From: Bacillota bacterium
GTDB lineage: Bacteria > Bacillota > UBA994 > UBA5500
Reading direction: 5' to 3'
Assembly (NCBI GenBank): GCA_023622465.1
Contig: JAMNZE010000093.1
Span: forward strand, 1 to 62,469
Length of the DNA: 62,469 bases
Of this stretch, positions 1 through 62,469 are shown piece after piece; within the stretch, counting starts at the first letter, position 1; each line of letters starts with the position of its first letter. The notes under the pieces are model-generated. The model was not told the DNA's origin, did not search any database, and was given only the letters and a program-made list of their open reading frames with translations. Both the position numbers and the translations under genes were made by a program.

Positions 1-10
1 CTAGACAAAC

Positions 11-766
11 TCATTTCCCGCTTCCTCCTCCTGCTAATAGATCGCGTACGACGGCACTAGCTAGCAGCAGACCGGCTGCCGGAGGAACAAAGGCAGTACT
101 GCCCGGTATTTGGCGTTTGGTCGTCTGCTCCTGCTCTTGCAGCTGCTGGTGGAACTCGGTGAGGGGTGGAGCTGGTGATTCGGTAGAGAAGACCACCTTT
201 ACCCCCTTGTAAATACCTCGCTTCCGCAATTCTCGCCGCATGACCTTGGCCAAAGGGTCAATGCTCGTCTTACTAATATCGGCTACTTGCAACAAGGAAG
301 GGTCGAATTTATTGCCGGCCCCCATGCTGCAGATGATAGGCAGGTTTAGTTCCCGGCACTTTTCAATCAGAATCAGCTTACTAGCTACCGTGTCAATGGC
401 ATCAACCACATAGTCGAAATCAGCATCTAGTAATTCCCGCCAGTTATTTTCGTCTAGGAAGGCGGGGACGGCCTCAACATGACAATCGGGATTAATCTGT
501 TTAATTCTTTCCGCCATTACTTGAACTTTTGACCGCCCAATGGTGCTTTCTAGGGCTGGTAATTGCCGGTTAATATTGGTGAGGGAAACCACATCGTGGT
601 CCACCAAACGCAGTCGGCCAATGCCGCTGCGGGCAAGGGCTTCGGCGGCAAAGGAGCCAACCCCGCCAATGCCAAAGATAGCCACATGGGCTGTTTGCAG
701 GCACTGCAGGCCTTTAGCGCCGATCAGTAATTCTAGCCGTGAAAAACGATGCAAAATAGTGATCAC
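11..766 (-). CDS. tcdA: tRNA threonylcarbamoyladenosine dehydratase (ThiF/MoeB-family E1-like enzyme)
   Basis: 251-aa ORF. It has the Rossmann motif IFGIGGVGSFAAEALARSG and LVDHDVVSLTNINRQ, typical of ThiF/MoeB-type enzymes. Size and sequence fit the YgdL/TcdA subgroup. Confidence 0.8.
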   Translation of the reverse strand: MITILHRFSRLELLIGAKGLQCLQTAHVAIFGIGGVGSFAAEALARSGIGRLRLVDHDVVSLTNINRQLPALESTIGRSKVQVMAERIKQINPDCHVEAVPAFLDENNWRELLDADFDYVVDAIDTVASKLILIEKCRELNLPIICSMGAGNKFDPSLLQVADISKTSIDPLAKVMRRELRKRGIYKGVKVVFSTESPAPPLTEFHQQLQEQEQTTKRQIPGSTAFVPPAAGLLLASAVVRDLLAGGGSGK

Positions 767-775
767 CCTTTATAC

Positions 776-1840
776 TTATTTTCTTGCCGGGCAGGTAAAG
801 GGATACTGATGGTGCCCACAGCGGGGACATTGGTGGCAGCTATTTATCGGATTGGGATCGCGCCCTAGAGCCTTACTAGCCCACCGGGGGTCGGCTAACA
901 TGGCTCGCCCAATGGCAATCATATCGGCCAGACCAGCCCGAAGCGCTGCCTCCGCTTGCTCGGGGTGGATGATGCCACCGACGCCGATGACGGGTACATT
1001 AACCACCCTTTTCACTTCAGCAGCCAGTCGCAAAGTCGGTGACCAGAGCTCTTCATCGGCAGAACCAAGCTGAGGAGCGCCACCCACACCGCCTGATATA
1101 TGTAGCATTTTTGCACCCGCTTCTACCAGCCAGCGGGCTAATTGTAAGCCTTCTGCCAAGGAAAGTCCATTGTCGATGTTGTCAGCCACACCCAGGCGCA
1201 CATAGACCAGACAGTCTTTCCCCACGGCGGCGCTGACCTTTTCGGTTACCTCCAGAGCAAACCGGGCCCGGTTGGCCAAAGAGCAGCCATACTCATCTTG
1301 GCGATGATTCATAGCCGGGGAAAAGAACTGGCTCAGCAGGTAGCCGTGGGCCCCGTGCAGCTCGATAGCATCGAAGCCCGCATCTCTGGCTCGACGGGCG
1401 GCAGCCACAAAATTCTCCTGTATGCATTGGATATCCGCCTTATCCATAGCCTGCGGCAACACCTGGTCCCGATGTCGGGTTATTGCAGAGGGTGCCAGTA
1501 GGGATAATCCGTGGGTGTTCTTGAGGGTAGTATGCCCGCCCGCATGATGCAACTGAATGGCTGCTAAAGCACCTTGTTTATGAATTGAGTCGGCCAGCTG
1601 TCTAAGGCCGGGTAGGTGTCGATCAGCAAAAGCGCCGATTTGCCGGGCATCTAACCTTCCCTCCGGTGAGACGGCTGTAGCCTCTACCACAATTATGCCC
1701 ACATCGGAAAAGGAGGCATAATGTTGGATTTGATAATCAGAAACTATCCCTTCCGGGCTGGCGGCCCTAGTGACCATAGGAGGGACAACCAGGCGGTTCC
1801 TGCTGTTCCATTTATCAATGGTTAAGGGGGTGGCAAGCAT
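776..1840 (-). CDS. NADH:flavin oxidoreductase, Old Yellow Enzyme family, with Cys-rich C-terminus
   Basis: The ORF runs 776..1843. It carries OYE TIM-barrel signatures (PPMVTRAA, ELHGAHGYLLSQFFSP, VIGVGGI). The ATG at 1840 lies 6 nt after AAGGAAGG. The C-terminal tail is CHQCPRCGHHQYPFTC. Confidence 0.8.
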   Translation of the reverse strand: MLATPLTIDKWNSRNRLVVPPMVTRAASPEGIVSDYQIQHYASFSDVGIIVVEATAVSPEGRLDARQIGAFADRHLPGLRQLADSIHKQGALAAIQLHHAGGHTTLKNTHGLSLLAPSAITRHRDQVLPQAMDKADIQCIQENFVAAARRARDAGFDAIELHGAHGYLLSQFFSPAMNHRQDEYGCSLANRARFALEVTEKVSAAVGKDCLVYVRLGVADNIDNGLSLAEGLQLARWLVEAGAKMLHISGGVGGAPQLGSADEELWSPTLRLAAEVKRVVNVPVIGVGGIIHPEQAEAALRAGLADMIAIGRAMLADPRWASKALGRDPNPINSCHQCPRCGHHQYPFTCPARK

Positions 1841-1868
1841 CAATTACCTTCCTTTCTAGCAAGTACGA

Positions 1869-2873
1869 TTAGTTATTGGCCGATTCATCCACCATTTCTT
1901 CGTGGAGGCGGCGTTGGCAGGCATCAAGCAGGCGTTTAAATAGGTCGCGGGAAGACCAACCTAGATGCTGACACATTTTTCCGATATAGCTTTGATGTAA
2001 GTGTTTTTCGTCCCCGGTCAGGATCTGTAATCCGGCAAAAGTATTAAGTTCTAAGGCATAGGGTTTTTTAGTCTGCGGATCGTAAATGAAGTCTACTCGC
2101 CCAAAGTCCCTAGCTCCCAAACTCTTAAAGGCCCGCTTGGCCGCTTCACATAATAAATCTATTTCTTCTTTTGCCAGACGGGCTGGGCAATGGAGAATCT
2201 CATTATCCTGCTTGTGGACAAAGGTATTGGTCCGTGCCTGACCACTATATTCAATCTCTAAGGGAGGTAGTACGGTTAAATCGGTATCGTTGCCGATGAG
2301 GCCGACTGTTACTTCGATCCCTTGAATATATTCTTCTATGAGCACCCCTTGTTGCATAGTGTAGAGAATGCGCTGACAAGTCCGTTCCAGTTCCTTCTGA
2401 TTGTGCACGATGGATTCATCGGTAATGCCCGCACTTCCTCGTCCCCTTATGGGTTTAACAAAAAGCGGGAATGGGGGTAATGCCACCGATTTTAGTTGAT
2501 CCATGCTGTGAATATAAGCAAAGGTTGGTGTTAATACTTGGGCATCTCGCCAGAGTCGCTTGCGGGTAGCTTTATCGGTGGCTACCAGGTCAATGCCCGA
2601 ACCCATGAAAGGTATATGTAGAATTTCCAGCAAAGCTACCTCTTCTAAAGACGAGGCATTGACTACCAGTTCGTAATGGCCCCCTTGCAGGGCTTTAATA
2701 TTCTTACTGATGTCTTTGCTCCATGTGATAATTTCCACCGTGTGCCCGTTGGCTCTCAGGGCCTCGGCGTGGTGACGCGCTTCTTCGATGGCGTCATCGG
2801 GGAATTTTTCTCCGGAAAACTTAGTCTGCCATTCCGTATTGCGGTAAGGACGATGTAGTACACAGATTTTCAT
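1869..2873 (-). CDS. ATP-grasp enzyme, D-alanine--D-alanine ligase-like
   Basis: The ORF runs 1869..2885. ATP-grasp motifs (FVKPIRGRGSAGI, IEEYIQGIEVTVGLIG, GRVDFIYD...LELNT) resemble the Ddl family. The internal ATG at 2873 (MKICVL) is the preferred start. Confidence 0.65.
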   Translation of the reverse strand: MKICVLHRPYRNTEWQTKFSGEKFPDDAIEEARHHAEALRANGHTVEIITWSKDISKNIKALQGGHYELVVNASSLEEVALLEILHIPFMGSGIDLVATDKATRKRLWRDAQVLTPTFAYIHSMDQLKSVALPPFPLFVKPIRGRGSAGITDESIVHNQKELERTCQRILYTMQQGVLIEEYIQGIEVTVGLIGNDTDLTVLPPLEIEYSGQARTNTFVHKQDNEILHCPARLAKEEIDLLCEAAKRAFKSLGARDFGRVDFIYDPQTKKPYALELNTFAGLQILTGDEKHLHQSYIGKMCQHLGWSSRDLFKRLLDACQRRLHEEMVDESANN

Positions 2874-3025
2874 TTTTATTTTCACCCCACTTTAGATATA
2901 ATATTGGAATATTCTATTGATAATAATATCATACCATATTGTAGCTACTAGTAAAAACGGACCATATAGAGGAGCAGGAAAAGGGGAAAGTAGTGCGAAG
3001 TATGTACCTGAAATGAGGTGGTAGC

Positions 3026-3826
3026 GTGTTAGTAGATAATCATGTACACCTAGAAAATGGCCCCTATACCCTGGATTGGTTAGAGAAGTTTATCATTCAG
3101 GCCGATCGGGTAGGTGTAGAGGAGCTAGGTATCGTTGAACATTTTTATCGCTTTGTTGAGGCGAAGGACTGCCTTTATAATGAGCAAATAGCACGTAAAC
3201 AAACTCAGCACCTGGAATCCTATCTGGAACTGATGGCCTTAGCTAAGCAAAAGGGGTGGCCGGTAAAGACCGGTTTAGAAGTCGATTACTTCCCCGGTAA
3301 GGAGGCTAATATTCGCCGGGCCTTACGCGGGTTGCCCTTAGATTTTGTTGTTGGCTCGGTACATTGGCTAGGGGATTGGTGCTTTGATGGCGACCCTGAA
3401 TCGTGGAAAGAGCGAGACCTGGAGACCGTTTACCGCGAGTATTATGAGGTTCTGGCCCAAGCGGTTGAAAGTAAGCTCTTTGATATCCTAGGTCATCCGG
3501 GTAACATTGCCTACTTTGGTCACTGCCCCGATTTAGATGTGGTTACCCGCATTGAAAATGAGTGGTTAGCCCGCATTAAACGCCATCGCATAATCATTGA
3601 GGTGAATACGGGTGGTCTGTTACGGCCGGGGCGTAGCCTTTTCCCTCGGGTTGACCTGTTGAAACGTATTCGCGTGGCTAATTTTGATATTTCCCTTGGT
3701 TCCGATGCCCACTATCCAGAACATGTGGGCCACGCCTTTAGGGAAACTCACCAGTTGGTGAAACAGCTGAACTTTAGCGGCCTTAGCCGGTTTCAACGCC
3801 GCAGGTATAGATTGCTCGGTCTGTAA
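3026..3826 (+). CDS. PHP-domain histidinol-phosphatase family protein
   Basis: 266-aa ORF with a GTG start 4 nt after GAGGTGG. PHP metal-ligand motifs are present (DNHVHLE, GSVHW, LGHPG, GSDAHYP), as in the HisJ/HisK family. Confidence 0.7.
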   Translation: MLVDNHVHLENGPYTLDWLEKFIIQADRVGVEELGIVEHFYRFVEAKDCLYNEQIARKQTQHLESYLELMALAKQKGWPVKTGLEVDYFPGKEANIRRALRGLPLDFVVGSVHWLGDWCFDGDPESWKERDLETVYREYYEVLAQAVESKLFDILGHPGNIAYFGHCPDLDVVTRIENEWLARIKRHRIIIEVNTGGLLRPGRSLFPRVDLLKRIRVANFDISLGSDAHYPEHVGHAFRETHQLVKQLNFSGLSRFQRRRYRLLGL

Positions 3827-3828
3827 TA

Positions 3829-3867
3829 AAAAAGCCAGTCATGTAGGGCGATGACTGGCTTTTTTTG
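3829..3867. terminator. Bidirectional intrinsic terminator
   Basis: Stem AGCCAGTCAT, 8-nt loop, stem ATGACTGGCT. It is preceded by an A-run and followed by T7. It lies between the convergent PHP gene and feoB. Confidence 0.7.
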
Positions 3868-3921
3868 TTGTTGTCTGCAGAAGGCTCCGTTAGTGCCTAG
3901 TATCTCCTTCGGCTCCTTAAG

Positions 3922-6018
3922 CTAGAGCCCTAAGAAGCGCGCCGCTTGAGTTATCAGGAAGCACAGGGTGAAACCGACCGCGGTGGGCACCAATAGAGAC
4001 AATACCGTCCACTTAGAACTCTGGGTCTCCTGTCTGATTGTAAGCAGAGTAGTACCACAGGGCCAATGATTGAGGGAAAAAAGGATGGTGCAGATGGCGG
4101 TTAGCCAGGTCCAGCCGTTTTGCACTAGCAAATGATACAATTCGGTCAGGCTGTGGAGTTCAAACAGGGCCCCTGACTGGGTATAGCTCATGAGAACTAT
4201 GGGGAGGACAATTTCGTTAGCAGGAAAGCCAAGGATGAATGCCAGTAGGATATAACCATCTAGACCTATGAGATACGCAATCGGTTGTAGCCAGGAAGCA
4301 AGCAGCTGCAACAGGCTGTTATCACCTATATAGCTATTAGCCAGTAACCAAAGGACAGCTCCAGCGGGCGCGGCGACTATGATAGCCCTTCTTAGTACAA
4401 ACAGGGTGCGATCTAACAAAGAACGAACTAGTATGCGCCCTATTTGTGGTTTGCGATAGGGTGGGAGCTCTAGAGCGAAGGAAGAAGGCAGCCCCTTAAG
4501 GACTGTCTTGGATAGTAGTTTAGATACTGCCAAGGTGATCATAACGCTGAGTACGATTAGCCCCACCAGCAAAAGGGTTCCTATTAGGCCACTGCTATCA
4601 GCACGGCGGGCAAAAAAAATACTTACTAGCGTGATGAGCAAGGGGAAACGGCCATTACAGGGTACAAAATTATTGGTGATGGTGGCTATTATACGCTCCC
4701 TAGGTGAATCAATGATGCGACAGCCTACTACCCCGACCGCATTACAACCAAAACCCATACACATGGTTAGTGCCTGTTTGCCATGGGCACAGGCCCGTTT
4801 GAAATAGTTGTCAAGGTTAAAGGCGATACGCGGTAAGTAGCCCAAGTCTTCCAGGAAAGTAAAGAGGGGAAAGAAGATGGCCATTGGTGGTAGCATGACG
4901 GCCACTACCCACGTCAAGGTGCGGTATATGCCTAGCACCAAGAAACCATGTAAGAAGTCGGGCCAGCCATAGGAACGCATGAAGCTGGTAAGCGAATCTT
5001 CTATGCGAAAAAAGATGGTGAACAACAGCTGAGACGGATAGTTGGCGCCCTTAATTGTTATCCAGAAGACGAGCACCAGTAAGGCTAGCATAATGGGAAT
5101 TCCCCAGCGCCGGGAGGTCACAATTTGGTCTATTTTTCTATCGCGCCGATCGTAGTCTTGTTGCTTGACCGTTACCGTGTTCTTGGCAATCCGCTCCGCC
5201 GTATGTATCAGACTAGTAACGATGCTGTCATGGAGTTTATCTCCTATAAGGTCTTGTTCCTGCAGAATTCTGTAGGCCTGAGCTAACCTTGCCTTCAAGC
5301 TTTGGGCAGGGCTATCCAGCACTGCTACTTCCCGCTGAAGTAGACGTAGAGCCCGCCAGCGGGCAGAGTAGTTGGTATTCTTCGCTTCGAGGGCCGGTAA
5401 CAACAGATCTACTGCCGTTTCGATGGGAGGAGCATAGTTAATCTGCAAGGGGTTCGTCTTTTCCTTTCCCATGGCCATCCGATGAATAGCTGCTTTCAGC
5501 TCCTTTAGCCCTTCGCCGTCGCGAGCGTTGGTGCCCACAACCGGTACCCCCAACAATGCGGCCAGTTTTTCCAAATCCACATGGATCTGTTTCCTCTTAG
5601 CCTCATCCAGCAGGTTTACGCAGACAACCACATGGGGCGTGATCTCCATAATTTGCAGCACCAAGTTCAGGTTGCGTTCTAAGCAAGTGGCATCGGTAAC
5701 GATTACTATAGCCTTGGCTTGGCCGGAACAGATAAAATCACGGGCCACTTCTTCCTCCACCGAATTGGCCAGGAGTGAATAGGTCCCTGGTAAATCTACA
5801 AGTATATAGTTCTGGTCTTGATACTGAAACTGGCCTCGGGCTATTGTCACAGTTTTGCCGGGCCAGTTCCCAGTATGCTGGTTGAGACCGGTCAATTGGT
5901 TGAATAGGGTGCTTTTGCCCGTATTGGGGTTGCCAGCTAAGGCAATGACCAACGAGTCCGATGGGGCTTGGCTGACGGCCAATTGGGCGTCAAGCCCTCT
6001 GAGGCTCCCGAGTCCCAT
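3922..6018 (-). CDS. feoB: Ferrous iron transport protein B
   Basis: It has a G-domain (GNPNTGKSTLFNQLTG, DLPGTYSL) followed by a polytopic permease domain. The ORF extends to 6135, but ATG 6018 (MGLGSL) follows an AAGGGGGA RBS and lies just beyond the feoA stop. Confidence 0.92.
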   Translation of the reverse strand: MGLGSLRGLDAQLAVSQAPSDSLVIALAGNPNTGKSTLFNQLTGLNQHTGNWPGKTVTIARGQFQYQDQNYILVDLPGTYSLLANSVEEEVARDFICSGQAKAIVIVTDATCLERNLNLVLQIMEITPHVVVCVNLLDEAKRKQIHVDLEKLAALLGVPVVGTNARDGEGLKELKAAIHRMAMGKEKTNPLQINYAPPIETAVDLLLPALEAKNTNYSARWRALRLLQREVAVLDSPAQSLKARLAQAYRILQEQDLIGDKLHDSIVTSLIHTAERIAKNTVTVKQQDYDRRDRKIDQIVTSRRWGIPIMLALLVLVFWITIKGANYPSQLLFTIFFRIEDSLTSFMRSYGWPDFLHGFLVLGIYRTLTWVVAVMLPPMAIFFPLFTFLEDLGYLPRIAFNLDNYFKRACAHGKQALTMCMGFGCNAVGVVGCRIIDSPRERIIATITNNFVPCNGRFPLLITLVSIFFARRADSSGLIGTLLLVGLIVLSVMITLAVSKLLSKTVLKGLPSSFALELPPYRKPQIGRILVRSLLDRTLFVLRRAIIVAAPAGAVLWLLANSYIGDNSLLQLLASWLQPIAYLIGLDGYILLAFILGFPANEIVLPIVLMSYTQSGALFELHSLTELYHLLVQNGWTWLTAICTILFSLNHWPCGTTLLTIRQETQSSKWTVLSLLVPTAVGFTLCFLITQAARFLGL

Positions 6019-6029
6019 GTTTATCCCCC

Positions 6030-6278
6030 TTAGTTTGTCTTTTCTATGATAACGGAAGCCGCCTCTTCGGCTCTGAGGGCGATCACTGTTCCCCTTATAT
6101 GGTAGGCCCGGGGATCGCCGCTGGGGCTTTGACAAAGGGCTTCCACAACGGTGTTGGCTACTAGCCCCAGATCTAACAAGCGGCGACGCATCCGGCTATT
6201 GGTCTTTAGCTCCCGCACAATTCCTTGCTGACCTATAGGTAATTCGGTAAGAGAAATGGTTGGGCCAGTAACTGACAT
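6030..6278 (-). CDS. feoA: FeoA family protein
   Basis: 82-aa FeoA-like protein (LTELPIGQQGIVRELK...RRRLLDLGL) immediately upstream of feoB. An RBS GGGAGAG precedes the ATG. Confidence 0.85.
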   Translation of the reverse strand: MSVTGPTISLTELPIGQQGIVRELKTNSRMRRRLLDLGLVANTVVEALCQSPSGDPRAYHIRGTVIALRAEEAASVIIEKTN

Positions 6279-6303
6279 AGAAATTCTCTCCCTTCTAAAA
6301 GAG

Positions 6304-6317
6304 TTAGCTACAGCTAA
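6304..6317. promoter_or_regulatory. Candidate DtxR/MntR-family operator (inverted repeat)
   Basis: TTAGCT-AC-AGCTAA inverted repeat about 25 nt upstream of the feoA start codon, in the feoA/mntR divergent intergenic region. Confidence 0.4.
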
Positions 6318-6410
6318 TATATGGCCCGCTGGTAGCCAGTGTTACTCATGGCTAATTCTTTGAGGGCATAAGTTAGCAGTGAGCAACTTTTTGCGGGAGG
6401 CGAATGGGGG

Positions 6411-6911
6411 ATGCCGAAGAAGAGAGAATTTCGTACCGTTAGGGGTTACCAGTTGTTGAAACAAAGTAGAGGCTCTGAACTGACACCTAGTATGGAAGAT
6501 TATCTGGAGATGATATATCGCACCTGCCAACATAGTCCCTCGGTTCGGGTAAATGCGTTGGCCCAGCAATTAAATGTACAGGCGCCATCGGTCACTCGCA
6601 CAGTACGCCGCCTAGCTGAACAGGGATATGTGACCTATCAGAAGTATGGTGTCATTGAACTGACTGCTAAGGGTGAACAGCTGGGCAAATATCTGCTGGC
6701 TCGCCATGAGACAATCGAGCAGTTTCTTTCCAATTTGGGGGTTAGGGCCAGTCTGTTAGTGGACACCGAGCTAATAGAGCATTATCTTAGCTCGGAAACG
6801 GTGCGCTCGATGGAGGCCTGGAACGCTTTCCTCGCTGAAAATGAGGACGTCTTAGAGCGTTTCGCCGAGTTCTGGCAGCAATATGCTACCAATAACAAGC
6901 CGTTATGCTAA
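6411..6911 (+). CDS. mntR: DtxR-family metalloregulator, MntR-type
   Basis: TPSMEDYLEMIY, ARHETIEQFL and ELIEHYLS conserve the positions I recall as the B. subtilis MntR metal ligands (D8, E11, H77, E99, E102, H103). A 25-aa N-terminal extension makes the start uncertain. Confidence 0.8.
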   Translation: MPKKREFRTVRGYQLLKQSRGSELTPSMEDYLEMIYRTCQHSPSVRVNALAQQLNVQAPSVTRTVRRLAEQGYVTYQKYGVIELTAKGEQLGKYLLARHETIEQFLSNLGVRASLLVDTELIEHYLSSETVRSMEAWNAFLAENEDVLERFAEFWQQYATNNKPLC

Positions 6912-6949
6912 AATTAAAGTAGCTTTCTAATAGAGGAGGAGACGAGTAA

Positions 6950-8143
6950 GTGCAGTATAATTTTGATCAGCTAATTGATCGGCGCAACACCAATAGTAGT
7001 AAACATGATAATAATAGGGTGATGTTTGGACGGGAAGACGTGTTAGAGTTATGGGTAGCCGACATGGACTTCCCTGCCCCCGCACCGGTTGTAGAGGCGA
7101 TTAAAAAGAGGGCTGAACATCCGATATATGGATACACCTTTCCGCCCGCATCGCTGTACGAGGCCATTGTAAACAGGCTGGACCGGCTTTATGGCTGGAA
7201 GATTAAGAAGGAATGGATTGTCTTTAATGCGGGCGTTGTAAATGGGCTCTATTCGGCTGTCGAAGCCTTTACCCAGCGGGGTGATGAGCTGATCGTCCAG
7301 CCCCCTGTTTATTATCCTTTCTATGGCGCGATCAAGAATACGGGGCGCCAGGTTATCCATAATCCGCTGCGGGAAGTAGATGGCCGTTACGAAATGGATT
7401 TTGAGGGCCTAGAAAAATTGTTTGAGGTTCGTACCAGCTTCCCAGTACGTACACCACGCATTAGAGCTTTGATCTTGTGCAGCCCGCATAATCCGGTGGG
7501 ACGAGTGTGGACTAAAGAAGAGTTAGAGCGCCTGGCCGAGATCTGTGTCAAGAATAATTGCCTGATTTTCTCCGATGAGATTCACTGCGAACTGTTAGCA
7601 CCCGGGGCTGAACACACGGTAACAGCTAGCCTATCGTCGGAAATTGAGCAGCGCACTATCACCTTTATGTCTGCCAGCAAAACTTTTAACATTGCTGGGT
7701 TGGCCACCTCCTTCGTCATTATTCCTAACGATGAGTTGAGGCAGCGCTATATAGCAGCCCGGGCCGGTCATAACAGTGGTAATCTCTTCGGCTTTGTAGC
7801 TACCGAAGCGGCTCTAACCCAGTGTGACGATTATCTGGAACAGTTACGGAATTATCTCCATGAGAACTATAAGTTCTTCCGCGAGTTTATTAACACCCGC
7901 TTGCCCCAATTACGGGTGGCTGAGATGGAAGGCACTTACTTAGCTTGGGTGGATATGCGCCAGCTGGGTATGGACCCGTTAGAATTGCAGGACTTCATAA
8001 GGAACAAAGCCCGCTTAGCCCTAGATGATGGCTATGCCTTCGGTCCCGGCGGCGAAGGTTTTCAGCGTTTTAATCTGGCTTGCCCCCGTTCGATTGTGGA
8101 AGAAGCCTTGTTACGGTTAGAGAAAGCGATTAACGAACTATAA
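6950..8143 (+). CDS. patB: MalY/PatB-family PLP-dependent C-S lyase (cystathionine beta-lyase-like aminotransferase)
   Basis: GTG start 8 nt after AGGAGGAG. It has the N-terminal NFDQLIDRRNTNSSKH and the SASKTFNIAG PLP-lysine motif typical of this family. Confidence 0.8.
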   Translation: MQYNFDQLIDRRNTNSSKHDNNRVMFGREDVLELWVADMDFPAPAPVVEAIKKRAEHPIYGYTFPPASLYEAIVNRLDRLYGWKIKKEWIVFNAGVVNGLYSAVEAFTQRGDELIVQPPVYYPFYGAIKNTGRQVIHNPLREVDGRYEMDFEGLEKLFEVRTSFPVRTPRIRALILCSPHNPVGRVWTKEELERLAEICVKNNCLIFSDEIHCELLAPGAEHTVTASLSSEIEQRTITFMSASKTFNIAGLATSFVIIPNDELRQRYIAARAGHNSGNLFGFVATEAALTQCDDYLEQLRNYLHENYKFFREFINTRLPQLRVAEMEGTYLAWVDMRQLGMDPLELQDFIRNKARLALDDGYAFGPGGEGFQRFNLACPRSIVEEALLRLEKAINEL

Positions 8144-8153
8144 ATAGTTTTCC

Positions 8154-8185
8154 GGGTCTGTCGCAAAACTACTTGCGACAGACCC
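8154..8185 (+). terminator. Intrinsic terminator (member of the GC-rich palindrome family)
   Basis: GGGTCTGTCGCAAAACTACTTGCGACAGACCC followed by a T-rich run, 11 nt after the patB stop. Confidence 0.7.
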
Positions 8186-8201
8186 TTCTTCTTTTCCATT
8201 A

Positions 8202-8230
8202 TTGACATATGCTCAAAACCAATTTACAAT
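8202..8230 (+). promoter_or_regulatory. Sigma-A-type promoter of the mrp operon
   Basis: TTGACA (8202..8207), a 17-nt spacer, then TACAAT (8225..8230). Confidence 0.55.
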
Positions 8231-8235
8231 CTTAG

Positions 8236-8249
8236 TGAGCATATGCTCA
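8236..8249. promoter_or_regulatory. Candidate operator, perfect 14-bp palindrome
   Basis: TGAGCATATGCTCA lies 5 nt downstream of the -10. A near copy, TGACATATGCTCA (8203..8215), overlaps the -35. Confidence 0.5.
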
Positions 8250-8268
8250 TAACAAGGGAGGCGCCTCG

Positions 8269-9066
8269 ATGAGCACAGGAAATTTACAACAACCAGGAAA
8301 CGCACAAAGTTCGATTGATCAAGTTCTTGCGGTAATGAGTGGTAAAGGCGGCGTAGGTAAATCTTCGATGACAGCACTGATTGCCAGTCAGCTGGCCAAT
8401 CGGGGCTACAAGGTAGGCGTACTTGATGCCGACATCACAGGCCCTAGTATCCCAAGACTATTGGGGGTGAGTGATAGGCCCGAAAGCTGTCCCGACGGGT
8501 TGCTGCCTGTCCGTTCGGGTGGAGGACTTAAGGTCATGAGTCTCAATTTGTTACTCCCACGGGAAGACCAACCAGTGGTTTGGCGAGCTCCTCTTATCAC
8601 TAATATGATCAGGCAATTCTGGACAAACGTTATTTGGGGTGAATTGGATTTTCTAATCGTTGACTTGCCCCCCGGCACCGGTGATGCTCCTCTAACTGTG
8701 CTACAAAGCTTACCAGTGGACGGCTTGGTGCTAGTTAGTACCCCCCAAGATTTAGCAGTAATGATAGTAAAGAAGGCCATTCATATGGCTCGTAGCATGG
8801 GGGTCCCAATTCTTGGTTTAGTGGAGAACATGAGTGGACTCCAGTGTCCCCATTGCGGCGAGCTAATTGAACCTTTCGGCCCCAGCCAGGGAAAAGCGGT
8901 TAGCCAGGAACTCGATCTGGCTTTCCTTGGCAGTCTGCCTATAGAACCTAAACTCCGAGAGCTGTCTGACCGGGGAGAAATCGAAAATTACAGCAGTGAA
9001 GCGGTTGACGAACTAATTGATAACCTGCGCATACAATTAGGTGCTTTAAAAGGAGGTGAAAAGTGA
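8269..9066 (+). CDS. mrp: Mrp/NBP35/ApbC-family iron-sulfur cluster carrier ATPase
   Basis: Deviant Walker A SGKGGVGKSS. A CPHCG CxxC motif sits in the C-terminal third. Length is 265 aa. Confidence 0.85.
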   Translation: MSTGNLQQPGNAQSSIDQVLAVMSGKGGVGKSSMTALIASQLANRGYKVGVLDADITGPSIPRLLGVSDRPESCPDGLLPVRSGGGLKVMSLNLLLPREDQPVVWRAPLITNMIRQFWTNVIWGELDFLIVDLPPGTGDAPLTVLQSLPVDGLVLVSTPQDLAVMIVKKAIHMARSMGVPILGLVENMSGLQCPHCGELIEPFGPSQGKAVSQELDLAFLGSLPIEPKLRELSDRGEIENYSSEAVDELIDNLRIQLGALKGGEK

Positions 9067-9308
9067 TGCCAAGATTTGATTGCCCTGGTCCGCTGGGTTG
9101 GGGGCCGCGAGTAGGCCGTGGTCTAGGTTTCTGCGGTTCTCCCCCCCGGGCTGCTTTTTGCGGCTATGGCCGTGGTTTCGGTCGCGGTTATGGTCGGCGT
9201 CAACGGCTTGCTCCGTCTAAAGAGGCGATTAAAGACGAGATTTCTTTCTTAGAGGAGCGGTTAGAGGAACTTAGAGAACTCCTTGCGGAAGACGAGGACA
9301 AAGAATAA
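9066..9308 (+). CDS. DUF5320-like small protein (Gly/Arg-rich N-half, acidic coiled-coil tail)
   Basis: MPRFDCPGPLGWGPRVGRGLGFCG...GRGFGRGYGRR followed by EISFLEERLEELRELLAEDEDKE. ATG 9066 overlaps the mrp TGA (GTGATG). The family assignment is from memory. Confidence 0.65.
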   Translation: MPRFDCPGPLGWGPRVGRGLGFCGSPPRAAFCGYGRGFGRGYGRRQRLAPSKEAIKDEISFLEERLEELRELLAEDEDKE

Positions 9309-9453
9309 TCTAGCTGTAGTCTACCGGATTTACATGCTAGAATATTGGACGGGTATAGGGTCTCTAAGGGGGTGTGCGCTAGGCACTTATAGAGGCACCA
9401 GGAAAAGGTGAAGAGTTTGGCGATGATATAATGTTCGGTAGGAGAATTACAAT

Positions 9454-9484
9454 CTAGTGGTGATACTTGCCTGAACACCACTAG
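9454..9484 (+). promoter_or_regulatory. 5' UTR hairpin ahead of the DUF134 gene
   Basis: Perfect 9-bp stem CTAGTGGTG/CACCACTAG with a 13-nt loop. It ends 7 nt before the AGGAGG RBS. An extended -10, TGATATAAT, lies at 9424..9432. Confidence 0.45.
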
Positions 9485-9501
9485 CAAGCTAGGAGGACGT
9501 A

Positions 9502-9885
9502 ATGGCACCAAGACCACGCATATACCGAATAGTTGAGAGCGAACCATTATATGATATCTACAAGCCGGCAGGGGTGCCCATGGCTGCTCTGGAGGAGGTA
9601 GTACTGACCGTGGAGCAGCTGGAGGCTCTGCGTCTTAAAGATCTGGAAGGTCTGGAGCAGGAAGCCTGTGCCGAATTGATGCAGGTTTCTCGCCCTACCT
9701 TTCAGCGGGTGCTGGCCCGTGCCCGTGAAACCGTGGCCCGTGCTTTGGTAGAGGGAAAAGCTTTACGTATAGAAGGGGGGCACTACCTGCTTCGTCACCA
9801 AGTGCAGTGTCGGCGCCACAGGCATGGAAAAAGGAGGCATGGTGGCTGCGGTTATTGTGGGCCATCGGGTAGGAAGGATAGTTAA
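9502..9885 (+). CDS. DUF134/UPF0251-family putative DNA-binding protein
   Basis: It has the N-terminal PRPR...YKPAGVP and an HTH-like LEALRLKDLEGLEQEACAELMQVSRPTFQRVLARARE. The tail is basic and Cys/His-rich (CRRHRHGKRRHGGCGYC). Confidence 0.8.
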   Translation: MAPRPRIYRIVESEPLYDIYKPAGVPMAALEEVVLTVEQLEALRLKDLEGLEQEACAELMQVSRPTFQRVLARARETVARALVEGKALRIEGGHYLLRHQVQCRRHRHGKRRHGGCGYCGPSGRKDS

Positions 9886-9949
9886 AGGCTGAGTTAAAAA
9901 TAGAGAAAAGGCACCCCCGGTTAATGAACCGGGGGTGTTTATTGTAAGT

Positions 9950-10324
9950 TTAAGCTTCCCGTACTGTAGTTTCGAACTCGGGTTGTTCGTACAGATGCTT
10001 TTTAACAAAACAAGCATTTGCCGCTTTGACTAGACGATCGCGATGCTCGGCGGGGAAACCTTCTGGCAATACGATTTCCATTTTTATTTTACTGGCCAGT
10101 CTAGTGTCCGGATTGCGCTCCACATCTACTAGGATTTGTAATCCTTCGCTATCTATGTTACGCGACCTGCAGTAGCCAGCCGCCGTAAGGGCAGCACAAG
10201 CACCTAATGAGGCGATAAACAAATCGAAGGCAGAGGGGTTGCCCTCACCACCGGTTTGCAGCGTTAAGCCTTTAAAGTGGGCGTTGGCCCGCCCTTCCAC
10301 TAGACGAATTTCCATATCAGCCAT
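9950..10324 (-). CDS. OsmC-family protein
   Basis: 124 aa with OsmC/Ohr-like paired cysteines (SLGACAALTAAGYC). Confidence 0.75.
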   Translation of the reverse strand: MADMEIRLVEGRANAHFKGLTLQTGGEGNPSAFDLFIASLGACAALTAAGYCRSRNIDSEGLQILVDVERNPDTRLASKIKMEIVLPEGFPAEHRDRLVKAANACFVKKHLYEQPEFETTVREA

Positions 10325-10339
10325 GCTTAATACCTCCTT

Positions 10340-10804
10340 ATGGTTTGCATAAGATTATATTTCTGCATGTCCTATCCTATTCCTGCTGCAGCCTTTCGTT
10401 ACTTCAGAAAATCGGGTACACTGAGCATAGGAGGGGGCTGGGCTAAAGTGTGGAGCATTTATGGACTAGCTTTAGTGCTTACTACTATCGCTAATGGTAT
10501 AATTAAACTGCTTGTATTAGGTCGAGGCCATACGGCCGGCTTCTATTTGGCCGCCGTATCCGGCTCGCTCCTGGTAGCCGCTCTCTGGGCTGTAGTTCTG
10601 GCAGTATGGTGGGAACGCCCGTGGCAGGCTCCCCTTTTTGTTTGTCTAGCTGCTACTATTAGCGGGTTACTCTTTTATCGGGCCGAGCTTATGGCGGGCC
10701 ATTTGACTTCGGCCGCAATAATTGTGGTAGTCGTCGCCACCACGGTGTGGGTGCTGGCGAACCTTGGCTGTGCCCTGCGCCAGCGCCTGCGGGCGATGGA
10801 TTAA
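10340..10804 (+). CDS. Hypothetical membrane protein
   Basis: 154-aa ORF with about four hydrophobic helices. No family recognised, no clear RBS, and the start is uncertain. Confidence 0.35.
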   Translation: MVCIRLYFCMSYPIPAAAFRYFRKSGTLSIGGGWAKVWSIYGLALVLTTIANGIIKLLVLGRGHTAGFYLAAVSGSLLVAALWAVVLAVWWERPWQAPLFVCLAATISGLLFYRAELMAGHLTSAAIIVVVVATTVWVLANLGCALRQRLRAMD

Positions 10805-10829
10805 TTTTGTTGACAAAGGAGAATGCGAG

Positions 10830-12278
10830 ATGGAACTGAAGCGACCGGTTAGGGTAAGAATGGCGCCTAGCCCCACGGGCGATGCCCATGTAGGCCACGC
10901 TCGTACTACCCTTTATAACTATTTATTAGCGCGCCAACACGATGGTACTTTTATTTTGCGCATCGATGATACGGATACCAAACGTAATACGGAAGAAGCG
11001 GAAGTCGGTGTTTATCGCGGTTTGCGTTGGCTAGGTTTAGATTGGGATGAGGGACCCGATAAAGGTGGACCTCATATGCCTTATCGGCAAAGCGAACGCT
11101 TGGAAATCTACCATAAGTATGCGCAGCAACTGTTGGAAAATGGGGCCGCCTATGAGTGTTTCTGCACCCCCGAGGAATTGGAAGCCGAGCGCAAAGCACA
11201 AATGGAGGCTAAGGAAGATATCAAATACAGTGGTAAGTGCCGCCATCTTACCGAGGAAGAGCGTCAAGCTTTGAAGGCTGCCGGCCGCAAGCCTACTATA
11301 CGTTTAAAAGTTCCTAATAAAATAGTGGGCTTCCATGACCTGGTGCGGGGTTGGATTGAAGCCGATGCTAGTTTGATGGGCGATTTTATTATTATGAAAT
11401 CCGACGGTATGCCGGTATATAACTTCGCTACGGTGATCGATGACCACCTTATGCAAATAAGCCAGGTTACTCGGGGAGCTGAACATATCTCCAACACCTT
11501 CCCGCAGATTCTTATCTATGAAGCCTTAGGCTTTGAAGTACCCCAGTTTGCCCACTTTAGCCTTATGCTCAATGAAGACCGTAGCAAGATGAGCAAGCGG
11601 AAGGGAGCTACTTTTGTGGGTGAATACGCCGAAATGGGGTATCTGCCGGAAGCCATGATTAATTTCTTAGCTTTTCTCGGCTGGAGCCCCGGCGGCGATG
11701 ATGAGGAGATTCTCACTCTTGATGATTTGTTGGAGAAATTTTCATTAGAGCAATGTACCGTTTCTAATGCGGTTTTCGATATTAAGAAACTAGATTGGAT
11801 AAACGCCAAGTGGATTAGGCGTCTGGAAGCGGCCGACTTGGCAGAACGGATAGTTCCTTTCTTACAGAAGGAAGGCTTCATCGGTGAAGACTACGATCTG
11901 GAACACCTGACTAAGATCGCTCAATTGATTCAGGAGCGATTACCGCGTTTGGATGCGGTTAAAGATTTCCCTTACCTCTTCCTGGAGCCGGAGGTGCCGG
12001 TGGCAGAGATTGAGAAGTTATTGAAAGACAAGGATGCCAAGGCCGGCTTCCAGGCTGTCTTAGCTGCGATTCGCGACGTGGTCTGGGAGGAGAAGGAAAT
12101 AGACGCGGCGGTGCGTGCGGTACAAGCCGATTTAGGCTGGAGTAATAAGGAACTATTTATGAGTCTGCGCCTGGCCATTTGTGGTGGAAAGGTTTCGCCA
12201 CCTCTGTTCCCCATGATGGAAGTTTTGGGGCAGGAGCGGATTGTGCAGCGCTTAGAGCGGGCTGTGGACCAGCTATAA
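10830..12278 (+). CDS. gltX: Glutamate--tRNA ligase
   Basis: It has class I HIGH (PSPTGDAHVGHART) and KMSKS (KMSKRKG) motifs. ATG 10830 (MELKRPVRVR) is chosen over the upstream ORF start at 10764. Confidence 0.93.
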   Translation: MELKRPVRVRMAPSPTGDAHVGHARTTLYNYLLARQHDGTFILRIDDTDTKRNTEEAEVGVYRGLRWLGLDWDEGPDKGGPHMPYRQSERLEIYHKYAQQLLENGAAYECFCTPEELEAERKAQMEAKEDIKYSGKCRHLTEEERQALKAAGRKPTIRLKVPNKIVGFHDLVRGWIEADASLMGDFIIMKSDGMPVYNFATVIDDHLMQISQVTRGAEHISNTFPQILIYEALGFEVPQFAHFSLMLNEDRSKMSKRKGATFVGEYAEMGYLPEAMINFLAFLGWSPGGDDEEILTLDDLLEKFSLEQCTVSNAVFDIKKLDWINAKWIRRLEAADLAERIVPFLQKEGFIGEDYDLEHLTKIAQLIQERLPRLDAVKDFPYLFLEPEVPVAEIEKLLKDKDAKAGFQAVLAAIRDVVWEEKEIDAAVRAVQADLGWSNKELFMSLRLAICGGKVSPPLFPMMEVLGQERIVQRLERAVDQL

Positions 12279-12291
12279 AACGCAAAAACAC

Positions 12292-12325
12292 AAGGGGGCT
12301 GATCGCTTTTGTGATCAGCCCCCTT
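12292..12325. terminator. Bidirectional intrinsic terminator
   Basis: Stem AAGGGGGCTGATC, 8-nt loop, stem GATCAGCCCCCTT, between the convergent gltX and udk. Confidence 0.75.
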
Positions 12326-12332
12326 CTAATAA

Positions 12333-12965
12333 CTAGATTGCACAAACCGAACGTAGTTTGGCCACTATCATATCAATGGCCACCTGATTCTTGCCGCCTT
12401 CGGGAACGATAATATCCGCGTAGCGTTTGCTGGGCTCCACGAATTGTTCGTGCATCGGTTTCACCGTTTTTAGATATTGTTCAATAACCGATTCTACGGT
12501 GCGTTGCCGCTCATTGATATCGCGCACCAAACGGCGCAAAATTCGCGTGTCCGCGTCCGTATCTACATAAATTCGCAAGTCCAACCGTTCCCGTAGCTCG
12601 GCATTTTCTAGCACCAAAATGCCTTCCACCAAAATGATACTTTTGGGTTCGACTAACACTTCCTCCGCTTTGCGTACGTGTTGCGTAAAATCATATTCGG
12701 GCATATAGATGCTCTTTCCGCTTCTCAGATCATCCAGATGTTTTATCAGTAGATCGGTTTCAAATGCCAGCGGATGGTCGTAGTTTACTTTGACGCGTTC
12801 AGCAAAAGGGAGATGTTTTTGATCGTGGTAATAGTTGTCATGTCGAATCAACGTCACTTCGCCCGGTAAAGCTTGCTGTAAACGTTCCGAGAGGGTAGAT
12901 TTGCCCGAGCCCGTCCCGCCAGCAATGCCCACCACATAGGGAAGTTTCTTTACTTGCATTGTCAT
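12333..12965 (-). CDS. udk: Uridine kinase
   Basis: P-loop GIAGGTGSGKSTL and uridine/cytidine kinase family sequence. ATG 12965 (MTMQVKK) avoids overlap with the upstream permease. Confidence 0.9.
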   Translation of the reverse strand: MTMQVKKLPYVVGIAGGTGSGKSTLSERLQQALPGEVTLIRHDNYYHDQKHLPFAERVKVNYDHPLAFETDLLIKHLDDLRSGKSIYMPEYDFTQHVRKAEEVLVEPKSIILVEGILVLENAELRERLDLRIYVDTDADTRILRRLVRDINERQRTVESVIEQYLKTVKPMHEQFVEPSKRYADIIVPEGGKNQVAIDMIVAKLRSVCAI

Positions 12966-12972
12966 ACCGCCT

Positions 12973-13920
12973 TTAACGCTTATCCACTTCGTAGGGCTGG
13001 CCCGACGCTGCCGGTCCAACGGTACGGCCAACAAAACCGGCCAGAGCCAACATGGTGATGATGTAGGGGAAAGTAGCCATCAATGACGATGGTATATATT
13101 TGCCTATACCTAGCAGGTTAGACGTCACTTGAATGGCTTCCGATACCCCGAATAGGAGACAGGCCGCCATAGTTCCTAAGGGTGTCCATTTACCAAAGAT
13201 GACAGCCGCCAAGGCAATGAAGCCCCGTCCAGCAGCCATGTTTTCTAAGAAAGCAGTTCCGATACCGATGGAGAGTACACTGCCGGCAAAGCCTGCTAAT
13301 ATACCGCTAAGGATTACGCCCAGATAGCGGATGCGGTAGACGTTAATACCCACCGTGTCGGCCGCATGGGGGTGTTCACCCACGGCTCGTATGCGCAACC
13401 CAATGGGCGTATGAAAGAGAATAAAATGAGTAACCCCGGTGAGGATGAAAGCCAGATAAACGCCGGGGGAATGGGTACCTAGAATCGGCCCGATCCAAGG
13501 TAGATCCTTAATAAAAGGTATAGACCAGTCGGCCACCTTAGGCGCCGTGTCTAAAAGTAGGTGTCCCCCCTGATCGAAGATACTCTTCATCAGGAAGGAG
13601 CTTAACCCGGCTGCCAGGATGTTTATGGCTGTGCCGCTGATGACCTGGTTGGCTTTAAAACGGATCGATAACACGCCGTGTAAGGCGGCCAGGAGAGCTC
13701 CCGATAAAATGGCTGCCAGCACACCTAACCAGGGCTGGTAGGTGAGTAAAGTGACAGCAACGGCGGCAAAGGAGCCAAGAGTAATCATTCCTTCTAAGGC
13801 GATGTTGACCACTCCTGCCCGTTCAGAAAAAATTCCGCCCAGACCAGCCAAAAGTAGCACCGCGGCTGACCGTACTGCGAAGAAAAGAAGGGTAGTTGTG
13901 GTTACATAGTTGAGGTTCAC
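12973..13920 (-). CDS. ABC transporter permease (BMP/nucleoside importer, YufQ/NupQ-like)
   Basis: 315-aa polytopic protein. It is the last of two permeases following a duplicated-ATPase gene and a BMP-family binding protein. Confidence 0.85.
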   Translation of the reverse strand: MNLNYVTTTTLLFFAVRSAAVLLLAGLGGIFSERAGVVNIALEGMITLGSFAAVAVTLLTYQPWLGVLAAILSGALLAALHGVLSIRFKANQVISGTAINILAAGLSSFLMKSIFDQGGHLLLDTAPKVADWSIPFIKDLPWIGPILGTHSPGVYLAFILTGVTHFILFHTPIGLRIRAVGEHPHAADTVGINVYRIRYLGVILSGILAGFAGSVLSIGIGTAFLENMAAGRGFIALAAVIFGKWTPLGTMAACLLFGVSEAIQVTSNLLGIGKYIPSSLMATFPYIITMLALAGFVGRTVGPAASGQPYEVDKR

Positions 13921-15014
13921 GCCGCTTCCCCCTTCCTAGAGAATCGTTTCAGCAGAAAGCGAACGATTTCATCGGCAGCTATGAAGAAGATGATACAAGC
14001 CTGAATGATACCTACCACCTGTTTGGGTACCCCGGTAGACAATTGAATGCTGGCGGAGCCGCGATACAGAACGCCATAGAGTAATGCGGCCAAAATAACT
14101 CCTGCCGGATGATTACGTCCAATTAGTGATACGGCGACACCGTCAAGGCCGATACCGGTGAAACCAAACAACTGAAACACTCGCCGCTTGACACCAAGAG
14201 TATATACAGCACCGCCCAGTCCTGCCAGGAGACCACTAATTACTAGAGCGCCTAATAGCCTATTGGGCACATTGATGCCCGCATACTCGGCTGCAGTGGG
14301 GCTGTAGCCAGTGGCTCGGATTTCATATCCCAATTTGGTTCGCCATAGCAGGTAATAAACTACGACTACCGCTAGCACTGCCAGAATAATACCCCAGTTG
14401 GCCGTTGTGCCCATAAAGTTGGGGATAAGGGCCTTGCGGGGCACCTCAAAGGTAGCTTGGTAGCCCGGCTCGCGTAACCATTTGGATAAGACCAGGGTGT
14501 TGGTCAGATAAAGGGCGATATAGTTCATCATAATCGAGTTGATAACCTCGTGCACACCCCGCTTAGCTTTCAACCAACCGGGAATGGCTGCCCATAAGCC
14601 GCCGGCTAGTGTACCAGCAACAAGACAGACTAAAGTTAACAGAGGGCCCGGTAACCAATGCAGCTTGATACCGGCGATGCCCGCTACCAGCATACCCATG
14701 GTAAATTGTCCTTCCGCCCCAATATTAAACATACCGGTGCGGAAAGCAAAGGCGACGGCTAACCCGGTGAAAACCAGGGGAGTAGCTTGTCCGATAACAT
14801 CAAGAAAACTCCGTTTAGAGCCGAAGATCGTGTCCAATACGGCTTTGTAAACAGCTAAGGGACTCTTACCGATGCTGAGGACAAATATGCTGCCGGCCAG
14901 CAAACCAAAGGCTATAGCTGCCAGCGGAACTATTAAATTGGATTCCCAGTCCGTATTACGCCAAAAGGCTCTCAGCTTATCCCATAGCGTGGGCCGTTCT
15001 TGCTCAGTTGGCAA
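13917..15014 (-). CDS. ABC transporter permease (BMP/nucleoside importer, YufP/NupP-like)
   Basis: 365-aa polytopic protein that overlaps its neighbours by 4 and 11 nt. Confidence 0.85.
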   Translation of the reverse strand: MPTEQERPTLWDKLRAFWRNTDWESNLIVPLAAIAFGLLAGSIFVLSIGKSPLAVYKAVLDTIFGSKRSFLDVIGQATPLVFTGLAVAFAFRTGMFNIGAEGQFTMGMLVAGIAGIKLHWLPGPLLTLVCLVAGTLAGGLWAAIPGWLKAKRGVHEVINSIMMNYIALYLTNTLVLSKWLREPGYQATFEVPRKALIPNFMGTTANWGIILAVLAVVVVYYLLWRTKLGYEIRATGYSPTAAEYAGINVPNRLLGALVISGLLAGLGGAVYTLGVKRRVFQLFGFTGIGLDGVAVSLIGRNHPAGVILAALLYGVLYRGSASIQLSTGVPKQVVGIIQACIIFFIAADEIVRFLLKRFSRKGEAA

Positions 15015-16545
15015 CCGTTTCTCCTCCCTTCCCGCGCTCGCCTACCATAAGCAGCCCAATTTTTTCTTCCGTCGCTTCTTCTCCGCTGAGTTCGCCGACA
15101 ATTTTCCCTTCATACATTACCAAAATGCGATCAGCTAAAGCCATGATTTCATCGAGCTCTAAGGAGACAAGCAAGATTGCTTTGCCCGCATCTCGTTGTT
15201 GCAGCAACTCCTTATGAATAAATTCGATGGCGCCCACGTCTAATCCTCGGGTGGGTTGGGCAGCGATCAGCAAATCCGGGTTTTGGTCAATTTCACGAGC
15301 CACGATGATCTTCTGTTGGTTTCCTCCCGATAGCGAGCGGGCTAATGTCTGCACCGATGGGGTGCGAATATCGTATTTGGCCACTAGGTTCTTGGCATAT
15401 CCTTCCGCTAAACCCTGGTTCATAGTTAAACCGCTACTAAAGGGGGGCCGGAAATAGCTGCGCATGACCATGTTTTCTGCCACCGTAAAGTTAAGCACTA
15501 AGCCGCGTTTTTGGCGGTCTTGCGGGATGTGGGCTACTCCCGCTTCCTGTACTTGGCGGGGAGTAAGGTTGGTAACCTCTTGCTCAGAGATTTTAATCTT
15601 GCCTTCAGTAGCTTGGCGTAGACCGGCAATGCAGTCTACCAGCTCGGTTTGTCCGTTACCTTCCACTCCAGCGATGGCCACAATTTCTCCTGCCCGGACA
15701 TTAAAGGTAATACCTCGTAGGGCGGGGAGCCCCCGGTTATCAAGAGCATGCAAATTCTCCACCTGTAAAACCGGCTGCCCCGGTGAAGCGGCGGTCTTGG
15801 ATACGGTTAATTCCACATCGCGCCCCACCATCAGAGTGGCCAATTCGTTTAGGGAAGCATCGGCTGTGGGCAGGGTTGCAATTTTTTTGCCCCGCCGAAT
15901 GACGGTCACCTTGTCACAAGAACGAAGTACTTCTTTAAGTTTATGGGTAATGAAAATAATCGATTTTCCGGCCGCTACCAGCTGCCGCATAGTAACAATT
16001 AGTTCATCCGCCTCTTGGGGTGTCAACACAGCCGTCGGCTCATCAAGAATAAGCAGCTCGGCTCCCCGGTATAGGGCTTTTAGGATTTCTACCCGCTGCT
16101 GCATACCAACAGAAATATCGGCGATGCGCGCATGCGGATCTACATGTAGGTTATACTTTTCTGAGAGCTCCTCTACTTTGGCAATTGCTTGCCGGCGATC
16201 CAGTCGAATCCCCTTATGGGGCTCATTGCCTAAGATGATGTTTTCCGCCACCGTAAAGGGTTCCACCAGCATAAAGTGTTGATGGACCATGCCGATGCCG
16301 TGGCGAATGGCTGCATTGGGGCCATCGAAATGGACCACTTTGCCATCGATTCTAATTTCGCCCGCATCAGCCCTATATAGCCCATAAAGAATGTTCATTA
16401 GCGTCGACTTGCCTGCTCCGTTTTCACCCAGCAAGGCGTGAATTTCTCCCCGGTAGATGTCGAGGTCGATACGGTCGTTAGCCAGTACCCCCGGGAACTG
16501 TTTGACAATACCTCGCATTTCTACAAAGGGAACAGAAGTATTCAT
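15004..16545 (-). CDS. ABC transporter ATP-binding protein with two fused ATPase domains
   Basis: 513 aa. It has Walker A GENGAGKST, a first signature region and a second LSGGNQQK, typical of sugar/nucleoside CUT2-type importers. Confidence 0.9.
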   Translation of the reverse strand: MNTSVPFVEMRGIVKQFPGVLANDRIDLDIYRGEIHALLGENGAGKSTLMNILYGLYRADAGEIRIDGKVVHFDGPNAAIRHGIGMVHQHFMLVEPFTVAENIILGNEPHKGIRLDRRQAIAKVEELSEKYNLHVDPHARIADISVGMQQRVEILKALYRGAELLILDEPTAVLTPQEADELIVTMRQLVAAGKSIIFITHKLKEVLRSCDKVTVIRRGKKIATLPTADASLNELATLMVGRDVELTVSKTAASPGQPVLQVENLHALDNRGLPALRGITFNVRAGEIVAIAGVEGNGQTELVDCIAGLRQATEGKIKISEQEVTNLTPRQVQEAGVAHIPQDRQKRGLVLNFTVAENMVMRSYFRPPFSSGLTMNQGLAEGYAKNLVAKYDIRTPSVQTLARSLSGGNQQKIIVAREIDQNPDLLIAAQPTRGLDVGAIEFIHKELLQQRDAGKAILLVSLELDEIMALADRILVMYEGKIVGELSGEEATEEKIGLLMVGERGKGGETVAN

Positions 16546-16610
16546 TTTGTCACCTCGCTTACACCTATCCTCTATAATTGTCGCATGTTTAATGGGTAAA
16601 GAAAACCCAT

Positions 16611-16641
16611 AAAAAGGGCCAGACAGATTTTGTCTGGCCCT
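16611..16641 (-). terminator. Intra-operon hairpin/partial terminator after the binding-protein gene
   Basis: On the minus strand: AGGGCCAGACA, loop, TGTCTGGCCCT, then TTTTTAT. It lies between the SBP stop (16664) and the ATPase start (16545). Confidence 0.5.
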
Positions 16642-16663
16642 GCAGAATAACTTTCAAAGTTTA

Positions 16664-17707
16664 TTATTCTGCTTTTAGACTATCGAGGAAAGCGGGGAGT
16701 TCAGCATTGCTGCTGGGAACTACGATTTCACCGCTCTTAATCTTGGCCTCGAAATCATCGACAACTGCTTTTACATCATCGCTAATCTTCTCTGGGTCAT
16801 AGACATAGCCAACACCATCTTCTGCTAACCCGAGAGTATGGATTTTACCCTCAAACTTGTCGTTGAGCCAGTCTTCGGAGATGGTGGAGATAGCCGTGTC
16901 AAGACGCTTTAACATACTGGTGAGAGTGTAAGGCGTAAGTTCGCTCTGGTCTACGTCCACACCGATGAAGTGAACCTGGGCCTTGTCACAGGCTTGAGCT
17001 ACACCGATACCGGTGCCACCAGCGGCGTGGTAGATTACGTCAGCACCATTGTTGATCATAGTGGTAGCGATCTGCTCGCCCTTAGCGATCTGATCCCAAG
17101 CTTCGGCGTACTGGATCTGTACAGTGGCTTCTGGGTTAACAGCCTTTACACCAGCATGGAAACCGACTTCGAATTTTTCGATGACGCCGCCGCTCATACC
17201 GCCCACAAAGCCAACGTTGTTAGTTTTGGTGGTGAGACCAGCGATGAGACCCACTAAGAAGGAACCTTCGTGCTCTTTAAAGACCACATAGGCCACGTTA
17301 GGCAGAGCGTTAGCTGCATCTGGTGCCCAGTCGATAATACCAAACTGGTTATCCGGGTTGTTCTCAGCTGCTTCAGTCAGCTGTTCGGCCATCATGTACC
17401 CTACTGCCCAAACTAGACCGGCACCCTGATCAACAGCGGCAGTCAAGTTAGGGGCGTAGTCTTCTGCACTGTGGGATTCCACATAGTCAACCTTGACTTT
17501 GTCGGCGTGGGCATCACCAAAGCTGCTTAGACCGGTCCAAGCTGCCTGGTTAAAAGACTTATCATCCACGCCGCCCTGGTCGGTAACCATGATTACCTTT
17601 TTCAGTTCGGCTTCGCCACCGTTACCGTTGCCGCCCGAAGTGCAACCTACTAGGCTACCTACGACGAGCATCAGAACCAAGCTGGCATACAAAAGTTTTT
17701 TACCCAA
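16664..17707 (-). CDS. BMP-family (PnrA/Med/TmpC-like) ABC substrate-binding lipoprotein
   Basis: Signal peptide with lipobox LVGC, followed by a Gly/Asn linker. The TTG start at 17707 lies 6 nt after AGGAGGG. The ORF extends to 17749. Confidence 0.85.
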   Translation of the reverse strand: MGKKLLYASLVLMLVVGSLVGCTSGGNGNGGEAELKKVIMVTDQGGVDDKSFNQAAWTGLSSFGDAHADKVKVDYVESHSAEDYAPNLTAAVDQGAGLVWAVGYMMAEQLTEAAENNPDNQFGIIDWAPDAANALPNVAYVVFKEHEGSFLVGLIAGLTTKTNNVGFVGGMSGGVIEKFEVGFHAGVKAVNPEATVQIQYAEAWDQIAKGEQIATTMINNGADVIYHAAGGTGIGVAQACDKAQVHFIGVDVDQSELTPYTLTSMLKRLDTAISTISEDWLNDKFEGKIHTLGLAEDGVGYVYDPEKISDDVKAVVDDFEAKIKSGEIVVPSSNAELPAFLDSLKAE

Positions 17708-17904
17708 GTTGTTCCCTCCTTGATATGTTGTATAGGGCTTTAGCCCCAAACATTATAGTAGATTCGCTATCGAACATTTAAAGTCCTGCTTGCAGAAGCG
17801 CATTGTGTGTTATTTTCCTGTAACCACATAGAAGGAGCAGGGGCAGGTTAGTTGGTAAGCTGTGGCGAAATTAAGCATGGTGATAAAGAGGGAGGGAGTT
17901 TAGT

Positions 17905-19044
17905 ATGTTGACTATGGATCAATTTCGTCAGATGTTTCCGCTATTAGCTGAGTTTGCTTACTTAGATACAGCGCAAAGAGGGTTAACCCCTCAAGCAGTT
18001 ACCGATGCGGGCTGTCAGGTATTGCAGGATTGGCAGTCACTAAACTCTAGTAGTATTCGGCAGCTGGCAGGTCAGGCTAAGGAGAAACTAGCCAAGCTGT
18101 TACAGGTGGAAGCGGATGAACTAGCACTGGTCAGCAATACTGCTCAAGGAATTAACCGGGTGGCCAGCGCTATTGCCTGGCAACCCGGTGATAACGTAGT
18201 TCTGGCCGATTGTGAACACGCCAGCAATTTCTTCCCTTGGGCCCATCTGCGGGAGCGCGGTGTGGAATTAAGGCTGGTTTCTTGTCCATCTGGTATTCTG
18301 CGTCCAGAGGACTATCGGCCCTATATCGATGAGCGTACCCGGGCGGTAGCCGCCTCCTTGGTTACCTTTTATCCCGGAGCTTGGCTTGATGCCCGCCAGC
18401 TGGCCGATATCGCCCATGGGGCTGGAGCCCTATTTGTTCTGGATGCGGTACAGGCGGCCGGTATTTTGCCTGTGTATCCGCGAGAACTGGGAGCCGACGC
18501 GTTGATATCGGCTGCCTATAAGGGACTGATGAGCGCTCACGGCGCCGGGTTTATTTATGTTCGCCGAGAAATATTGCCTAGCTTAATGCCTTCTCATCTT
18601 TATATATTCAATGTAGAGGGGGAGTTGGGCATGGTAGGCGACGCCTATACCAGTCCCAACTACACCTTGCACCCTACAGCGGTCAGGTTCGAAGGAGGAC
18701 ATCACCCGGTAGGGGTAGCACAAATGAACCGGGCTTTAGACTACATTCTAGAATTAGGGGTGGAGCAAATCGCAGAGCATGTGCAAGCTTTGGCAGCGGA
18801 ACTGGGCGAAGGGCTGAGTAGCCTAGGCTACCAAATAGATACTCCTCTAACGCCTGATTATCTGCGCAGCATTGTTTGCGTGCGAATGAAAGATGGCAGG
18901 AAGTTGGCAGAATACCTGGCTGGGAAAGGGGTAATTGCCAGTGCCCGCCGCCATGGCCTGCGTCTCGCCCTACATGCTTATAATAACGCGACGGATGTAA
19001 AACGAGCCTTGGACGCCTTTGCAACCTATCCGGAGCGCCGTTAA
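17905..19044 (+). CDS. Aminotransferase class V-fold PLP enzyme (cysteine desulfurase/selenocysteine lyase-like)
   Basis: 379 aa with a class V pattern and a candidate PLP lysine in SAAYKGLMSAHGAG. RBS GGGAGGGAG. Confidence 0.7.
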   Translation: MLTMDQFRQMFPLLAEFAYLDTAQRGLTPQAVTDAGCQVLQDWQSLNSSSIRQLAGQAKEKLAKLLQVEADELALVSNTAQGINRVASAIAWQPGDNVVLADCEHASNFFPWAHLRERGVELRLVSCPSGILRPEDYRPYIDERTRAVAASLVTFYPGAWLDARQLADIAHGAGALFVLDAVQAAGILPVYPRELGADALISAAYKGLMSAHGAGFIYVRREILPSLMPSHLYIFNVEGELGMVGDAYTSPNYTLHPTAVRFEGGHHPVGVAQMNRALDYILELGVEQIAEHVQALAAELGEGLSSLGYQIDTPLTPDYLRSIVCVRMKDGRKLAEYLAGKGVIASARRHGLRLALHAYNNATDVKRALDAFATYPERR

Positions 19045-19048
19045 CTCG

Positions 19049-19627
19049 TTACTCCAACCACACAACCTTTTCTTTGAGGTCCGGGTCCAGTCGTGGCTTG
19101 TCTTCCACAGCCTGATCCGGATAGCCTAGGGGTGTGAGGGCAACAATTTCCTCGTCGTCTGGTAATTGTAAAATCTCGACCAATTCGTCTTCAGCGGCTA
19201 GGGGCCCGGTCATCCAGCAGGTGCCCAAACCTTCCGCATAGGCGGCTAATAGGAGGTTTTGGAAGGCAGCGGACACGCTCTCCAAATGCATCTTTCTGAC
19301 TCGCGGTTGCTGGTCATCCCGAGGCATGGTTGCTACGATAATAAGGGGGGCGCCGCCATAGGTTTGGGCCCAGGCTAAGAAGTTTTCTTGTTGCGCAGTG
19401 CGCTCACCGGCCGGCGGGTAGTTTCTCTCAGTAATACGTCCATAGCTGGCTGCAATCTGGTCCCGTTTGTGACCGGATACCACATAGAATCTCCATTGCT
19501 GCAAGTTCCTGCCGGAGGGAGCCCAGTTGGCCGCATCTAGCACCTTGAGCACCAGCTCTTTCGGTACCGGGTCCGACTTGAATTTACGGATACTACGGCG
19601 TCCACGAATGGCTTGATAGAGTTCCAT
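19049..19627 (-). CDS. Nitroreductase family protein
   Basis: It has the N-terminal RGRRSIRKF motif and a nitroreductase fold pattern. ATG 19627 lies 7 nt after GGAGG. The ORF extends to 19711. Confidence 0.8.
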   Translation of the reverse strand: MELYQAIRGRRSIRKFKSDPVPKELVLKVLDAANWAPSGRNLQQWRFYVVSGHKRDQIAASYGRITERNYPPAGERTAQQENFLAWAQTYGGAPLIIVATMPRDDQQPRVRKMHLESVSAAFQNLLLAAYAEGLGTCWMTGPLAAEDELVEILQLPDDEEIVALTPLGYPDQAVEDKPRLDPDLKEKVVWLE

Positions 19628-19766
19628 GTGCATACCTCCCAAGTGTGAATGTTTATAAATAGTATAACATCTGGTGGCAGCTGTCTCCAAGCATGGAGCC
19701 GTTGACATCATAACGATGGCTGGATAGACTGATAAGAACTATTAATGCCCTTTTGGAGGTGGGGAA

Positions 19767-21173
19767 ATGCCCATTCAGTTTTATAATACTTTGACGCGCA
19801 AGAAGGAAGAGTTTCATTCGTTACGTCCCCAACAGGTGGGTATGTATGTGTGTGGTCCTACCGTGTACGGTTATGCATCCATCGGCAATATGCGGGCCTA
19901 CGTCTTTGCCGACACCCTGCGGCGGGTGCTGGAATTCAATGGATATAAGGTGAAGATGGTGATGAATATCACCGACGTGGGGCATCTGGAATCCGATGCC
20001 GACGAGGGCGAAGATAAAATGGCCCTGACCGCCAAGCGAGAGCAAAAATCCCCCTGGGAGATTGCCGATTATTATACGAAAGCTTTTCTGCAGGACGTGG
20101 AGCGGTTGAATATCAAAAAGCCCTCGGTTCTAGCCTGGGCCACCGAGCATATTAACGAGATGATCGCCATGGTGGAGGAATTGCTGGAGCGGGGCTACGC
20201 CTATGAAACCAGCGACGGCATCTATTTTGATATTTCCAAGTATGCCGAGTACGGCCGTCTCTCGGGCCAAAAGCTAGAAGATCGCTTGGCTGGGGCACGG
20301 GTGGAGGTAAACCCGGAAAAACGCCACCCGGCTGATTTTGCCCTTTGGAAAAAGGCCCCTAAGGAACATATCATGCAGTGGCCTAGTCCCTGGGGTATGG
20401 GGTACCCCGGCTGGCACATTGAATGCTCCGCCATGGGGCGCAAGTATCTAGGCGATCTCTTTGACATCCATACCGGTGGTGTTGACCATATTCCGGTGCA
20501 TCATGAAAATGAAATCGCCCAAACGGCCGCCTGCACCGGCCAACCGGCGGCCCGTTTCTGGATGCATAACGAATTCCTCTTGGTCGACGGTGGGAAGATG
20601 TCCAAGAGTCTGGGTAACGTGTATACTATTTCCGATTTGATGGAGCGGGGCTTTGAGCCACTCAGCTATCGTTATTTCTGTCATAATGCCCATTATCGGC
20701 GACAACTGAACTTTACTTGGGCAGCTATAGAAGGAGCCCATAAGGGGCTGCGCAGCCTGCGTCGACTAGTACAGAATAGCGCTCGCCAGCCGGCAGGGAA
20801 AGACGCTGCTGCCCGGGCGGCGGCCTTCAGACAAGAGTTTGTTGAGGCCATCAATGACGACCTCAATCTCCCCAAAGCGGTAGCCCTGCTGTGGGAAGCC
20901 AGCAAGGCCGACCTGGGGCCCGAATTTTATAAGCTGGCTAGCGAAGTGGACCAAGTCTTAGCCTTAGATTTATGCAAAGGGGCAATAGATGAGGAGGGGC
21001 CAATAGCACGGGAAGATCTGCCTGCCCATATATTGGCTTTAGTAGAAGAGCGGGAGGCCGCGCGGGCGGTGAAGGATTGGGCCAAGTCCGACGCTTTACG
21101 CCAGCAGTTACAGGAGCTGGGCTATCAGGTGAAGGATACGCCTCAAGGAATGGAGATAAAGCGAGCAAATTAG
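19767..21173 (+). CDS. cysS: Cysteine--tRNA ligase
   Basis: It has the CGPTVYGYASIGNMR (HIGH region) and KMSKSLGN motifs. Length is 468 aa. Confidence 0.93.
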   Translation: MPIQFYNTLTRKKEEFHSLRPQQVGMYVCGPTVYGYASIGNMRAYVFADTLRRVLEFNGYKVKMVMNITDVGHLESDADEGEDKMALTAKREQKSPWEIADYYTKAFLQDVERLNIKKPSVLAWATEHINEMIAMVEELLERGYAYETSDGIYFDISKYAEYGRLSGQKLEDRLAGARVEVNPEKRHPADFALWKKAPKEHIMQWPSPWGMGYPGWHIECSAMGRKYLGDLFDIHTGGVDHIPVHHENEIAQTAACTGQPAARFWMHNEFLLVDGGKMSKSLGNVYTISDLMERGFEPLSYRYFCHNAHYRRQLNFTWAAIEGAHKGLRSLRRLVQNSARQPAGKDAAARAAAFRQEFVEAINDDLNLPKAVALLWEASKADLGPEFYKLASEVDQVLALDLCKGAIDEEGPIAREDLPAHILALVEEREAARAVKDWAKSDALRQQLQELGYQVKDTPQGMEIKRAN

Positions 21174-21186
21174 CAGCTAACCTTAA

Positions 21187-21222
21187 GAGGGGTTGCTCCT
21201 GTCAGCGGAGCAACCCCTTTTT
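21187..21222 (+). terminator. Intrinsic terminator
   Basis: Stem GAGGGGTTGCTCC, 7-nt loop, stem GGAGCAACCCCT, followed by TTTTTG. Confidence 0.75.
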
Positions 21223-21302
21223 GTTCCCTTTTTACCGTATGGCTAATAGTATGTAGTGAACTGCGTACGTGGTATCTATACCTGCTATGAATGGGGGTTA
21301 GC

Positions 21303-22465
21303 ATGGTAAGAGCAACGCAGAAAGTTGGCAGACGCCAAATGGTGCTCGGAATCTTTGTGGCGAAAGCTTACGCTGAGCAGTTTAAAGGGGATAAGCCCAT
21401 CTATGAAGCAGAAATTTATGCCAAGGCGGCAAAGCATAGGAATGTGCGGCTTTATTACTTTACAGCGGAGGATGTTTCGGGCGTAGGCGGAAAAAGGGGG
21501 AAAAAGAAGATATGGGGGTGGTCCCTGAGAGGTAACAAATGGAGGCACAGTCGGGTACCCTGGCCCCATGTGGTATTTGACCAAGTTATCGATCCTGAAG
21601 GCGCTGAGAAAAGGACTGTTAGCCGACTGCGACGCAGCAAGAATTTCGCTTGGTTAAGTCCTCGAACTGGTCTGCCTAAGTGGCTCACCCATAAGATCTT
21701 GGCCGGGCATAGCAGTTTGGCCCGATTGCTACCAGAGGAAAGGCGACTAAAATCGGTGGATGACTTGGACTATATGCTAGATAGACATAAATCTGTTCTC
21801 GTTAAGCCCGATCTGGGCAGTCGGGGACGCGGAATCACTATGATTTGGAGAGAGCCTGAAGGTACCTATGGGCTGCGCTATTCTGGTAAGGAAGAACAGG
21901 TTAGTGGATTAACCCTAGCAGAGGCTTACCAATTGGCTAGCAACTATGCCGAAGAGGACAATCTGGTTATCTCGCAGCAGATACCCCTACTGCGCGTAGG
22001 AAATAGTCTGGCCGATATGCGAATAATCATGGGCAAAAACCTGCAGGGAAAATGGTTACCGGTGCTTACTATTATGGGCGTGGGGAAAGAGGGGAGTTTT
22101 GTAACCAACTGGAGCATGGGAGCTGAAGAGATCCCTCTAGAGCAGGGGCTGGCGGCTGCCGGATTGCCAGCAGAACAGGTGAAGGCTTTAATTGATCAAG
22201 TGTTAGAGGTTTCCCATAAGCTGGCAAAGGCTCTGGAAGCGGGGAGGGGCACCTTATTGAAATCGGGTTGGACTTAGCCTTTGATACCGATTTAAGGCTT
22301 TGGTTTATCGAGGCCAACGCTAGCCCCGGTAAGGAAGCGGAGGATTCCGACACCATTCCTCCCTATTTCGCCTGCATAATTGATGGTGCCCTGCATTTTT
22401 GGAATAGCCGGCAAAAGCGACGTTCTCGGTGGCGACATCGTCGCCGACGAGAACAGGATAGATAA
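21303..22465 (+). pseudogene. YheC/YheD-family ATP-grasp gene interrupted by a frameshift
   Basis: The ORF 21291..22277 carries the N-terminal and central ATP-grasp part. The family's C-terminal motif (IEIGLDLAFDTDLRLWFIEANASPG) continues in another frame (open from 22220, listed as ORF 22268..22465). The shift falls in the G-runs at 22241..22249. Confidence 0.6.
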
Positions 22466-22468
22466 ATA

Positions 22469-22500
22469 GGGGCTGTGGCAAAAGCAGTTGCGACAGCCCC
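22469..22500. terminator. Convergent terminator hairpin (GC-rich palindrome family)
   Basis: GGGGCTGTGGCAAAAGCAGTTGCGACAGCCCC between the yheC/D-like gene and the btuF-like gene. The U-tracts are weak. Confidence 0.5.
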
Positions 22501-22559
22501 CTGCATGGTCTTAACACATTCGCTCCCATCGCGCCTGGAGCAGCAAGTTTATTATCTAT

Positions 22560-23483
22560 TTAGTTAAACAAATCCGGGTGTAACAGCTTTGCCACTTCCT
22601 CCAGCGCGTCAACTAGGCGTGGTCCCGGGCGACTAAATAGGTCCGGATTAATGGTATATACGCGATCGTTTTTAACTGCATTTACAGATTGCCAGTTGGG
22701 GCGGGCCTTAGCCTCTTCGGGGGTTTGTCCCACATGCCCTAGAATTAGAACATCCGGGTTGCTGGCTAACAGGTTTTCCAAATCTACTACCGGCCAGTCG
22801 GTGGTAGCATCGGCTGTAGCACTGCGGCCCCCGGCTATTTCAATCACGTCATGAATGAAGGTGTTAGGGCCCACCGACATGAGGGCGTCGTGCCATACTT
22901 CGTAGAACACCAGCGGTCGGTCTTCTTCGTTGATATCTTGAACCTTTTGGCTGACCGCATCGATGCGAGCCCGCAGTCCAGCTATAACCTCGTCGGCCTT
23001 TTCATTGACGTTGGCCGCCTTCCCGATTAGCTCAATATGTTCTAACATCTCTTCCACGCTGGCAGCGCGAATGGCTAAGACGGGGAAGCCCAGAGATTCC
23101 AGCTGTTCTACCACTTCTTTCGTGGTCAGTGAGTCGGCAATAATTAGGTCCGGATCGGCGGCTATAATTTTTTCCACATCCACACCTTGAAAACCGCCCA
23201 TTTTTTCAATAGCTAGTGCTTCTTGCGGGTAATCGCACACTTCGGTTACCCCGATTACCTTATCTCCCAGGTCTAGTGCGAATAATATTTCCGTGCTGCT
23301 GGGCGCTAAAGACACGATGGATTCGGGTTGTTCGGGGATGGTAACTTCGCGGCCAAAGGAGTCGGTTAATACTAATGGATAGGTTTCACCATTGGCTTGC
23401 GGTGTGGTGGGGGCTTTACAGCCCGATAGAGTAAGCAAGACAAAGGATAAGAGTAATAGGTTGGTTAACAATCTTTTCTTCAC
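22560..23483 (-). CDS. BtuF/FecB-type ABC substrate-binding lipoprotein (cobalamin/corrinoid or siderophore binding)
   Basis: It has a lipobox LSGC and a cluster-A periplasmic-binding-protein pattern. The GTG start lies 8 nt after AAGGAGG. It sits directly downstream of a cobalamin riboswitch. Confidence 0.8.
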   Translation of the reverse strand: MKKRLLTNLLLLSFVLLTLSGCKAPTTPQANGETYPLVLTDSFGREVTIPEQPESIVSLAPSSTEILFALDLGDKVIGVTEVCDYPQEALAIEKMGGFQGVDVEKIIAADPDLIIADSLTTKEVVEQLESLGFPVLAIRAASVEEMLEHIELIGKAANVNEKADEVIAGLRARIDAVSQKVQDINEEDRPLVFYEVWHDALMSVGPNTFIHDVIEIAGGRSATADATTDWPVVDLENLLASNPDVLILGHVGQTPEEAKARPNWQSVNAVKNDRVYTINPDLFSRPGPRLVDALEEVAKLLHPDLFN

Positions 23484-23532
23484 TAAAAAAACCTCCTTCT
23501 TTGCTGAGCCTGGTTTGCTTTACAGACACCAG

Positions 23533-23745
23533 AAAACCCCACCTTGGTCAAAGTGGGGCATACCATATTCAGGCCTCTACCCACCTCCCTTTGGTCCGAA
23601 GGTCAGTGTGCGCACAGCGTTAGGCAGGTCTCCTGGCTTCCGGGGGAGCAATACACTCCCGCCGGTTACAGTGGCGGCACCGCTCAGGACTCGCACCTGA
23701 TTCCCTATTCTCCTCAGTATTCCCAAGGCACCTAACACCGTATAC
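23533..23745 (-). promoter_or_regulatory. Cobalamin (B12) riboswitch with terminator expression platform
   Basis: The minus strand reads AGGGAATCAGGTGCGAGTCCTGAGCGGTGCCGCCACTGTAACCGG. The B12 box GCCAGGAGACCTGCC lies at 23623..23637. It is followed by CCCCACTTTGACCAAGGTGGGG plus a U-run (23533..23558). Confidence 0.88.
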
Positions 23746-23758
23746 AATTTTCTACCTT

Positions 23759-23787
23759 AGTATAGGATAAATGGGGACAAGCAACAA
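23759..23787 (-). promoter_or_regulatory. Candidate sigma-A promoter for the riboswitch-btuF transcript
   Basis: On the minus strand: TTGTTG, a 17-nt spacer, then TATACT. Confidence 0.4.
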
Positions 23788-23859
23788 GTCTTATCTGTTT
23801 TTTCCAGTGTTTAAAGAGTTTACGTTCGGGCTACATTGAGTCTAGGGCGTAGTGTTTGC

Positions 23860-23888
23860 TTGACGCAAAAAAATGTCAAATTTATAAT
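23860..23888 (+). promoter_or_regulatory. Sigma-A-type promoter of the femX-murE pair
   Basis: TTGACG (23860..23865), a 17-nt spacer, then TATAAT (23883..23888). Confidence 0.55.
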
Positions 23889-23927
23889 GGGGACAAGGCC
23901 GATTGGAGATGGAGGCGTTAACTAATT

Positions 23928-25004
23928 ATGTTGCGTTTAGTGAAGCCAGATGAAACTGGCTATTTTGATACCTTGATTGCCAATTCTACCGGACCCGAGT
24001 TTGCGCAAACAGCTGCCTGGGCCCGCTTTAAGTCTCAGTCGTGGCGTCCCCGGCATTATCTTTTTGAGAAAGCGGGCGAGCCGGTGATCGCCATTACTGT
24101 TTGGTTAAGGAAAATTCCTCTATTACCCTATTACCTAGCCTATGCCCCCCGCGGCCCTATTTTATTGACTGTTGAAGGTAAAAAATTCCTGACGGGATTT
24201 TGGGAAGCCGTCCGGGCCGAATTGCGTCAGCAGGGGGCTTTTGCTCTTAAGATTGATCCGGCGTGGACCGATAAAAGCTTGGCGGAGCAGTTGAAAAAAA
24301 TAGGCTTTAGAGAGGTAATAAGCGATCATCCCTTTGGGGGCGTACAACCTAGATTCACCTTCCGCTTGGATATTGGAGCCGAGCCGGAAGAGCTTTTAGC
24401 TTCTTTCTCTAAAAAGCTCCGTTACAACGTCCGCTATCCGGGCAAGCAGGGCGTAGTCTATTCTCAGGGCACCAAAGAGGACGTCCCCGCTTTAATGGCC
24501 GTCTTAGAAGCCACTAGTCGCCGCAGGAATTTCTTAGGGCGGAGTGCGGAGTATTATGAGCGCCTATTAGACGAAATGGGAGACCAGGCGGCGCTTATTA
24601 TCGGCACAAAAGATGGACAAGTGGTGGCGGCAAGTATTACCATTGTTTGCGGCCGCCAAGCTTGGGCCGTTTACGGAGGTATGTCACGCGAACATGCCCG
24701 GCTGCGGGCCTATTACGGACTCAATTGGGAACGTATGTTGTGGGCTAAAAGCAAAGGTGCTACTTCCTTTGACTTTTCTGGGGTGCCTGTCGATCGTTCA
24801 GAAGATTCCCCTTTATACGGGCTCTATCAGTTCAAAAAGAGCTTTGGCGGCGACCTGGTTGAATTTATTGGTGAATATGAACTACCCATTCGCCCCTTCC
24901 TCTATTGGTGCTGGCAAACCTTTGCGCCCACCTTAATGAAAGTGATGAGGTGGTGGGTATCCCGTAGGCGCAACGGAAGCGAACAGCGAGGGGAGGAAAA
25001 GTGA
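23928..25004 (+). CDS. FemAB-family peptidoglycan bridge-formation aminoacyltransferase (FemX-like)
   Basis: 358 aa with a FemAB-like GNAT-duplication pattern (FAQTAAWARFK, YYLAYAPRGP, AWAVYGGMS, LYQFKKSFGG). Confidence 0.8.
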   Translation: MLRLVKPDETGYFDTLIANSTGPEFAQTAAWARFKSQSWRPRHYLFEKAGEPVIAITVWLRKIPLLPYYLAYAPRGPILLTVEGKKFLTGFWEAVRAELRQQGAFALKIDPAWTDKSLAEQLKKIGFREVISDHPFGGVQPRFTFRLDIGAEPEELLASFSKKLRYNVRYPGKQGVVYSQGTKEDVPALMAVLEATSRRRNFLGRSAEYYERLLDEMGDQAALIIGTKDGQVVAASITIVCGRQAWAVYGGMSREHARLRAYYGLNWERMLWAKSKGATSFDFSGVPVDRSEDSPLYGLYQFKKSFGGDLVEFIGEYELPIRPFLYWCWQTFAPTLMKVMRWWVSRRRNGSEQRGEEK

Positions 25005-26428
25005 TGAAGTTTGCAGAACTGGTGGAGGCTATTGCCAGTGGTCAAATCACTGTAACCGGTATAGAACACGATTCACGGCGCTTACGCCCCGGGGTCGTTT
25101 TTGTTTGTATTGTTGGCCAGCGCTTTGATGGCCATGATTTCGCTGAGCAGGCAGTGGCCGCTCAAGCCGCCTTTATTGTGGGAGAGCGTGCCCTACCCTA
25201 TCCCAATTACGTACAAGTTACCAACAGCCGGCAGGCATTGGCCGACCTGGCCTATGCCTATTACGGGAATCACAGTAAATCCATGCAGACGATAGGGATA
25301 ACTGGTACCAACGGTAAATCGACCACCTGCCATTTGCTTGCCAGCCTCTTAAATCGGGTCGGTATTCCCACCGGTCTCATCGGCACCCTAGGTGTCTTTT
25401 TGCCCGAGAATAACCGACTGGAGGAGCTTCATAATACCACCCCCGATGCGGTAAATATGGCGCGTCTGCTGGCCCAGCTAAGGCAGCAAGGGGCGCAGGT
25501 GGTGGCGCTAGAAATATCTTCTCAGGGCCTGGAACAGGAAAGGGCCCGTAATATAGAGTTTGCCGGGGTGATATTCACCAATTTAACCCAAGACCACCTG
25601 GATTATCATAAAACGATGGAGGCCTACTATCAGGCTAAACGAAAACTATTTCAGCTGCCCCACCGGCAAGCAGTTATCAATATCGATGATCCCTACGGGC
25701 GGCGCCTAGCCGACGAGCACCCCGATAGCTGGACTGTCAGCCTTTGTCGGCCAGCCCGTATTCGGGCCAGTGAAATCGATATTCGGGCCGATGGACTAAG
25801 CTTTCTTTTGGACATCGATGGCCGTAAACAACGGTTGTCAGCCCCTCTTTGTGGAGAGCACAATTTATACAATTTGTTGTTTGCCCTCGGGGGTATTGCT
25901 TGCTTAGATTTAGATCCTTTTGCTTTCCTAGAGGGAGTGCCCCATCTCACTTTACCGGAGGGGCGCTGGATGGTAATCGGCAATTCGCCCACCGTGGTTG
26001 TAGATTTTGCCCATTCTCCCGATAGCTTTGAACAGGTATTAAAGTTAGCCAGCCGGGTGGCTAAGGGTAAGATAATTACCGTCTTTGGCTGTACCGGCAA
26101 CCGCGATCGTAAGAAACGGCCAATAATGGGGGAGATAGTCAGCCGCTATAGCCAGTTTACGGTGCTTACCACCGATAGCCCGGGAGGAGAAGATCCGGAA
26201 CTTATTACCGCCGAAACTTTGCCTGGCATTCATATTCCCTATTTAGTTGAACATGATAGGGAAAAGGCCATTGCGGCGGCCATAGAGATGGCTGAGGTTG
26301 ATGACCTAGTGCTGATTTTGGGCCGTGGACATGAAGCAATCTTCGATTATGGTGCATATACGATTCCCCTCTATGACCCGGAGGTCGCTCGGCGCTGTTG
26401 GGAAAAGCGGCATCGAAGTTTAATCTAA
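25004..26428 (+). CDS. murE: Mur ligase, MurE-like (UDP-MurNAc-L-Ala-D-Glu : diamino acid ligase)
   Basis: It has the N-terminal HDSRRLRPGVVFVC..G..DGHDF, the P-loop GITGTNGKSTT, and EISSQGLEQER..FTNLTQDHLDYH. The ATG overlaps the femX TGA (GTGATG). The usual DNPR motif reads DSPG here. Confidence 0.8.
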   Translation: MKFAELVEAIASGQITVTGIEHDSRRLRPGVVFVCIVGQRFDGHDFAEQAVAAQAAFIVGERALPYPNYVQVTNSRQALADLAYAYYGNHSKSMQTIGITGTNGKSTTCHLLASLLNRVGIPTGLIGTLGVFLPENNRLEELHNTTPDAVNMARLLAQLRQQGAQVVALEISSQGLEQERARNIEFAGVIFTNLTQDHLDYHKTMEAYYQAKRKLFQLPHRQAVINIDDPYGRRLADEHPDSWTVSLCRPARIRASEIDIRADGLSFLLDIDGRKQRLSAPLCGEHNLYNLLFALGGIACLDLDPFAFLEGVPHLTLPEGRWMVIGNSPTVVVDFAHSPDSFEQVLKLASRVAKGKIITVFGCTGNRDRKKRPIMGEIVSRYSQFTVLTTDSPGGEDPELITAETLPGIHIPYLVEHDREKAIAAAIEMAEVDDLVLILGRGHEAIFDYGAYTIPLYDPEVARRCWEKRHRSLI

Positions 26429-26433
26429 CAGGC

Positions 26434-26472
26434 AAACCATACCTCTTGCTATTGGCAAGGTATGGTTTTTTT
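26434..26472 (+). terminator. Intrinsic terminator
   Basis: Stems AAACCATACCTCTTGC and GCAAGGTATGGTTT around a short loop, followed by a T-run. Confidence 0.75.
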
Positions 26473-26567
26473 ATTGTCAATTAGCAGGAAAAACCGCTGG
26501 TGCAAAGAATCTAACATGTAGGCAACTATTAATAATGGTTGTTGTTACTGCATAGGAGGTATTTGGC

Positions 26568-28307
26568 ATGCGGCTTTCAGTTGTGGCAAAGCTTGGGATT
26601 GCTTTTCTAATCTTGATTTTACTGACCGCCGGCTCTGGAGTGGTGGCTTATAACTCACTAAAACAAAGTCAACAGATTCAGCAGTCGGTTATTGAAGCTT
26701 TAGACTTTCAAAAATTCCTTATCGAGAAAGAAAATGACCATCTCCACTGGGTGAGCCAGTTCCACGATCTTTTTGTACTGGATATTGTGCCAGAGAAATT
26801 GACCACCCATACCGAGTGCGGGCTAGGCCAGTGGTATTACTCCATTTCGTCCGCTTCCATACCGAGCTCCGCTAATCTGGATGCAGATGCTATTACCAGT
26901 GCCTCCGAGGGCCGTCGAGATCGGAACATGGAAATATACGAAGCCTTAGGCGTGGCCCATATACAAGTCCATGAGACGGGACAAAAAGCTTTAGATTTAT
27001 ATAAGGCAGGTCGGGTAAGGGAAGCCATCGATGTTTTTACCTATGAGACTACGCCGGCCATCGAAGAGGTGCAAGCGCTCTTACATGAGATGGAAGAGGT
27101 GGAAGACAGCTATATCCAGGCTTTGATAGCTGAGAGTGAAGTTGTGCGGCAGCAAGCGGTTAATGCCTTGATGGCTGCCAGTATGGTTAGTTTGGTTGCT
27201 GCCATCGGGGCCGGGTATATAATGCACCGGCAGATTGCCAAACCTATTGGCCGCATGGCAGCGGTGGCCGAAACTATTGCTCAAGGCGATTTGCGTAATT
27301 CGGAGATTAAGTATCGTAGTAGCGATGAAATAGGAACCTTGGCTACTTCCTTGGCTAAAATGGTAACTAACCTGAGAGAACTGCTGGGCAATATTCAAGA
27401 GCAGGTAATCAACGTGACCCAAGCCAGCGATACCTTAGCCGCATCGGCGGAAGAGAGCGGCAAGGCGGCTGAGCATATTGCGATTTCCATCCAGGCAGTG
27501 GCCCATGGTGGCGCCGATGCTAGTGACCGTATGCACCACCTGTCCCAGGTGGCCGATTCCTTGCAATCGGCGGCTAGCATGGCCAGGCAGTCGGCGAATG
27601 TTACCTTAGAGGCCACTACGCAAACAGCAGCGGCTGCTGAGCAAGGGGTCGTTGCCGCCGATCAGGCAGCCCAACTGCTCGACCGAGTGGCGCAGAAGGT
27701 CAGTAATTTTACGCAGGTAATAGAAGCCCTCTCCGACCGCTGCCAGCAAGTCGGTAAGATTGTGGAACTTATCCAAGGTATCGCAAAACAGACCAACCTA
27801 CTGGCCCTCAATGCCAGTATTGAAGCGGCCCGGGCTGGTGAGCACGGGCGGGGCTTTGCAGTAGTGGCTGATTCGGTACGAAATTTGGCTGACGAATCGC
27901 AGGCAGCCGCTAGCAATATCACCAGCCTCATAGAGGCCATGCAATCGGAGACCCTTGCCGCCAATGAGGCCATGGCTACTGAGGCTGTTGAGATACAAAA
28001 TCAGGTGCAAACCATCAAAGAATCCATGTCGGGCCTAGCCAATATAGCTACCATTGCCAGCGCCACCGAGCAGGAGGCCAAGCAGTTTATGCGCATTGGC
28101 GAAGAATTGGCTAAATATAGCGATGATCTGCTAGAAGTGGTGCAAGCCATGTCAACTATTTTAGAAGAGAACTCGGCGGGGGCCGAGGAAATATCGGCTG
28201 CCACCCAGGAGCAAACAGCAGGGGTGCAGGAAGTGGCAGCGGCGGCCAGCGAACTAAAGAATTTAGCAAGCTTCTTAGAGCAACTGGTTCACAATTTCCG
28301 TCTGTAA
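26568..28307 (+). CDS. Methyl-accepting chemotaxis protein with extracytoplasmic CZB-like sensor domain
   Basis: The order is TM1, a 170-aa outside domain, TM2, HAMP, then a signalling domain ([32 protein letters not shown]). Confidence 0.9.
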
Positions 28308-28316
28308 GACAAAAAA

Positions 28317-28347
28317 ACAGGGCCAATAGCGGCCCTGTTTTTATTTT
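28317..28347 (+). terminator. Intrinsic terminator
   Basis: Stem ACAGGGCC, 6-nt loop, stem GGCCCTGT, followed by TTTTTATTTT. Confidence 0.75.
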
Positions 28348-28459
28348 GCAAGGGTAAATGATGGCTAGAATGTGGAATAACTTACATCATTCAACTTAAA
28401 AGGGATTTACTGTGAGTTGGCGAACCCCTATTATCAGGGGGGTGTTTGCTATCAAATAC

Positions 28460-29800
28460 ATGAAACGCATTTGGTTGATCAGTTTAGTTGGATTGCTGGT
28501 GTTAGGAAGTTTGACTTCGGTTGTGCCTCCGGCGGCCGCGGCTAATAGTAGAGGGCCTATGCTGGCGGCTTGGTATGCCAGTGAATTGGTTGGAGTGCCC
28601 CATCGTTTTGGCGGTTCTACGCCGGGGCAAGGGCTAGATAACTCGGGTTTGGTCTACCATGTATTTCAGAAGATGGGTGTGGATATGCCTCGTAGTTTAT
28701 CGGCCCAGTCTAGCTTTGGTAGTGCGGTATCTATGAACCAATTGACCGCCGGTGATCTGGTTTTCTTCAAAGGTCCCAATACCAATAATATTATCCACGT
28801 GGGTATCTACCTTGCCGATGGCGATTTTGTAGCTTCATCGAGCTCAACCAATGGCGTGGTACGACGCAATTTGAATTCCAAGTATTATTTGGAACACTAT
28901 GTGGGCGCACGAAGGGTTTCCACCAGCCGTTTCGCTCCCATCTACCAGGCAGTGGGGCAGGCGGCGCTAGAGACGGTAGGAATGCCCTATGCGGCCGGGC
29001 AAGCCACGGCTGATGGGGTGGACAATACGGGGCTAATGCGCTATATTTACGGTCAGTTTTATCTAAGTGTACCCGGCGATTTACTGGAGCAGGCGTCGGT
29101 TGGGGTGCACGTGCCCCGTTCTCAGCTACGACCGGGGGACATGATCTTTTTCCGCGGTACTAGCACCCCTACCCCTTATCGGGTAGGAATGTATGTGGGC
29201 GATAACGAGTTTGTGGTAATCGATGCTGACTTGGGTAGAGTCGTTAAGCGTAGCCTCAGTACCTCTTTCTATAGCACCCGCTACCTCTGGGCTCGTCGTC
29301 CCTATGCCAACTATGCGGAGCCGGCCAGCTTTGGGATGGGTACCGGTGTACAGCCACCGGCTCAGCAACCACCTGTACAGCAACCGCCGGCCCAGCAGCC
29401 TCCAGAACAGGAGCCGCCCCGAGACTCGGTAGCCGATCAAATAATAGCTTTAGCCCTACAACAAGTAGGTAAACGCTATGCTTTAGGAGCAACCGGTCCC
29501 AACTCCTTTGATTGTTCTGGCCTAGTCTCCTATGTGTTTGGGAAGTATGGCTATAAACTGCCGCGCGCTTCCTACAAGCAAGCCACAGTCGGACAGGTAG
29601 TAAGCCGGCAGGACTTGCAGAAGGGTGATCTGGTCTTTTTCCGCAATACCTGGCGCAACAATGGGTCCATAGATCATGTGGCAATCTACATAGGTGACGG
29701 TAAGATTGTGCACGCCATTACCTCCGGGGTGACTACCAACTCATTGACGGGGTATTGGCTCAACCACTACGCCGGCGCTCGACGTATTTTATCACCTTAA
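28460..29800 (+). CDS. Secreted NlpC/P60 (C40) peptidoglycan hydrolase with three tandem P60 domains
   Basis: Signal peptide MKRIWLISLVGLLVLG...AAAA. There are three NlpC/P60-like units, and only the third keeps the catalytic Cys (FDCSGLVSYVF) and His (IDHVAIYIG). The ORF extends to 28412. Confidence 0.85.
   Translation: MKRIWLISLVGLLVLGSLTSVVPPAAAANSRGPMLAAWYASELVGVPHRFGGSTPGQGLDNSGLVYHVFQKMGVDMPRSLSAQSSFGSAVSMNQLTAGDLVFFKGPNTNNIIHVGIYLADGDFVASSSSTNGVVRRNLNSKYYLEHYVGARRVSTSRFAPIYQAVGQAALETVGMPYAAGQATADGVDNTGLMRYIYGQFYLSVPGDLLEQASVGVHVPRSQLRPGDMIFFRGTSTPTPYRVGMYVGDNEFVVIDADLGRVVKRSLSTSFYSTRYLWARRPYANYAEPASFGMGTGVQPPAQQPPVQQPPAQQPPEQEPPRDSVADQIIALALQQVGKRYALGATGPNSFDCSGLVSYVFGKYGYKLPRASYKQATVGQVVSRQDLQKGDLVFFRNTWRNNGSIDHVAIYIGDGKIVHAITSGVTTNSLTGYWLNHYAGARRILSP
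29351..29419 (+). repeat. Low-complexity Pro/Gln linker repeat inside the NlpC/P60 gene
   Basis: It encodes QPPAQQPPVQQPPAQQPPEQEPP between P60 domains 2 and 3. Confidence 0.8.
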
Positions 29801-29887
29801 ATGGTTAAATTAGGCCAAGCTCCCCATTGGGGATACTTGGCCTATTTAAATGGTTTTGGTAATCTTAGAATAAGGGGGGGGGAGTGC

Positions 29888-31321
29888 ATGTCTAGCTTTT
29901 TCCTAACCGCAATCTTGATTGCCAACATGTTCTTTGCGGTTATTATAGTTTTTGTAGAGCGCAAACGCCCACTGGCGGCCCTAGTTTGGCTGCTTTTGTT
30001 ACTTTTTTTGCCGGTGGCCGGTTTTTTATTTTACATGTTTTTCGGGCAGAAACTGCTTACCCGACGTAAATTCAGACTGAAGCAGGAAGATGATTTGCGC
30101 CACAATCGGCTTATTGCTGATCAACACCGTCAGTTGGCATGGATGCAGGACCGTTCACCAGAAGCCGATGCCGACTACCTAGGATTAGCGCGCATGAATT
30201 TGATTCAGGCATCCGCTCCCATCACTTTAGGTAATGAGGTTACCTTTTATGTTAGTGGTATAGATAAATTTGCCCAGTTGTGTGCCGATATTCGTCAAGC
30301 CCAGCGTTTTATTCACGTGGAATATTTCATTTGGCGAGACGATTTCTTAGGCCGACGCCTGGTAGAGGAATTGACGGCCAAGGCCCGGGCTGGGGTAGAG
30401 GTGAGGGTGATCATCGATGATTGGGGGTGCAAATTAACCCCTGATTCCCTGTTTCAACCCCTGAAGGTGGCCGGCGGAAAGATATATCGCTTTTTACCTA
30501 TCACCCTTAAATTTGTTTTCAATGCCAATTATCGTAATCACAGAAAAATAGTTGTCATCGACGGCAACATCGGTTACCTTGGTGGCATGAATGTGGGAAT
30601 GGAGTATCTAGGCCAGCGCCCTAAGCACAGCCCGTGGCGAGATACCCATCTGCGCATAGTGGGCCCGGCGGTGGCTTCCTTGGAAGCCCGCTTCCTGATG
30701 GATTATATGTACGTATCGGGGGAAGAAGTAGAATTGGGAGAACGATATTTACCCAGTAATGTCTTACGCCCCGGTGAAACGCCGATTCAAATAGTTTCCA
30801 GTGGCCCCGACTCCAAAGAACAACATGTTAAACAGGGCTACTTAAAGATGATCAACAGCGCCACCGAGAGTATACTTATCCAAACGCCCTATCTGGTTCC
30901 CGATGATAGTGTGTTGGAGGCATTAAAGATCGCCGCTTTTTCCGGCATTGATATCAAAATCATGTTGCCTGGCACACCCGATAAGCAGATTGTTTATAAC
31001 GTGACCATGTCCTATGCGGGAGAGTTATTGGAGGCAGGGGCACGAATCTTCCTTTATGACGGCTTCTTACATAGCAAAGCCATCGTTATCGACAGTAGCT
31101 ATTTGTCTATCGGCACGGCCAATATGGACATGCGCAGTTTCTCTCTTAATTTCGAGGTGAATGCTTTCATTTACGATCCAGAAAAGGCGCGCGAATATGA
31201 AGCTATTTTTGAGCAGGATTTGGCCAGCTCACGGGAGTTGCTGCGAGGGGAATACTATAGTCGTGGTGCATGGCAAAAATTCAAGGAAAGTGTCAGCCGG
31301 CTGTTTGCTCCTATCATGTAG
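29888..31321 (+). CDS. cls: Cardiolipin synthase
   Basis: It has two N-terminal TM helices and two HKD motifs (NHRKIVVIDG, LHSKAIVIDS). ATG 29888 lies 5 nt after a G9 tract. The ORF extends to 29801. Confidence 0.9.
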   Translation: MSSFFLTAILIANMFFAVIIVFVERKRPLAALVWLLLLLFLPVAGFLFYMFFGQKLLTRRKFRLKQEDDLRHNRLIADQHRQLAWMQDRSPEADADYLGLARMNLIQASAPITLGNEVTFYVSGIDKFAQLCADIRQAQRFIHVEYFIWRDDFLGRRLVEELTAKARAGVEVRVIIDDWGCKLTPDSLFQPLKVAGGKIYRFLPITLKFVFNANYRNHRKIVVIDGNIGYLGGMNVGMEYLGQRPKHSPWRDTHLRIVGPAVASLEARFLMDYMYVSGEEVELGERYLPSNVLRPGETPIQIVSSGPDSKEQHVKQGYLKMINSATESILIQTPYLVPDDSVLEALKIAAFSGIDIKIMLPGTPDKQIVYNVTMSYAGELLEAGARIFLYDGFLHSKAIVIDSSYLSIGTANMDMRSFSLNFEVNAFIYDPEKAREYEAIFEQDLASSRELLRGEYYSRGAWQKFKESVSRLFAPIM

Positions 31322-31498
31322 CCACCAATTTTCCGGATTAAGGGAGTGTGAACTTTTGCACTCTGATCGAATAGTAGCTCTTCGATTTTGGCGAGTCTAT
31401 AGGAGAACAGTTTTGTTATAATAAAGAAGGGTAAGTTCCTTGGGTACCATATTAGTGGGCATGTGGCTATTTTCACTACAATGATTGGAGGAGTATGT

Positions 31499-32461
31499 AT
31501 GAAGAAGAAGATCCTGATTACAGGGGCTCTCGGTCAAATCGGTTCCGAGTTGACCCTGCACCTACGCGACATCTATGGCGATGATAACGTGGTCGCCAGC
31601 GACCTCAAACCCTCGGTGCCAGAAGGTGCCTTGGAGAATGGACCCTACGAAGTTGTTGACGTAACCGATGCGGATCAGGTAGCTGCCGTTGTCAAAAAGT
31701 ACGATGTCAATCAGATCGTCCACTTGGCAGCCATCCTTTCCGCCGTAGGCGAAGCCAAGCCAACTTTAGCTTGGAATGTAAACATGGGCGGCTTATTTAA
31801 CGTATTAGAGGTTGCACGGGAAACCGGCTGCGGAGTATTTACTCCTAGCTCCATTGCGGCTTTTGGCCCTTCCACACCGAAGGATAAGACCCCTCAGGAT
31901 ACCTTGCAGCGCCCAACTACCATGTATGGTGTAACCAAGGTGGCTGGTGAAAACCTTTGCGACTACTATTACCTGAAATATGGCGTTGACACCCGCGGTG
32001 TACGCTTCCCTGGCCTAATTTCCTATGTGGCTCTACCGGGCGGCGGTACCACCGACTATGCGGTTGACATCTACTATGAAGCGCTACGCAACAAGAAGTA
32101 TTCTTGCTTCATTGCCGAAGGTACCTATATGGACATGATGTATATGCCCGACGCTCTCATGGCTATTTCAACTCTACTGGAAGCTAATCCGGACAAGCTG
32201 GTCCACCGTAACGCTTTCAACATCACAGCCATGAGCTTTGCTCCCGAAGATATTGCGGCTGAAATCAAGAAACATATCCCCGAGTTCGAGATTACCTATG
32301 ATGTGGACCCGGTACGGCAAGCCATAGCCGAATCTTGGCCCAACTCCCTTGATGACAGCGCTGCTCGGGAAGAGTGGGGCTGGAATCCGAAGTACGACTT
32401 GGCCAGCATGACCACCGACATGCTGGAAAAACTGCGTGTGAAACTGAATATCCAGGAGTAG
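31499..32461 (+). CDS. tdh: L-threonine 3-dehydrogenase, extended-SDR (UDP-galactose 4-epimerase-like) type
   Basis: It has a Rossmann TGALGQIGS, a YGVTK catalytic YxxxK, and a length and sequence pattern matching the SDR-type TDH family. ATG 31499 follows GGAGGAG. Confidence 0.75.
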   Translation: MKKKILITGALGQIGSELTLHLRDIYGDDNVVASDLKPSVPEGALENGPYEVVDVTDADQVAAVVKKYDVNQIVHLAAILSAVGEAKPTLAWNVNMGGLFNVLEVARETGCGVFTPSSIAAFGPSTPKDKTPQDTLQRPTTMYGVTKVAGENLCDYYYLKYGVDTRGVRFPGLISYVALPGGGTTDYAVDIYYEALRNKKYSCFIAEGTYMDMMYMPDALMAISTLLEANPDKLVHRNAFNITAMSFAPEDIAAEIKKHIPEFEITYDVDPVRQAIAESWPNSLDDSAAREEWGWNPKYDLASMTTDMLEKLRVKLNIQE

Positions 32462-32511
32462 TAATCAGTCCCCATAGGAAAAACGGTTGCTTGCCATGCA
32501 AGCAACCGTTC

Positions 32512-33471
32512 TTATATGGGTAGCATACTTATTTGCAGTAAACGTTCCACGTGGGAAATAGGGTTGCAAATGGTTAGCCCCCCACCACCGGCGAAAAGCA
32601 GTCCGACTGCCCGGCGCTCATTATCAACCACTAGAGAGCCACTATCTCCCGGAGCACTGGGCAAGTCACTAATAATCTGGTCGGTGAATATGGCCGTACC
32701 TGCTGCACCGTAACTTACCCGTACCGCGGCACGAAGCAAGAGTATAATTCCTTGGGTAACGCCGGTGGTGCGGCCACTTTTCTGCACCAACAGATCCAAC
32801 TCGGCCTCCCGAGTGCCGGTAACAGGGCCGATGCCGAGGATTTCCGGGTCTAAGGACTTGTCGGGTACTGGCTGAGCCACCGCCGCGTCTACCAAATTGG
32901 TGAGTTGGGTCATTGTCCCTTCTGGCCCGTAGTTAAAGGTCGTAATCTGCTGGTTGGCGGTCAGGAAGGTAAGGGCTTGAAAGCGAGCAAGTTTGGCAAT
33001 CAGCGAGTCGGGCAGGCGCCCCCCATCTATGGGGCCGGGGAGAAGGATGGGATCGCCAATATAGGCCCGGTGATCGCGGCCGTTGCTGGAGTTGGCCAGT
33101 ACATGATTGTTGGACAAAATGAGTGGGGCAGCACTCGTTTGATCATAGACTACTGCTCCAAAGGTACCGGCGGTAATACGGTAGTGGCCGATGCTCATAC
33201 CGGGCGCTGCCGTTTGGGTTGGTTGCTGGGTGGATAGGGCTTGAAACGGACCCCCAGTGATGACATCGGTGGGGTAACCGGCGATCGATGCGGGAACGAT
33301 ATCGGCTGGCGCTAGGGCTTGTAAGGGCAGTTTTTCGGCAACCATAACAGTAATACAGAGCTTGTCGGTTTTCCGCCTCCCTTTGACTTTGATGCCAATG
33401 CCTACCCCAACCACATTAGCTTTCTGCAGTAATTGGCCGGCATGGGTCGCTAACGTGGCCTCTAAAGTCAT
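32512..33471 (-). CDS. Chymotrypsin-fold (S1/PA clan) serine protease without signal peptide
   Basis: Candidate triad His (SNNHVLAN) and Ser (PGDSGSLVV). ATG 33471 lies 8 nt after AAGGAGG. The ORF extends to 33615. Confidence 0.7.
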   Translation of the reverse strand: MTLEATLATHAGQLLQKANVVGVGIGIKVKGRRKTDKLCITVMVAEKLPLQALAPADIVPASIAGYPTDVITGGPFQALSTQQPTQTAAPGMSIGHYRITAGTFGAVVYDQTSAAPLILSNNHVLANSSNGRDHRAYIGDPILLPGPIDGGRLPDSLIAKLARFQALTFLTANQQITTFNYGPEGTMTQLTNLVDAAVAQPVPDKSLDPEILGIGPVTGTREAELDLLVQKSGRTTGVTQGIILLLRAAVRVSYGAAGTAIFTDQIISDLPSAPGDSGSLVVDNERRAVGLLFAGGGGLTICNPISHVERLLQISMLPI

Positions 33472-33574
33472 TGCTGCAGCCTCCTTTCGCTCCATCTTAT
33501 GCCTAACACCGGCACAGCAGAATAGCAGGAGCTGCCGCATAGAGAGCGAAATTAGAGGCAAGGAGGGATTTAGA

Positions 33575-34795
33575 GTGAGCCAAATGCTTTCATTGTGTAT
33601 TGGTCGCCATAACAAAGAAGGACCAACAGCAATTCCGAACTATTGCCAACCGGCAGCAGCCGCTGATGCGCGCCGTTTTCATAGCGGTTTAGCCGGTTAT
33701 CAAGTAACCCCCCTCTACGACTTGCCGGGACTAGCCCGGTTAGCGAAGGTGGGTAAGGTTTTGGTAAAAGACGAAGCGGAGCGGTTTGGGTTAAACGCCT
33801 TTAAGGTTTTAGGGGCCTCCTATGCCATCGCCCGTTTGCTAGCTCGGCGCCTCGGCTTAGATACGTGCGACCTAGATTTTGCTAAACTGACGGCTGCGGT
33901 GCAGGCCCGAGAGAAGCAGTTAACCTTTGTTACAGCCACCGATGGTAACCATGGCCGAGCCGTGGCTTGGGCCGCTCAACAATTGGGACAGCGGGCCGTT
34001 GTTTACTTACCCCAGGGGGCCGCTCCTAGTCGGGTGGCCGCTATAGCCGGCCATGGGGCCGAGGCGGTGGTGTTGGATACCAATTATGATGAGGCCGTGC
34101 GCTTTGCTGCTGAACAGGCGGAGCAAAAGGGCTGGTTGTTGGTGCAAGATACGGCTTGGGAAGGTTATGAAGAGATTCCTAGTTGGATTATGCAGGGATA
34201 CACCACCTTGGCAGCCGAGGTATGGGAACAGATGCGAGCCTTAGGCGTGCAGCCGACCCACGTCTTCTTACAGGCCGGGGTTGGCTCCTTGGCCGCATCA
34301 CAGCTGGCCTACTGGCAATCTCAGAAGGAACTGGCCCAGCCCCCTCAGTTTGTGGTGATGGAACCGGATAATGCGGCTTGTTTTTATTTGTCGGCCCAAA
34401 AGGACGATGGGCAGCCCCATGCGGTGACCGGCGATCTTGAGACGATTATGGCCGGTCTTAGCTGCGGCGAACCTAACCCGCTGGCCTGGCCCATCTTGCG
34501 CGACTACGCCGCCGTTTTTGCCAGTTGCCCCGACTACGTGGCCGCCTACGGCATGCGCATTCTTGGTAACCCCTGGTTAGGTGGCCCGCGTATTACTGCC
34601 GGTGAATCGGGCGCCGTGGGTGCTGGCCTTGTAGCCCTCTTGGCTGAGCCGTCTTATGCCCAGTGGCGCCGGCGGTTACAGCTGGATGAAAATTCGGTGG
34701 TGCTCCTAATCAATACGGAAGGGGCCACCGATCCGGTTAACTATGAAAGGGTGGTCTGGGGCGGCCAATATCCGCTACCATCCCTGGAGGGTTGA
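33575..34795 (+). CDS. dpaL: Diaminopropionate ammonia-lyase (YgeX-like, PLP fold type II)
   Basis: It has FHSGLAGYQVTPLYDLPGLA, KDEAERFGLNAFKVLGASYA (PLP Lys) and ATDGNHGRAVAW. The GTG at 33575 lies 7 nt after AAGGAGGG; ATG 33584 is an alternative start. Confidence 0.85.
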   Translation: MSQMLSLCIGRHNKEGPTAIPNYCQPAAAADARRFHSGLAGYQVTPLYDLPGLARLAKVGKVLVKDEAERFGLNAFKVLGASYAIARLLARRLGLDTCDLDFAKLTAAVQAREKQLTFVTATDGNHGRAVAWAAQQLGQRAVVYLPQGAAPSRVAAIAGHGAEAVVLDTNYDEAVRFAAEQAEQKGWLLVQDTAWEGYEEIPSWIMQGYTTLAAEVWEQMRALGVQPTHVFLQAGVGSLAASQLAYWQSQKELAQPPQFVVMEPDNAACFYLSAQKDDGQPHAVTGDLETIMAGLSCGEPNPLAWPILRDYAAVFASCPDYVAAYGMRILGNPWLGGPRITAGESGAVGAGLVALLAEPSYAQWRRRLQLDENSVVLLINTEGATDPVNYERVVWGGQYPLPSLEG

Positions 34796-34896
34796 TAGGA
34801 AGGAACATCAGACCAAATGGTAGGGAAATAGAGGCCCGATGGGTGCCAATACCCATCGGGCCCAAATTTATACTAGGCTCCAGGCTAGTGACTATC

Positions 34897-35721
34897 TCAA
34901 TCATCCTGAAGCGTGATGCTGCCGTTAGAGGTAACGATATCCAACTGAAATTCCCCTTCGCCACGCTGAGCTTCTACCCGGTTGCGGCTGAGGCGTCCCC
35001 CTTCAAAAGACCATTCTCCAGCCCCCAAATTGATGCTACCATTGCTGGTTCTAGCATTCAAACTGACACCCAGTTCCTCCGGTAATTTAACTCTCACTGA
35101 ACCATTGGAGGTGCGTAGGTTATAGTGGCCCCCTTTCTCAGGAACGGTGTTGAGCGTGATGCTACCGTTGCTGGTGCTAGCCACCAGGTTTTTTGGCCCC
35201 TGCTCAGAGGTGACGGTGATACGTCCGTTACTGGTAATGAGAGTAATTTCTTCACTCAAGTCGTGCACTTCTAAGCTGCCGTTGGAGGTCTTAGCTTGTA
35301 CTTTTAGAGCAGGGGATAAGGTAATGGTATAGCTGATTGACTCGTGCAAAGGTGTATCTTTGAAAACAGCTCTTATGACCAGACGGTCCTCCGATTGTGC
35401 AATGCGCGTAGTCATTTGCTCCACCTTCTCGGCGGCAGTAGTTTTACTGGCCGCCCGGGCGTGATAGCGGGCCTCGATGGTGATATCGTCCCCCTCGTTA
35501 CCACCAATCAGCGTTATATTGCCATTTTTCGATTCCACCACCAACTCGGTTAGACCAGCGCTCGCGTGGGTTAAGGTTTCCTTACGTTCTGCTTGCTGAC
35601 CACCGCCAAACAGGTTAGGCAGAAGGTTTAGGTGTTCTGACTGCAAAATTGCCTGGCAAGATATCATAACTATCCAAGTAAGTACAATGATTAATAACCC
35701 CTTTGCCCACTTGTTAGCCAT
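34897..35721 (-). CDS. DUF4097-like beta-strand repeat protein with N-terminal membrane anchor
   Basis: An N-terminal TM helix is followed by repeated TSNGSI(T/R/N)(L/V) units. ATG 35721 lies 8 nt after AAGGAG. Confidence 0.7.
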   Translation of the reverse strand: MANKWAKGLLIIVLTWIVMISCQAILQSEHLNLLPNLFGGGQQAERKETLTHASAGLTELVVESKNGNITLIGGNEGDDITIEARYHARAASKTTAAEKVEQMTTRIAQSEDRLVIRAVFKDTPLHESISYTITLSPALKVQAKTSNGSLEVHDLSEEITLITSNGRITVTSEQGPKNLVASTSNGSITLNTVPEKGGHYNLRTSNGSVRVKLPEELGVSLNARTSNGSINLGAGEWSFEGGRLSRNRVEAQRGEGEFQLDIVTSNGSITLQDD

Positions 35722-35875
35722 CCTCATCACTCCTTATCCATAACCGGCAGCATGGTGCCAGCTGCTGGCAACCATTTGTAACCACCTACAATTACTCTAA
35801 CGCATTCACCAACAAAAAGTTACACCTATTTAGAAAAAGCCCACGCGATTAGCGCGTGGGCTTTGTGCCAGTTGC

Positions 35876-37336
35876 TTATTCGTGCTGGGGACGCATGAGA
35901 GGGAAGAGGATGCTATCTCGGATATTGGGTAAGTCCAGTAGAACCTGCAGCAAGCGGTCAATTCCCATGCCCCAACCGGAGATGGGGGGCATACCATGCT
36001 CCATAGCCAGCAGGTAGTCATGATCCAGCGGCATGGCTTCTTCGTCCCCTTGGCTACGCAGTCGGGCCTGCTCCTCCAAGCGCTGTCGTTGGTCAATTGG
36101 GTCAACCAATTCCGAATAGGCGTTGATTATTTCCGCCCCATTGACAATCAACTGGAAACGGTCCGCGACCGTGGGGTCTTCGTCATTGCGTCGGGCTAGA
36201 GGCGAAAGTTCAATCGGATGAGCCGTTAGGAAGGTGGGGGCAATAATTTTCGGGCGACTGACCTTCTTATACAGCACATCGATAAGGTTGCCTTTGCCCA
36301 GGGCTTCTAGGTTTTCGTGTTCCAGCTGGATTCCCTTCTCCCTGATGGCGGCCAGTAGTGAAGGACCATCCGGGTAAGCATTGATGTCAATGCCCGCATC
36401 TTTCAGTATGAGCTCGCGGAAGGTTACTACCGGCCACTCTTGTGAAAAGTCGATTAGGTGTTCACCGATTTGAATTTCATAAGTACCAAAAACCTTCTCT
36501 AACAGATAGAGAATCATGGAGCGCATCAGTTTCATATTGTCTTCATAGTTCCAGTAGGCGCTGTACCCCTCCACCATGGTGAAATCTTGCAGGTGAACGG
36601 GGCTTATACCTTCGTTACGGAAGTTGCGGGCGATCTCGTAAACATGGGTAAAGCCGCCAACAACCAGCCGCTTCAGGTAGGTTTCGGGCGCAATACGCAG
36701 ATAAACATCGATGCCCAGGGCGTTGTGATGGGTCTGGAAGGGCCGGGCTAACGCACCGGAGGGCTGATTGGTCAAAATGGGCGTTTCAACTTCAATGAAG
36801 CCTCGCTCATCTAAGAAATTGCGCAGCGCCTTTATCAGCCGCGAACGGATTAAGGCGACGCGGCGGCTTTCCGCGTTGGTTATTAGGTCTAAATAACGCT
36901 GGCGATAGCGCAACTCGATATCGGTGAGCCCGTGCCATTTCTCCGGCAATTCTCGTAAGGCTTTGCCCAGAAATTGATACTCCTCCGTCATAATCGTTTT
37001 TTCGCCGGTTTTCGTAGTAAAGGTGGAGCCGGTAATGCCCACAAAGTCACCAATATCTATGATTTTGTGGAAGGCCTTGTAGGCGTCGCCCAGCAAGTCT
37101 TGCTTGAGAGCGATCTGCACGCGTCCCTCCACGTCCTGGAGATGGGCAAAGGTCAGTTTGCCCAGCTTACGGAGGGCCACAATGCGCCCGGCAACCCTGA
37201 CTTTTTCTGTTCCGTCGGGCAGTTGGGCTGCAGCGGTTAGTGTATGGGTAATCTCAAACCGCTCGGGCCAGGGCTGAATGCCCAGTTCCTTGATGGTTTT
37301 TAGTTTCTGTAAACGATATTCGGGTAGGTTAGACAT
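35876..37336 (-). CDS. lysS: Lysine--tRNA ligase, class II
   Basis: It has an N-terminal OB anticodon-binding domain, RQRYLDLI, FRNEGIS, and motif 3 GWGMGIDRLLQVL. The second ATG (37336) lies 7 nt after GGAGGA. Confidence 0.88.
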   Translation of the reverse strand: MSNLPEYRLQKLKTIKELGIQPWPERFEITHTLTAAAQLPDGTEKVRVAGRIVALRKLGKLTFAHLQDVEGRVQIALKQDLLGDAYKAFHKIIDIGDFVGITGSTFTTKTGEKTIMTEEYQFLGKALRELPEKWHGLTDIELRYRQRYLDLITNAESRRVALIRSRLIKALRNFLDERGFIEVETPILTNQPSGALARPFQTHHNALGIDVYLRIAPETYLKRLVVGGFTHVYEIARNFRNEGISPVHLQDFTMVEGYSAYWNYEDNMKLMRSMILYLLEKVFGTYEIQIGEHLIDFSQEWPVVTFRELILKDAGIDINAYPDGPSLLAAIREKGIQLEHENLEALGKGNLIDVLYKKVSRPKIIAPTFLTAHPIELSPLARRNDEDPTVADRFQLIVNGAEIINAYSELVDPIDQRQRLEEQARLRSQGDEEAMPLDHDYLLAMEHGMPPISGWGMGIDRLLQVLLDLPNIRDSILFPLMRPQHE

Positions 37337-37342
37337 CTGCAT

Positions 37343-37605
37343 TCCTCCTCAAAAAATAAAGCCCTTCTTCCCTGAAGGGACGAAAGGCTTCTTTCGCGGT
37401 ACCACCCTGCTTGGCCACCAAAAGGTAACCCGCTCTTATCCCGATAACGGGGGACAACCGTAGGGCTCGGTCCGAGTAATGCTACTCGTTTTTCTCACCC
37501 CAACTCCGCGGCTTTCTTCTAGGCGCCTTCATGCTGCGCTTCCACCAATGCGCAACTCTCTGGGAATCCGGAACAGCCTATACTTCTCCGCATCATCGCT
37601 ACTCG
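37343..37605 (-). promoter_or_regulatory. T-box leader (Lys specifier) with terminator
   Basis: On the minus strand, the stem I base is AGCGATGATGCGGAGAAGTA. There is an AGAGAG bulge and a GGTGGAA distal loop. The specifier loop is GAAGAAAG (37512..37519). The T-box AGCAGGGTGGTACCGCG lies at 37395..37411. A terminator plus T6 lies at about 37351..37392. Confidence 0.85.
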
Positions 37606-37610
37606 TAAAA

Positions 37611-37639
37611 ATCATACTGGAATGGCTAGGCCGAGTCAA
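37611..37639 (-). promoter_or_regulatory. Sigma-A-type promoter of the T-box-lysS transcript
   Basis: On the minus strand: TTGACT, a 17-nt spacer, then TATGAT. Confidence 0.55.
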
Positions 37640-37645
37640 GGGCAA

Positions 37646-38794
37646 CTAGGAGCGGCAGATTTGCCGAATTGCCTCACAAACCGTTTCTAAAGATTCCGGT
37701 GGGGTAAAATAGCCGGGACTTAAACGGTAACTGCCGCCGGGAAAGGTGCCGACGGCCCGGTGGGAAAGGGGAGAGCAGTGTAAACCCGGTCGCCCCGCAA
37801 TGCGCCACTTATCATTCATGATTTGGGCTAACTCATCGGCGCTGAGCCCTTCAATATTAAAAGACACCAGGCCGGCCCGTTGTTCCGCACTGGTCGGTCC
37901 ATAGAGGATGACCCGCTCCTCCGCCTGTAAGCAGGCTAGCAGCTGTTCCATATCGGTCTTCTCTTTAGCCATGACTTTATCAAGGCCCGTGTTGTTGATG
38001 AATTTGATGGCTGCGCCTAAGCCGGCAATACCGGCGGCGTTGAGGGTGCCACCTTCCAAGCGATAGGGGAGTTCATCGGGATGCATACGCGCATCCGACT
38101 TGGTGCCCGTACCCCCATCCCGCCAGGGCAGGATACCCACATCCCGCAGAGTAATAACGGCACCGGTGCCGTAGGGCCCTAAGAGCCCTTTGTGCCCGGG
38201 GACCACAAGAATATCAATACCTAATGCCTGCATGTCAATAGGATAATGACCGGCTGTTTGGGCCGCGTCTAAGGCAAAAAGGGCACCATGTTCATGGGCC
38301 ACCTTGGCCAACGCCGCCGCATCTTGCCTATACCCCAAGACGTTGGAGGCGTGGTTGATAATCACCAATTTAGTTTCAGGGCGCATAACGGCGGCCAGCT
38401 CTTCTGCCGATAGGCGCCCCTCCTTATCGGCTTGTAGATAGGTTACATCGACTCCCTGACGCTCTAAGCGGCGTAATGGGCGACTGACCGAGTTGTGTTC
38501 CGTGTTACTGGTGACGGCATGGTCTCCAGGGGCTAATAGCCCCTTGATTACTAGATTTAGTCCATCGGTGCCGTTAAAGGTAAAAGCCACCAACCGAGGG
38601 TCGGGAGCACCGAAAAAGTCGGCTAGAAGCTGGCGGGTTTCTTCTACAATTGTATCAGCCTGCTTAGATAAACAATGGCCGGAGCGGCCCGGATTAGCTC
38701 CTACTTCTCGCATGAATTTATCGGTAGCCCGGTAAACTTCCTCCGGCTTGGGCCAGGAGGTGGCTGCGTTATCAAAATAATGCATGTCCAGCAC
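37646..38794 (-). CDS. Cysteine desulfurase-family aminotransferase class V protein
   Basis: It has the N-terminal YFDNAATSWPKP and a PLP lysine in VPGHKGLLGPYGTG. Length is 382 aa. Confidence 0.8.
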   Translation of the reverse strand: MLDMHYFDNAATSWPKPEEVYRATDKFMREVGANPGRSGHCLSKQADTIVEETRQLLADFFGAPDPRLVAFTFNGTDGLNLVIKGLLAPGDHAVTSNTEHNSVSRPLRRLERQGVDVTYLQADKEGRLSAEELAAVMRPETKLVIINHASNVLGYRQDAAALAKVAHEHGALFALDAAQTAGHYPIDMQALGIDILVVPGHKGLLGPYGTGAVITLRDVGILPWRDGGTGTKSDARMHPDELPYRLEGGTLNAAGIAGLGAAIKFINNTGLDKVMAKEKTDMEQLLACLQAEERVILYGPTSAEQRAGLVSFNIEGLSADELAQIMNDKWRIAGRPGLHCSPLSHRAVGTFPGGSYRLSPGYFTPPESLETVCEAIRQICRS

Positions 38795-38869
38795 TATAAG
38801 TCCCCCTCAAGTTTGTCTCACAGTTTAACTTTCCCTGTGATCATTACGGACATGCAAAGGACTGACCTT

Positions 38870-39616
38870 CTAGTTGAGAAGCATGGCAGCCCCCACCGTG
38901 CCCGGCCCCGTATGTACTCCAATCACAGGGCCTACCGCCATCAACATTTCCGGCTCTTGGTTCAAGACTTGGTACAATTTGTTGGCAAGACGGGCCGCCG
39001 CCGGCTCCGCTGCCCCATGGGCGACTACCAGCCGTTTTATCTTTCTACCCCTAGCTAGGTTTTCGAATTGGTTTACTATCTCTTGTAAAGCTTGTTCCTG
39101 ACGACGAGCTTTACCGGCTGGGATATAGATGCCATCAACTACCCGCACGATGGGTTTTATGTTTAATAACGAACCCATTACGGCCGCCACTTTGCCTATC
39201 CGCCCACCCTTGTGTAAGTATTCTAGAGTATCGAGAGTGAACAAGACCTCCGTATTTTGGCAAACCCGATCTAGCTGAGCCACTATTTCATTAGCCGCAA
39301 GGCCCTGCTCCACCATTTCCCTGGCTTCCAGCACGATCAGCCCTATGCCTAAGCTTACAGATTTGGAGTCCACCACGTGAATTTCACCGGCTACCATTTC
39401 TTTTGCCGTCAAGGCCGCATTTATGGTGCCGGATAAGCCGGAGGAAATATGAATGCTGATAATACTATCATATTCTGCCAGCAACTTCTCATAGACAGCC
39501 TTAAAGGCCAGGCCGAAATTAATGGTCAGAGGAATGATGGTAATGCCCAATTCTTGTGCTCTTTGGGGCGGCAGGTCGGCCGTGCTATCGGTGACAATGG
39601 CTATGCGTTTCGTCAT
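38870..39616 (-). CDS. DegV-family fatty-acid-binding protein (short variant)
   Basis: It has IAIVTDSTADLP, ISIHISSGLSGT, TLEYLHKGGRIG and IGVHTGPG motifs. At 248 aa it is about 30 aa shorter than typical DegV proteins. Confidence 0.8.
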   Translation of the reverse strand: MTKRIAIVTDSTADLPPQRAQELGITIIPLTINFGLAFKAVYEKLLAEYDSIISIHISSGLSGTINAALTAKEMVAGEIHVVDSKSVSLGIGLIVLEAREMVEQGLAANEIVAQLDRVCQNTEVLFTLDTLEYLHKGGRIGKVAAVMGSLLNIKPIVRVVDGIYIPAGKARRQEQALQEIVNQFENLARGRKIKRLVVAHGAAEPAAARLANKLYQVLNQEPEMLMAVGPVIGVHTGPGTVGAAMLLN

Positions 39617-39721
39617 GATTAAAAAACCTCCCTCATAGTCGGATGGGCCAGCGATTGCTGGCCCTTTACTAATTAGACTGAGGTCGGTTTAGAAAGTGTT
39701 GCCCTAAGACATTATTTTAAT

Positions 39722-39755
39722 AAAAAAGAAGGGGCTGCTTTACTACAGCCCTTTC
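39722..39755 (-). terminator. Intrinsic terminator
   Basis: On the minus strand: GAAAGGGCTG, loop, CAGCCCCTTC, followed by TTTTTTA. Confidence 0.65.
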
Positions 39756-39763
39756 TAGCTAGC

Positions 39764-40978
39764 TTATATCACATCGAATTCGCGTCCCACGTGCTCTAGT
39801 ATTTCTAAGGCCTTATCTAGATGTTCACGGGTATGGGCCGACATCAGGCTTACACGTAGCCTCGATAACCGTTTAGGAACAGCCGGATATTGGACCGGAT
39901 TGATATAGAGACCTAGCTCATGGCAGCGTCGGCACATATCACGCACCGCTGTTTCTGCGTTACCGATGTTGTAACCGAGACTAAGTATGTTTTTACGGAA
40001 ATAATTAATGTTATCCCAAAGTTGGGCCCTCAGCTCCGGTTCGGTCTCGATCACATCTAGGGCGGCAATCAGCGAACCGGTGGCTTGCGGAGTAGGGGCC
40101 GTTGAGAACATATAAGATCGAGAATAAAAATGCAGCAGTTGGATTAACTCTTTGTTGGCTGCAATGAAACCTCCTACTACCCCTAACCCTTTACTAAAGG
40201 TACCGGCCACAATATCAACCTTGCCTTCCAGCCCGAAATGCTCGGGAGTTCCACGGCCATTGGCGCCAATTACACCGGTAGCGTGAGCCTCGTCTACCAT
40301 CACATAGGCACCGTAAGCATGGGCCAATTCGACGATCTCATCCAGTTTGGCGATATCGCCATCCATAGAATAGACGCCATCTACCACTACCAACTTGGTG
40401 CGATATTTGTCTTTAGCTTTTTGTAAGGCTCGCTCCAGAGACTGCATGTCATTGTGGCGGAAATAGCGAACGTTGGTGTTTTTGCAGCCATCGATGATGC
40501 TGGCATGTACTAGCAGATCGAGAATAGCAATGTCCTTATCGGTAAGCATGGCTAACAAGGTGCCGCAGTTAGAACCAAAGCCGCTAGTGTAGAGGATCGC
40601 ATCTTCGCAACCCTTAAACTTGGCCACCTTTTGCTCCAGTTCTACGTGAATGTCTAGAGTGCCGCCCAGTAGGGGTACGCTCCCGGCCCCCGAGCCGTAC
40701 TTTTCCAAAGCGGCCCGGCCGGCGGCTATAGTGCGTGGGTGCTTAGTCAGGTTTAGGTAATCATTTGATGCCATATAGATCATTTCATTGACTTTACCGG
40801 TTAAAGGGTCCACGACCTGCATGGTGGGTCCTGAACCATCAAGTGATATCCTTCTGTAGTGGGCATGGCCCCGCCGCCGGCTATCCTCCGCATATTGGGA
40901 GAATAGGCGGGCCCTGCCCATAATATCCTCATCCGGTATATCAACGAAATCAGCCAAGGTGTACTTCGTAGAATCCAT
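39764..40978 (-). CDS. Alpha-oxoamine synthase family PLP enzyme (glycine C-acetyltransferase / 8-amino-7-oxononanoate synthase / SPT-like)
   Basis: It has NDYLNL, DEAHATG, SMDGD and GTFSKGLG (PLP Lys). ATG 40978 lies 7 nt after AGGGGGA. A promoter TTGCAC-17-TACAAT lies at 41029..41057 on the minus strand. Confidence 0.8.
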   Translation of the reverse strand: MDSTKYTLADFVDIPDEDIMGRARLFSQYAEDSRRRGHAHYRRISLDGSGPTMQVVDPLTGKVNEMIYMASNDYLNLTKHPRTIAAGRAALEKYGSGAGSVPLLGGTLDIHVELEQKVAKFKGCEDAILYTSGFGSNCGTLLAMLTDKDIAILDLLVHASIIDGCKNTNVRYFRHNDMQSLERALQKAKDKYRTKLVVVDGVYSMDGDIAKLDEIVELAHAYGAYVMVDEAHATGVIGANGRGTPEHFGLEGKVDIVAGTFSKGLGVVGGFIAANKELIQLLHFYSRSYMFSTAPTPQATGSLIAALDVIETEPELRAQLWDNINYFRKNILSLGYNIGNAETAVRDMCRRCHELGLYINPVQYPAVPKRLSRLRVSLMSAHTREHLDKALEILEHVGREFDVI

Positions 40979-41151
40979 TAACTCATCCCCCTGCGAAAGG
41001 TTTGTTTGCAAGTTAACTTTATACCAACATTGTAAGGCTTAGAACTATCTTGTGCAAGCAAATGTGCAACATCTTCGTAGATATTCGCCGGTGGGAGCAT
41101 CAATGGGGATGGTCCCGCTCATACTAAAGATGGAAAACTACTAGGATCGGA

Positions 41152-41658
41152 GTGAGGCCCTTGTCAGCCACCATGAGCCTGTTCTGGATAATCTATTTTC
41201 TCCTAGCAGCAATCGTCATGCTCAGTCTGGTACCCCAGCGGAACATAGTCCGCCTTCTCCCGTTCGGAATAGTGGGAGGGGCTGCGGTAGCAGCCATAAT
41301 CCAAATCATTGCCGTTTGGTATTTGCGCCTTTGGCGCTTTAATTTCACCGACTTGGCAGCTTACCGCGGCATACCAATCTTTTTAGTCCTCTCCTGGTTA
41401 CCATTAATGATTATTTTTGCCAATTGGCTCCTTACTTTACCCGCGGGCACAGGCCGATTTTTTTACATCACCGGCTTTGCCTTGGCCTCCGTTGGTATCG
41501 AATATATTTTGCTCCGCACTCGCTTCATGGTGCATATGAATTGGAGTATAGTGCGTACCTCTTTGCTGGCCTTGGCACTACACTTTTTGCTGGCTTGGTA
41601 CTTGTTGGCCGTACGACCAGGGGTAGAAGAAACAAAAATACACCTATTAAAAAGGTAG
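41152..41658 (+). CDS. Hypothetical membrane protein
   Basis: 168-aa ORF with about five hydrophobic helices. No family recognised. Confidence 0.4.
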   Translation: MRPLSATMSLFWIIYFLLAAIVMLSLVPQRNIVRLLPFGIVGGAAVAAIIQIIAVWYLRLWRFNFTDLAAYRGIPIFLVLSWLPLMIIFANWLLTLPAGTGRFFYITGFALASVGIEYILLRTRFMVHMNWSIVRTSLLALALHFLLAWYLLAVRPGVEETKIHLLKR

Positions 41659-41697
41659 GAGCTCTATCGGATTCTCAGATACTCCTTAAAATACCAC

Positions 41698-41728
41698 GGG
41701 GCTGCCGCAAAATAATTGCGACAGCCCC
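41698..41728. terminator. Convergent terminator hairpin (GC-rich palindrome family)
   Basis: GGGGCTGCCGCAAAATAATTGCGACAGCCCC followed by TTTG. Confidence 0.6.
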
Positions 41729-41743
41729 TTTGCAGTGGGAAAA

Positions 41744-42937
41744 CTAGTGGCTAACTACAATTTCCCCGTCCTTAATTACATAGCTGATGTTGGCTTTGTT
41801 CTGGAGCAAAGTAACGTCGGCAAAGACGTCACCCCGCACCACGACCACATCGGCCAGCTGGCCACTGGCTAGGGTACCCACATTTGGTCGGTCGCAGACC
41901 TGGGCCGCCGTACTGGTGGCAGCAGTAAGGGCCTGTAGTGGCGTCATACCGGCTTCCACCATCAACTGCAACTCGAGGGCGTTCCGTCCTGGCCGGTTAA
42001 GGGGTGTGCCGCAGTCGGTACCAAAGGCGATGGTTACCCCAGCTTTGAGGGCCTTTTTGAAGCTTTCTGAATGGGATGCGTAGACATACTCGGCTTTAGC
42101 CACCGCGTAAGCCGGAATACCGGCCTCAACGCCACCTTTAACGATATGGTGGGGGGCAACCAGGGTGGGCACCAGGGCCACATTGCGATCCAGCATCATT
42201 TGTATAGCTTCATCGTCTAGGAAAATACCGTGCTCGATAGAGTCCAACCCGGCCAGGATAGCGTTCTTAATACCGGTGGTACCTTGGGCGTGGGTGGCCG
42301 TCTTGCGTCCGGCTTTATGGGCTTCTTCCACGGCTGCCCGCATCTCTTCCACCGTGAGCTGGGCGGAGCCCGGTTCTACGCCAGGGGTCATTACGCCGCC
42401 GGTAGCCATAATTTTAATTACCTCGGCGCCAGCACGCAGTTGCTCGCGGGCACCCTTGCGCGCCTCATCCACGCCGTCTACTTCACGTCCACCCATCCAG
42501 CCGTGCCCCCCGGTCATGCAGATGCACATACCGGAGGTGATAAGGCGGGGCCCCACGATATAGCCATTTTCTATTGCCTGTTTTACTTGAATATCTATTT
42601 GGTTACGGCTTCCCATGTTACGCACAGTGGTAATACCGTGTTCCAGCAGAATGCGGGCATTCTTGGCGGCGCGTAACGCAAGGGACGTATCGGGCAATAG
42701 GCGATCTCCCGAGCTATCGGCGTCGCCGCTGCTAGTAATATGCACATGGCAGTCGATGAGACCCGGTAGCACGGTGCAACCGGAAGCATTAATCACCTGG
42801 GCATCAGTTTCGTCCGGTAGTTCCGTCACAGGAATTACAGCTTCCACCTTGTTGCCATCAATAATTAGAGCTTGGTCTTCTTGTGGCGGGTTCTTGCCGT
42901 CAAAAAACAGGCCACCTTTAATGATCAATTTGGACAT
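41744..42937 (-). CDS. Amidohydrolase-family metal-dependent hydrolase
   Basis: It has the PGLIDCHVHI metal motif and a later TATHAQG / IEHG pattern. Length is 397 aa. The RBS is GAGGAGGAA. Confidence 0.8.
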   Translation of the reverse strand: MSKLIIKGGLFFDGKNPPQEDQALIIDGNKVEAVIPVTELPDETDAQVINASGCTVLPGLIDCHVHITSSGDADSSGDRLLPDTSLALRAAKNARILLEHGITTVRNMGSRNQIDIQVKQAIENGYIVGPRLITSGMCICMTGGHGWMGGREVDGVDEARKGAREQLRAGAEVIKIMATGGVMTPGVEPGSAQLTVEEMRAAVEEAHKAGRKTATHAQGTTGIKNAILAGLDSIEHGIFLDDEAIQMMLDRNVALVPTLVAPHHIVKGGVEAGIPAYAVAKAEYVYASHSESFKKALKAGVTIAFGTDCGTPLNRPGRNALELQLMVEAGMTPLQALTAATSTAAQVCDRPNVGTLASGQLADVVVVRGDVFADVTLLQNKANISYVIKDGEIVVSH

Positions 42938-43006
42938 GCTTACTTCCTCCTCTAGGTGAATTTTAGGGCGGCGGGCTACCCATTTCAGAGCCGGCGGCTC
43001 GTTACT

Positions 43007-43021
43007 TTAGCTACTAGCTAA
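43007..43021. promoter_or_regulatory. Palindrome TTAGCTA-C-TAGCTAA in the amidohydrolase leader
   Basis: Perfect 7+1+7 inverted repeat closely resembling the feoA-mntR palindrome at 6304..6317. It could be a DNA operator or an RNA hairpin. Confidence 0.3.
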
Positions 43022-43077
43022 CCGCCTTGTAGTAGGATTCCCTGCGTAGGCCCAAATTCCTTTAGGCTAAAAAAGAT

Positions 43078-43103
43078 GCTGCGCAAAACATCGTTCGCGC
43101 AGC
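43078..43103 (-). terminator. Intrinsic terminator after the CNNM pair
   Basis: On the minus strand: GCTGCGCGAA, loop, TTTGCGCAGC, followed by ATCTTTTTT. Confidence 0.6.
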
Positions 43104-43115
43104 CTATGTTAAGCC

Positions 43116-44381
43116 TTATGCAACTATAGCTAGTCGCTCGACTTTGAGCTTTACAATGCGTCTGCCGCTAATGGCGACTACTGTTATTCTAATGCCATAG
43201 TCGGGCAGGTTGAGGGTTTCGCCGGTAATAGGTATGTGATCTAACAGCCAATAAACAAAACCGCCGATAGTATCCACCTCTTGATCGGGCAATTCCACGC
43301 CCACCAATTCACTAACCTCGTCAATGGGTACGGCTCCATCCACCAGCCAGGCGTGGTCATTCAGCTGTTCTATCTCCGGCTCCTCATTTATGTCGAATTC
43401 ATCGTGGATTTCGCCCACGATTTCTTCCAAAATGTCCTCAATAGTTACCAGGCCGGCCGTACCACCATACTCGTCTATAACAATGGCCATATGAATGCGC
43501 AACGCTTTCAGTTCACGCAATAGGTCATTTACGCGCTTCGTTTCCGGCACGAAGTAGGCTTCCCGCATGAGGGATGTTAGGTCAAACCCGCCCCCATTAT
43601 CACCATAGGCCAATAGGTCCTTGGCATATAGCACGCCTACAATGTTATCCACCGTTTCTTCGTAAACCGGTATGCGGGAAAATCCAGAGGAGATAATCTC
43701 TGCCCAAATACTGTCTAGGGGATCATCGATGGCAACGGTGACCATATCTACCCGCGGAGTCATAATCTCCCGTACTAGAGTGTGATTGGCCTCAAGGACG
43801 GCCACAATCATATCCCGCTCCGCTTCTTCTACAGAACCGGCTTCTTCTCCCATATCCACAAGGGTGAGGAGCGATTCCTCATCGATGGCCCCATCATCAG
43901 GTTCAATGGGCAAGTGCTTGCTGAGCCGGCGAGGAATTTGCAACAGAGGTGCTGCCAGCGGCCTTAGGACCTGAAAAAACCAATTGATTGGACGAGCAGC
44001 CCAGAGGGCAAACCGGGCCGCATGTATAGTGGCCAGCCGTTTGGGTATGATCTCGCCGAAAATTAAAATCAAGACGATCATACCCCAACTGGCAAGGGCA
44101 GTGCCGCTTAAACCGAGTATCGCCACATCTTGCATCAGTACCGTTGCTAATACGGTAGCCAGTACAACTGCCAAGTTGGTGCCCACTAGCAAACTAGATA
44201 GCAGGGGCTGACGTTGTTCCAATAGCCGGTCGACCAGCTCAGCCCCCTTCGTTCCCTGCGCAACTAGCTGTTTAACCGTTAAATTGTCTAGTCTAATGAA
44301 AGCCGTTTCCGAGGCGGCAAAGAAGGCCACCAGGAGAAAACTCAAGAGCCAAAGAGCTAAAGTTACTAGTAAACCTAACAC
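43116..44381 (-). CDS. CNNM/hemolysin-family transporter (DUF21 - CBS pair - CorC_HlyC)
   Basis: 421 aa. It has a 4-TM DUF21 region, tandem CBS domains and a C-terminal CorC/HlyC-type domain. The GTG start lies 5 nt after AGGAGGTG. Confidence 0.85.
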   Translation of the reverse strand: MLGLLVTLALWLLSFLLVAFFAASETAFIRLDNLTVKQLVAQGTKGAELVDRLLEQRQPLLSSLLVGTNLAVVLATVLATVLMQDVAILGLSGTALASWGMIVLILIFGEIIPKRLATIHAARFALWAARPINWFFQVLRPLAAPLLQIPRRLSKHLPIEPDDGAIDEESLLTLVDMGEEAGSVEEAERDMIVAVLEANHTLVREIMTPRVDMVTVAIDDPLDSIWAEIISSGFSRIPVYEETVDNIVGVLYAKDLLAYGDNGGGFDLTSLMREAYFVPETKRVNDLLRELKALRIHMAIVIDEYGGTAGLVTIEDILEEIVGEIHDEFDINEEPEIEQLNDHAWLVDGAVPIDEVSELVGVELPDQEVDTIGGFVYWLLDHIPITGETLNLPDYGIRITVVAISGRRIVKLKVERLAIVA

Positions 44382-45424
44382 GAGACCACCTCCTGCGAGA
44401 GGATCGAGGTGGGTTCGTGGTCATATTCATCAGCTATATCGCCTACTATTTCTTCTAAAAGGTCTTCCATAGTGATTAAACCGATAGTTCTACCTATCTC
44501 GTTCTTTACGATACACATGTGCATACGGCGAGCCTGCATTTCCTGCAGCAGATAATTTATTTTATGAGAAGGTCGACAACGCATAATCGGCCGTATCACA
44601 TCGGTTAGCTGCCGGTTCTTCTGGTCCCTGAGCAATGGTAGTAGGTCTTTAACATAAATTAGACCCACCACATTGTCTATGGTGTCCCGATAGACCGGGA
44701 GGCGAGAAAACCCTTTTTCATTGACAATCTGGATAGCTTCTGTCATCGGCAAATCGATAGGAATAGCCACAATCTGTTCCCGCGGCACCATTATACGTCC
44801 AATGGGTGTATCGTCACTGGCGAAAATGCCGTAAATCATCTCCCGATCCTCTTGTTGGAGTGTACCAGCTTCTTCACTGATATTGACCGCCGTTTTGATG
44901 GTTTCTTCGGTTACGTCGGGGGCATCATCTGCCCGGTCGCTCTTACCGAGCCAATCAGTAAAGAAGTGCAGGATGCCAACCAAGGGACGCAGTAACCAAT
45001 GCACAAAGGATATGGGGCTACTGGCAAAGAGAGCCAACGATTCCGGTGCAGAAGCGGCAATGGCTTTCGGTGTAACTTCACCGAACACAAGTAACAAAAT
45101 TGTCGTCACAACGGTAGCAAGTGCACTAGCAATTCGAGTCCCATAGCCTCTAAGCAATTCCAGAAAGGTGATAGTAACCAAACTGGTAAGCCAGATGTTG
45201 ACCACCGTGTTGCCTACTAATAGGGTGGATAGGACTCGTTGACCGTCATTGACTAATCGCTGCACTAGATCGGCCTTCTTAGCTCCTTTATCTTGCAACT
45301 GGCGCAAACGCACCGGACTTAAAGAAAAAAGAGCGGTCTCTGAGCCGGAAAAAAGGGCCGACAAGCTAAGCAACAACATGATCAACAACAATCGATAGGT
45401 ACTACTACCTCCAGGGTCGTCCAA
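44375..45424 (-). CDS. CNNM-family DUF21-CBS protein lacking the CorC_HlyC domain
   Basis: 349 aa with the same DUF21 plus CBS architecture as its neighbour, but it ends right after the CBS pair. The TTG start lies 7 nt after GGAGGGAG. It overlaps the next gene by 7 nt. Confidence 0.8.
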   Translation of the reverse strand: MDDPGGSSTYRLLLIMLLLSLSALFSGSETALFSLSPVRLRQLQDKGAKKADLVQRLVNDGQRVLSTLLVGNTVVNIWLTSLVTITFLELLRGYGTRIASALATVVTTILLLVFGEVTPKAIAASAPESLALFASSPISFVHWLLRPLVGILHFFTDWLGKSDRADDAPDVTEETIKTAVNISEEAGTLQQEDREMIYGIFASDDTPIGRIMVPREQIVAIPIDLPMTEAIQIVNEKGFSRLPVYRDTIDNVVGLIYVKDLLPLLRDQKNRQLTDVIRPIMRCRPSHKINYLLQEMQARRMHMCIVKNEIGRTIGLITMEDLLEEIVGDIADEYDHEPTSILSQEVVSC

Positions 45425-45709
45425 GATTAATCTCCCTCCTATTTTGTTGTGGCAAATGTTTTGCCATTATATCTATATTTCGATGCCACTGGTGAAAATT
45501 CCTGCCCTGCCACAGAGCCGCCTAGTGTGGCCCTGCCAGCCAAGAAATTGTCTGCTCGGGCCCGGCAGGGAAAGTTTGGCCTACAAACATTATCTCACCC
45601 GATTGTGGGGGGCGACAAGTGGAGGGTGAACCTTTGTGGGGGCGTAAGCGGGGGCTAAGAGGAGAGCAACCGAGCTACTTGCAGCAAATCTCCCTTGAAA
45701 GGTGGTTTC

Positions 45710-45738
45710 TTGACCTATTAGGCGTTTTCTTAGATAAT
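45710..45738 (+). promoter_or_regulatory. Sigma-A-type promoter
   Basis: TTGACC (45710..45715), a 17-nt spacer, then GATAAT (45733..45738). Confidence 0.5.
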
Positions 45739-45790
45739 AACACCAAATAGCACCAATTTTAGAGAAGGTAGAGAAGGGGGATGTGGTGGC

Positions 45791-46480
45791 TTGTCAGGAA
45801 GAGCTGTCTACTACTTAAGCGTGTATTCCTTGTTATTTTTAGCCTTCGGAATCCTGTGGTTATTTATCTTTTTCCGGGGAGCTTTTCAGGGGGGCAAAGC
45901 CCTATATTTAACACCTATCGGCACTGGTGCTATAGCCTTCATGATTGCTTTACCCTTACAAACTCTGCTGCAGACTTATGCCAATAGTTTATTGGCCAGC
46001 ATGGGAGCTTCAATGCTGGTTACCGGTGCAGTTGTAGTGCTGATCAGCGGTTTTGTACAGGAAGCCTTTAAGTTGCTAGCCATTCGCATAAATCGTTTTG
46101 CTACTTGGGGGAAGTTGAGCTGGTTACCCTTGGGGTTAGCCGTCGGCTTAGGTTTCGGCCTTTGGGAAGCATGGCGTTTAGTAGCCTGGCCTTTTGGCAA
46201 AAGCGGTATTTGGATGCCACTGGCAGTAATAGAACGCTTCTCAGCCATCGGCCTGCATATAGCTCTAGCTTTCATTATTGCCTATGGTTCGCATAGATCC
46301 CAGCCCTGGCCCTATTTTCTGCTGGCGGGCTTTTGGCACGGAGCAGTCAATTTTCTAGCCATCCTTTATCAAGGCCGCTTCATCGGCATCTGGCTGACCG
46401 AGGCTGGCATCTTTTTTATGGCTATCGCGGCTCTGGCAGTGGCCGGTTGGCTTTATCGCCGGGCACTAGTCACTGAATGA
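45791..46480 (+). CDS. Polytopic membrane protein (possibly YhfC/CPBP-like intramembrane protease)
   Basis: 229 aa with about seven helices. Weak protease-like motifs are present (FVQEAFK, ERFSAIGLHIA, WHGAVNF). The assignment is tentative. Confidence 0.45.
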   Translation: MSGRAVYYLSVYSLLFLAFGILWLFIFFRGAFQGGKALYLTPIGTGAIAFMIALPLQTLLQTYANSLLASMGASMLVTGAVVVLISGFVQEAFKLLAIRINRFATWGKLSWLPLGLAVGLGFGLWEAWRLVAWPFGKSGIWMPLAVIERFSAIGLHIALAFIIAYGSHRSQPWPYFLLAGFWHGAVNFLAILYQGRFIGIWLTEAGIFFMAIAALAVAGWLYRRALVTE

Positions 46481-46616
46481 GATAAGCTTAGCACGGCTTT
46501 CCCCCGGTGGGGGAGGGCCTTTGTTTTGCTGTCTAATAGACCGCAGGATTTTACATCGGCTAGCGCGAATTGTTATGATAAAATGATCTCAGTTTGATGC
46601 AGGGGAGGAGTTGACT

Positions 46617-46952
46617 ATGAACGTCTACGATCAGGCCCATGCGTTAGCTCGAAACTTAAGAAACCATCCCGATGTTGTTGCTTTGCGGGAAGCAAAGGCC
46701 AAGGTAGATGCAGATCCGCAAGCTAAGAGCATGCTAGATAATTTTATAGAAAAGAGTATGCAGTTAAGAATGAAAGAAATGAAAGGTGAGGATATTAGTC
46801 CAGAGGAAAAGGAACAGTTAGAAAAGCTATCGGAAATAGTTTTCCTACATTCAGATATTCGTGCCTTTCAAGAGCGCAGTATGCGCGTTGAGAGGTTGCT
46901 GCATGACATCTATGGCATAATTACTAGGGCCGTGCAGCTCGAGACAGACTAG
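46617..46952 (+). CDS. YlbF/YmcA-family regulatory protein
   Basis: MNVYDQAHALARNLRNHPDVVALREAKAKVDADPQAKSMLDNF is typical of the UPF0342/YlbF family. The ATG lies 6 nt after GGGGAGGAG. Confidence 0.75.
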   Translation: MNVYDQAHALARNLRNHPDVVALREAKAKVDADPQAKSMLDNFIEKSMQLRMKEMKGEDISPEEKEQLEKLSEIVFLHSDIRAFQERSMRVERLLHDIYGIITRAVQLETD

Positions 46953-46976
46953 CTAGGAAAGGCGGTATTCTAGTAG

Positions 46977-48068
46977 ATGTTATCTTGTGGTATTGTGGGG
47001 CTCCCTACAGTGGGGAAAACCACCCTATTTAATCTGCTGACGGGAGCCCAGGTACAGAAGTCCCAGTTTTTTTCGGGGCGCATCGATGCCAATGTGGGTA
47101 TTGCCAAGGTGCCCGATGCCCGTATCGATTTCTTATCCGATTTATACAAACCTAAGAAAACGACCTACGCCCAAATGGAAGTCATTGACCTCCCCGGATT
47201 GGTTAGAGGGGCTAGTCAAGGGCAGGGAGTCGGCAACGCTTTCCTGGACGGTGTGCGTCAGGTAGATGCTCTGATCCAAGTGGTACGAGCCTTTAACAAC
47301 CCGGACGTTTTGCACGTGGAAGAGAGTATTGACCCCATGCGGGATATGGAAACCATCAATTTTGAGCTCCTGATGGCCGACCTGGATTTCGTAGATAAGC
47401 GAATTACCCGTATTAAAGAAAGCAAAAAGGTAAAGCCAGAGCAGCTGCAGGAGTTGGCCGTTTTAGAGAAATGTATGGCCCACTTGGAGCAGGAACTGCC
47501 CTTTTCCAGTTTGGAATTGGAGCCTGAGGAGCAGGCGGCTTTGCAGAATTATACATTCTTAACTGACAAGCCCATGCTAGTGGTGGTCAATTTGGATGAG
47601 GAACAGTTCGCTACTAAGGATTATCCTCAGCGGGAAGCCCTTTTAGCGGCTGCAGAAGCTAAAGGTTTGCCGGTAATAGAGCTCTGTGTGCAGATTGAAG
47701 AGGAAATTAGCCAGCTGGATAAGGAGGATCGGGAGCTATTTTTTGCTGAGCTGGGCATTACCGAGCCGGCCATTAACCGGGTGATGCGGGTAGCTTACGA
47801 AACCCTAGGGCTGATCTCCTTCTTTACTGTAGGAGCCGATGAGGTGAGAGCCTGGACCATTCGCCAAGGTACAACAGCCAAAAAGGCGGCCGGGGAAATC
47901 CACTCCGATTTGGAGCGAGGGTTTATCCGGGCCGAAGTGATTAAGTTTACCGATCTAGCCGAGTTGGGAAGCGAGGTAAAAGTAAAAGAGGCGGGTAAGG
48001 CCACTTTAGAAGGTAAGGAGTATGTGGTGCAAGACGGGGATATTATGCATATTCGCTTCAACGTATAA
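46977..48068 (+). CDS. ychF: Ribosome-binding ATPase YchF
   Basis: It has the P-loop GIVGLPTVGKTTLFN, an inserted coiled-coil domain and a C-terminal TGS-like domain (EGKEYVVQDGDIMHIRFNV). Confidence 0.92.
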   Translation: MLSCGIVGLPTVGKTTLFNLLTGAQVQKSQFFSGRIDANVGIAKVPDARIDFLSDLYKPKKTTYAQMEVIDLPGLVRGASQGQGVGNAFLDGVRQVDALIQVVRAFNNPDVLHVEESIDPMRDMETINFELLMADLDFVDKRITRIKESKKVKPEQLQELAVLEKCMAHLEQELPFSSLELEPEEQAALQNYTFLTDKPMLVVVNLDEEQFATKDYPQREALLAAAEAKGLPVIELCVQIEEEISQLDKEDRELFFAELGITEPAINRVMRVAYETLGLISFFTVGADEVRAWTIRQGTTAKKAAGEIHSDLERGFIRAEVIKFTDLAELGSEVKVKEAGKATLEGKEYVVQDGDIMHIRFNV

Positions 48069-48086
48069 CTGCAGGGAGGCAGAACA

Positions 48087-48815
48087 ATGAATACGCCGCA
48101 GATAGCAGCGCAACTGGTCAGTTGGCTAAAGGATTATGTATATGGGGCTGGCAGCCGGGGTGTGGTTTTTGGTCTTTCGGGTGGATTAGATTCGGCCGTA
48201 GTGGCCGGGCTAGCCGTGCGCGCCTTCGGTGACGATGCCTTGGGTATTATCATGCCCTGTTATAGTGACCCCACCGATGCCGAACATGCCGAGCTGTGTG
48301 CCCAGACGCTGGGGCTACCGGTGATTACCGTTGATCTTAATCAACCCTTCGATGCCCTATGTCAAGTCTTATCTGTCACTGCCGATTCGCCCCCTTTAGC
48401 CGTTGCCAATCTTAAACCCCGTCTGCGCATGCTGACCCTCAACTACTATGCGGCTGAGCGCCGGGCGTTAGTACTGGGAGGAACCAACCGTAGCGAATGG
48501 GTAACCGGCTACTTTACCAAGCATGGCGATACAGGAGTTGACCTAATGCCCATTGCCGGCCTGGTTAAAAGCCAGGTGCGAGAATTGGCAGCCTACCTGG
48601 GTGTCCCACAGGTTATTATAGATAAGGCCCCTTCCGCCGGTCTTTGGCCTGGCCAAACCGATGAGGAAGAAATGGGAATTACCTACGACCAATTGGATGA
48701 GTATATCTTAACGGGCAAGGCCGACGCCAATGTGAAAGAGATTGCCGACCGTCTACAACAACGGAGCGAGCACAAGCGGCGCCTGCCACCAATACCCCCG
48801 TTTTGTTTTAATTAA
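48087..48815 (+). CDS. nadE: NH3-dependent NAD+ synthetase
   Basis: It has the PP-loop SGGLDSAVVA and a NadE family pattern. Length is 242 aa. Confidence 0.9.
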   Translation: MNTPQIAAQLVSWLKDYVYGAGSRGVVFGLSGGLDSAVVAGLAVRAFGDDALGIIMPCYSDPTDAEHAELCAQTLGLPVITVDLNQPFDALCQVLSVTADSPPLAVANLKPRLRMLTLNYYAAERRALVLGGTNRSEWVTGYFTKHGDTGVDLMPIAGLVKSQVRELAAYLGVPQVIIDKAPSAGLWPGQTDEEEMGITYDQLDEYILTGKADANVKEIADRLQQRSEHKRRLPPIPPFCFN

Positions 48816-48854
48816 TCCATATACTTGTTTTGATATAGGGAGGTTTGAAAAAGA

Positions 48855-49595
48855 ATGGCTGGCCATTCCAAGTGGAGTAATATTAAACACCGCAAAGCAA
48901 AAGCCGATGCCCAAAAGGGCAAGATATTTGCCAAGGTTGCAAGGGAAATAATTGTAGCAGTAAAACATGGTGGCGCTGATCCGGAAAGTAATTTTGCGCT
49001 CCGCATGGCCTTAGATAAGGCACGCAACTATAATATCCCCAATGAAAATATTAAACGCGCCATTCAACGGGGGTTGGGCGCCAGCGATGGCGATAACTAC
49101 GAGGAGTTCACCTATGAAGGCTATGGGCCCGGGGGTGTGGCCGTTATGCTTGACCTGCTCAGTGATAATCGCAATCGAACGGCTGCCGATATTCGCCATC
49201 TTTTTAGCAAACATGGCGGTAATTTGGGCGAGAGCGGTAGTGTAGCTTATCTCTTTGATAAAAAGGGACTAATCGTCATTGATCGGGAGCAGGAGTCCCG
49301 CTCCGAAGATGAGATGATGCTTTTGGCCTTAGAGGCAGGGGCTGAAGATATACAGGTGGAAGAAGATAGCTTTGAAATTGTAACGGACCCATCCCAGTTG
49401 GAGAGTGTGCGTAACTTCTTTGCAGAACAAGACATAGCTATCGCCTCGGCCGAGGTTTCTATGATTCCGCAAACCACCGTTTCCGTTGAGGGCGAGGTGG
49501 CTGAAAAGGTGCTGAAACTCTTGGAAGCTCTAGAAGACCACGACGATGTGCAAAACGTATACACTAACGCTGACCTGCCCGATGAGGAAGCGTAA
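48855..49595 (+). CDS. yebC: YebC/PmpR-family transcriptional regulator
   Basis: The highly conserved N-terminus MAGHSKWSNIKHRKAKADAQKGKIFAK is present. Confidence 0.93.
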   Translation: MAGHSKWSNIKHRKAKADAQKGKIFAKVAREIIVAVKHGGADPESNFALRMALDKARNYNIPNENIKRAIQRGLGASDGDNYEEFTYEGYGPGGVAVMLDLLSDNRNRTAADIRHLFSKHGGNLGESGSVAYLFDKKGLIVIDREQESRSEDEMMLLALEAGAEDIQVEEDSFEIVTDPSQLESVRNFFAEQDIAIASAEVSMIPQTTVSVEGEVAEKVLKLLEALEDHDDVQNVYTNADLPDEEA

Positions 49596-49604
49596 ATAGG
49601 TAGC

Positions 49605-49640
49605 GGGGCTGTGCGCAGAAGAAGTTCTGCGCACAGCCCC
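49605..49640. terminator. Bidirectional terminator (GC-rich palindrome family)
   Basis: GGGGCTGTGCGCAGAA-gaag-TTCTGCGCACAGCCCC, a perfect 16-bp stem between the convergent yebC and gene A. Confidence 0.75.
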
Positions 49641-49645
49641 GTTTC

Positions 49646-50503
49646 TTAGCCGATCTGACCCTGACAGTAGATGATAACTCTGGTATCAGTGTCAGTCGTG
49701 TTTGTAATGACTACCCGTAAATAGCGGGCAAAAACATCGGCCACTAGCCGGGTTGTATCCGAAGGCTGCACCAGCCGGGGGGCACTGCTACTGACGTAGT
49801 TGATTCCGTCGGCAGATATTTCTAAGTGGGCACTTACAGAACTGGGGCCCTCATTAGTAACTATGGCAGTCATAATACGGGTGTCACTGACATCTATCAC
49901 CATATCTCTAGTGTCGTTAGCTGGAACAGTCACATTCCCATGAGCATTGACAAAGGTGGGCGGAGCAACAACCGTCTGCGGCAGGGTATATTCAATCATC
50001 AGTTGCGGCCAATAATCCGAGTTGGGCGCATTAGTGGAATGGATTTGGAAAAAGGTCCCTCGAGCTAAGTTTGATGCACCTAAAATCATTAGCCCTAATG
50101 GGGCGTATTCCCCCGAGTGCCATTTTTGTACCAGGCTGGTTAAGTCTAAATTAAGCAGCCCGGTGCTAGGAGTGGGGAAAACCTGTAAGGGATTAGAGTC
50201 ATACTCGGGACAGGTGCGCCACGTCACCCAACGCCAATTCCAATTACTTATGATTCTACATACCTTAAATGTGGCTTGTGTATCGGTTTGCTTCACATTC
50301 TGGACCCTCAGCAGCAGTTGGGCATTGAGAATGGTAGCATTAGCAGGCAAAACTGATTGGGGCCTAAAATTGATCAATGTATATCCTAAAGAGCCGTTAA
50401 AATCCCGCCCCACCGACAGGTGTTGGTGGCGGGAATAATTTTGGTAAGGGCGAAACTGGTAGACGAAGGTATTGCCACGGGCTGGAAGAAAGATGGTAGG
50501 CAT
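49646..50503 (-). CDS. Hypothetical protein A: DNRLRE-like N-terminal domain plus C-terminal domain shared with gene B
   Basis: 285 aa with an RBS GGGAGG 9 nt before the ATG. The N-terminal 175 aa carry the pattern LINF..LPANATILNAQLLL...W.WRWVTW...PQLMIEY. There is no signal peptide. The C-terminal 80 aa align to the gene B tail. Confidence 0.6.
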   Translation of the reverse strand: MPTIFLPARGNTFVYQFRPYQNYSRHQHLSVGRDFNGSLGYTLINFRPQSVLPANATILNAQLLLRVQNVKQTDTQATFKVCRIISNWNWRWVTWRTCPEYDSNPLQVFPTPSTGLLNLDLTSLVQKWHSGEYAPLGLMILGASNLARGTFFQIHSTNAPNSDYWPQLMIEYTLPQTVVAPPTFVNAHGNVTVPANDTRDMVIDVSDTRIMTAIVTNEGPSSVSAHLEISADGINYVSSSAPRLVQPSDTTRLVADVFARYLRVVITNTTDTDTRVIIYCQGQIG

Positions 50504-50620
50504 AGCAAATCGCCTCCCTAGTTAGCTCTTTTATAGCAGTATATGTTGCACAAAATATATATGACAGTTGAAGATGAGAACCAATATGCTAGTAACACTG
50601 TTGTGTATAGTGTCATATCT

Positions 50621-50652
50621 TGATACAAATGCAGCCAGCTGCATTGATATCA
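50621..50652. promoter_or_regulatory. 32-bp imperfect palindrome upstream of gene B
   Basis: TGATAcaAATGCAGCcaGCTGCATTgaTATCA. The core 8-bp arms are perfect. It ends 4 nt before the GAAGAGGTG RBS region. Confidence 0.4.
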
Positions 50653-50671
50653 AGTGAAGAGGTGAGCACGG

Positions 50672-51556
50672 ATGCCCAACTATAAAGTATTTCAAGATGC
50701 CCCCTCGGAACTGAGGGTCCGAATCTATGGTCTTGATAACGGCCTGGATCAATCAATAAAGGTAGACGCCACAGGCGCGGTAGCTATTCAAAATGATGGC
50801 GGTAGCCTGACCGTAGACGCCACCGATCTGGATATCCGCGACTTGAATAATGCCACTGACAATGTACTGGTCTATGGTAGCGACGGCGTAGACAATCAGC
50901 CTCTGCTTACCGATGCAACCGGTGCCTTAGCCATCCAGGATAATGGTGGTAGCCTAACCGTAGACGCCACCGATTTAGATATCCGTGACCTAGATAACGC
51001 CACTGACAATGTACTGGTCTATGGTAGTGACGGCGTAGATAATCTGCCTCTGCTTACCGATGCAACCGGTGCCTTAGCCATTCAGGATAATGGTGGTAGC
51101 CTAACCGTAGATGCCACCGATTTAGATATCCGTGATTTGGATAACACCACCGATAGCGTTTTGGTCTACGGTAACGATGGTGATAATAATGTGGCTCTAC
51201 TCACCGACGCCAACGGTGTGTTACAGGTGGCAGTCGTCTCCAGCTATAGGGAGGCCTCTGAAACGGTCAATACAGGTGCCACTTTCGTCGGCTCTACCGC
51301 CCAAGACATTAGTCTCCACCCCAACTATACCTGGTTTATAAAGAATACCGGTGTTAATACGGCCACTGTGAAGCTGCAGATTAGCCCTAACAATGTGGAT
51401 TGGGTAGACGATGGGACGGATCACGAGCTCGAGGCCGGCGAATCTATGGTTCTCGTCGCCAACGTGTTCCTTCGCTACACTCGGGTAGCCTATCAATCGA
51501 CGGTCACCGACGAGGATACGACCCTAGAATTAACCTGGCAGGCTTACGGAGGTTAA
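50672..51556 (+). CDS. Hypothetical protein B: 3 x 49-aa Asp/Thr/Gly-rich repeats plus C-terminal domain shared with gene A
   Basis: 294 aa with no signal peptide. The repeat unit is DATGALAIQDNGGSLTVDATDLDIRDLDNATDNVLVYGSDGVDNLPLLT. The tail ...LVANVFLRYTRVAYQSTVTDEDTTLELTWQAY aligns to gene A. Confidence 0.6.
   Translation: MPNYKVFQDAPSELRVRIYGLDNGLDQSIKVDATGAVAIQNDGGSLTVDATDLDIRDLNNATDNVLVYGSDGVDNQPLLTDATGALAIQDNGGSLTVDATDLDIRDLDNATDNVLVYGSDGVDNLPLLTDATGALAIQDNGGSLTVDATDLDIRDLDNTTDSVLVYGNDGDNNVALLTDANGVLQVAVVSSYREASETVNTGATFVGSTAQDISLHPNYTWFIKNTGVNTATVKLQISPNNVDWVDDGTDHELEAGESMVLVANVFLRYTRVAYQSTVTDEDTTLELTWQAYGG
50765..51205 (+). repeat. Three in-frame 147-bp tandem repeats
   Basis: The units are 50765..50911, 50912..51058 and 51059..51205. 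Units 1 and 2 are nearly identical in their 3' halves. Units 2 and 3 are nearly identical in their 5' halves. Confidence 0.9.
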
Positions 51557-51566
51557 AGAGAAGTCT

Positions 51567-51597
51567 GGTAGCAGCCGAAGTCCGGCTGCTACCTTTT
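51567..51597 (+). terminator. Intrinsic terminator
   Basis: Stem GGTAGCAGCCG, 5-nt loop, stem CGGCTGCTACC, followed by TTTT. Confidence 0.75.
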
Positions 51598-51664
51598 CAT
51601 GTATGCAATTACCAGCTTGTGGTTATACTACTCCTGGTTATATTAACCAGGAGGTGAATACAAC

Positions 51665-52216
51665 ATGAAGCGTCGTTGGCTAGTTTTGGTGGGCATTATA
51701 GCCGGCGTTTATATCCTCATCGCTTCTGGTTGGCTAACAACCTTTTTGGCCAATACAGCCACTGATCATATACGCGAACCTGAATACCAACGTTATTGGG
51801 CTGAGCTTTTCGGCCGGAATGCCCTTGTGAACTATCAATTAGAATACGACTGCGGTCACAGTCTTGTAGTGGCTGAGCCCGATTTGACCCCGGAACTGCT
51901 CATGGTCGCCCCTCACAATATGGAACAAACGGTGCGAGCCATGCAAATAAAACCGCGGTTGGATGACGTGATACTTCTACAAGGTACAGTGGCAGCCGCC
52001 TGTCCCGATTGCCAGAGTTACTTCTGGATCGGCGAACAGGATGGGTGCGTGGCTGTCTGGCAGGGGAAGGATAGGGCCACCGCCGTTTTTCTGCAACGCT
52101 TTGAGGATATGTCGGTGGCGCGCCTGCCAACGGCAGTGCAGCAGCAGCTGCGAGAAGGCATTGTGGTTCACTCGGAAGATGAACTGGCCCAAGTACTGGA
52201 AGGACTCGATCGCTAA
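51665..52216 (+). CDS. BofC-like protein (bypass-of-forespore C C-terminal domain)
   Basis: An N-terminal TM/signal helix is present. The C-terminal WIGEQDGCVAVWQG...LPTAVQQQLREGIVVHSEDELAQVLEGL resembles B. subtilis BofC, whose gene also sits next to ruvA. Confidence 0.6.
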   Translation: MKRRWLVLVGIIAGVYILIASGWLTTFLANTATDHIREPEYQRYWAELFGRNALVNYQLEYDCGHSLVVAEPDLTPELLMVAPHNMEQTVRAMQIKPRLDDVILLQGTVAAACPDCQSYFWIGEQDGCVAVWQGKDRATAVFLQRFEDMSVARLPTAVQQQLREGIVVHSEDELAQVLEGLDR

Positions 52217-52231
52217 ACTAAATACTTAAGC

Positions 52232-52271
52232 AAAAGGAGGCAGCCCTTGATGGGGATGCCTCCTTTTGTTT
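52232..52271 (+). terminator. Intrinsic terminator
   Basis: Stems AAAAGGAGGCA and TGCCTCCTTTT around a 14-nt loop, followed by GTTT. Confidence 0.7.
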
Positions 52272-52384
52272 GGCGCGGAAACAAAACGTACCCTTTTCTT
52301 CGTCATGTCCCACTTCTCCTAGGCAAGCAGGTGTTTGCCCTTTGCGTGTCGAAGGGATGACAAGTAGCATAAGGAGGAGATGTT

Positions 52385-52891
52385 GTGCTTGTTATGGGAG
52401 TTGATCCGGGCATAGCCATCACCGGTTATGGGTTTGTACAGCCGGGCCGCCAAGGCAGTGGCCAGGCTATTGCCTATGGTTGCATACGTACACCAGCCCG
52501 TACGCCGTTGGCTGAACGCCTATTACTTTTATACCAAGAAATTAGCGCTCTAATTGATGAGCATCAACCCGATGTGTTAGCTATTGAGCAGCTGTTTTTT
52601 AACCGCAATACCACAACCGCTTTTACTGTGGCACAGGCCCGGGGGGTAGTGGTGTTGGCAGCGGCCCAACAAGGGGTAGCAGTCGTGGAGTATACTCCCC
52701 TTCAGGTAAAACAAGCCGTTGTTGGCTATGGTCGGGCCGAGAAGCAGCAGGTGCAGCATATGGTGAAAGCCCTGCTCAATTTGGCTAGTGCTCCCAAACC
52801 CGATGACGTGGCTGATGCACTGGCCATCGCTATTTGCCATGCTCATAGCATGCAGTACAATAATTTGCTGCGGATAGGGAGGGAGCATTAA
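52385..52891 (+). CDS. ruvC: Crossover junction endodeoxyribonuclease RuvC
   Basis: It has GVDPGIAITGYG, LAIEQLFF and DDVADALAIAICHA catalytic-acid motifs. Confidence 0.9.
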   Translation: MLVMGVDPGIAITGYGFVQPGRQGSGQAIAYGCIRTPARTPLAERLLLLYQEISALIDEHQPDVLAIEQLFFNRNTTTAFTVAQARGVVVLAAAQQGVAVVEYTPLQVKQAVVGYGRAEKQQVQHMVKALLNLASAPKPDDVADALAIAICHAHSMQYNNLLRIGREH

Positions 52892-52895
52892 GGCT

Positions 52896-53510
52896 ATGTT
52901 TGCTTACTTACGTGGCAAGCTAGTTAATAAGGGCACCAATTTTGTGGTGTTGGAAGTAAATGATATTGGTTATCGGGTTTACGTACCCCAGCGGCTGTTG
53001 GCCGGTTTAGAGCTGGATAGCGAAATTTTGTTACATACCTATATGCAAGTGCGTGAAGATGATATATCTCTATATGGGTTTACTGAACTAGAAACCCTCA
53101 CCCTGTTTGAAACCCTACTCACCGTTTCGGGAGTGGGGCCGAAGCTGGCCGTTAGCATCGTCGATACCATGCCCAGCCAAGTGTTTTGTCGGGCCATCTT
53201 GCAGAACGAAATATCGGTGTTAACCAAAATCCCCGGTATCGGCAAGAAAACCGCCCAGCGCCTGGTGTTAGAACTGAAGGATAAGTTGGCAGCCCAGGCC
53301 GACTCCTTATCCACTGAAGGGGAGGCTGCTCCTCTGGTGGACGATAGCGCGCAAGCTCAGGTGATGGCTGCCCTTACCGCATTAGGCTATCGGCCCGAGG
53401 AAGCAGCAGGAGCTATGCGGGCCGCTGCTAAGCAACAGCCCGAGCTAACAAAGAGTGAGTCGGGCCTATTACGCGAGGCGCTAAGATACTTAGGGTCACG
53501 TAGCAGATAG
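52896..53510 (+). CDS. ruvA: Holliday junction branch migration complex subunit RuvA
   Basis: It has MFAYLRGKL...VNDIGYRV and HhH motifs ([18 protein letters not shown]). Confidence 0.92.
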
Positions 53511-53521
53511 GGGGAGTATGG

Positions 53522-54547
53522 ATGCAGGAAGAGCGTATAATTGCTGGTGAACTACAGCTCGAAGATACGGAAGTGGAAAATAGCCTCAGGCCACGTTATT
53601 TGCGGGAGTATATCGGGCAGGACAAGGTAAAGGAGACCCTGGGTATTTTTATTCAGGCGGCCAAGCAGCGGCGAGAGGCATTGGATCATGTGCTACTATA
53701 TGGTCCACCAGGGCTAGGTAAGACCACCTTGTCCCATATTATCGCCAATGAGCTGGGAGTAAATTTGCGCATTACTTCTGGGCCGGCCATCGAGCGCCCC
53801 GGCGATCTGGCCGCATTGCTGACCAATCTCAGTCCTTATGACTGCCTGTTTATCGATGAAATCCACCGCCTCAATAGGAGTGTGGAAGAGGTGCTCTACC
53901 CGGCCATGGAAGATTATGCTCTGGACATTATCATCGGTAAGGGCCCGAGCGCCCGTTCCATTCGCCTCGACTTGCCACCCTTTACTCTGATCGGGGCGAC
54001 CACCCGGGCCGGTGCTCTCTCGGCTCCTCTGCGGGACCGTTTCGGGGTTATTAGCCGCCTCGAATTCTATTCAGAGGAGGATCTGCAAGCTATAGCTTTC
54101 CGTTCGGCTCGCATTTTAGGTATCAGCCTAGCCGAAGATGGAGCCTATGAACTGGCCCGGCGAGCGCGGGGCACCCCACGGGTGGTCAACCGTCTTTTGC
54201 GCCGGGTGCGCGATTATGCGGAGGTAAAGGGCGATGGTGTAATTACACTAGAAGTGGCTAAAGCCGCTCTGCAGCTGTTGGAAATTGATGAGTTAGGGCT
54301 GGATGCCACCGACCGCCAGTTATTGACCACCATCATTGAGCGTTACGATGGAGGGCCGGTGGGGCTAGATACCATGGCGGCCACCATTAGCGAATCTCCC
54401 GATACTATAGAAGATTTGTTGGAACCCTATTTAATGCAGATCGGTTTGTTGCAGCGCACCCCCCGGGGTCGCATGGTCACCCGTCTGGCCTGCGAGCATT
54501 TGGGTATCGCGCCTAAGGCGGAAAACGAACAATTGCGTTTGCTGTAG
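53522..54547 (+). CDS. ruvB: Holliday junction branch migration DNA helicase RuvB
   Basis: It has [12 protein letters not shown], Walker [10 protein letters not shown], and DEIHRL. Confidence 0.95.
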
Positions 54548-54556
54548 AAGATAAAC

Positions 54557-54592
54557 GGGGCTATTCGCAAAATTGTTCTTGCGAATAGCCCC
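54557..54592. terminator. Bidirectional terminator (GC-rich palindrome family)
   Basis: GGGGCTATTCGCAA-aattgttc-TTGCGAATAGCCCC between the convergent ruvB and the fucosidase gene. Confidence 0.75.
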
Positions 54593-54598
54593 AATTTA

Positions 54599-55906
54599 TT
54601 ACTTGAGCTCTAGCATGAGTACCGTGTCAATGTCATCGGGCACGGGATGGGTTAAATGGGCCGGCTCACCGAAGTTGACGAAGATATAGTCGGTGAAGTC
54701 GAAGGTGTTCCAGGGCTGAACAATTTTTAGTTCCGAACCGTCGGCCAGCAGCCGTACCTTTTTCACCCGGCCATTGAGCCCGGCTAAGCCCAGGGGCCCG
54801 ATGGGTGGCTCAAACACATGGGCATAGAGCTTATTGCCCTTTTGGGTGTAGTAACCCCACTCGGGTTTAGGCAGTTCGGCTCGGCCACAGCCGTAAATAC
54901 TATCGCTATTCTGCCCCATCCAAGTACCGATCTCTTTAAGAATTTGCCTTTCTTCAGCCGGGATTTCGCCTTTAGCGTTGGGGCCCACGTTTAAAATCAT
55001 ATTGCCATTCTTGCTGACACACTCCACCAGCTTGCGGATCATTTGCTTCGCCGATTTATAGTTTTTATCGCTGGCGCAGTAGCCCCAGTTGTTGTTCATG
55101 GTGATACAAGCTTCCCAGGGGATGGGGTTGCCATCTTCATCCACTATGCCGGCCGGTGGGATGATCTGCTCCGGTGAGGCAAAATCGCCCGCATAAGGTT
55201 TCGGATTACGGGTACGGATGCTGCCTGCGCCTTCGCCGCTGGCTTCCAGCCGGTTATCGATAATCGCCTGGGGCTGTAAACTCCTTACCATTTCAATTAG
55301 CTGGCTGGCCCGCCATTTTTCACCCTTCATATCGTCATAAGAAAAGTCGAACCAGAAAATATCAATAGGGCCATAATTGGTGCACAGCTCCCGCACCTGC
55401 CCGTGCATATAATCCAGGTAATTGTCAAAGTTGTGCTGCACGCCCTTAAGCGATTGGTCGTTACGCAAGGGGTGATGCCGGTCGCCATAGTGGGGGTAGT
55501 CGGGATGGTGCCAGTCGATCAGTGAATAGTACAAGCCAACCTTAAGCCCCGCTGCCCGAAAGGCCTCCACAAATTCGCGGATTAAATCACGGCCCGCCGG
55601 CGAGTTGGTGGCTTTATAGTCGGTAAGCTGGCTATCGAAGAGGCAGAAACCGTCGTGGTGTTTAGCTGTCATCACCGCATAGCGCATACCGGCGGCCTTA
55701 GCGGCTGCCGCCCAAGCTGCTGGGTCATAAGCTAACGGATTAAATTCCTCGAAATAGGGTTGGTAGTCCTCATTGGAAAGTCTTTCTGCCTTGCGCACCC
55801 ATTCTCCTCGGGCAGGGATAGCATAGAGGCCCCAATGGATGAACATGCCAAACCGGGCCTCACGCCACCATTTGGTGCGCTCGTTTCTAGCTGTAATCAA
55901 ATCCAT
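54599..55906 (-). CDS. Alpha-L-fucosidase, GH29 family
   Basis: It has WWREARFGMFIHWGLYA and YAVMTAKHHDGFCLFDS. ATG 55906 lies 9 nt after GGGAGG. The ORF extends to 56011. Confidence 0.85.
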   Translation of the reverse strand: MDLITARNERTKWWREARFGMFIHWGLYAIPARGEWVRKAERLSNEDYQPYFEEFNPLAYDPAAWAAAAKAAGMRYAVMTAKHHDGFCLFDSQLTDYKATNSPAGRDLIREFVEAFRAAGLKVGLYYSLIDWHHPDYPHYGDRHHPLRNDQSLKGVQHNFDNYLDYMHGQVRELCTNYGPIDIFWFDFSYDDMKGEKWRASQLIEMVRSLQPQAIIDNRLEASGEGAGSIRTRNPKPYAGDFASPEQIIPPAGIVDEDGNPIPWEACITMNNNWGYCASDKNYKSAKQMIRKLVECVSKNGNMILNVGPNAKGEIPAEERQILKEIGTWMGQNSDSIYGCGRAELPKPEWGYYTQKGNKLYAHVFEPPIGPLGLAGLNGRVKKVRLLADGSELKIVQPWNTFDFTDYIFVNFGEPAHLTHPVPDDIDTVLMLELK

Positions 55907-55920
55907 ATGTACATGCCTCC

Positions 55921-56871
55921 CTATTGTGTTGGTGAGTTCTGTTGGCGTCCGCCCAGAACTGCTAAGGCTACTCCGGCTATAATGAGGGCACCACCAGCTA
56001 AAGTGGGCCAACCTAGCTGTTCTCTGAGTAATAATACCGACCAGATAATAGAGAAGGCGGGGATTAAAAATAGACTAATGGCCGCCAAAGAAGCCTGTAC
56101 CCGCTGCAATAGATAGGCGTAGGCCACCACCGATACGGAAGTAGGTACGATGCTCAGGTAAAGAGTACTTAGCAAGATGGGGGTAGTAATTTGCGTCCAG
56201 CTGGGGGCTGCTTCGGCAAATAGGGCAACTATTACCAGAAAGACGGCACCGATGATGGTCGACCAAGCTACTACAATGGGCGGGTCCTCGTGGTGTAATA
56301 CCCGTTTAGAAGCAACTGTATAAACACTGTAGCTCAGGGCGGAAGCGATCACCAACACATTACCCAGGCCGCTATCCCCCCAGTCCAGCACCCAAGTGCC
56401 ATTGGTAGTCACTAAGAAGATACCGATGAAGGCAGTGATTAGGCCAATTAACTTTTTTCCGTTCATCCTTTCACCTAAGAAAATGGCTGAAAGAATGACC
56501 GAGAAAATCGGGTCCACCGAACTTAGCAGGCTTCCGCTGCTGGCGGTGGTGAGGTTGAGACCCAGGTTCTGTAGCAGATTATTTAGGAATACGCCCGAAC
56601 TGCCTAAGAGGATAAACCAAGGCCAGTTGCGTTGCGCGGCGCTAATAAATCTCTGGTAGCCGCTAACATAAATGGCATAGGCAGTGAGAAAGCAGGCTCC
56701 GATACTAAAGCGGAGGGCCGCCAGCAGGGTTGGTGGGATTACCTTCAACACCAACTTGGAAAAGGGAAAGACGGTTGACCAAATTAACGATGGCAGTAAG
56801 AGCAGAACTCCGATCGGTATTTGCCTTTTTTTTGCAGAGGCAACTGCTTTCGCAGCTCTTTCTTCTGTCAA
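55921..56871 (-). CDS. DMT-superfamily (EamA) transporter
   Basis: 316 aa with ten predicted helices in two EamA-like halves. The TTG start lies 6 nt after AAGGAGGG. Confidence 0.85.
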   Translation of the reverse strand: MTEERAAKAVASAKKRQIPIGVLLLLPSLIWSTVFPFSKLVLKVIPPTLLAALRFSIGACFLTAYAIYVSGYQRFISAAQRNWPWFILLGSSGVFLNNLLQNLGLNLTTASSGSLLSSVDPIFSVILSAIFLGERMNGKKLIGLITAFIGIFLVTTNGTWVLDWGDSGLGNVLVIASALSYSVYTVASKRVLHHEDPPIVVAWSTIIGAVFLVIVALFAEAAPSWTQITTPILLSTLYLSIVPTSVSVVAYAYLLQRVQASLAAISLFLIPAFSIIWSVLLLREQLGWPTLAGGALIIAGVALAVLGGRQQNSPTQ

Positions 56872-57011
56872 GGGAGGCCCTCCTTTGCAAAGATCACTCG
56901 CTCCTATTATATAGATGTTATTTTAATAACGTAACCCCCCAGCCCGGGAGGCTTTATTAACACCCCTGTTTTATGTTAATCTGTGCATAGAACCTAAAGG
57001 GAGGTAGACGC

Positions 57012-58181
57012 ATGCCAGATCCATGGGGAAAAATGCAGGGAGTACGTCCTGTGAAACCGCTTTACCGTTGGCTAGATGCGGGGCATAGCCTGGAGGAGGC
57101 CTTGGCAAAAATGCAGGCCACTTATGGCGTATCGCCGGCCAAGCTAGCTCTGCTACGCGAGGTGGCCGAGTTTGAATACCCATTCTTAACTAGCTTATCC
57201 CCACGGGCGGTGAGCGTATATGTGGGCATTCCCTTCTGCCCCACCCGTTGCCTTTATTGTTCTTTCCCGTCCCATTCCCTGCGTGAATTAGGGCAAGAAC
57301 GCCAGCGCTTTATGAATGCTTTGTTAGCCGAAATTGAGGCTGTAGGAAGGCAGCTGCGGCAACTGGAGTTTAATGTGGATTCGGTCTATGTGGGTGGTGG
57401 CACACCGACGGCCCTGCCGGCTAAAGATTTACGCCAGGTTCTGCAAGCGCTAAGGCAAGCCTTACCGCAGCCCTGGCAGGAGTTCACGGTAGAAGCCGGT
57501 CGGCCAGAAACCCTAACAGAACAGCATATAGCCGTATTGGTTGAGGCTGGAGTCGAACGCATCAGCATTAACCCTCAAACCAAGCACCAAAAGACCCTCG
57601 ATTTGATCGGGCGTCCCCATAGTGCAACCGATATCGAGGCGGCCGTGGTTCGTGCTGAAGGACACTTCCCAACACTAAATATGGACTTGATTCTGGGGCT
57701 GCCTAAGGAGGGGTTAGGCGAGGTTCAGGCTAGCATTGATTGGGTGCTGGGAATGAGACCTGAGAATATTACTTTGCACATGTTTTCACCAAAGCGGGCT
57801 TCCCGCTTCACCGCTGAACAAGACGACTGGTGGGGGATGCTGCCCGACGATCAACTGGCGGCTCGTATGGTAGAAGCGGCCAGCCAATCCTTGCGCCAAG
57901 CCGGCTACCATCCCTATTATTTATACCGGCAACGGAATATTCTTGGCGGCCAGGAAAATGTGGGCTGGACCCTACCAGGACACGCCTGCCGCTATAACAT
58001 GATTATGATCTCAGAGCGCCAACACATCTTAGGCTTAGGTGGTGGAGCAGCCAGTAAATTCCTCAACAAAGATGGTACATTGGTGGCTAAGACCAACCCC
58101 AAAGATGTGCGAGTTTATATTGAACGCCTAGAAGAGCTAATAGCCACTAAGAGCCAACTACTTGCGGAGAGGAGTAAATAG
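57012..58181 (+). CDS. Radical SAM coproporphyrinogen-dehydrogenase-like protein (HemZ/HemN family)
   Basis: It has the CxxxCxxC motif CPTRCLYCSF and WG.MQGVRPVK near the N-terminus, as in HemZ-like proteins. Confidence 0.78.
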   Translation: MPDPWGKMQGVRPVKPLYRWLDAGHSLEEALAKMQATYGVSPAKLALLREVAEFEYPFLTSLSPRAVSVYVGIPFCPTRCLYCSFPSHSLRELGQERQRFMNALLAEIEAVGRQLRQLEFNVDSVYVGGGTPTALPAKDLRQVLQALRQALPQPWQEFTVEAGRPETLTEQHIAVLVEAGVERISINPQTKHQKTLDLIGRPHSATDIEAAVVRAEGHFPTLNMDLILGLPKEGLGEVQASIDWVLGMRPENITLHMFSPKRASRFTAEQDDWWGMLPDDQLAARMVEAASQSLRQAGYHPYYLYRQRNILGGQENVGWTLPGHACRYNMIMISERQHILGLGGGAASKFLNKDGTLVAKTNPKDVRVYIERLEELIATKSQLLAERSK

Positions 58182-58742
58182 ATGAAAGTTTTGCTGCATG
58201 CCTGTTGTGGGCCCTGTGCTTCCTATTGTGTAGAGGCCCTACGGGAAGCGGGGCATCAAGTTTATGGCTATTTTTATAATCCCAACATTCATCCCTCCCA
58301 GGAATATCAGCGCCGCCTAGATTCCTTTATGCAATTTGCAGAAACGGTAGAGTTGCCTGTGCTCAACCCGGGAGAGTATGACTATCAGGAGTGGTTGCGC
58401 CGTGCCGCTTGGCGGGAACAGGTGCGCTGCCCCCTCTGCTACCAGATGCGCCTGGAGCAGACGGCACGCATCGCTAAACACGGCAAATTCGATGCCTTTA
58501 CCACCACCCTGTTAATTAGCCCCTTTCAAAAGCATGAAGTACTAAAGGAAACCGGCGAGGCCATTGCTGCTGCCTACGACATACCCTTTCTTTATATGGA
58601 TTTCCGCACCGGTTTTAAGCGCAGCGTGGAACTTTCCAAAGAGATGGGCCTTTACCGTCAACAGTACTGCGGTTGCATTTATAGCGAGGCCGAACGCTAC
58701 GCGCAGGACAGGGAGAAGAAGAAAAAAACTGCAAAGAAATGA
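58182..58742 (+). CDS. queH: Epoxyqueuosine reductase QueH
   Basis: It has the DUF208 signature MKVLLHACCGPCASY...NPNIHP and a C-terminal CGCIYSE. Confidence 0.88.
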   Translation: MKVLLHACCGPCASYCVEALREAGHQVYGYFYNPNIHPSQEYQRRLDSFMQFAETVELPVLNPGEYDYQEWLRRAAWREQVRCPLCYQMRLEQTARIAKHGKFDAFTTTLLISPFQKHEVLKETGEAIAAAYDIPFLYMDFRTGFKRSVELSKEMGLYRQQYCGCIYSEAERYAQDREKKKKTAKK

Positions 58743-58747
58743 CACTA

Positions 58748-58776
58748 ACAGCTGCGGTAATCCGCGGCTGTTTTTT
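58748..58776 (+). terminator. Intrinsic terminator
   Basis: Stem ACAGCTGCGG, loop taat, stem CCGCGGCTGT, followed by T-run. Confidence 0.7.
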
Positions 58777-58823
58777 CTTGCGCCTATGGAGGTAATTGTG
58801 TGATGTATTCAGAATAGAATGCA

Positions 58824-59036
58824 GTGGGCACAAACCTGGGCGAAGTTTTCCCCAGCGGAATAGTGAGCTGTCTGCTCACTTGGCTTGCTCAGTACTATCT
58901 AGGTTATCTACTAGCAATATTGGTTTGGTCTTTTATTGGGGCATCCCTTTATGTTGCTGTGCTTCATTGCTATAGCGAGCTAGTAAAGAGAGATGCGCCC
59001 GATGTAACAGCCGATGAAATGGAGGTGAAGAAATGA
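58824..59036 (+). CDS. Small hypothetical membrane protein
   Basis: 70-aa ORF with a GTG start and two hydrophobic helices. Its stop overlaps the next start (ATGA). Confidence 0.3.
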   Translation: MGTNLGEVFPSGIVSCLLTWLAQYYLGYLLAILVWSFIGASLYVAVLHCYSELVKRDAPDVTADEMEVKK

Positions 59037-59380
59037 AGAATAGCTTTGCAGAGGTAAAATTGTTTCAAGTTAAACCGGGCAAGCTGGCCGAGTTTGAAAC
59101 CCTGATAGCGGCAATCGCCGAGGCACAAATTCAGCAACCCGGATGTCTAGATATTAAATACCTTAAGCGTTCCTTTACTATCGACGGCGTTGAAATGGGT
59201 AGCCCTCCAAGGGAGCTGACGCGGATTGTAAAGTGCGTCAAGTATTTCTCTTACTGGGAATTTGATAGCAAGGAGAACTATGGCAAGGCCGTTAAGTGGT
59301 TCTTCAATAACTATGGAAAGGAAATTCAAAAGCTGCTTATCGCACCCTTTGATATCAATTGTGGGCCTAGTCTTCATTAA
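59033..59380 (+). CDS. Hypothetical protein (possibly ABM/ferredoxin-like fold)
   Basis: 115-aa ORF. The N-terminal FAEVKLFQVKPGKLAEFETLI resembles ABM-domain proteins. The assignment is weak. Confidence 0.4.
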   Translation: MKNSFAEVKLFQVKPGKLAEFETLIAAIAEAQIQQPGCLDIKYLKRSFTIDGVEMGSPPRELTRIVKCVKYFSYWEFDSKENYGKAVKWFFNNYGKEIQKLLIAPFDINCGPSLH

Positions 59381-59392
59381 AATACAGAACAA

Positions 59393-59417
59393 AAACGGAC
59401 GCGCTCGCGTCCGTTTG
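59393..59417. terminator. Bidirectional terminator
   Basis: AAACGGACGCGCTCGCGTCCGTTT between convergent genes. Confidence 0.6.
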
Positions 59418-59424
59418 TTGTATC

Positions 59425-60606
59425 TTACTGCAAATAAGCCGGCAAGAGGCTGTAAAACTGACAGGCAGTTACTATGTCGCTCACCGGGCAATATTCGTTG
59501 GTTTTGTGGGCCACCGCTTCGATACCGGCCCCAAAACCGATGGTGGGGATGCCCAGCCGACTGGCTGTTGCTACGCCATTAGTGGAGAAGGTCCATTTAT
59601 ACAATTGCGGTTCTTGGCCTAGCAAGGCTTCATAGGTCTTAATACAGCTCTTAGTCAATGGGTGTTCTTGGTCTATTTCCCAGGCGGGTAAGAAGGAACG
59701 AAGGGTGATGGTTTCGCCGGTCCAACTGGTGCCCACCGCTTCGTAGACCTCCCATGTAGCGTCGGTGCCGGCCACCAGAGCATCCAGCTCTTTAGCCACC
59801 GACTCCTCTGTTTCGCCGGGGACAAGGCGTCGATCCAGATAGAGGGAACAACTGGCCGGAATAGCGTTCAAGGAAACGGCCGTGCTTTCAATTCTAGTCA
59901 GTGCCAAAGAGGGGCGCTCTCCGGCGGGCAACTGCATGTATTCATTGCCCAGCTTTTCAATGCGGGCAACAATCGGCTGGGCCTTATAGATGGCGTTAAC
60001 GCCCTTTTCCGGAGCCGAACCATGGGAAGATACGCCTGGCACCGTAATCTTGAACACGGCGCGCCCCATGTGCCCTAAGGAAATCTGCAGATAGCTGGGT
60101 TCACAAATAACCACATAGTCGGGCTGCAGCGAGTTATCGACGATGGCCCGGTAGAGGCCTTCACCATCGTAATCCTCTTCCATAACCGAGCAGCAGACAT
60201 GAATAGTTTTTCCCGCATCTAGCCCTAGCTGCTTGATCACTGCCCCGGCATATACGGTGGCAGCCGCAGAAGCTTTCATGTCCGAGGCGCCGCGCCCGTG
60301 CAGCCTGCCATCCTTAATCACACCACCATATGGGGGCAAATCCCACTCCTCCGGGTCATTGACATCCACATGGTCCACGTGTGAATCGAACAATAATTTT
60401 GTAGGGCCGTTACCGATGGTGCCGATTACGTTGCCCACCTTATCAACTACTACCCGGTCATAACCCAGTTGCTTCATTTCAGTAGCGATACGTCGAATTA
60501 CTTTTTCCTCTTTACCGGTCAGGCTTTTAATTTGAACTAATTCACTAGCGAAGGCTATTAATTGTTGTTCAATGGCTTGTACCGCGTCTTTAACCCGTGT
60601 TTTCAT
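59425..60606 (-). CDS. YgeY-family M20 metallohydrolase
   Basis: It has LLFDSHVDHVDV and HGRGASDMKA, and the N-terminal region is typical of the YgeY subgroup of M20 peptidases/deacylases. The second ATG (60606) lies 7 nt after GGGAGG. Confidence 0.85.
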   Translation of the reverse strand: MKTRVKDAVQAIEQQLIAFASELVQIKSLTGKEEKVIRRIATEMKQLGYDRVVVDKVGNVIGTIGNGPTKLLFDSHVDHVDVNDPEEWDLPPYGGVIKDGRLHGRGASDMKASAAATVYAGAVIKQLGLDAGKTIHVCCSVMEEDYDGEGLYRAIVDNSLQPDYVVICEPSYLQISLGHMGRAVFKITVPGVSSHGSAPEKGVNAIYKAQPIVARIEKLGNEYMQLPAGERPSLALTRIESTAVSLNAIPASCSLYLDRRLVPGETEESVAKELDALVAGTDATWEVYEAVGTSWTGETITLRSFLPAWEIDQEHPLTKSCIKTYEALLGQEPQLYKWTFSTNGVATASRLGIPTIGFGAGIEAVAHKTNEYCPVSDIVTACQFYSLLPAYLQ

Positions 60607-60683
60607 GCCCATACCTCCCTTTGGCAGAATAGCTAGTTATAAGCTAATCATACCAAACCTAACTTAAGGGCGCAGGGTAATAC

Positions 60684-60713
60684 TTGACAAAATACTTCGA
60701 TACCCTCTACAAT
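60684..60713 (+). promoter_or_regulatory. Sigma-A-type promoter of the MATE gene
   Basis: TTGACA, an 18-nt spacer, then TACAAT. A 12-bp palindrome AGCAACGTTGCT follows at 60718..60729. Confidence 0.5.
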
Positions 60714-60747
60714 TAGCAGCAACGTTGCTATTGGGGGAGGAGGGGGA

Positions 60748-62109
60748 TTGGTGTCAATCCAACCGGTTGCCAAGAGTAAGAAGGCGAGTTTATATACTAA
60801 GATTCTGCTGTTAGCCTGGCCGGTGATGGCGCAAATGTTCCTGCAGACTCTAGCCCAGATGGTAGATATGGCCATGGTGGGGCGCTTAGGGCAGGCCGCG
60901 ATCGCTGCCGTAGGTTTAAGTTTTCGCCCCATGTTTGTAGGGCAGGCCATCTTTCTAGGCCTAGGGGTGGCTACAACCGCATTGGTGGCTCGCTTTATTG
61001 GTGCCGAAGATGAAGATACTGCCACCAAAGCGGCTGCTCAGGCCTTACTCACTACCTCGGTGTTGGCGCTGGTTTTAGCGGTCTGTGGTTTCTTCTTTGC
61101 CCGGGAAATAACCCTTTTTATGGGGGCTAAAGATGATGTAATCCAGCTAGGTATTCAATACTTGCAAGCTTTCAGTCCCGGGTTATTCTTTCTGATGCTA
61201 TCAACCATTATGACCAGCTCTCTGCGAGCCGCCGGTGATACGAAAACGCCCTTTTATGCTAGCCTATTTGCTAATGCACTTAACGTTGTTCTTAACTATG
61301 CCTTAATTTTTGGCCACTTCGGTCTGCCTGCCCTCGGGGTACAAGGCGCCGCCCTAGCCACCAGTATTGCCCACCTATCTACCGCCAGCATCCTGTTTAT
61401 CGCCCTGCTACGGGGTAAGGGAGGGCTGCACCTTAGAGGGCGAGATTTTGCCACCCTCGATTGGCCCCTGATCGTTCGCCTTTTCCGTGTCGGTATTCCG
61501 GCCGCCTTGGAGCGGCTAGTTATGAGTTTGAGCGTTATGCTTCACGTCAAGATTGTAGCGACCCTTGGTACTACGGCGGTGGCCGTTTCCACCTTAGCCG
61601 GCAATATTGAGCAACTTTCCTATATGCCCAGCATCGGCTTTTCGGTAGCCGCCTCCACTTTAGTAGGGCAAAATTTAGGAGCAGGTTTCCCCCAAGAAGC
61701 TGAGCGCAGTGGTTGGGGTGCGACTCGTCTGTGTGTATTCTTCATGGGCACCATGGGGGTGCTGTTCATTTTATTGCCCAGCCTCTTTGTGCGTATTTAC
61801 ACCGATGATCCGGCCGTTATAGCTTCGGCGGGGCAAGTGTTGCGCCTCATAGGTATTTCCCAGGTTCCCCAAGCCTTCGCCTTTGTGGCCAGTGGCGTTT
61901 TGCGTGGAGCAGGCGATACCAATGCGGTTCTTAATTTTGTTTTCCTAGGCAACGTGGTTATTCGTCTGGGCCTTTCTTACCTATTCGTGGTGGTCTTAGG
62001 TTGGGGTTTATGGAGTGCCTATGTGGCCGTTCTTGCTGACTGGATTTTTCGTGGTATTGCCCTCAGCCATTGGGTTAGACTGGGGCGGTGGCAAGTTAAA
62101 GCCGTCTAG
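60748..62109 (+). CDS. MATE-family efflux transporter
   Basis: 453 aa with 12 helices. It has N-terminal LLLAWPVMAQMFLQTL and RAAGDTKTP / RGAGDTN motifs. Confidence 0.9.
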   Translation: MVSIQPVAKSKKASLYTKILLLAWPVMAQMFLQTLAQMVDMAMVGRLGQAAIAAVGLSFRPMFVGQAIFLGLGVATTALVARFIGAEDEDTATKAAAQALLTTSVLALVLAVCGFFFAREITLFMGAKDDVIQLGIQYLQAFSPGLFFLMLSTIMTSSLRAAGDTKTPFYASLFANALNVVLNYALIFGHFGLPALGVQGAALATSIAHLSTASILFIALLRGKGGLHLRGRDFATLDWPLIVRLFRVGIPAALERLVMSLSVMLHVKIVATLGTTAVAVSTLAGNIEQLSYMPSIGFSVAASTLVGQNLGAGFPQEAERSGWGATRLCVFFMGTMGVLFILLPSLFVRIYTDDPAVIASAGQVLRLIGISQVPQAFAFVASGVLRGAGDTNAVLNFVFLGNVVIRLGLSYLFVVVLGWGLWSAYVAVLADWIFRGIALSHWVRLGRWQVKAV

Positions 62110-62141
62110 CATCCAACATCAATACACAAAGGTTAATAGCC

Positions 62142-62179
62142 GAGCTGTTAGCACGTTAGCTAGCAGCTCCAATTTTTTG
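62142..62179 (+). terminator. Intrinsic terminator
   Basis: Stem GAGCTGTTAGC, 6-nt loop, stem GCTAGCAGCTC, followed by CAATTTTTT. Confidence 0.7.
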
Positions 62180-62236
62180 TCATAAAAGGATTATCTGATT
62201 TGGTGACGAATTGAAGCGCAAAGGAGGGCGAGAAAT

Positions 62237-62469
62237 ATGCTGACAGTTGGTATGCCAGCACCCGATTTTACTCTGCCGGATAAAGATGGTAAGCCCATCT
62301 CCTTATCCGATTTCAGAGGCAAAAAGGTTGTGGTTTACTTCTATCCGCGCGATAACACGCCCGGATGCACCCGCCAGGCCTGCGCCTTTCGCGATGCCTA
62401 TGACGGTTTCAGAACTGAAGACGTCGTAGTTATTGGCATCAGTAAGGATAGCCAGGCTTCCCATCAGCG
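62237..62469 (+). CDS. bcp: Thioredoxin-dependent thiol peroxidase (Bcp/PrxQ), 5' partial at window edge
   Basis: My own translation gives [49 protein letters not shown]..., containing the PGCT peroxidatic Cys. The RBS AAGGAGGG lies 8 nt upstream. The frame is open to the end of the window. It is not in the supplied ORF track because no stop is reached. Confidence 0.85.

Follow-up and report, generated by a model that had tools for sequence, protein, structure and literature searches.

Overlapping femX and murE2 genes as a candidate accessory route to a second peptidoglycan precursor in a family of Bacillota

The window, that is, the whole stretch of 62,469 nucleotides of Bacillota DNA analysed here, contains two overlapping genes that encode a FemX-like protein and a paralogue of MurE (MurE2). 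They form an accessory pair beside a housekeeping MurE of the dcw cluster (MurE1), which is of the diaminopimelate (DAP) type by its DNPR motif. On balance, we favour the reading that femX-murE2, conserved and accessory, supplies a second peptidoglycan precursor alongside MurE1, and that its product is branched. In this route, MurE2 would take a UDP-MurNAc-dipeptide-type acceptor and add a third residue with an amino group but without a carboxylate at its distal end, most likely L-Lys, or L-Orn; the co-translated FemX would acylate the free distal amino group with an amino acid donated by an aminoacyl-tRNA, and the resulting branched stem would be able to form bridged (A3-type) cross-links. 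The parts of the scheme that we infer are the third residue itself, the donor and acceptor of FemX and the simultaneous making of both stems.

If the prediction is true, the compost and digester spore formers of an entire family make two kinds of stem peptide with two MurEs, and the pair is a natural example of third-residue specificity and branch formation co-evolving within a single, tightly coupled operon. No new principle is involved: Lys-type MurE, Fem transferases and spore formers with two ligases are already known, and a second MurE is fairly common in the phylum (22 of the 201 genomes sampled).

Layout, expression signals and conservation of the operon

The femX gene (23928..25004, plus strand) encodes a FemAB-family aminoacyl-tRNA-dependent transferase of 358 amino acids, and murE2 (25004..26428, plus strand) encodes a protein of 474 amino acids. 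The genes overlap by one base, the A of the femX stop codon TGA being also the A of the murE2 start codon ATG (GTGATG); an alternative GTG start of murE2 lies at 25001. The top-scoring promoter site in the region is of the sigma-A type, TTGACG-17-TATAAT (23860..23888, plus strand; 11 of 12 positions matched), and is followed by a femX ribosome-binding site, GGAGG (23911..23915, plus strand), which was read from the sequence and is kept upstream of the start codon in relatives. Downstream of murE2, an intrinsic terminator (26434..26472, plus strand) consists of a hairpin (26434-26468), whose inner stem was found by scan, and seven T extending to 26472. The first-pass annotation of this DNA was therefore accurate both in describing a FemX-like/MurE-like pair with overlapping stop and start codons and in assigning it one promoter and one terminator. 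Expression of the pair is probably driven by sigma-A, perhaps with an operator in the promoter. Two sequencing runs labelled transcriptomic gave small exact contigs on femX and murE2; these contigs are probably DNA and were left out of the evidence.

The possible operator is an inverted repeat, TTGAC-N10-GTCAA (23860-23879), that overlaps the -35 hexamer and the spacer. The promoter hexamers and the repeat are kept in eight of nine relatives, with a variable spacer, and in the remaining one the site is positioned further upstream. Conservation of the repeat while the spacer varies is what one would expect if the operon were a conditional wall-remodelling module (e.g. for stress or antibiotic tolerance, or immunity to a hydrolase) with a regulator at the palindrome, rather than a constitutive second pathway. 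Fem-like immunity proteins have been published, and a triple NlpC/P60 gene is found downstream of the operon in two genera. However, the palindrome includes the -35 hexamer, so the promoter itself explains part of the conservation, the operon has no conserved regulator gene next to it in the family neighbourhoods compared, and the neighbouring hydrolase genes are not family-wide; we consider this explanation quite unlikely. A palindrome regulon was rejected, since the repeat occurs three times in the genome against about 1.4 expected.

The adjacency of femX and murE2 is kept in all nine family genomes searched, while the flanking genes are variable, and the pair is vertically conserved throughout the family. 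The idea of an accessory module apart from a canonical dcw murE, which had been raised on first inspection together with the suggestion to look for a second murE, stands: the same genome contains another murE, as a fragment that directly follows a PBP gene on contig C100 and is cut by the contig end, and a complete PBP-murE1(DNPR)-murF arrangement is present alongside femX-murE2 in five of five relatives checked. Neither of the two circumstances named earlier as fatal to this idea was found, that is, murE2 being the only murE in the genome or femX being unlinked to murE in relatives.

In the window, the operon neighbours include the housekeeping genes cysS, cls and lysS, and there is no biosynthetic cluster around it. 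Several neighbouring genes were considered as partners and rejected. The genes cysS and lysS were dismissed as dedicated tRNA-charging partners of FemX because each is the sole copy in the genome. A YheC/D ATP-grasp gene (21291-22277) is a separate unit, with btuF on the minus strand and a leader in between; it is near the operon only in the same genus and, at a distance of about 5 kb, in one other genome. A pair of genes for an M14 carboxypeptidase and def, divergent from femX in six relatives, is absent at the window locus and thus is not required; the only homologue in the window's genome is a 47% paralogue elsewhere, and the M14 protein is carboxypeptidase T-like, without a leader peptide. 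An apparent FemX-MurE2 fusion in one relative (G008; an open frame of 859 amino acids) was also discarded, since a run of N spans the junction. The host is an uncultured spore former of compost and digesters, and its genome encodes Spo0A and SpoIVA.

Ligase core and third-residue pocket of MurE2

MurE2 contains the three Mur_ligase domains of Pfam (N, PF01225, 1.8e-09; M, PF08245, 1.5e-48; C, PF02875, 5.5e-27) and scores 449 bits on the MurE family model TIGR01085 (cut-off 257). The MurE catalytic set was taken as GxxGK(T/S), the Mg-binding Glu in ExSS, the carbamylated Lys, DHxDxH and the Arg of GxRD; in alignments, MurE2 has the P-loop GTNGKS, E171, K212 (corresponding to KCX224 of E. coli), DHLDYH and R367. 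Domains and alignments thus agree with the earlier observation that the N-terminal, P-loop and central Mur ligase motifs are kept, and MurE2, whose ligase core is intact, is probably an active Mur ligase as far as its sequence can tell. The DAP-ligase equivalog NF001126 of NCBIfam gives 452 bits (cut-off 373), and therefore annotation pipelines name MurE2 a DAP ligase; if our prediction is true, this label makes genome-based predictions of wall type, innate immune ligand and antibiotic target wrong for the lineage. On the L-Lys-type equivalog NF010628 (Staphylococcus/Lactobacillales type), MurE2 reaches 229 bits, far below the cut-off of 536. The overall sequence is accordingly closer to DAP-type models, which counts against the Lys-type reading.

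In contrast to the core, the third-residue pocket is remodelled. Sequence and alignment place DSPG (codons GAT AGC CCG GGA; 26174..26185, plus strand) where E. coli MurE has DNPR and Thermotoga MurE has DDPR, so that the Arg that binds the DAP carboxylate is lost; a nearly identical DNA contig, obtained from a compost run, matches at this site. The first-pass annotation had noticed the change in this sequence, and the loss in fact extends across the clade: the Arg is absent in 27 of 27 aligned MurE2-clade sequences, its place being taken by Gly in the window, Ala elsewhere in the genus and Glu in other genera (DNPA or DNPE in relatives versus DSPG in the window). In meso-DAP-adding MurE (EC 6.3.2.13), the Asn and Arg of DNPR bind the distal carboxylate of DAP (PMC3829189), and MurE2 does not have this motif. 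The L-Lys-adding MurE of S. aureus has DNPA at the same position, and its lysine pocket is negatively charged, with Asp406 and Glu460 binding the epsilon-amino group (PMC3829189). The acidic or neutral replacements in the MurE2 clade fit such a pocket, and Asp391 and Glu444, the MurE2 equivalents of the residues that hold a distal amino group, are retained. The clade-wide loss of Arg, the S. aureus parallel and the retained Asp and Glu all speak for the non-DAP reading. Note, however, that specificity is not fixed by the motif alone, as no DAP activity was gained by the A409R variant of S. aureus MurE (PMC3829189). Production of a Lys-type MurE in E. coli leads to lysis (PMC3829189).

MurE2 resembles S. 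aureus MurE (4C12/4C13) in being a three-domain ligase with the DNPR Arg replaced (DNPA also occurs in the window's genus) and in keeping the motif Asp and the Glu of GHE, the epsilon-amino holders. It differs in being nearer to DAP-type models overall, in having DSPG in the window and in lacking two further residues, the His of SSH and the Gln of GHExYQ; moreover, S. aureus has a single MurE whereas the window's genome has two. With the enzymes of E. coli and M. tuberculosis (1E8C, 2WTZ), it shares the fold, the P-loop, the carbamylated Lys, the Mg-binding Glu, DH..H and the equivalent of Arg389, but Arg416 is lost clade-wide, Asn414 is Ser in the window, and murE2 lies outside the dcw cluster and is, judging from the gene layout, co-transcribed with femX.

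The model scores would also agree with both ligases adding DAP, MurE2 being a relaxed or LL-DAP-preferring isozyme and FemX attaching Gly or some other residue at the epsilon-amino group of DAP, as in LL-DAP-Gly (A3-gamma) walls. Stand-alone FemX homologues (32-39% identity) point the same way, as they occur in four genera, Neomoorella, Desulfitobacterium, Desulfosporosinus and Syntrophomonas, whose only MurE is of the DNPR type; several of these genera have been described with LL-DAP walls. The earlier argument that a Fem enzyme is unexpected with directly cross-linked DAP walls therefore needs qualifying: FemX by itself is no argument against DAP, and, being common beside a single DNPR MurE, it could branch DAP stems, which weighs against the non-DAP reading. 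However, these DAP-type organisms with FemX keep the Arg, so that the combination of DAP and FemX needs no Arg loss, whereas no MurE2 has it, and the Glu of most genera would repel the distal carboxylate (PMC3829189). In addition, the stem of the MurE2 clade is 1.52 substitutions per site long, which is unexpected for a redundant DAP ligase. For these reasons, we regard a pair of DAP ligases as unlikely.

FemX and the nature of the product

FemX belongs to the FemAB family (PF02388, 1.9e-47, 162.5 bits, cut-off 24) and has no coiled-coil insert, profile positions 237-304 being unmatched. It scores 101.8 bits on NF047883, the model of Weissella-type UDP-MurNAc-pentapeptide-lysine N6-alanyltransferases, for which the cut-off is 500. 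The Weissella viridescens enzyme (1NE9, 3GKR, 4II9), a UDP-MurNAc-pentapeptide:L-Ala transferase, is similar in length, in the absence of a coiled-coil arm and in five residues, Lys36, Arg211, Tyr215, Phe304 and Lys305, which align with K35, R205, Y209, F302 and K303 of FemX; it differs in giving only a 70-bit match (1ne9), the top PDB match being the S. aureus FemX (6snr, 119 bits), whose substrate is lipid II. K35, R205, F302 and K303 are invariant in the alignment. In the Weissella enzyme, Lys305 is catalytic, and Lys36 and Arg211 bind the acceptor (PMC2655667, PMC9723616). FemX thus retains the catalytic Lys as well as the residues for binding the phosphates and D-Ala-D-Ala of UDP-MurNAc-pentapeptide. 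The equivalents of Lys36 and Arg211, together with the UDP-MurNAc-type N-domain kept in MurE2, fit a second type of peptidoglycan stem.

These residues bear on a further possibility, that ligase and transferase build some other nucleotide-linked peptide or a secondary metabolite. MurE2 lacks the SSH His and YQ Gln mentioned above, each near-invariant (kept in 99% or more) among the 111 nearest MurEs, and Fem-like enzymes occur in natural-product pathways. Nevertheless, the motifs of the N-terminal UDP-binding domain of MurE2 and the acceptor-binding Lys and Arg of FemX are kept, and the pair is conserved vertically among housekeeping genes rather than in a biosynthetic cluster, so that we find a product other than peptidoglycan very improbable. 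With a peptidoglycan precursor as the preferred product, the loss of the two residues may instead indicate that the acceptor or the added residue is less ordinary than Lys.

A more elaborate version of the preferred reading, which we offer tentatively and hold to be rather doubtful, places two stem chemistries in one cell cycle: femX-murE2 would make a branched non-DAP wall (e.g. vegetative) containing a residue less ordinary than Lys, MurE1 would make DAP stems (e.g. for the cortex), and the promoter palindrome would be the switch. Tipper and colleagues reportedly described in the 1970s a two-ligase system in Lysinibacillus (Bacillus) sphaericus, with an L-Lys vegetative wall and a meso-DAP spore cortex made in a stage-specific manner. 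That organism is likewise an endospore former with one DAP-adding and one non-DAP-adding third-residue ligase (the latter predicted here), but it is of an unrelated lineage, its ligase use is stage-specific, and its bridge is D-Asp added by an ATP-grasp ligase, not by a Fem enzyme. Literature searches gave nothing usable on this precedent, on a described femX-murE2 pair, on the wall types of relatives or on what the SSH His and YQ Gln do. A point against any two-stem reading is that it requires a MurF able to use either tripeptide.

FemX-linked MurEs in other families

The branched-precursor reading is supported by the recurrence of the link between FemX and an Arg-less MurE in other families. 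Bacillota bacterium B4G8H2-02 (DNPA), whose FemX is sister to that of the window's family, and four other genomes (G114, G129, G151 and G137) each have an Arg-less second MurE beside or near a FemAB gene, in addition to a DNPR MurE. One more genome (MAG288) has a FemX that is sister to that of the window's family, and was set aside as uninformative since its sole match in the MurE family belongs to another class of Mur ligase. The copies in the five genomes differ from the window's pair in MurE sub-lineage, motif (DNPA, EDPG, DNPK), gene order and spacing; among FemX-linked MurEs, only those of the window's family combine the absence of the SSH His and YQ Gln with tight coupling and a conserved promoter.

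The femX-murE2 operon and its conservation

The first-pass annotation described a FemAB-family transferase gene and a MurE-type ligase gene with overlapping stop and start codons, sharing one promoter and one terminator, and all of these elements are present. The femX ORF (358 aa) lies at 23928-25004 and the murE2 ORF (474 aa) at 25004-26428, both on the forward strand, with one A common to the femX stop TGA and the murE2 start ATG and a GGAGG a few bases 5' of each start. The top score of a promoter scan in the region belongs to TTGACG-17-TATAAT (23860-23888, forward strand), which matches 11 of 12 positions, and a hairpin on the same strand (26434-26468) runs into seven T. The protein identities also hold: the femX product falls in the FemAB family (1.9e-47) and lacks the coiled-coil insert, and a profile search finds three Mur ligase domains in MurE2 (TIGR01085, 449 bits).

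The pair is a real, conserved accessory operon. Each of the nine other genomes searched in this uncultured family contains a femX homologue (60-83% identity) with murE2 adjacent, downstream on the same strand; the unlinking in relatives that had been considered as counter-evidence does not occur among them. The neighbours of the pair vary (MCP, NlpC/P60, btuF, M14 peptidase with def). Several studies have yielded metagenomes of compost, sludge and anaerobic digesters that contain near-identical DNA. One such compost contig lacks one base at 23926, 2 nt 5' of the femX ATG, and is one base short at 29874, within a nine-G run before cls; these differences are strain variation or homopolymer error.

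The femX promoter contains an inverted repeat, TTGAC-N10-GTCAA (23860-23879). Since family members share the promoter hexamers and both repeat arms but differ in the 10-bp spacer, transcription by sigma-A is suggested, with a possible operator at the repeat. Such an operator would suit a conditional remodelling module; no regulator gene is conserved beside the operon, and we consider this role improbable. The window's genome encodes Spo0A (205.6 bits) and SpoIVA (786.6 bits), so the host belongs to an endospore-forming lineage.

MurE2 as a second ligase

murE2 is a second ligase, not the housekeeping MurE, because another murE exists in the same genome and because relatives carry both. The genome is a 1.53-Mb metagenome-assembled genome (154 contigs, 89.8% complete). 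Its contig C100 carries a murE that comes immediately after a PBP gene and is broken off where the contig stops; the assembled part spans residues 1-239, short of the DNPR region, and shares 77% identity with the dcw MurE from one genome of the same genus. Five same-family relatives each have two MurE genes, one in the order PBP-murE-murF with DNPR and the other after femX. The suggested search for a second murE in a dcw context thus succeeds, and the proposed accessory module apart from a canonical murE is supported.

In a database search, about 19 MurE2 orthologues form a tight group (59-81% identity), with ordinary MurEs at 42% or less. Phylogenies of both proteins, which the first-pass annotation had called for, set MurE2 apart from dcw MurE1 as a fully supported clade (stem, 1.52 substitutions per site) whose sister group is not the MurE1 of the same family, and place the family's FemX on the longest internal branch of the FemX tree, sister to that of B4G8H2-02, a Bacillota bacterium outside the family.

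The S. aureus MurE structure paper (PMC3829189) describes the DAP distal carboxylate as bound by the Asn and Arg of DNPR and the distal amino group as held by the motif Asp and a Glu; in the Lys-adding S. aureus enzyme the motif reads DNPA and the pocket is negatively charged, and specificity is not fixed by the motif alone. The reported replacement of DNPR is confirmed: DSPG (GAT AGC CCG GGA, 26174-26185, forward strand) stands in the alignment where E. coli MurE has DNPR and Thermotoga MurE has DDPR. Position four is Gly in the window, Ala (DNPA) in the same genus and Glu (DNPE) in other genera, and is Arg in none of the MurE2 clade members aligned. The S. aureus motif is that of MurE2 in the window's genus; the window itself has DSPG. 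When 17 clade members are compared with the 111 nearest canonical MurEs, residues at least 99% conserved in the latter are also replaced: the ExSSH His (E. coli His186) by Gln, Met or Ile, Gly386 by Thr or Asn, and the GHExYQ Gln (Gln471) by Phe, Ile, Met or Leu. Alignments show that MurE2 retains the P-loop, Glu171, Lys212 (E. coli carbamyl-Lys224), DHLDYH, Arg367 (Arg389), Asp391 (Asp413) and Glu444 (Glu468). On the simplest reading, MurE2 would be an active ligase whose substrate is a diamino acid that lacks a distal carboxylate. Databases annotate it as a DAP ligase, and an isozyme that uses DAP, with FemX adding the branch to DAP, would agree with that label; set against the altered pocket, we regard this as unlikely.

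FemX and a possible second precursor

FemX residues K35, R205, Y209, F302 and K303 align with Weissella FemX Lys36, Arg211, Tyr215, Phe304 and Lys305, and are invariant throughout our FemX alignment (A1). UDP-MurNAc-pentapeptide is bound by Lys36 and Arg211 through its phosphates and its two D-Ala residues (PMC2655667); Lys305 is the catalytic residue, and Phe304 is common to all Fem transferases (PMC9723616). The acceptor may be nucleotide-linked or lipid-linked; the closest PDB match of FemX is an S. aureus enzyme that acts on lipid II. A product outside the wall would have to be reconciled with these likenesses to wall enzymes, and we give it very little credence.

We modestly favour a second-precursor route, in which FemX would branch a stem made with MurE2. 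MurF would complete the pentapeptide, FemX would acylate the free side-chain amine from aminoacyl-tRNA, and the branched stem could then allow bridged cross-links beside the DAP stems of MurE1. In physiology the nearest parallel is Lysinibacillus sphaericus, in which two adding enzymes serve a vegetative wall with Lys and a cortex with DAP. Lys-type MurE, Fem transferases and two-ligase spore formers are already known kinds, and femX-murE2 is a variant of these.

Occurrence in other Bacillota and neighbouring genes

Stand-alone FemX homologues (32-39% identity) are common in anaerobic Bacillota, Neomoorella, Desulfitobacterium, Desulfosporosinus and Syntrophomonas among them. Because the four genomes from these genera each have a single MurE, with DNPR, FemX alone does not imply a non-DAP wall; of the earlier argument from a Fem-type enzyme, the FemAB membership stands, and by itself it is no sign of such a wall. 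The association of FemX with an Arg-less second MurE recurs outside the family. In B4G8H2-02, one MurE carries DNPR and two carry DNPA; one of the latter adjoins femX. At least two MurE matches (E <= 1e-90) occur in 22 of 201 sampled genomes of the phylum; a FemAB gene is present in 6 of 20 multi-MurE genomes outside the family, and in 4 of these 6 no more than 3.3 kb separates it from the additional MurE, which has EDPG or DNPK as its motif. Shared ancestry of the two Arg-less MurE groups is not rejected by an AU test (p = 0.33), nor is it demonstrated by that result.

Many extra TIGR01085 matches across the phylum (307-350 bits; loci L136-L146, other families) are a distinct Mur-ligase class, with IRGNRG-type sequences instead of GGDRD and no DNPR region. 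An 884-aa open frame with Mur ligase domain matches (genome G000, contig C49:19031-20146) looks like a candidate of cyanophycin-synthetase type.

Around the operon, six relatives have a carboxypeptidase T-like M14 peptidase gene (about 550 aa, no leader peptide) divergent from femX, for example at L119:6541-8202 (-), L121:5908-8130 (-) and L124:11101-13259 (+), followed in most of the six by a second peptide deformylase gene (def). The window has neither beside femX; there, btuF abuts the femX promoter. In the window, mcp, nlpC/P60 and cls stand between murE2 and an NAD-dependent epimerase/dehydratase gene (31463-32461); that gene is directly 3' of murE2 in one relative (L120) and at most 1 kb away in two others. 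A YheC/D-type ATP-grasp gene (21291-22465) is apparently frameshifted; a 383-aa same-genus homologue matches in two frames (21330-22268 and 22241-22417).

Follow-up and report, generated by a model that had tools for sequence, protein, structure and literature searches.

The 62-kb window (the whole stretch of DNA analysed here, 62,469 nucleotides) carries two divergent genes, here called A and B, between yebC, which ends at 49595, and bofC-ruvCAB, whose BofC_C gene starts at 51665. Both open reading frames run as the first-pass annotation had drawn them, and the features of the interval are as follows.

49605..49640, no strand assigned: GC-rich perfect hairpin between the convergent yebC (+) and A (-), likely a bidirectional terminator
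49646..50503, minus strand: gene A, 285 aa, DNRLRE/CBM96 head and DUF6385 tail, no signal peptide
49655..49894, minus strand: A tail, DUF6385 jelly-roll, residues 204-283 (PF19912, E=4.9e-17)
49991..50488, minus strand: A head, CBM96/DNRLRE beta-sandwich, residues 6-171 (NF033679, E=7e-24; PF24517, E=2e-14)
50534..50549, minus strand: conserved block GCAACATATACTGCTA, including CATAtacTG, a -10-like element of CATA type whose end lies 33 nt upstream of the ATG of A
50595..50622, plus strand: sigma-K-type promoter candidate for B, AC-N17-CATATCTTG, ending 49 nt before the ATG
50630..50643, no strand assigned: 14-bp palindrome TGCAGC(c/t)AGCTGCA just downstream of the -10 of B, from an alignment of four relatives
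50672..51556, plus strand: gene B, 294 aa, with an N-terminal peptide, a stalk of 49-aa repeats and a DUF6385 tail; signal peptide absent
50672..50716, plus strand: N-terminal peptide of B, MPNYKVFQDAPSELR, kept across the B-like family
50717..51229, plus strand: repeat stalk of B, one partial, two full 49-aa and one shortened unit
51305..51544, plus strand: B tail, DUF6385 jelly-roll, residues 212-291 (PF19912, 93.5 bits, E=8.3e-27)
51567..51597, plus strand: intrinsic terminator of B, an 11-bp stem with 8 GC pairs, then TTTTC

In relatives whose YebC proteins are 71-73% identical to the one encoded here, yebC directly adjoins bofC-ruvCAB and the A/B pair is absent. As had been suspected, the pair has been inserted into the conserved yebC-bofC-ruvCAB block in a lineage-specific manner; it is neither core nor universal at this site. 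Its GC content is that of its flanks, and no phage genes flank it, here or in relatives. The hairpins at the ends of both genes are borne out by folding: the segment 49596-49650 gives a dG of -42.6 kcal/mol on the plus strand and -36.6 on the minus strand (z about -8.9, with none of 200 shuffles as good) and the segment 51557-51610, spanning the terminator of B, a dG of -24 kcal/mol (z -4.9), followed by a U-run. The yebC/A hairpin has a U-rich tail on the plus strand only.

The head of A had been likened at first pass to a DNRLRE or carbohydrate-binding-type sandwich, and it passes the cut-offs of both curated models, with 84.7 bits against DNRLRE NF033679 (cut-off 34) and 54 bits against CBM96 PF24517 (cut-off 26). 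The AlphaFold model of A (pLDDT 93.3) consists of two beta-sandwiches, the start of the protein, MPTIFLP, forming strand 1 of the CBM. In Foldseek searches the head resembles a chondroitin-sulfate-binding CBM (8wab; E=1e-11, TM 0.83) and an alginate-binding CBM96 (7vbo; E=4e-7, TM 0.65), whilst the tail resembles PirA (3x0t and 7fcn; TM 0.67-0.70). A has three Cys residues, none of them within an N-terminal extension.

B has no Cys and is 16% Asp+Glu. Its AlphaFold model has a pLDDT of 82 overall, with the tail above 90 and residues 1-10 at 54. The N-terminal peptide follows a pattern common to 86 B-like proteins, M-P63%-N61%-x-K-V70%-F-Q-D-x-P60%-x-x-L75%-[KR]78%, which the N-terminus of phage-type repeat-only proteins does not resemble. 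Behind it come about 3.7 copies of an acidic 49-aa repeat with the core ATDLDIRDLxxAxDSVxxYGxDG, matched by a repeat HMM at residues 16-49, 50-98, 99-147 and 148-185. The three 49-aa repeats claimed at first pass agree with TRF, which reports 3.0 copies of a 147-bp unit at 50781-51218 (85% identity). Compared with a 99.4%-identical strain (L121), B differs by a clean indel of exactly one repeat unit (147 bp); across the B-like family the repeat number ranges from 1 to 5. Variation of this kind would suit a surface protein.

Assignment of the shared C-terminal region to DUF6385 (PF19912), tentatively made at first pass, proved correct: A scores 62.2 and B 93.5 bits against a gathering threshold of 26.8. 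The two tails match each other by BLASTP with E=7e-07 (31% identity over 72 aa), and their local alignment score of 94 is reached by none of 2000 shuffles (mean 26, sd 4.6; z=14.9). Clustered at 50% identity, the family falls into 935 groups. In all 150 representatives listed the domain is the extreme C-terminus, 129 of them ending no more than two residues from the end of the HMM; in A and B 2-3 residues follow that end. The first-pass description of the pair, two different heads on one common module, holds and generalises to at least four kinds of head joined to DUF6385; some stand-alone DUF6385 proteins have N-terminal extensions rich in Cys, Lys and Arg. Neither A nor B matches a functionally characterised family, and we found no paper that mentions DUF6385.

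Both proteins lack a signal peptide or TM helix, as claimed (maximum Kyte-Doolittle 19-residue mean 1.1-1.2). The same is true of known mother-cell-deposited coat, exosporium and Ena proteins. The supposed richness in N-x-S/T sequons did not hold up, there being six in A against 3.3 expected (P=0.09) and four in B against 3.7 (P=0.53).

Foldseek matches of the B tail include PirA (3x0t, 5e-5), Ena2A (9i0y, 6e-5), Ena1B (7a02, 2e-4), Ena3A (8pdz, 5e-4) and Ena1C (9t3p, TM 0.66). Among the 50 PDB hits listed, four Ena structures stand in the top 12 and Ena1C at rank 40, with E-values from 6e-5 to 4e-3 and target-normalised TM-scores of 0.53-0.66, but the match is unspecific because PirA and cupins score similarly. 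Jelly-rolls being very common, Foldseek E-values of 5e-5 to 5e-4 and TM-scores of 0.53-0.69 do not establish homology to Ena. Against DUF3992 and DUF4183, neither the 31 tails searched (E up to 5) nor A and B gave a sequence match.

The intergenic region between A and B contains elements that hint at expression in the mother cell. The block GCAACATATACTGCTA is invariant in the window and at the related loci L001, L002 and L008 and fits the mother-cell-sigma -10 consensus; we infer that it is the -10-like element of A, upstream of which a correctly spaced -35 'AC' is absent. In the candidate promoter of B, four relatives agree fully in the -35 ACA and the -10 CATAT.TTG but differ in the spacer; the -10 ends in TG, not TA, one departure from the sigma-K consensus AC-N16/17-CATAnnnTA. 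The palindrome is kept with single-base differences in four relatives, being perfect only in L001 and L002, and is a candidate operator or 5'-UTR hairpin. We searched 33 regions upstream of DUF6385 genes with the relaxed consensus AC-N16/17-CATAnnnT[AG]. Eight contain it, against a shuffle mean of 0.26 (none of 300 shuffles reaches 8) and against 11 of 215 control genes, which may themselves include co-regulated genes (Fisher P=0.001); in six of the eight, 41-57 nt lie between the end of the motif and the start codon. Enrichment of the strict form is marginal (P=0.06). CATA-type -10 elements precede 14 of the 33 genes and 31 of the 215 controls (P=0.0004), and the extended sigma-A -10 element occurs in none of the 33 regions.

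Across genera, A-like and B-like genes are kept together, in line with the co-conservation proposed at first pass. A second DUF6385 gene lies within about 6 kb of the B-like gene at 19-20 of 26 distinct (non-redundant) Bacillota loci, and 14 of these 19-20 loci hold a bona fide A-like gene. A gene for a CBM96+DUF6385 protein adjoins one for a repeat+DUF6385 protein in Carboxydothermus, Caloramator, Desulforadius, Thermobrachium, Symbiobacterium and others, and such adjacent pairs sit at many different chromosomal sites. Twelve of the 26 tabulated loci also encode a GT2-TPR glycosyltransferase, with nucleotide-sugar genes nearby; in most of the twelve its gene is 22-600 bp downstream of the B-like gene. 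GT2-TPR genes also occur beside a short DUF6385 gene. Among 129 further neighbours at 23 loci, hexapeptide acetyltransferases, GT2 and GT1-like enzymes, GFO/IDH oxidoreductases, DegT proteins and NTP-transferases dominate, and the 25 most frequent families include no flagellar or phage structural ones. Sporulation genes near the pair are anecdotal: yabG (Peptidase_U57) and SipL in Carboxydothermus, a Germane/GerM-type gene in Syntrophothermus, a Spo0E-like gene in Caloramator and bofC in the present window. All named carriers of DUF6385-bearing homologues are Bacillota of spore-forming lineages; one carrier of the module, Syntrophothermus lipocalidus, has to our knowledge not been observed to form spores.

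Three hypotheses had been put forward at first pass, namely a spore-surface pair deposited by the mother cell, a self-assembling cytoplasmic structure and a domesticated phage fibre. The spore-surface reading has the most indirect support of the three, and we favour it because of the sigma-K-type promoters, the linked GT2-TPR gene, the Ena-like fold and the distribution in spore-forming Bacillota. That A and B are mother-cell-made spore-surface fibre and adaptor proteins, by analogy with BclA/SgtA and F-ENA, we consider about evenly balanced between right and wrong. We infer sporulation-specific expression, a spore-surface location, an oligomeric state, glycosylation and glycan binding. A and B would be a co-evolving structural pair that the sporulating mother cell synthesises without export signals and that assembles on the outer endospore surface, whether outer coat, crust, exosporium nap or appendage; the common C-terminal DUF6385 jelly-roll would mediate oligomerisation and co-assembly. 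The fibre itself would be B, with a 15-residue N-terminal anchor or docking peptide, a stalk of one to five acidic 49-aa beta-repeats whose number sets fibre length, and a knob at the C-terminus. The role of A would be that of an adaptor or lectin: its CBM96/DNRLRE sandwich is of the acidic-polysaccharide-binding type, and through the common knob it would enter the B assembly and link that assembly to a glycan layer or external substrate. The modules of most other lineages include GT2-TPR and nucleotide-sugar genes, and therefore proteins of this type probably receive O-glycans in the cytoplasm before they are deposited, much as SgtA modifies BclA3 in C. difficile. For the present A and B glycosylation is doubly indirect, because the whole 62-kb window contains no GT2-TPR, GT2 or TPR gene and no nucleotide-sugar enzyme gene.

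Phage sequences carry parts of the same architecture. At least 80 IMG/VR contigs encode the 49-aa repeat, within proteins 140-1484 aa long, and a 252-aa phage protein consisting of one repeat and a DUF6385 tail (Pfam 35.9 bits, cut-off 26.8; hhalign probability 91%) is encoded downstream of portal and major-head genes. One repeat-only protein matches tail-fibre and baseplate PHROGs, the BFVD matches are dominated by fibre-plus-knob proteins, and PDB matches to the B tail include XepA and the lambda tail tip. The repeat and knob common to the B-like family and phage virion proteins suggest a common origin with phage fibres, and as a statement of ancestry or of a shared module the phage-fibre hypothesis is supported. 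A present prophage function is not: that A and B are the remains, or still functioning parts, of a prophage, tailocin or phage-like particle, a fibre with its receptor-binding adaptor rather than sporulation proteins, we judge improbable. A tblastn search of 50,697 phage genomes gave no match to B and A has none in PHROG, phage genes neither flank the pair nor are frequent among the 129 neighbours at 23 loci, the GC content does not set the pair apart from its surroundings, and the genes that steadily accompany such pairs encode GT2-TPR and sugar enzymes rather than tail proteins. The phage virion proteins (L045/L046, L048/L049) have the 49-aa repeat, with the core DLDxxTDxVLVYGNDG, and a C-terminal DUF6385 in common with B, but they belong to a portal/major-head structural module, have additional Gly-rich repeats and an N-terminus that differs from the conserved one of B-like proteins, and lack both a CBM partner and a GT2-TPR neighbour.

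The missing export signals would also suit a vegetative or cytoplasmic structure, glycosylated by GT2-TPR enzymes and unrelated to sporulation: either a self-assembling intracellular body or inclusion or a component of the vegetative surface that arrives by a non-classical route, as some S-layer-associated proteins and flagellins do. GT2-TPR enzymes also glycosylate flagellins (Listeria GmaR, Paenibacillus enzymes), the sigma-K-like motif is present in only about a quarter of the upstream regions, and PirA, the top fold match, is not a spore protein. Subunits of the F-ENA type are, moreover, able to self-assemble in a cytoplasm (PMC12357932). Such a structure is unlikely, if far from negligible as an explanation: flagellar and secretion genes are absent from the frequent neighbours, the promoter regions are enriched in CATA-type -10 elements and free of extended sigma-A ones, and the named carriers belong to spore-forming lineages. 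The head of A, a bona fide CBM96/DNRLRE module like those binding chondroitin sulfate and alginate, and the likeness of both tails to PirA, one half of a binary toxin, raise a further possibility, a carbohydrate-active or lectin system or a PirAB-like toxin in which the CBM of A targets a polysaccharide or host glycan with B as its partner. Cry5B and Vip3 are indeed among the low-TM Foldseek matches, but at TM-scores of just 0.12-0.24; neither protein has a catalytic, pore-forming or PirB-like domain or a signal peptide, and the neighbouring genes are for glycan synthesis, not degradation. This we consider very improbable.

A bolder form of the spore-surface reading can be offered only tentatively, with the odds against it. 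The DUF6385 proteins of Clostridia, Negativicutes and allied Bacillota may be an unrecognised family of endospore surface fibres or appendages, sharing ancestry with phage fibres, glycosylated, and convergent with F-ENA in a hook-spacer-head design. Each B trimer would attach by its MPN peptide to the DUF6385 knob of its successor or to that of A, the number of 49-aa repeats would set the fibre periodicity and switch between strains, and the dedicated GT2-TPR enzyme would decorate the stalk.

Spore surfaces govern adhesion, clumping, dispersal and host interaction, and the molecular make-up of surface fibres in anaerobic spore-formers is hardly known; studies of Ena, F-ENA and BclA have mostly been made in Bacillus and C. 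difficile. Should the spore-surface reading be true, DUF6385 would gain a role, a partner logic in which one assembly module carries different heads, a class of protein glycosyltransferases dedicated to it and an evolutionary link to phage fibres. It makes predictions that can be tested in cultivable organisms. Should it be wrong, there remains a well-defined and widely conserved system of substrate plus GT2-TPR that merits characterisation.

The head of A lies above both HMM thresholds for CBM96/DNRLRE and superposes on 8wab and 7vbo. Known modules of this kind bind alginate or chondroitin sulfate and are appended to secreted catalytic domains (polysaccharide lyases), whereas that of A has no enzyme and no signal peptide and is fused to DUF6385. 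With S- and L-ENA (Ena1A/B/C, Ena2A and Ena3A; DUF3992) the tails may share a jelly-roll fold of about 100 aa; ENA, too, are spore-surface fibres made without signal peptides, and the Cys-rich extensions of some stand-alone DUF6385 proteins recall the Ena N-terminal connector. The A and B tails have no DUF3992 sequence homology, however, and carry large heads in place of a short Cys connector, B lacking Cys altogether.

BclA (C. difficile BclA3/SgtA; B. anthracis BclA) resembles B in layout: a short N-terminal peptide leads into a stalk whose length varies, and a jelly-roll knob forms the C-terminus. Signal peptides are missing from both, and BclA is made in the mother cell. BclA stalk length is polymorphic at the strain level, just as B differs by one unit from L121. 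A neighbouring gene for a GT-A/GT2+TPR O-glycosyltransferase is a further likeness, found in the present family at 12 of the 26 tabulated loci: in C. difficile, SgtA (GT-A + TPR), encoded beside bclA3, O-GlcNAcylates Thr residues of the BclA3 exosporium stalk (PMC7157674). Unlike BclA, B has a stalk of 49-aa acidic beta-repeats, not collagen G-x-x, a DUF6385 knob instead of BclA-C/C1q (there is no BclA-C Pfam match in A or B), and a paralogous partner with a CBM head, and the glycosyltransferase is absent from the window.

F-ENA (DUF4183) falls in another Pfam family, without detectable similarity in sequence to the tails, and is absent from the 50 Foldseek hits listed for the B tail. In its organisation it is like A and B in having an N-terminal peptide, a variable spacer and a head domain common to partner proteins. 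Its small all-beta head is shared by the fibre subunit and the stalked F-Anchor as a co-assembly interface, a conserved M-P N-terminal peptide docks on the next head, and the spacer between heads varies in length (PMC12357932). F-ENA subunits have no export signal and can self-assemble in a cytoplasm, and clostridial members have putative O-glycans (PMC12357932). The F-ENA hook, M-P-psi-psi-$-P-psi, is partly fitted by the MPNYKVF of B, the consensus for the B family being MPN[YF]KVFQDxPxxL[KR].

Genes A and B lie exactly where the first-pass annotation placed them, flanked by a YebC-family gene that ends at 49595 and by a BofC_C-domain gene that begins at 51665 and is followed by ruvC, ruvA and ruvB:

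49646-50503, minus strand: gene A, 285 aa
50672-51556, plus strand: gene B, 294 aa

Both domain names proposed in that annotation turned out to be correct. The head of A matches the NCBIfam DNRLRE model at 84.7 bits (cut-off 34) and Pfam CBM96 at 54 bits (cut-off 26; residues 6-171), and DUF6385 (PF19912) accounts for the C-terminal tail of A (62.2 bits, cut-off 26.8; residues 204-283) and of B (93.5 bits; residues 212-291). The two tails align with 31% identity (BLASTP E=7e-07), and the local score of 94 compares with a mean of 26 for shuffled sequences (z=14.9), with none of 2000 shuffles reaching 94. The tandem repeats of B are likewise genuine, the 147-bp unit being present in 3.0 copies with 85% identity, and both proteins lack a hydrophobic N-terminus and any transmembrane segment. 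Richness in N-x-S/T sequons, by contrast, did not hold up: sequon numbers match the expectation from composition (A, P=0.09; B, P=0.53) and the hint of N-glycosylation was therefore dropped. CBM96/DNRLRE and DUF6385 are both already catalogued, so that no new fold or family is involved; we found no paper on DUF6385, and in the literature DNRLRE appears in CBM96 and surface-repeat contexts only.

The B repeats (window 50717-51229) share the core ATDLDIRDLxxAxDSVxxYGxDG, in which several Asp residues are nearly invariant. The protein contains 16% Asp+Glu and no Cys, and one might speculate that the repeat Asp residues bind cations such as Ca2+. A faint likeness of the repeats to YabP (precomputed PF07873; TIGR02892, E=0.08) is far below the cut-offs and was judged spurious, and a EutS microcompartment match was rejected because its 19.6 bits fall short of the cut-off of 123. 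The two hairpins reported to flank the pair are both real and strong. That at 49605-49640 is a long, perfect, GC-rich stem common to the convergent yebC and A genes; a U-rich tract follows its plus-strand version only, and termination of gene A may thus rely on the hairpin alone.

A tail-only profile search of 1.84 billion representatives identified 935 DUF6385 clusters at 50% identity. Among the 150 matches listed, the domain is at the extreme C-terminus in every one.

Architectures among the 150 listed DUF6385 matches
A-like, with a CBM96 head: 40
B-like, with one to four repeats: 44
Short stand-alone forms of at most 160 aa: 33
Other heads: 33

B-like proteins have a conserved N-terminal peptide, M-P-N-[YF]-K-V-F-Q-D-x-P-x-x-L-[KR], and across the whole family carry from one to five repeats. 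Even between the window and its nearest relative the repeat number of B differs by exactly one 147-bp unit, a strain-level change of the kind expected for an exposed fibre. N-terminal extensions rich in Cys, Lys and Arg occur in several short forms (the 128-158-aa stand-alone proteins P0184, P0189, P0193, P0196, P0238, P0252 and P0261; L039 4601-5050) and recall the N-terminal connector of the endospore-appendage protein Ena. Every named carrier of a DUF6385-bearing homologue belongs to the Bacillota: Carboxydothermus, Caloramator, Thermobrachium, Desulforadius, Syntrophothermus, Symbiobacterium, Ruminiclostridium, Anaerocolumna, Tepidibacter, Dethiothermospora, Lucifera, and Moorellales and Veillonellaceae MAGs. 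These lineages are mostly spore-forming.

Structural models were built for B (53-sequence alignment, pLDDT 82) and A (39 sequences, pLDDT 93.3). In the B model, disordered first residues lead into an extended stalk with two short strands per repeat, capped by a tail predicted as an eight-stranded beta-sandwich (pLDDT >90). The best match of this tail among PDB structures is PirA (E=5e-5, TM 0.64-0.69); it also matches the Bacillus endospore-appendage proteins Ena2A, Ena1B, Ena3A and Ena1C (E=6e-5 to 4e-3, TM 0.53-0.66), followed by XepA, the lambda tail tip and cupins. In BFVD, B resembles small jelly-rolls of viral origin (TM 0.78) and many proteins of the fibre-plus-knob type, collagen-plus-C1q included. 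The A model comprises two sandwiches, a PirA-like tail as in B and a head that superposes on the chondroitin-sulfate-binding CBM 8wab (E=1e-11, TM 0.83) and on 7vbo, the CBM96 that binds alginate. Double jelly-roll capsid proteins (PM2 P2, STIV) were rejected as matches for A at TM ~0.23. PDB sequence searches with the single proteins and with the tail profile gave no significant match, and no sequence link of the tails to Ena (DUF3992) or F-ENA (DUF4183) was found.

The idea that the pair is an insertion is borne out by comparison with related genomes. In the nearest relative (locus L121, MAG GCA_012727835.1), which is 99.4% identical over ~10 kb, the order yebC, A, B, bofC, ruvCAB is as in the window. 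The divergent pair is also present in L008 and in the clade members L001-L003, where a 272-283-aa TPR-only protein is encoded between B and bofC:

L001 8948-9799: TPR-only gene
L002 9223-10041: TPR-only gene
L003 2614-3432: TPR-only gene

This gene is absent from the window (51557-51664) and from L121, tblastn detecting no remnant. Two further relatives, L123 and L124 (YebC 73% and 71% identical), keep the whole ylbF-ychF-nadE-yebC block without A or B, and bofC-ruvCAB directly follows yebC after gaps of 133 and 238 bp. In L122 (YebC 84% identical) the slot holds two genes unrelated to A and B (222 and 185 aa; 6869-8091), both probably encoding secreted proteins, judging by a hydrophobic segment at the N-terminus. 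As its contents differ among these genomes, the yebC-bofC gap is a variable slot with A/B as lineage-specific cargo, and it looks like an integration hotspot. The GC content of the pair equals that of its flanks, indicating that the insertion is not recent foreign DNA.

The pair also recurs at unrelated chromosomal sites in other Bacillota, confirming that A and B are conserved together. It is divergent between ksgA and yabG in Carboxydothermus islandicus, whereas in Caloramator, Thermobrachium and Desulforadius the two genes are in tandem. Another divergent DUF6385 pair is present in a Veillonellaceae MAG, and in Symbiobacterium and several MAGs the A-like and B-like genes are a few kb apart. 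Among the 26 non-redundant Bacillota loci that contain a B-like gene, 19-20 have at least one further DUF6385 gene within ~6 kb (two of the six exceptions being at contig ends), and 14 have a bona fide CBM96+DUF6385 gene. The largest cluster seen, at L029 6865-10136, consists of four consecutive DUF6385 genes (234, 189, 314 and 308 aa) and then a GT2 glycosyltransferase gene fused to TPR repeats (GT2-TPR). At L024 9710-10565 a B-like gene is apparently split into two overlapping ORFs (repeats and tail), probably through a frameshift, pseudogene formation or sequencing error. Anaerocolumna sp. MB42-C2 (L012 4624-6732) encodes a 702-aa protein with a CBM96-type head and no DUF6385 tail, 3 kb upstream of a B-like gene, which may represent an alternative partner architecture.

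In nine of ten loci tested, the B-like gene is directly followed by a GT2-TPR gene, in single (~600 aa) or double (~1200 aa) form; GT2-TPR is present in 12 of the 26 tabulated loci, usually at a distance of 22-600 bp. A further two GT2-TPR genes border a short stand-alone DUF6385 gene. The gene for P0252 adjoins a polysaccharide deacetylase and two GT2-TPR genes. The whole 62-kb window contains no GT2-TPR, GT2 or TPR homologue. Nucleotide-sugar and glycan enzymes dominate a census of 129 further neighbours (hexapeptide acetyltransferases, GT2, GT1-like, GFO/IDH oxidoreductases, DegT aminotransferases, NTP-transferases, PglF-like dehydratases and epimerases), and its 25 most frequent families include no flagellar or phage structural family. 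Sporulation genes lie near several DUF6385 loci, an anecdotal observation: Carboxydothermus has yabG and SipL, Syntrophothermus a Germane/GerM-type gene, Caloramator a Spo0E-like gene and the window bofC.

Of 33 regions upstream of DUF6385 genes, 8 contain a sigma-K-type motif, AC-N16/17-CATAnnnT[A/G], against a mean of 0.26 in dinucleotide shuffles (0/300 reach 8); the remaining genes of these loci have it upstream in 11/215 cases (Fisher P=0.001). Six of the eight matches end 41-57 nt before the start codon. Taken by itself, the CATA-type -10 is found in 14/33 regions versus 31/215 controls (P=0.0004). There is no enrichment of the sigma-E -10 (4/33 regions, a count reached by 9/300 shuffles), and none of the 33 regions has a sigma-G/F or extended sigma-A -10 motif. 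Two elements precede gene B:

50595-50622: candidate sigma-K-type promoter of gene B, -35 ACA and -10 CATAT.TTG
50630-50643: 14-bp palindrome TGCAGC(c/t)AGCTGCA, immediately downstream of the candidate -10

The -35 and -10 are invariant across four relatives, with variable spacer sequence. On the A side, an invariant GCAACATATACTGCTA provides a putative CATA-type -10, for which no correctly spaced -35 was found. The palindrome is kept in four relatives with single-base differences (it is perfect in L001 and L002 only) while neighbouring positions vary, and could be an operator common to the divergent genes or a 5'-UTR hairpin. These motifs support, short of proof, transcription by a mother-cell sigma factor.

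A function of phage type would draw on the 49-aa repeat, which occurs on many IMG/VR contigs, in 79 proteins of 140-1484 aa that contain 1-10 units and have a conserved N-terminus of their own, unlike the B-like peptide. In two distinct viral proteins one such repeat is combined with a DUF6385 tail (Pfam 35.9 bits, above cut-off; hhalign probability 91%):

L049 7869-8627: 252-aa phage protein; repeat, Gly-rich 'ISIDDGGG' run, DUF6385
L046 7911-8669: 252-aa phage protein of the same architecture

The L049 gene lies downstream of portal and major-head genes. Phage virion proteins thus share the architecture of B. The 252-aa protein weakly matches a major-tail-protein PHROG (2e-4). However, B has no tblastn match in 50,697 deposited phage genomes, A has no PHROG match and there is no prophage-like locus among the Bacillota loci; B itself hits a single PHROG family, which has no assigned function, and no stretch of the match is significant individually. 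We consider a phage-type function improbable. An assembly in vegetative cells or in the cytoplasm, the latter also raised by the first-pass annotation, is unlikely though a more serious contender, a role as lectin, CAZyme or toxin is very improbable, and what probability remains falls to something else.

There is, in our estimate, about an even chance that A and B are spore-surface proteins, made in the mother cell and probably glycosylated. On this reading B would form a fibre of variable length, and A would be an adaptor that binds glycans and is joined to B through the common DUF6385 knob. The literature yielded no account of the conserved pairing, the GT2-TPR linkage, sporulation-type promoters of DUF6385 genes, an Ena-like fold for DUF6385, strain-level repeat switching or phage homologues.

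By analogy, the closest functional precedents are two spore-surface fibre systems. In C. difficile, SgtA (GT-A plus TPR), encoded beside bclA3, O-GlcNAcylates Thr in the repeat stalk of the exosporium protein BclA3 (PMC7157674). In F-ENA, the fibre subunit and a stalked anchor protein have in common a small beta head (DUF4183) through which trimers co-assemble on trimers, a conserved M-P hook at the N-terminus docks onto the head that follows, spacer length is variable and clostridial members are apparently O-glycosylated (PMC12357932). The A/B module reproduces the same logic with unrelated domains, which favours the spore-surface reading. If this is true, A/B would join the known spore-surface fibres with a dedicated glycosyltransferase as a further variant.
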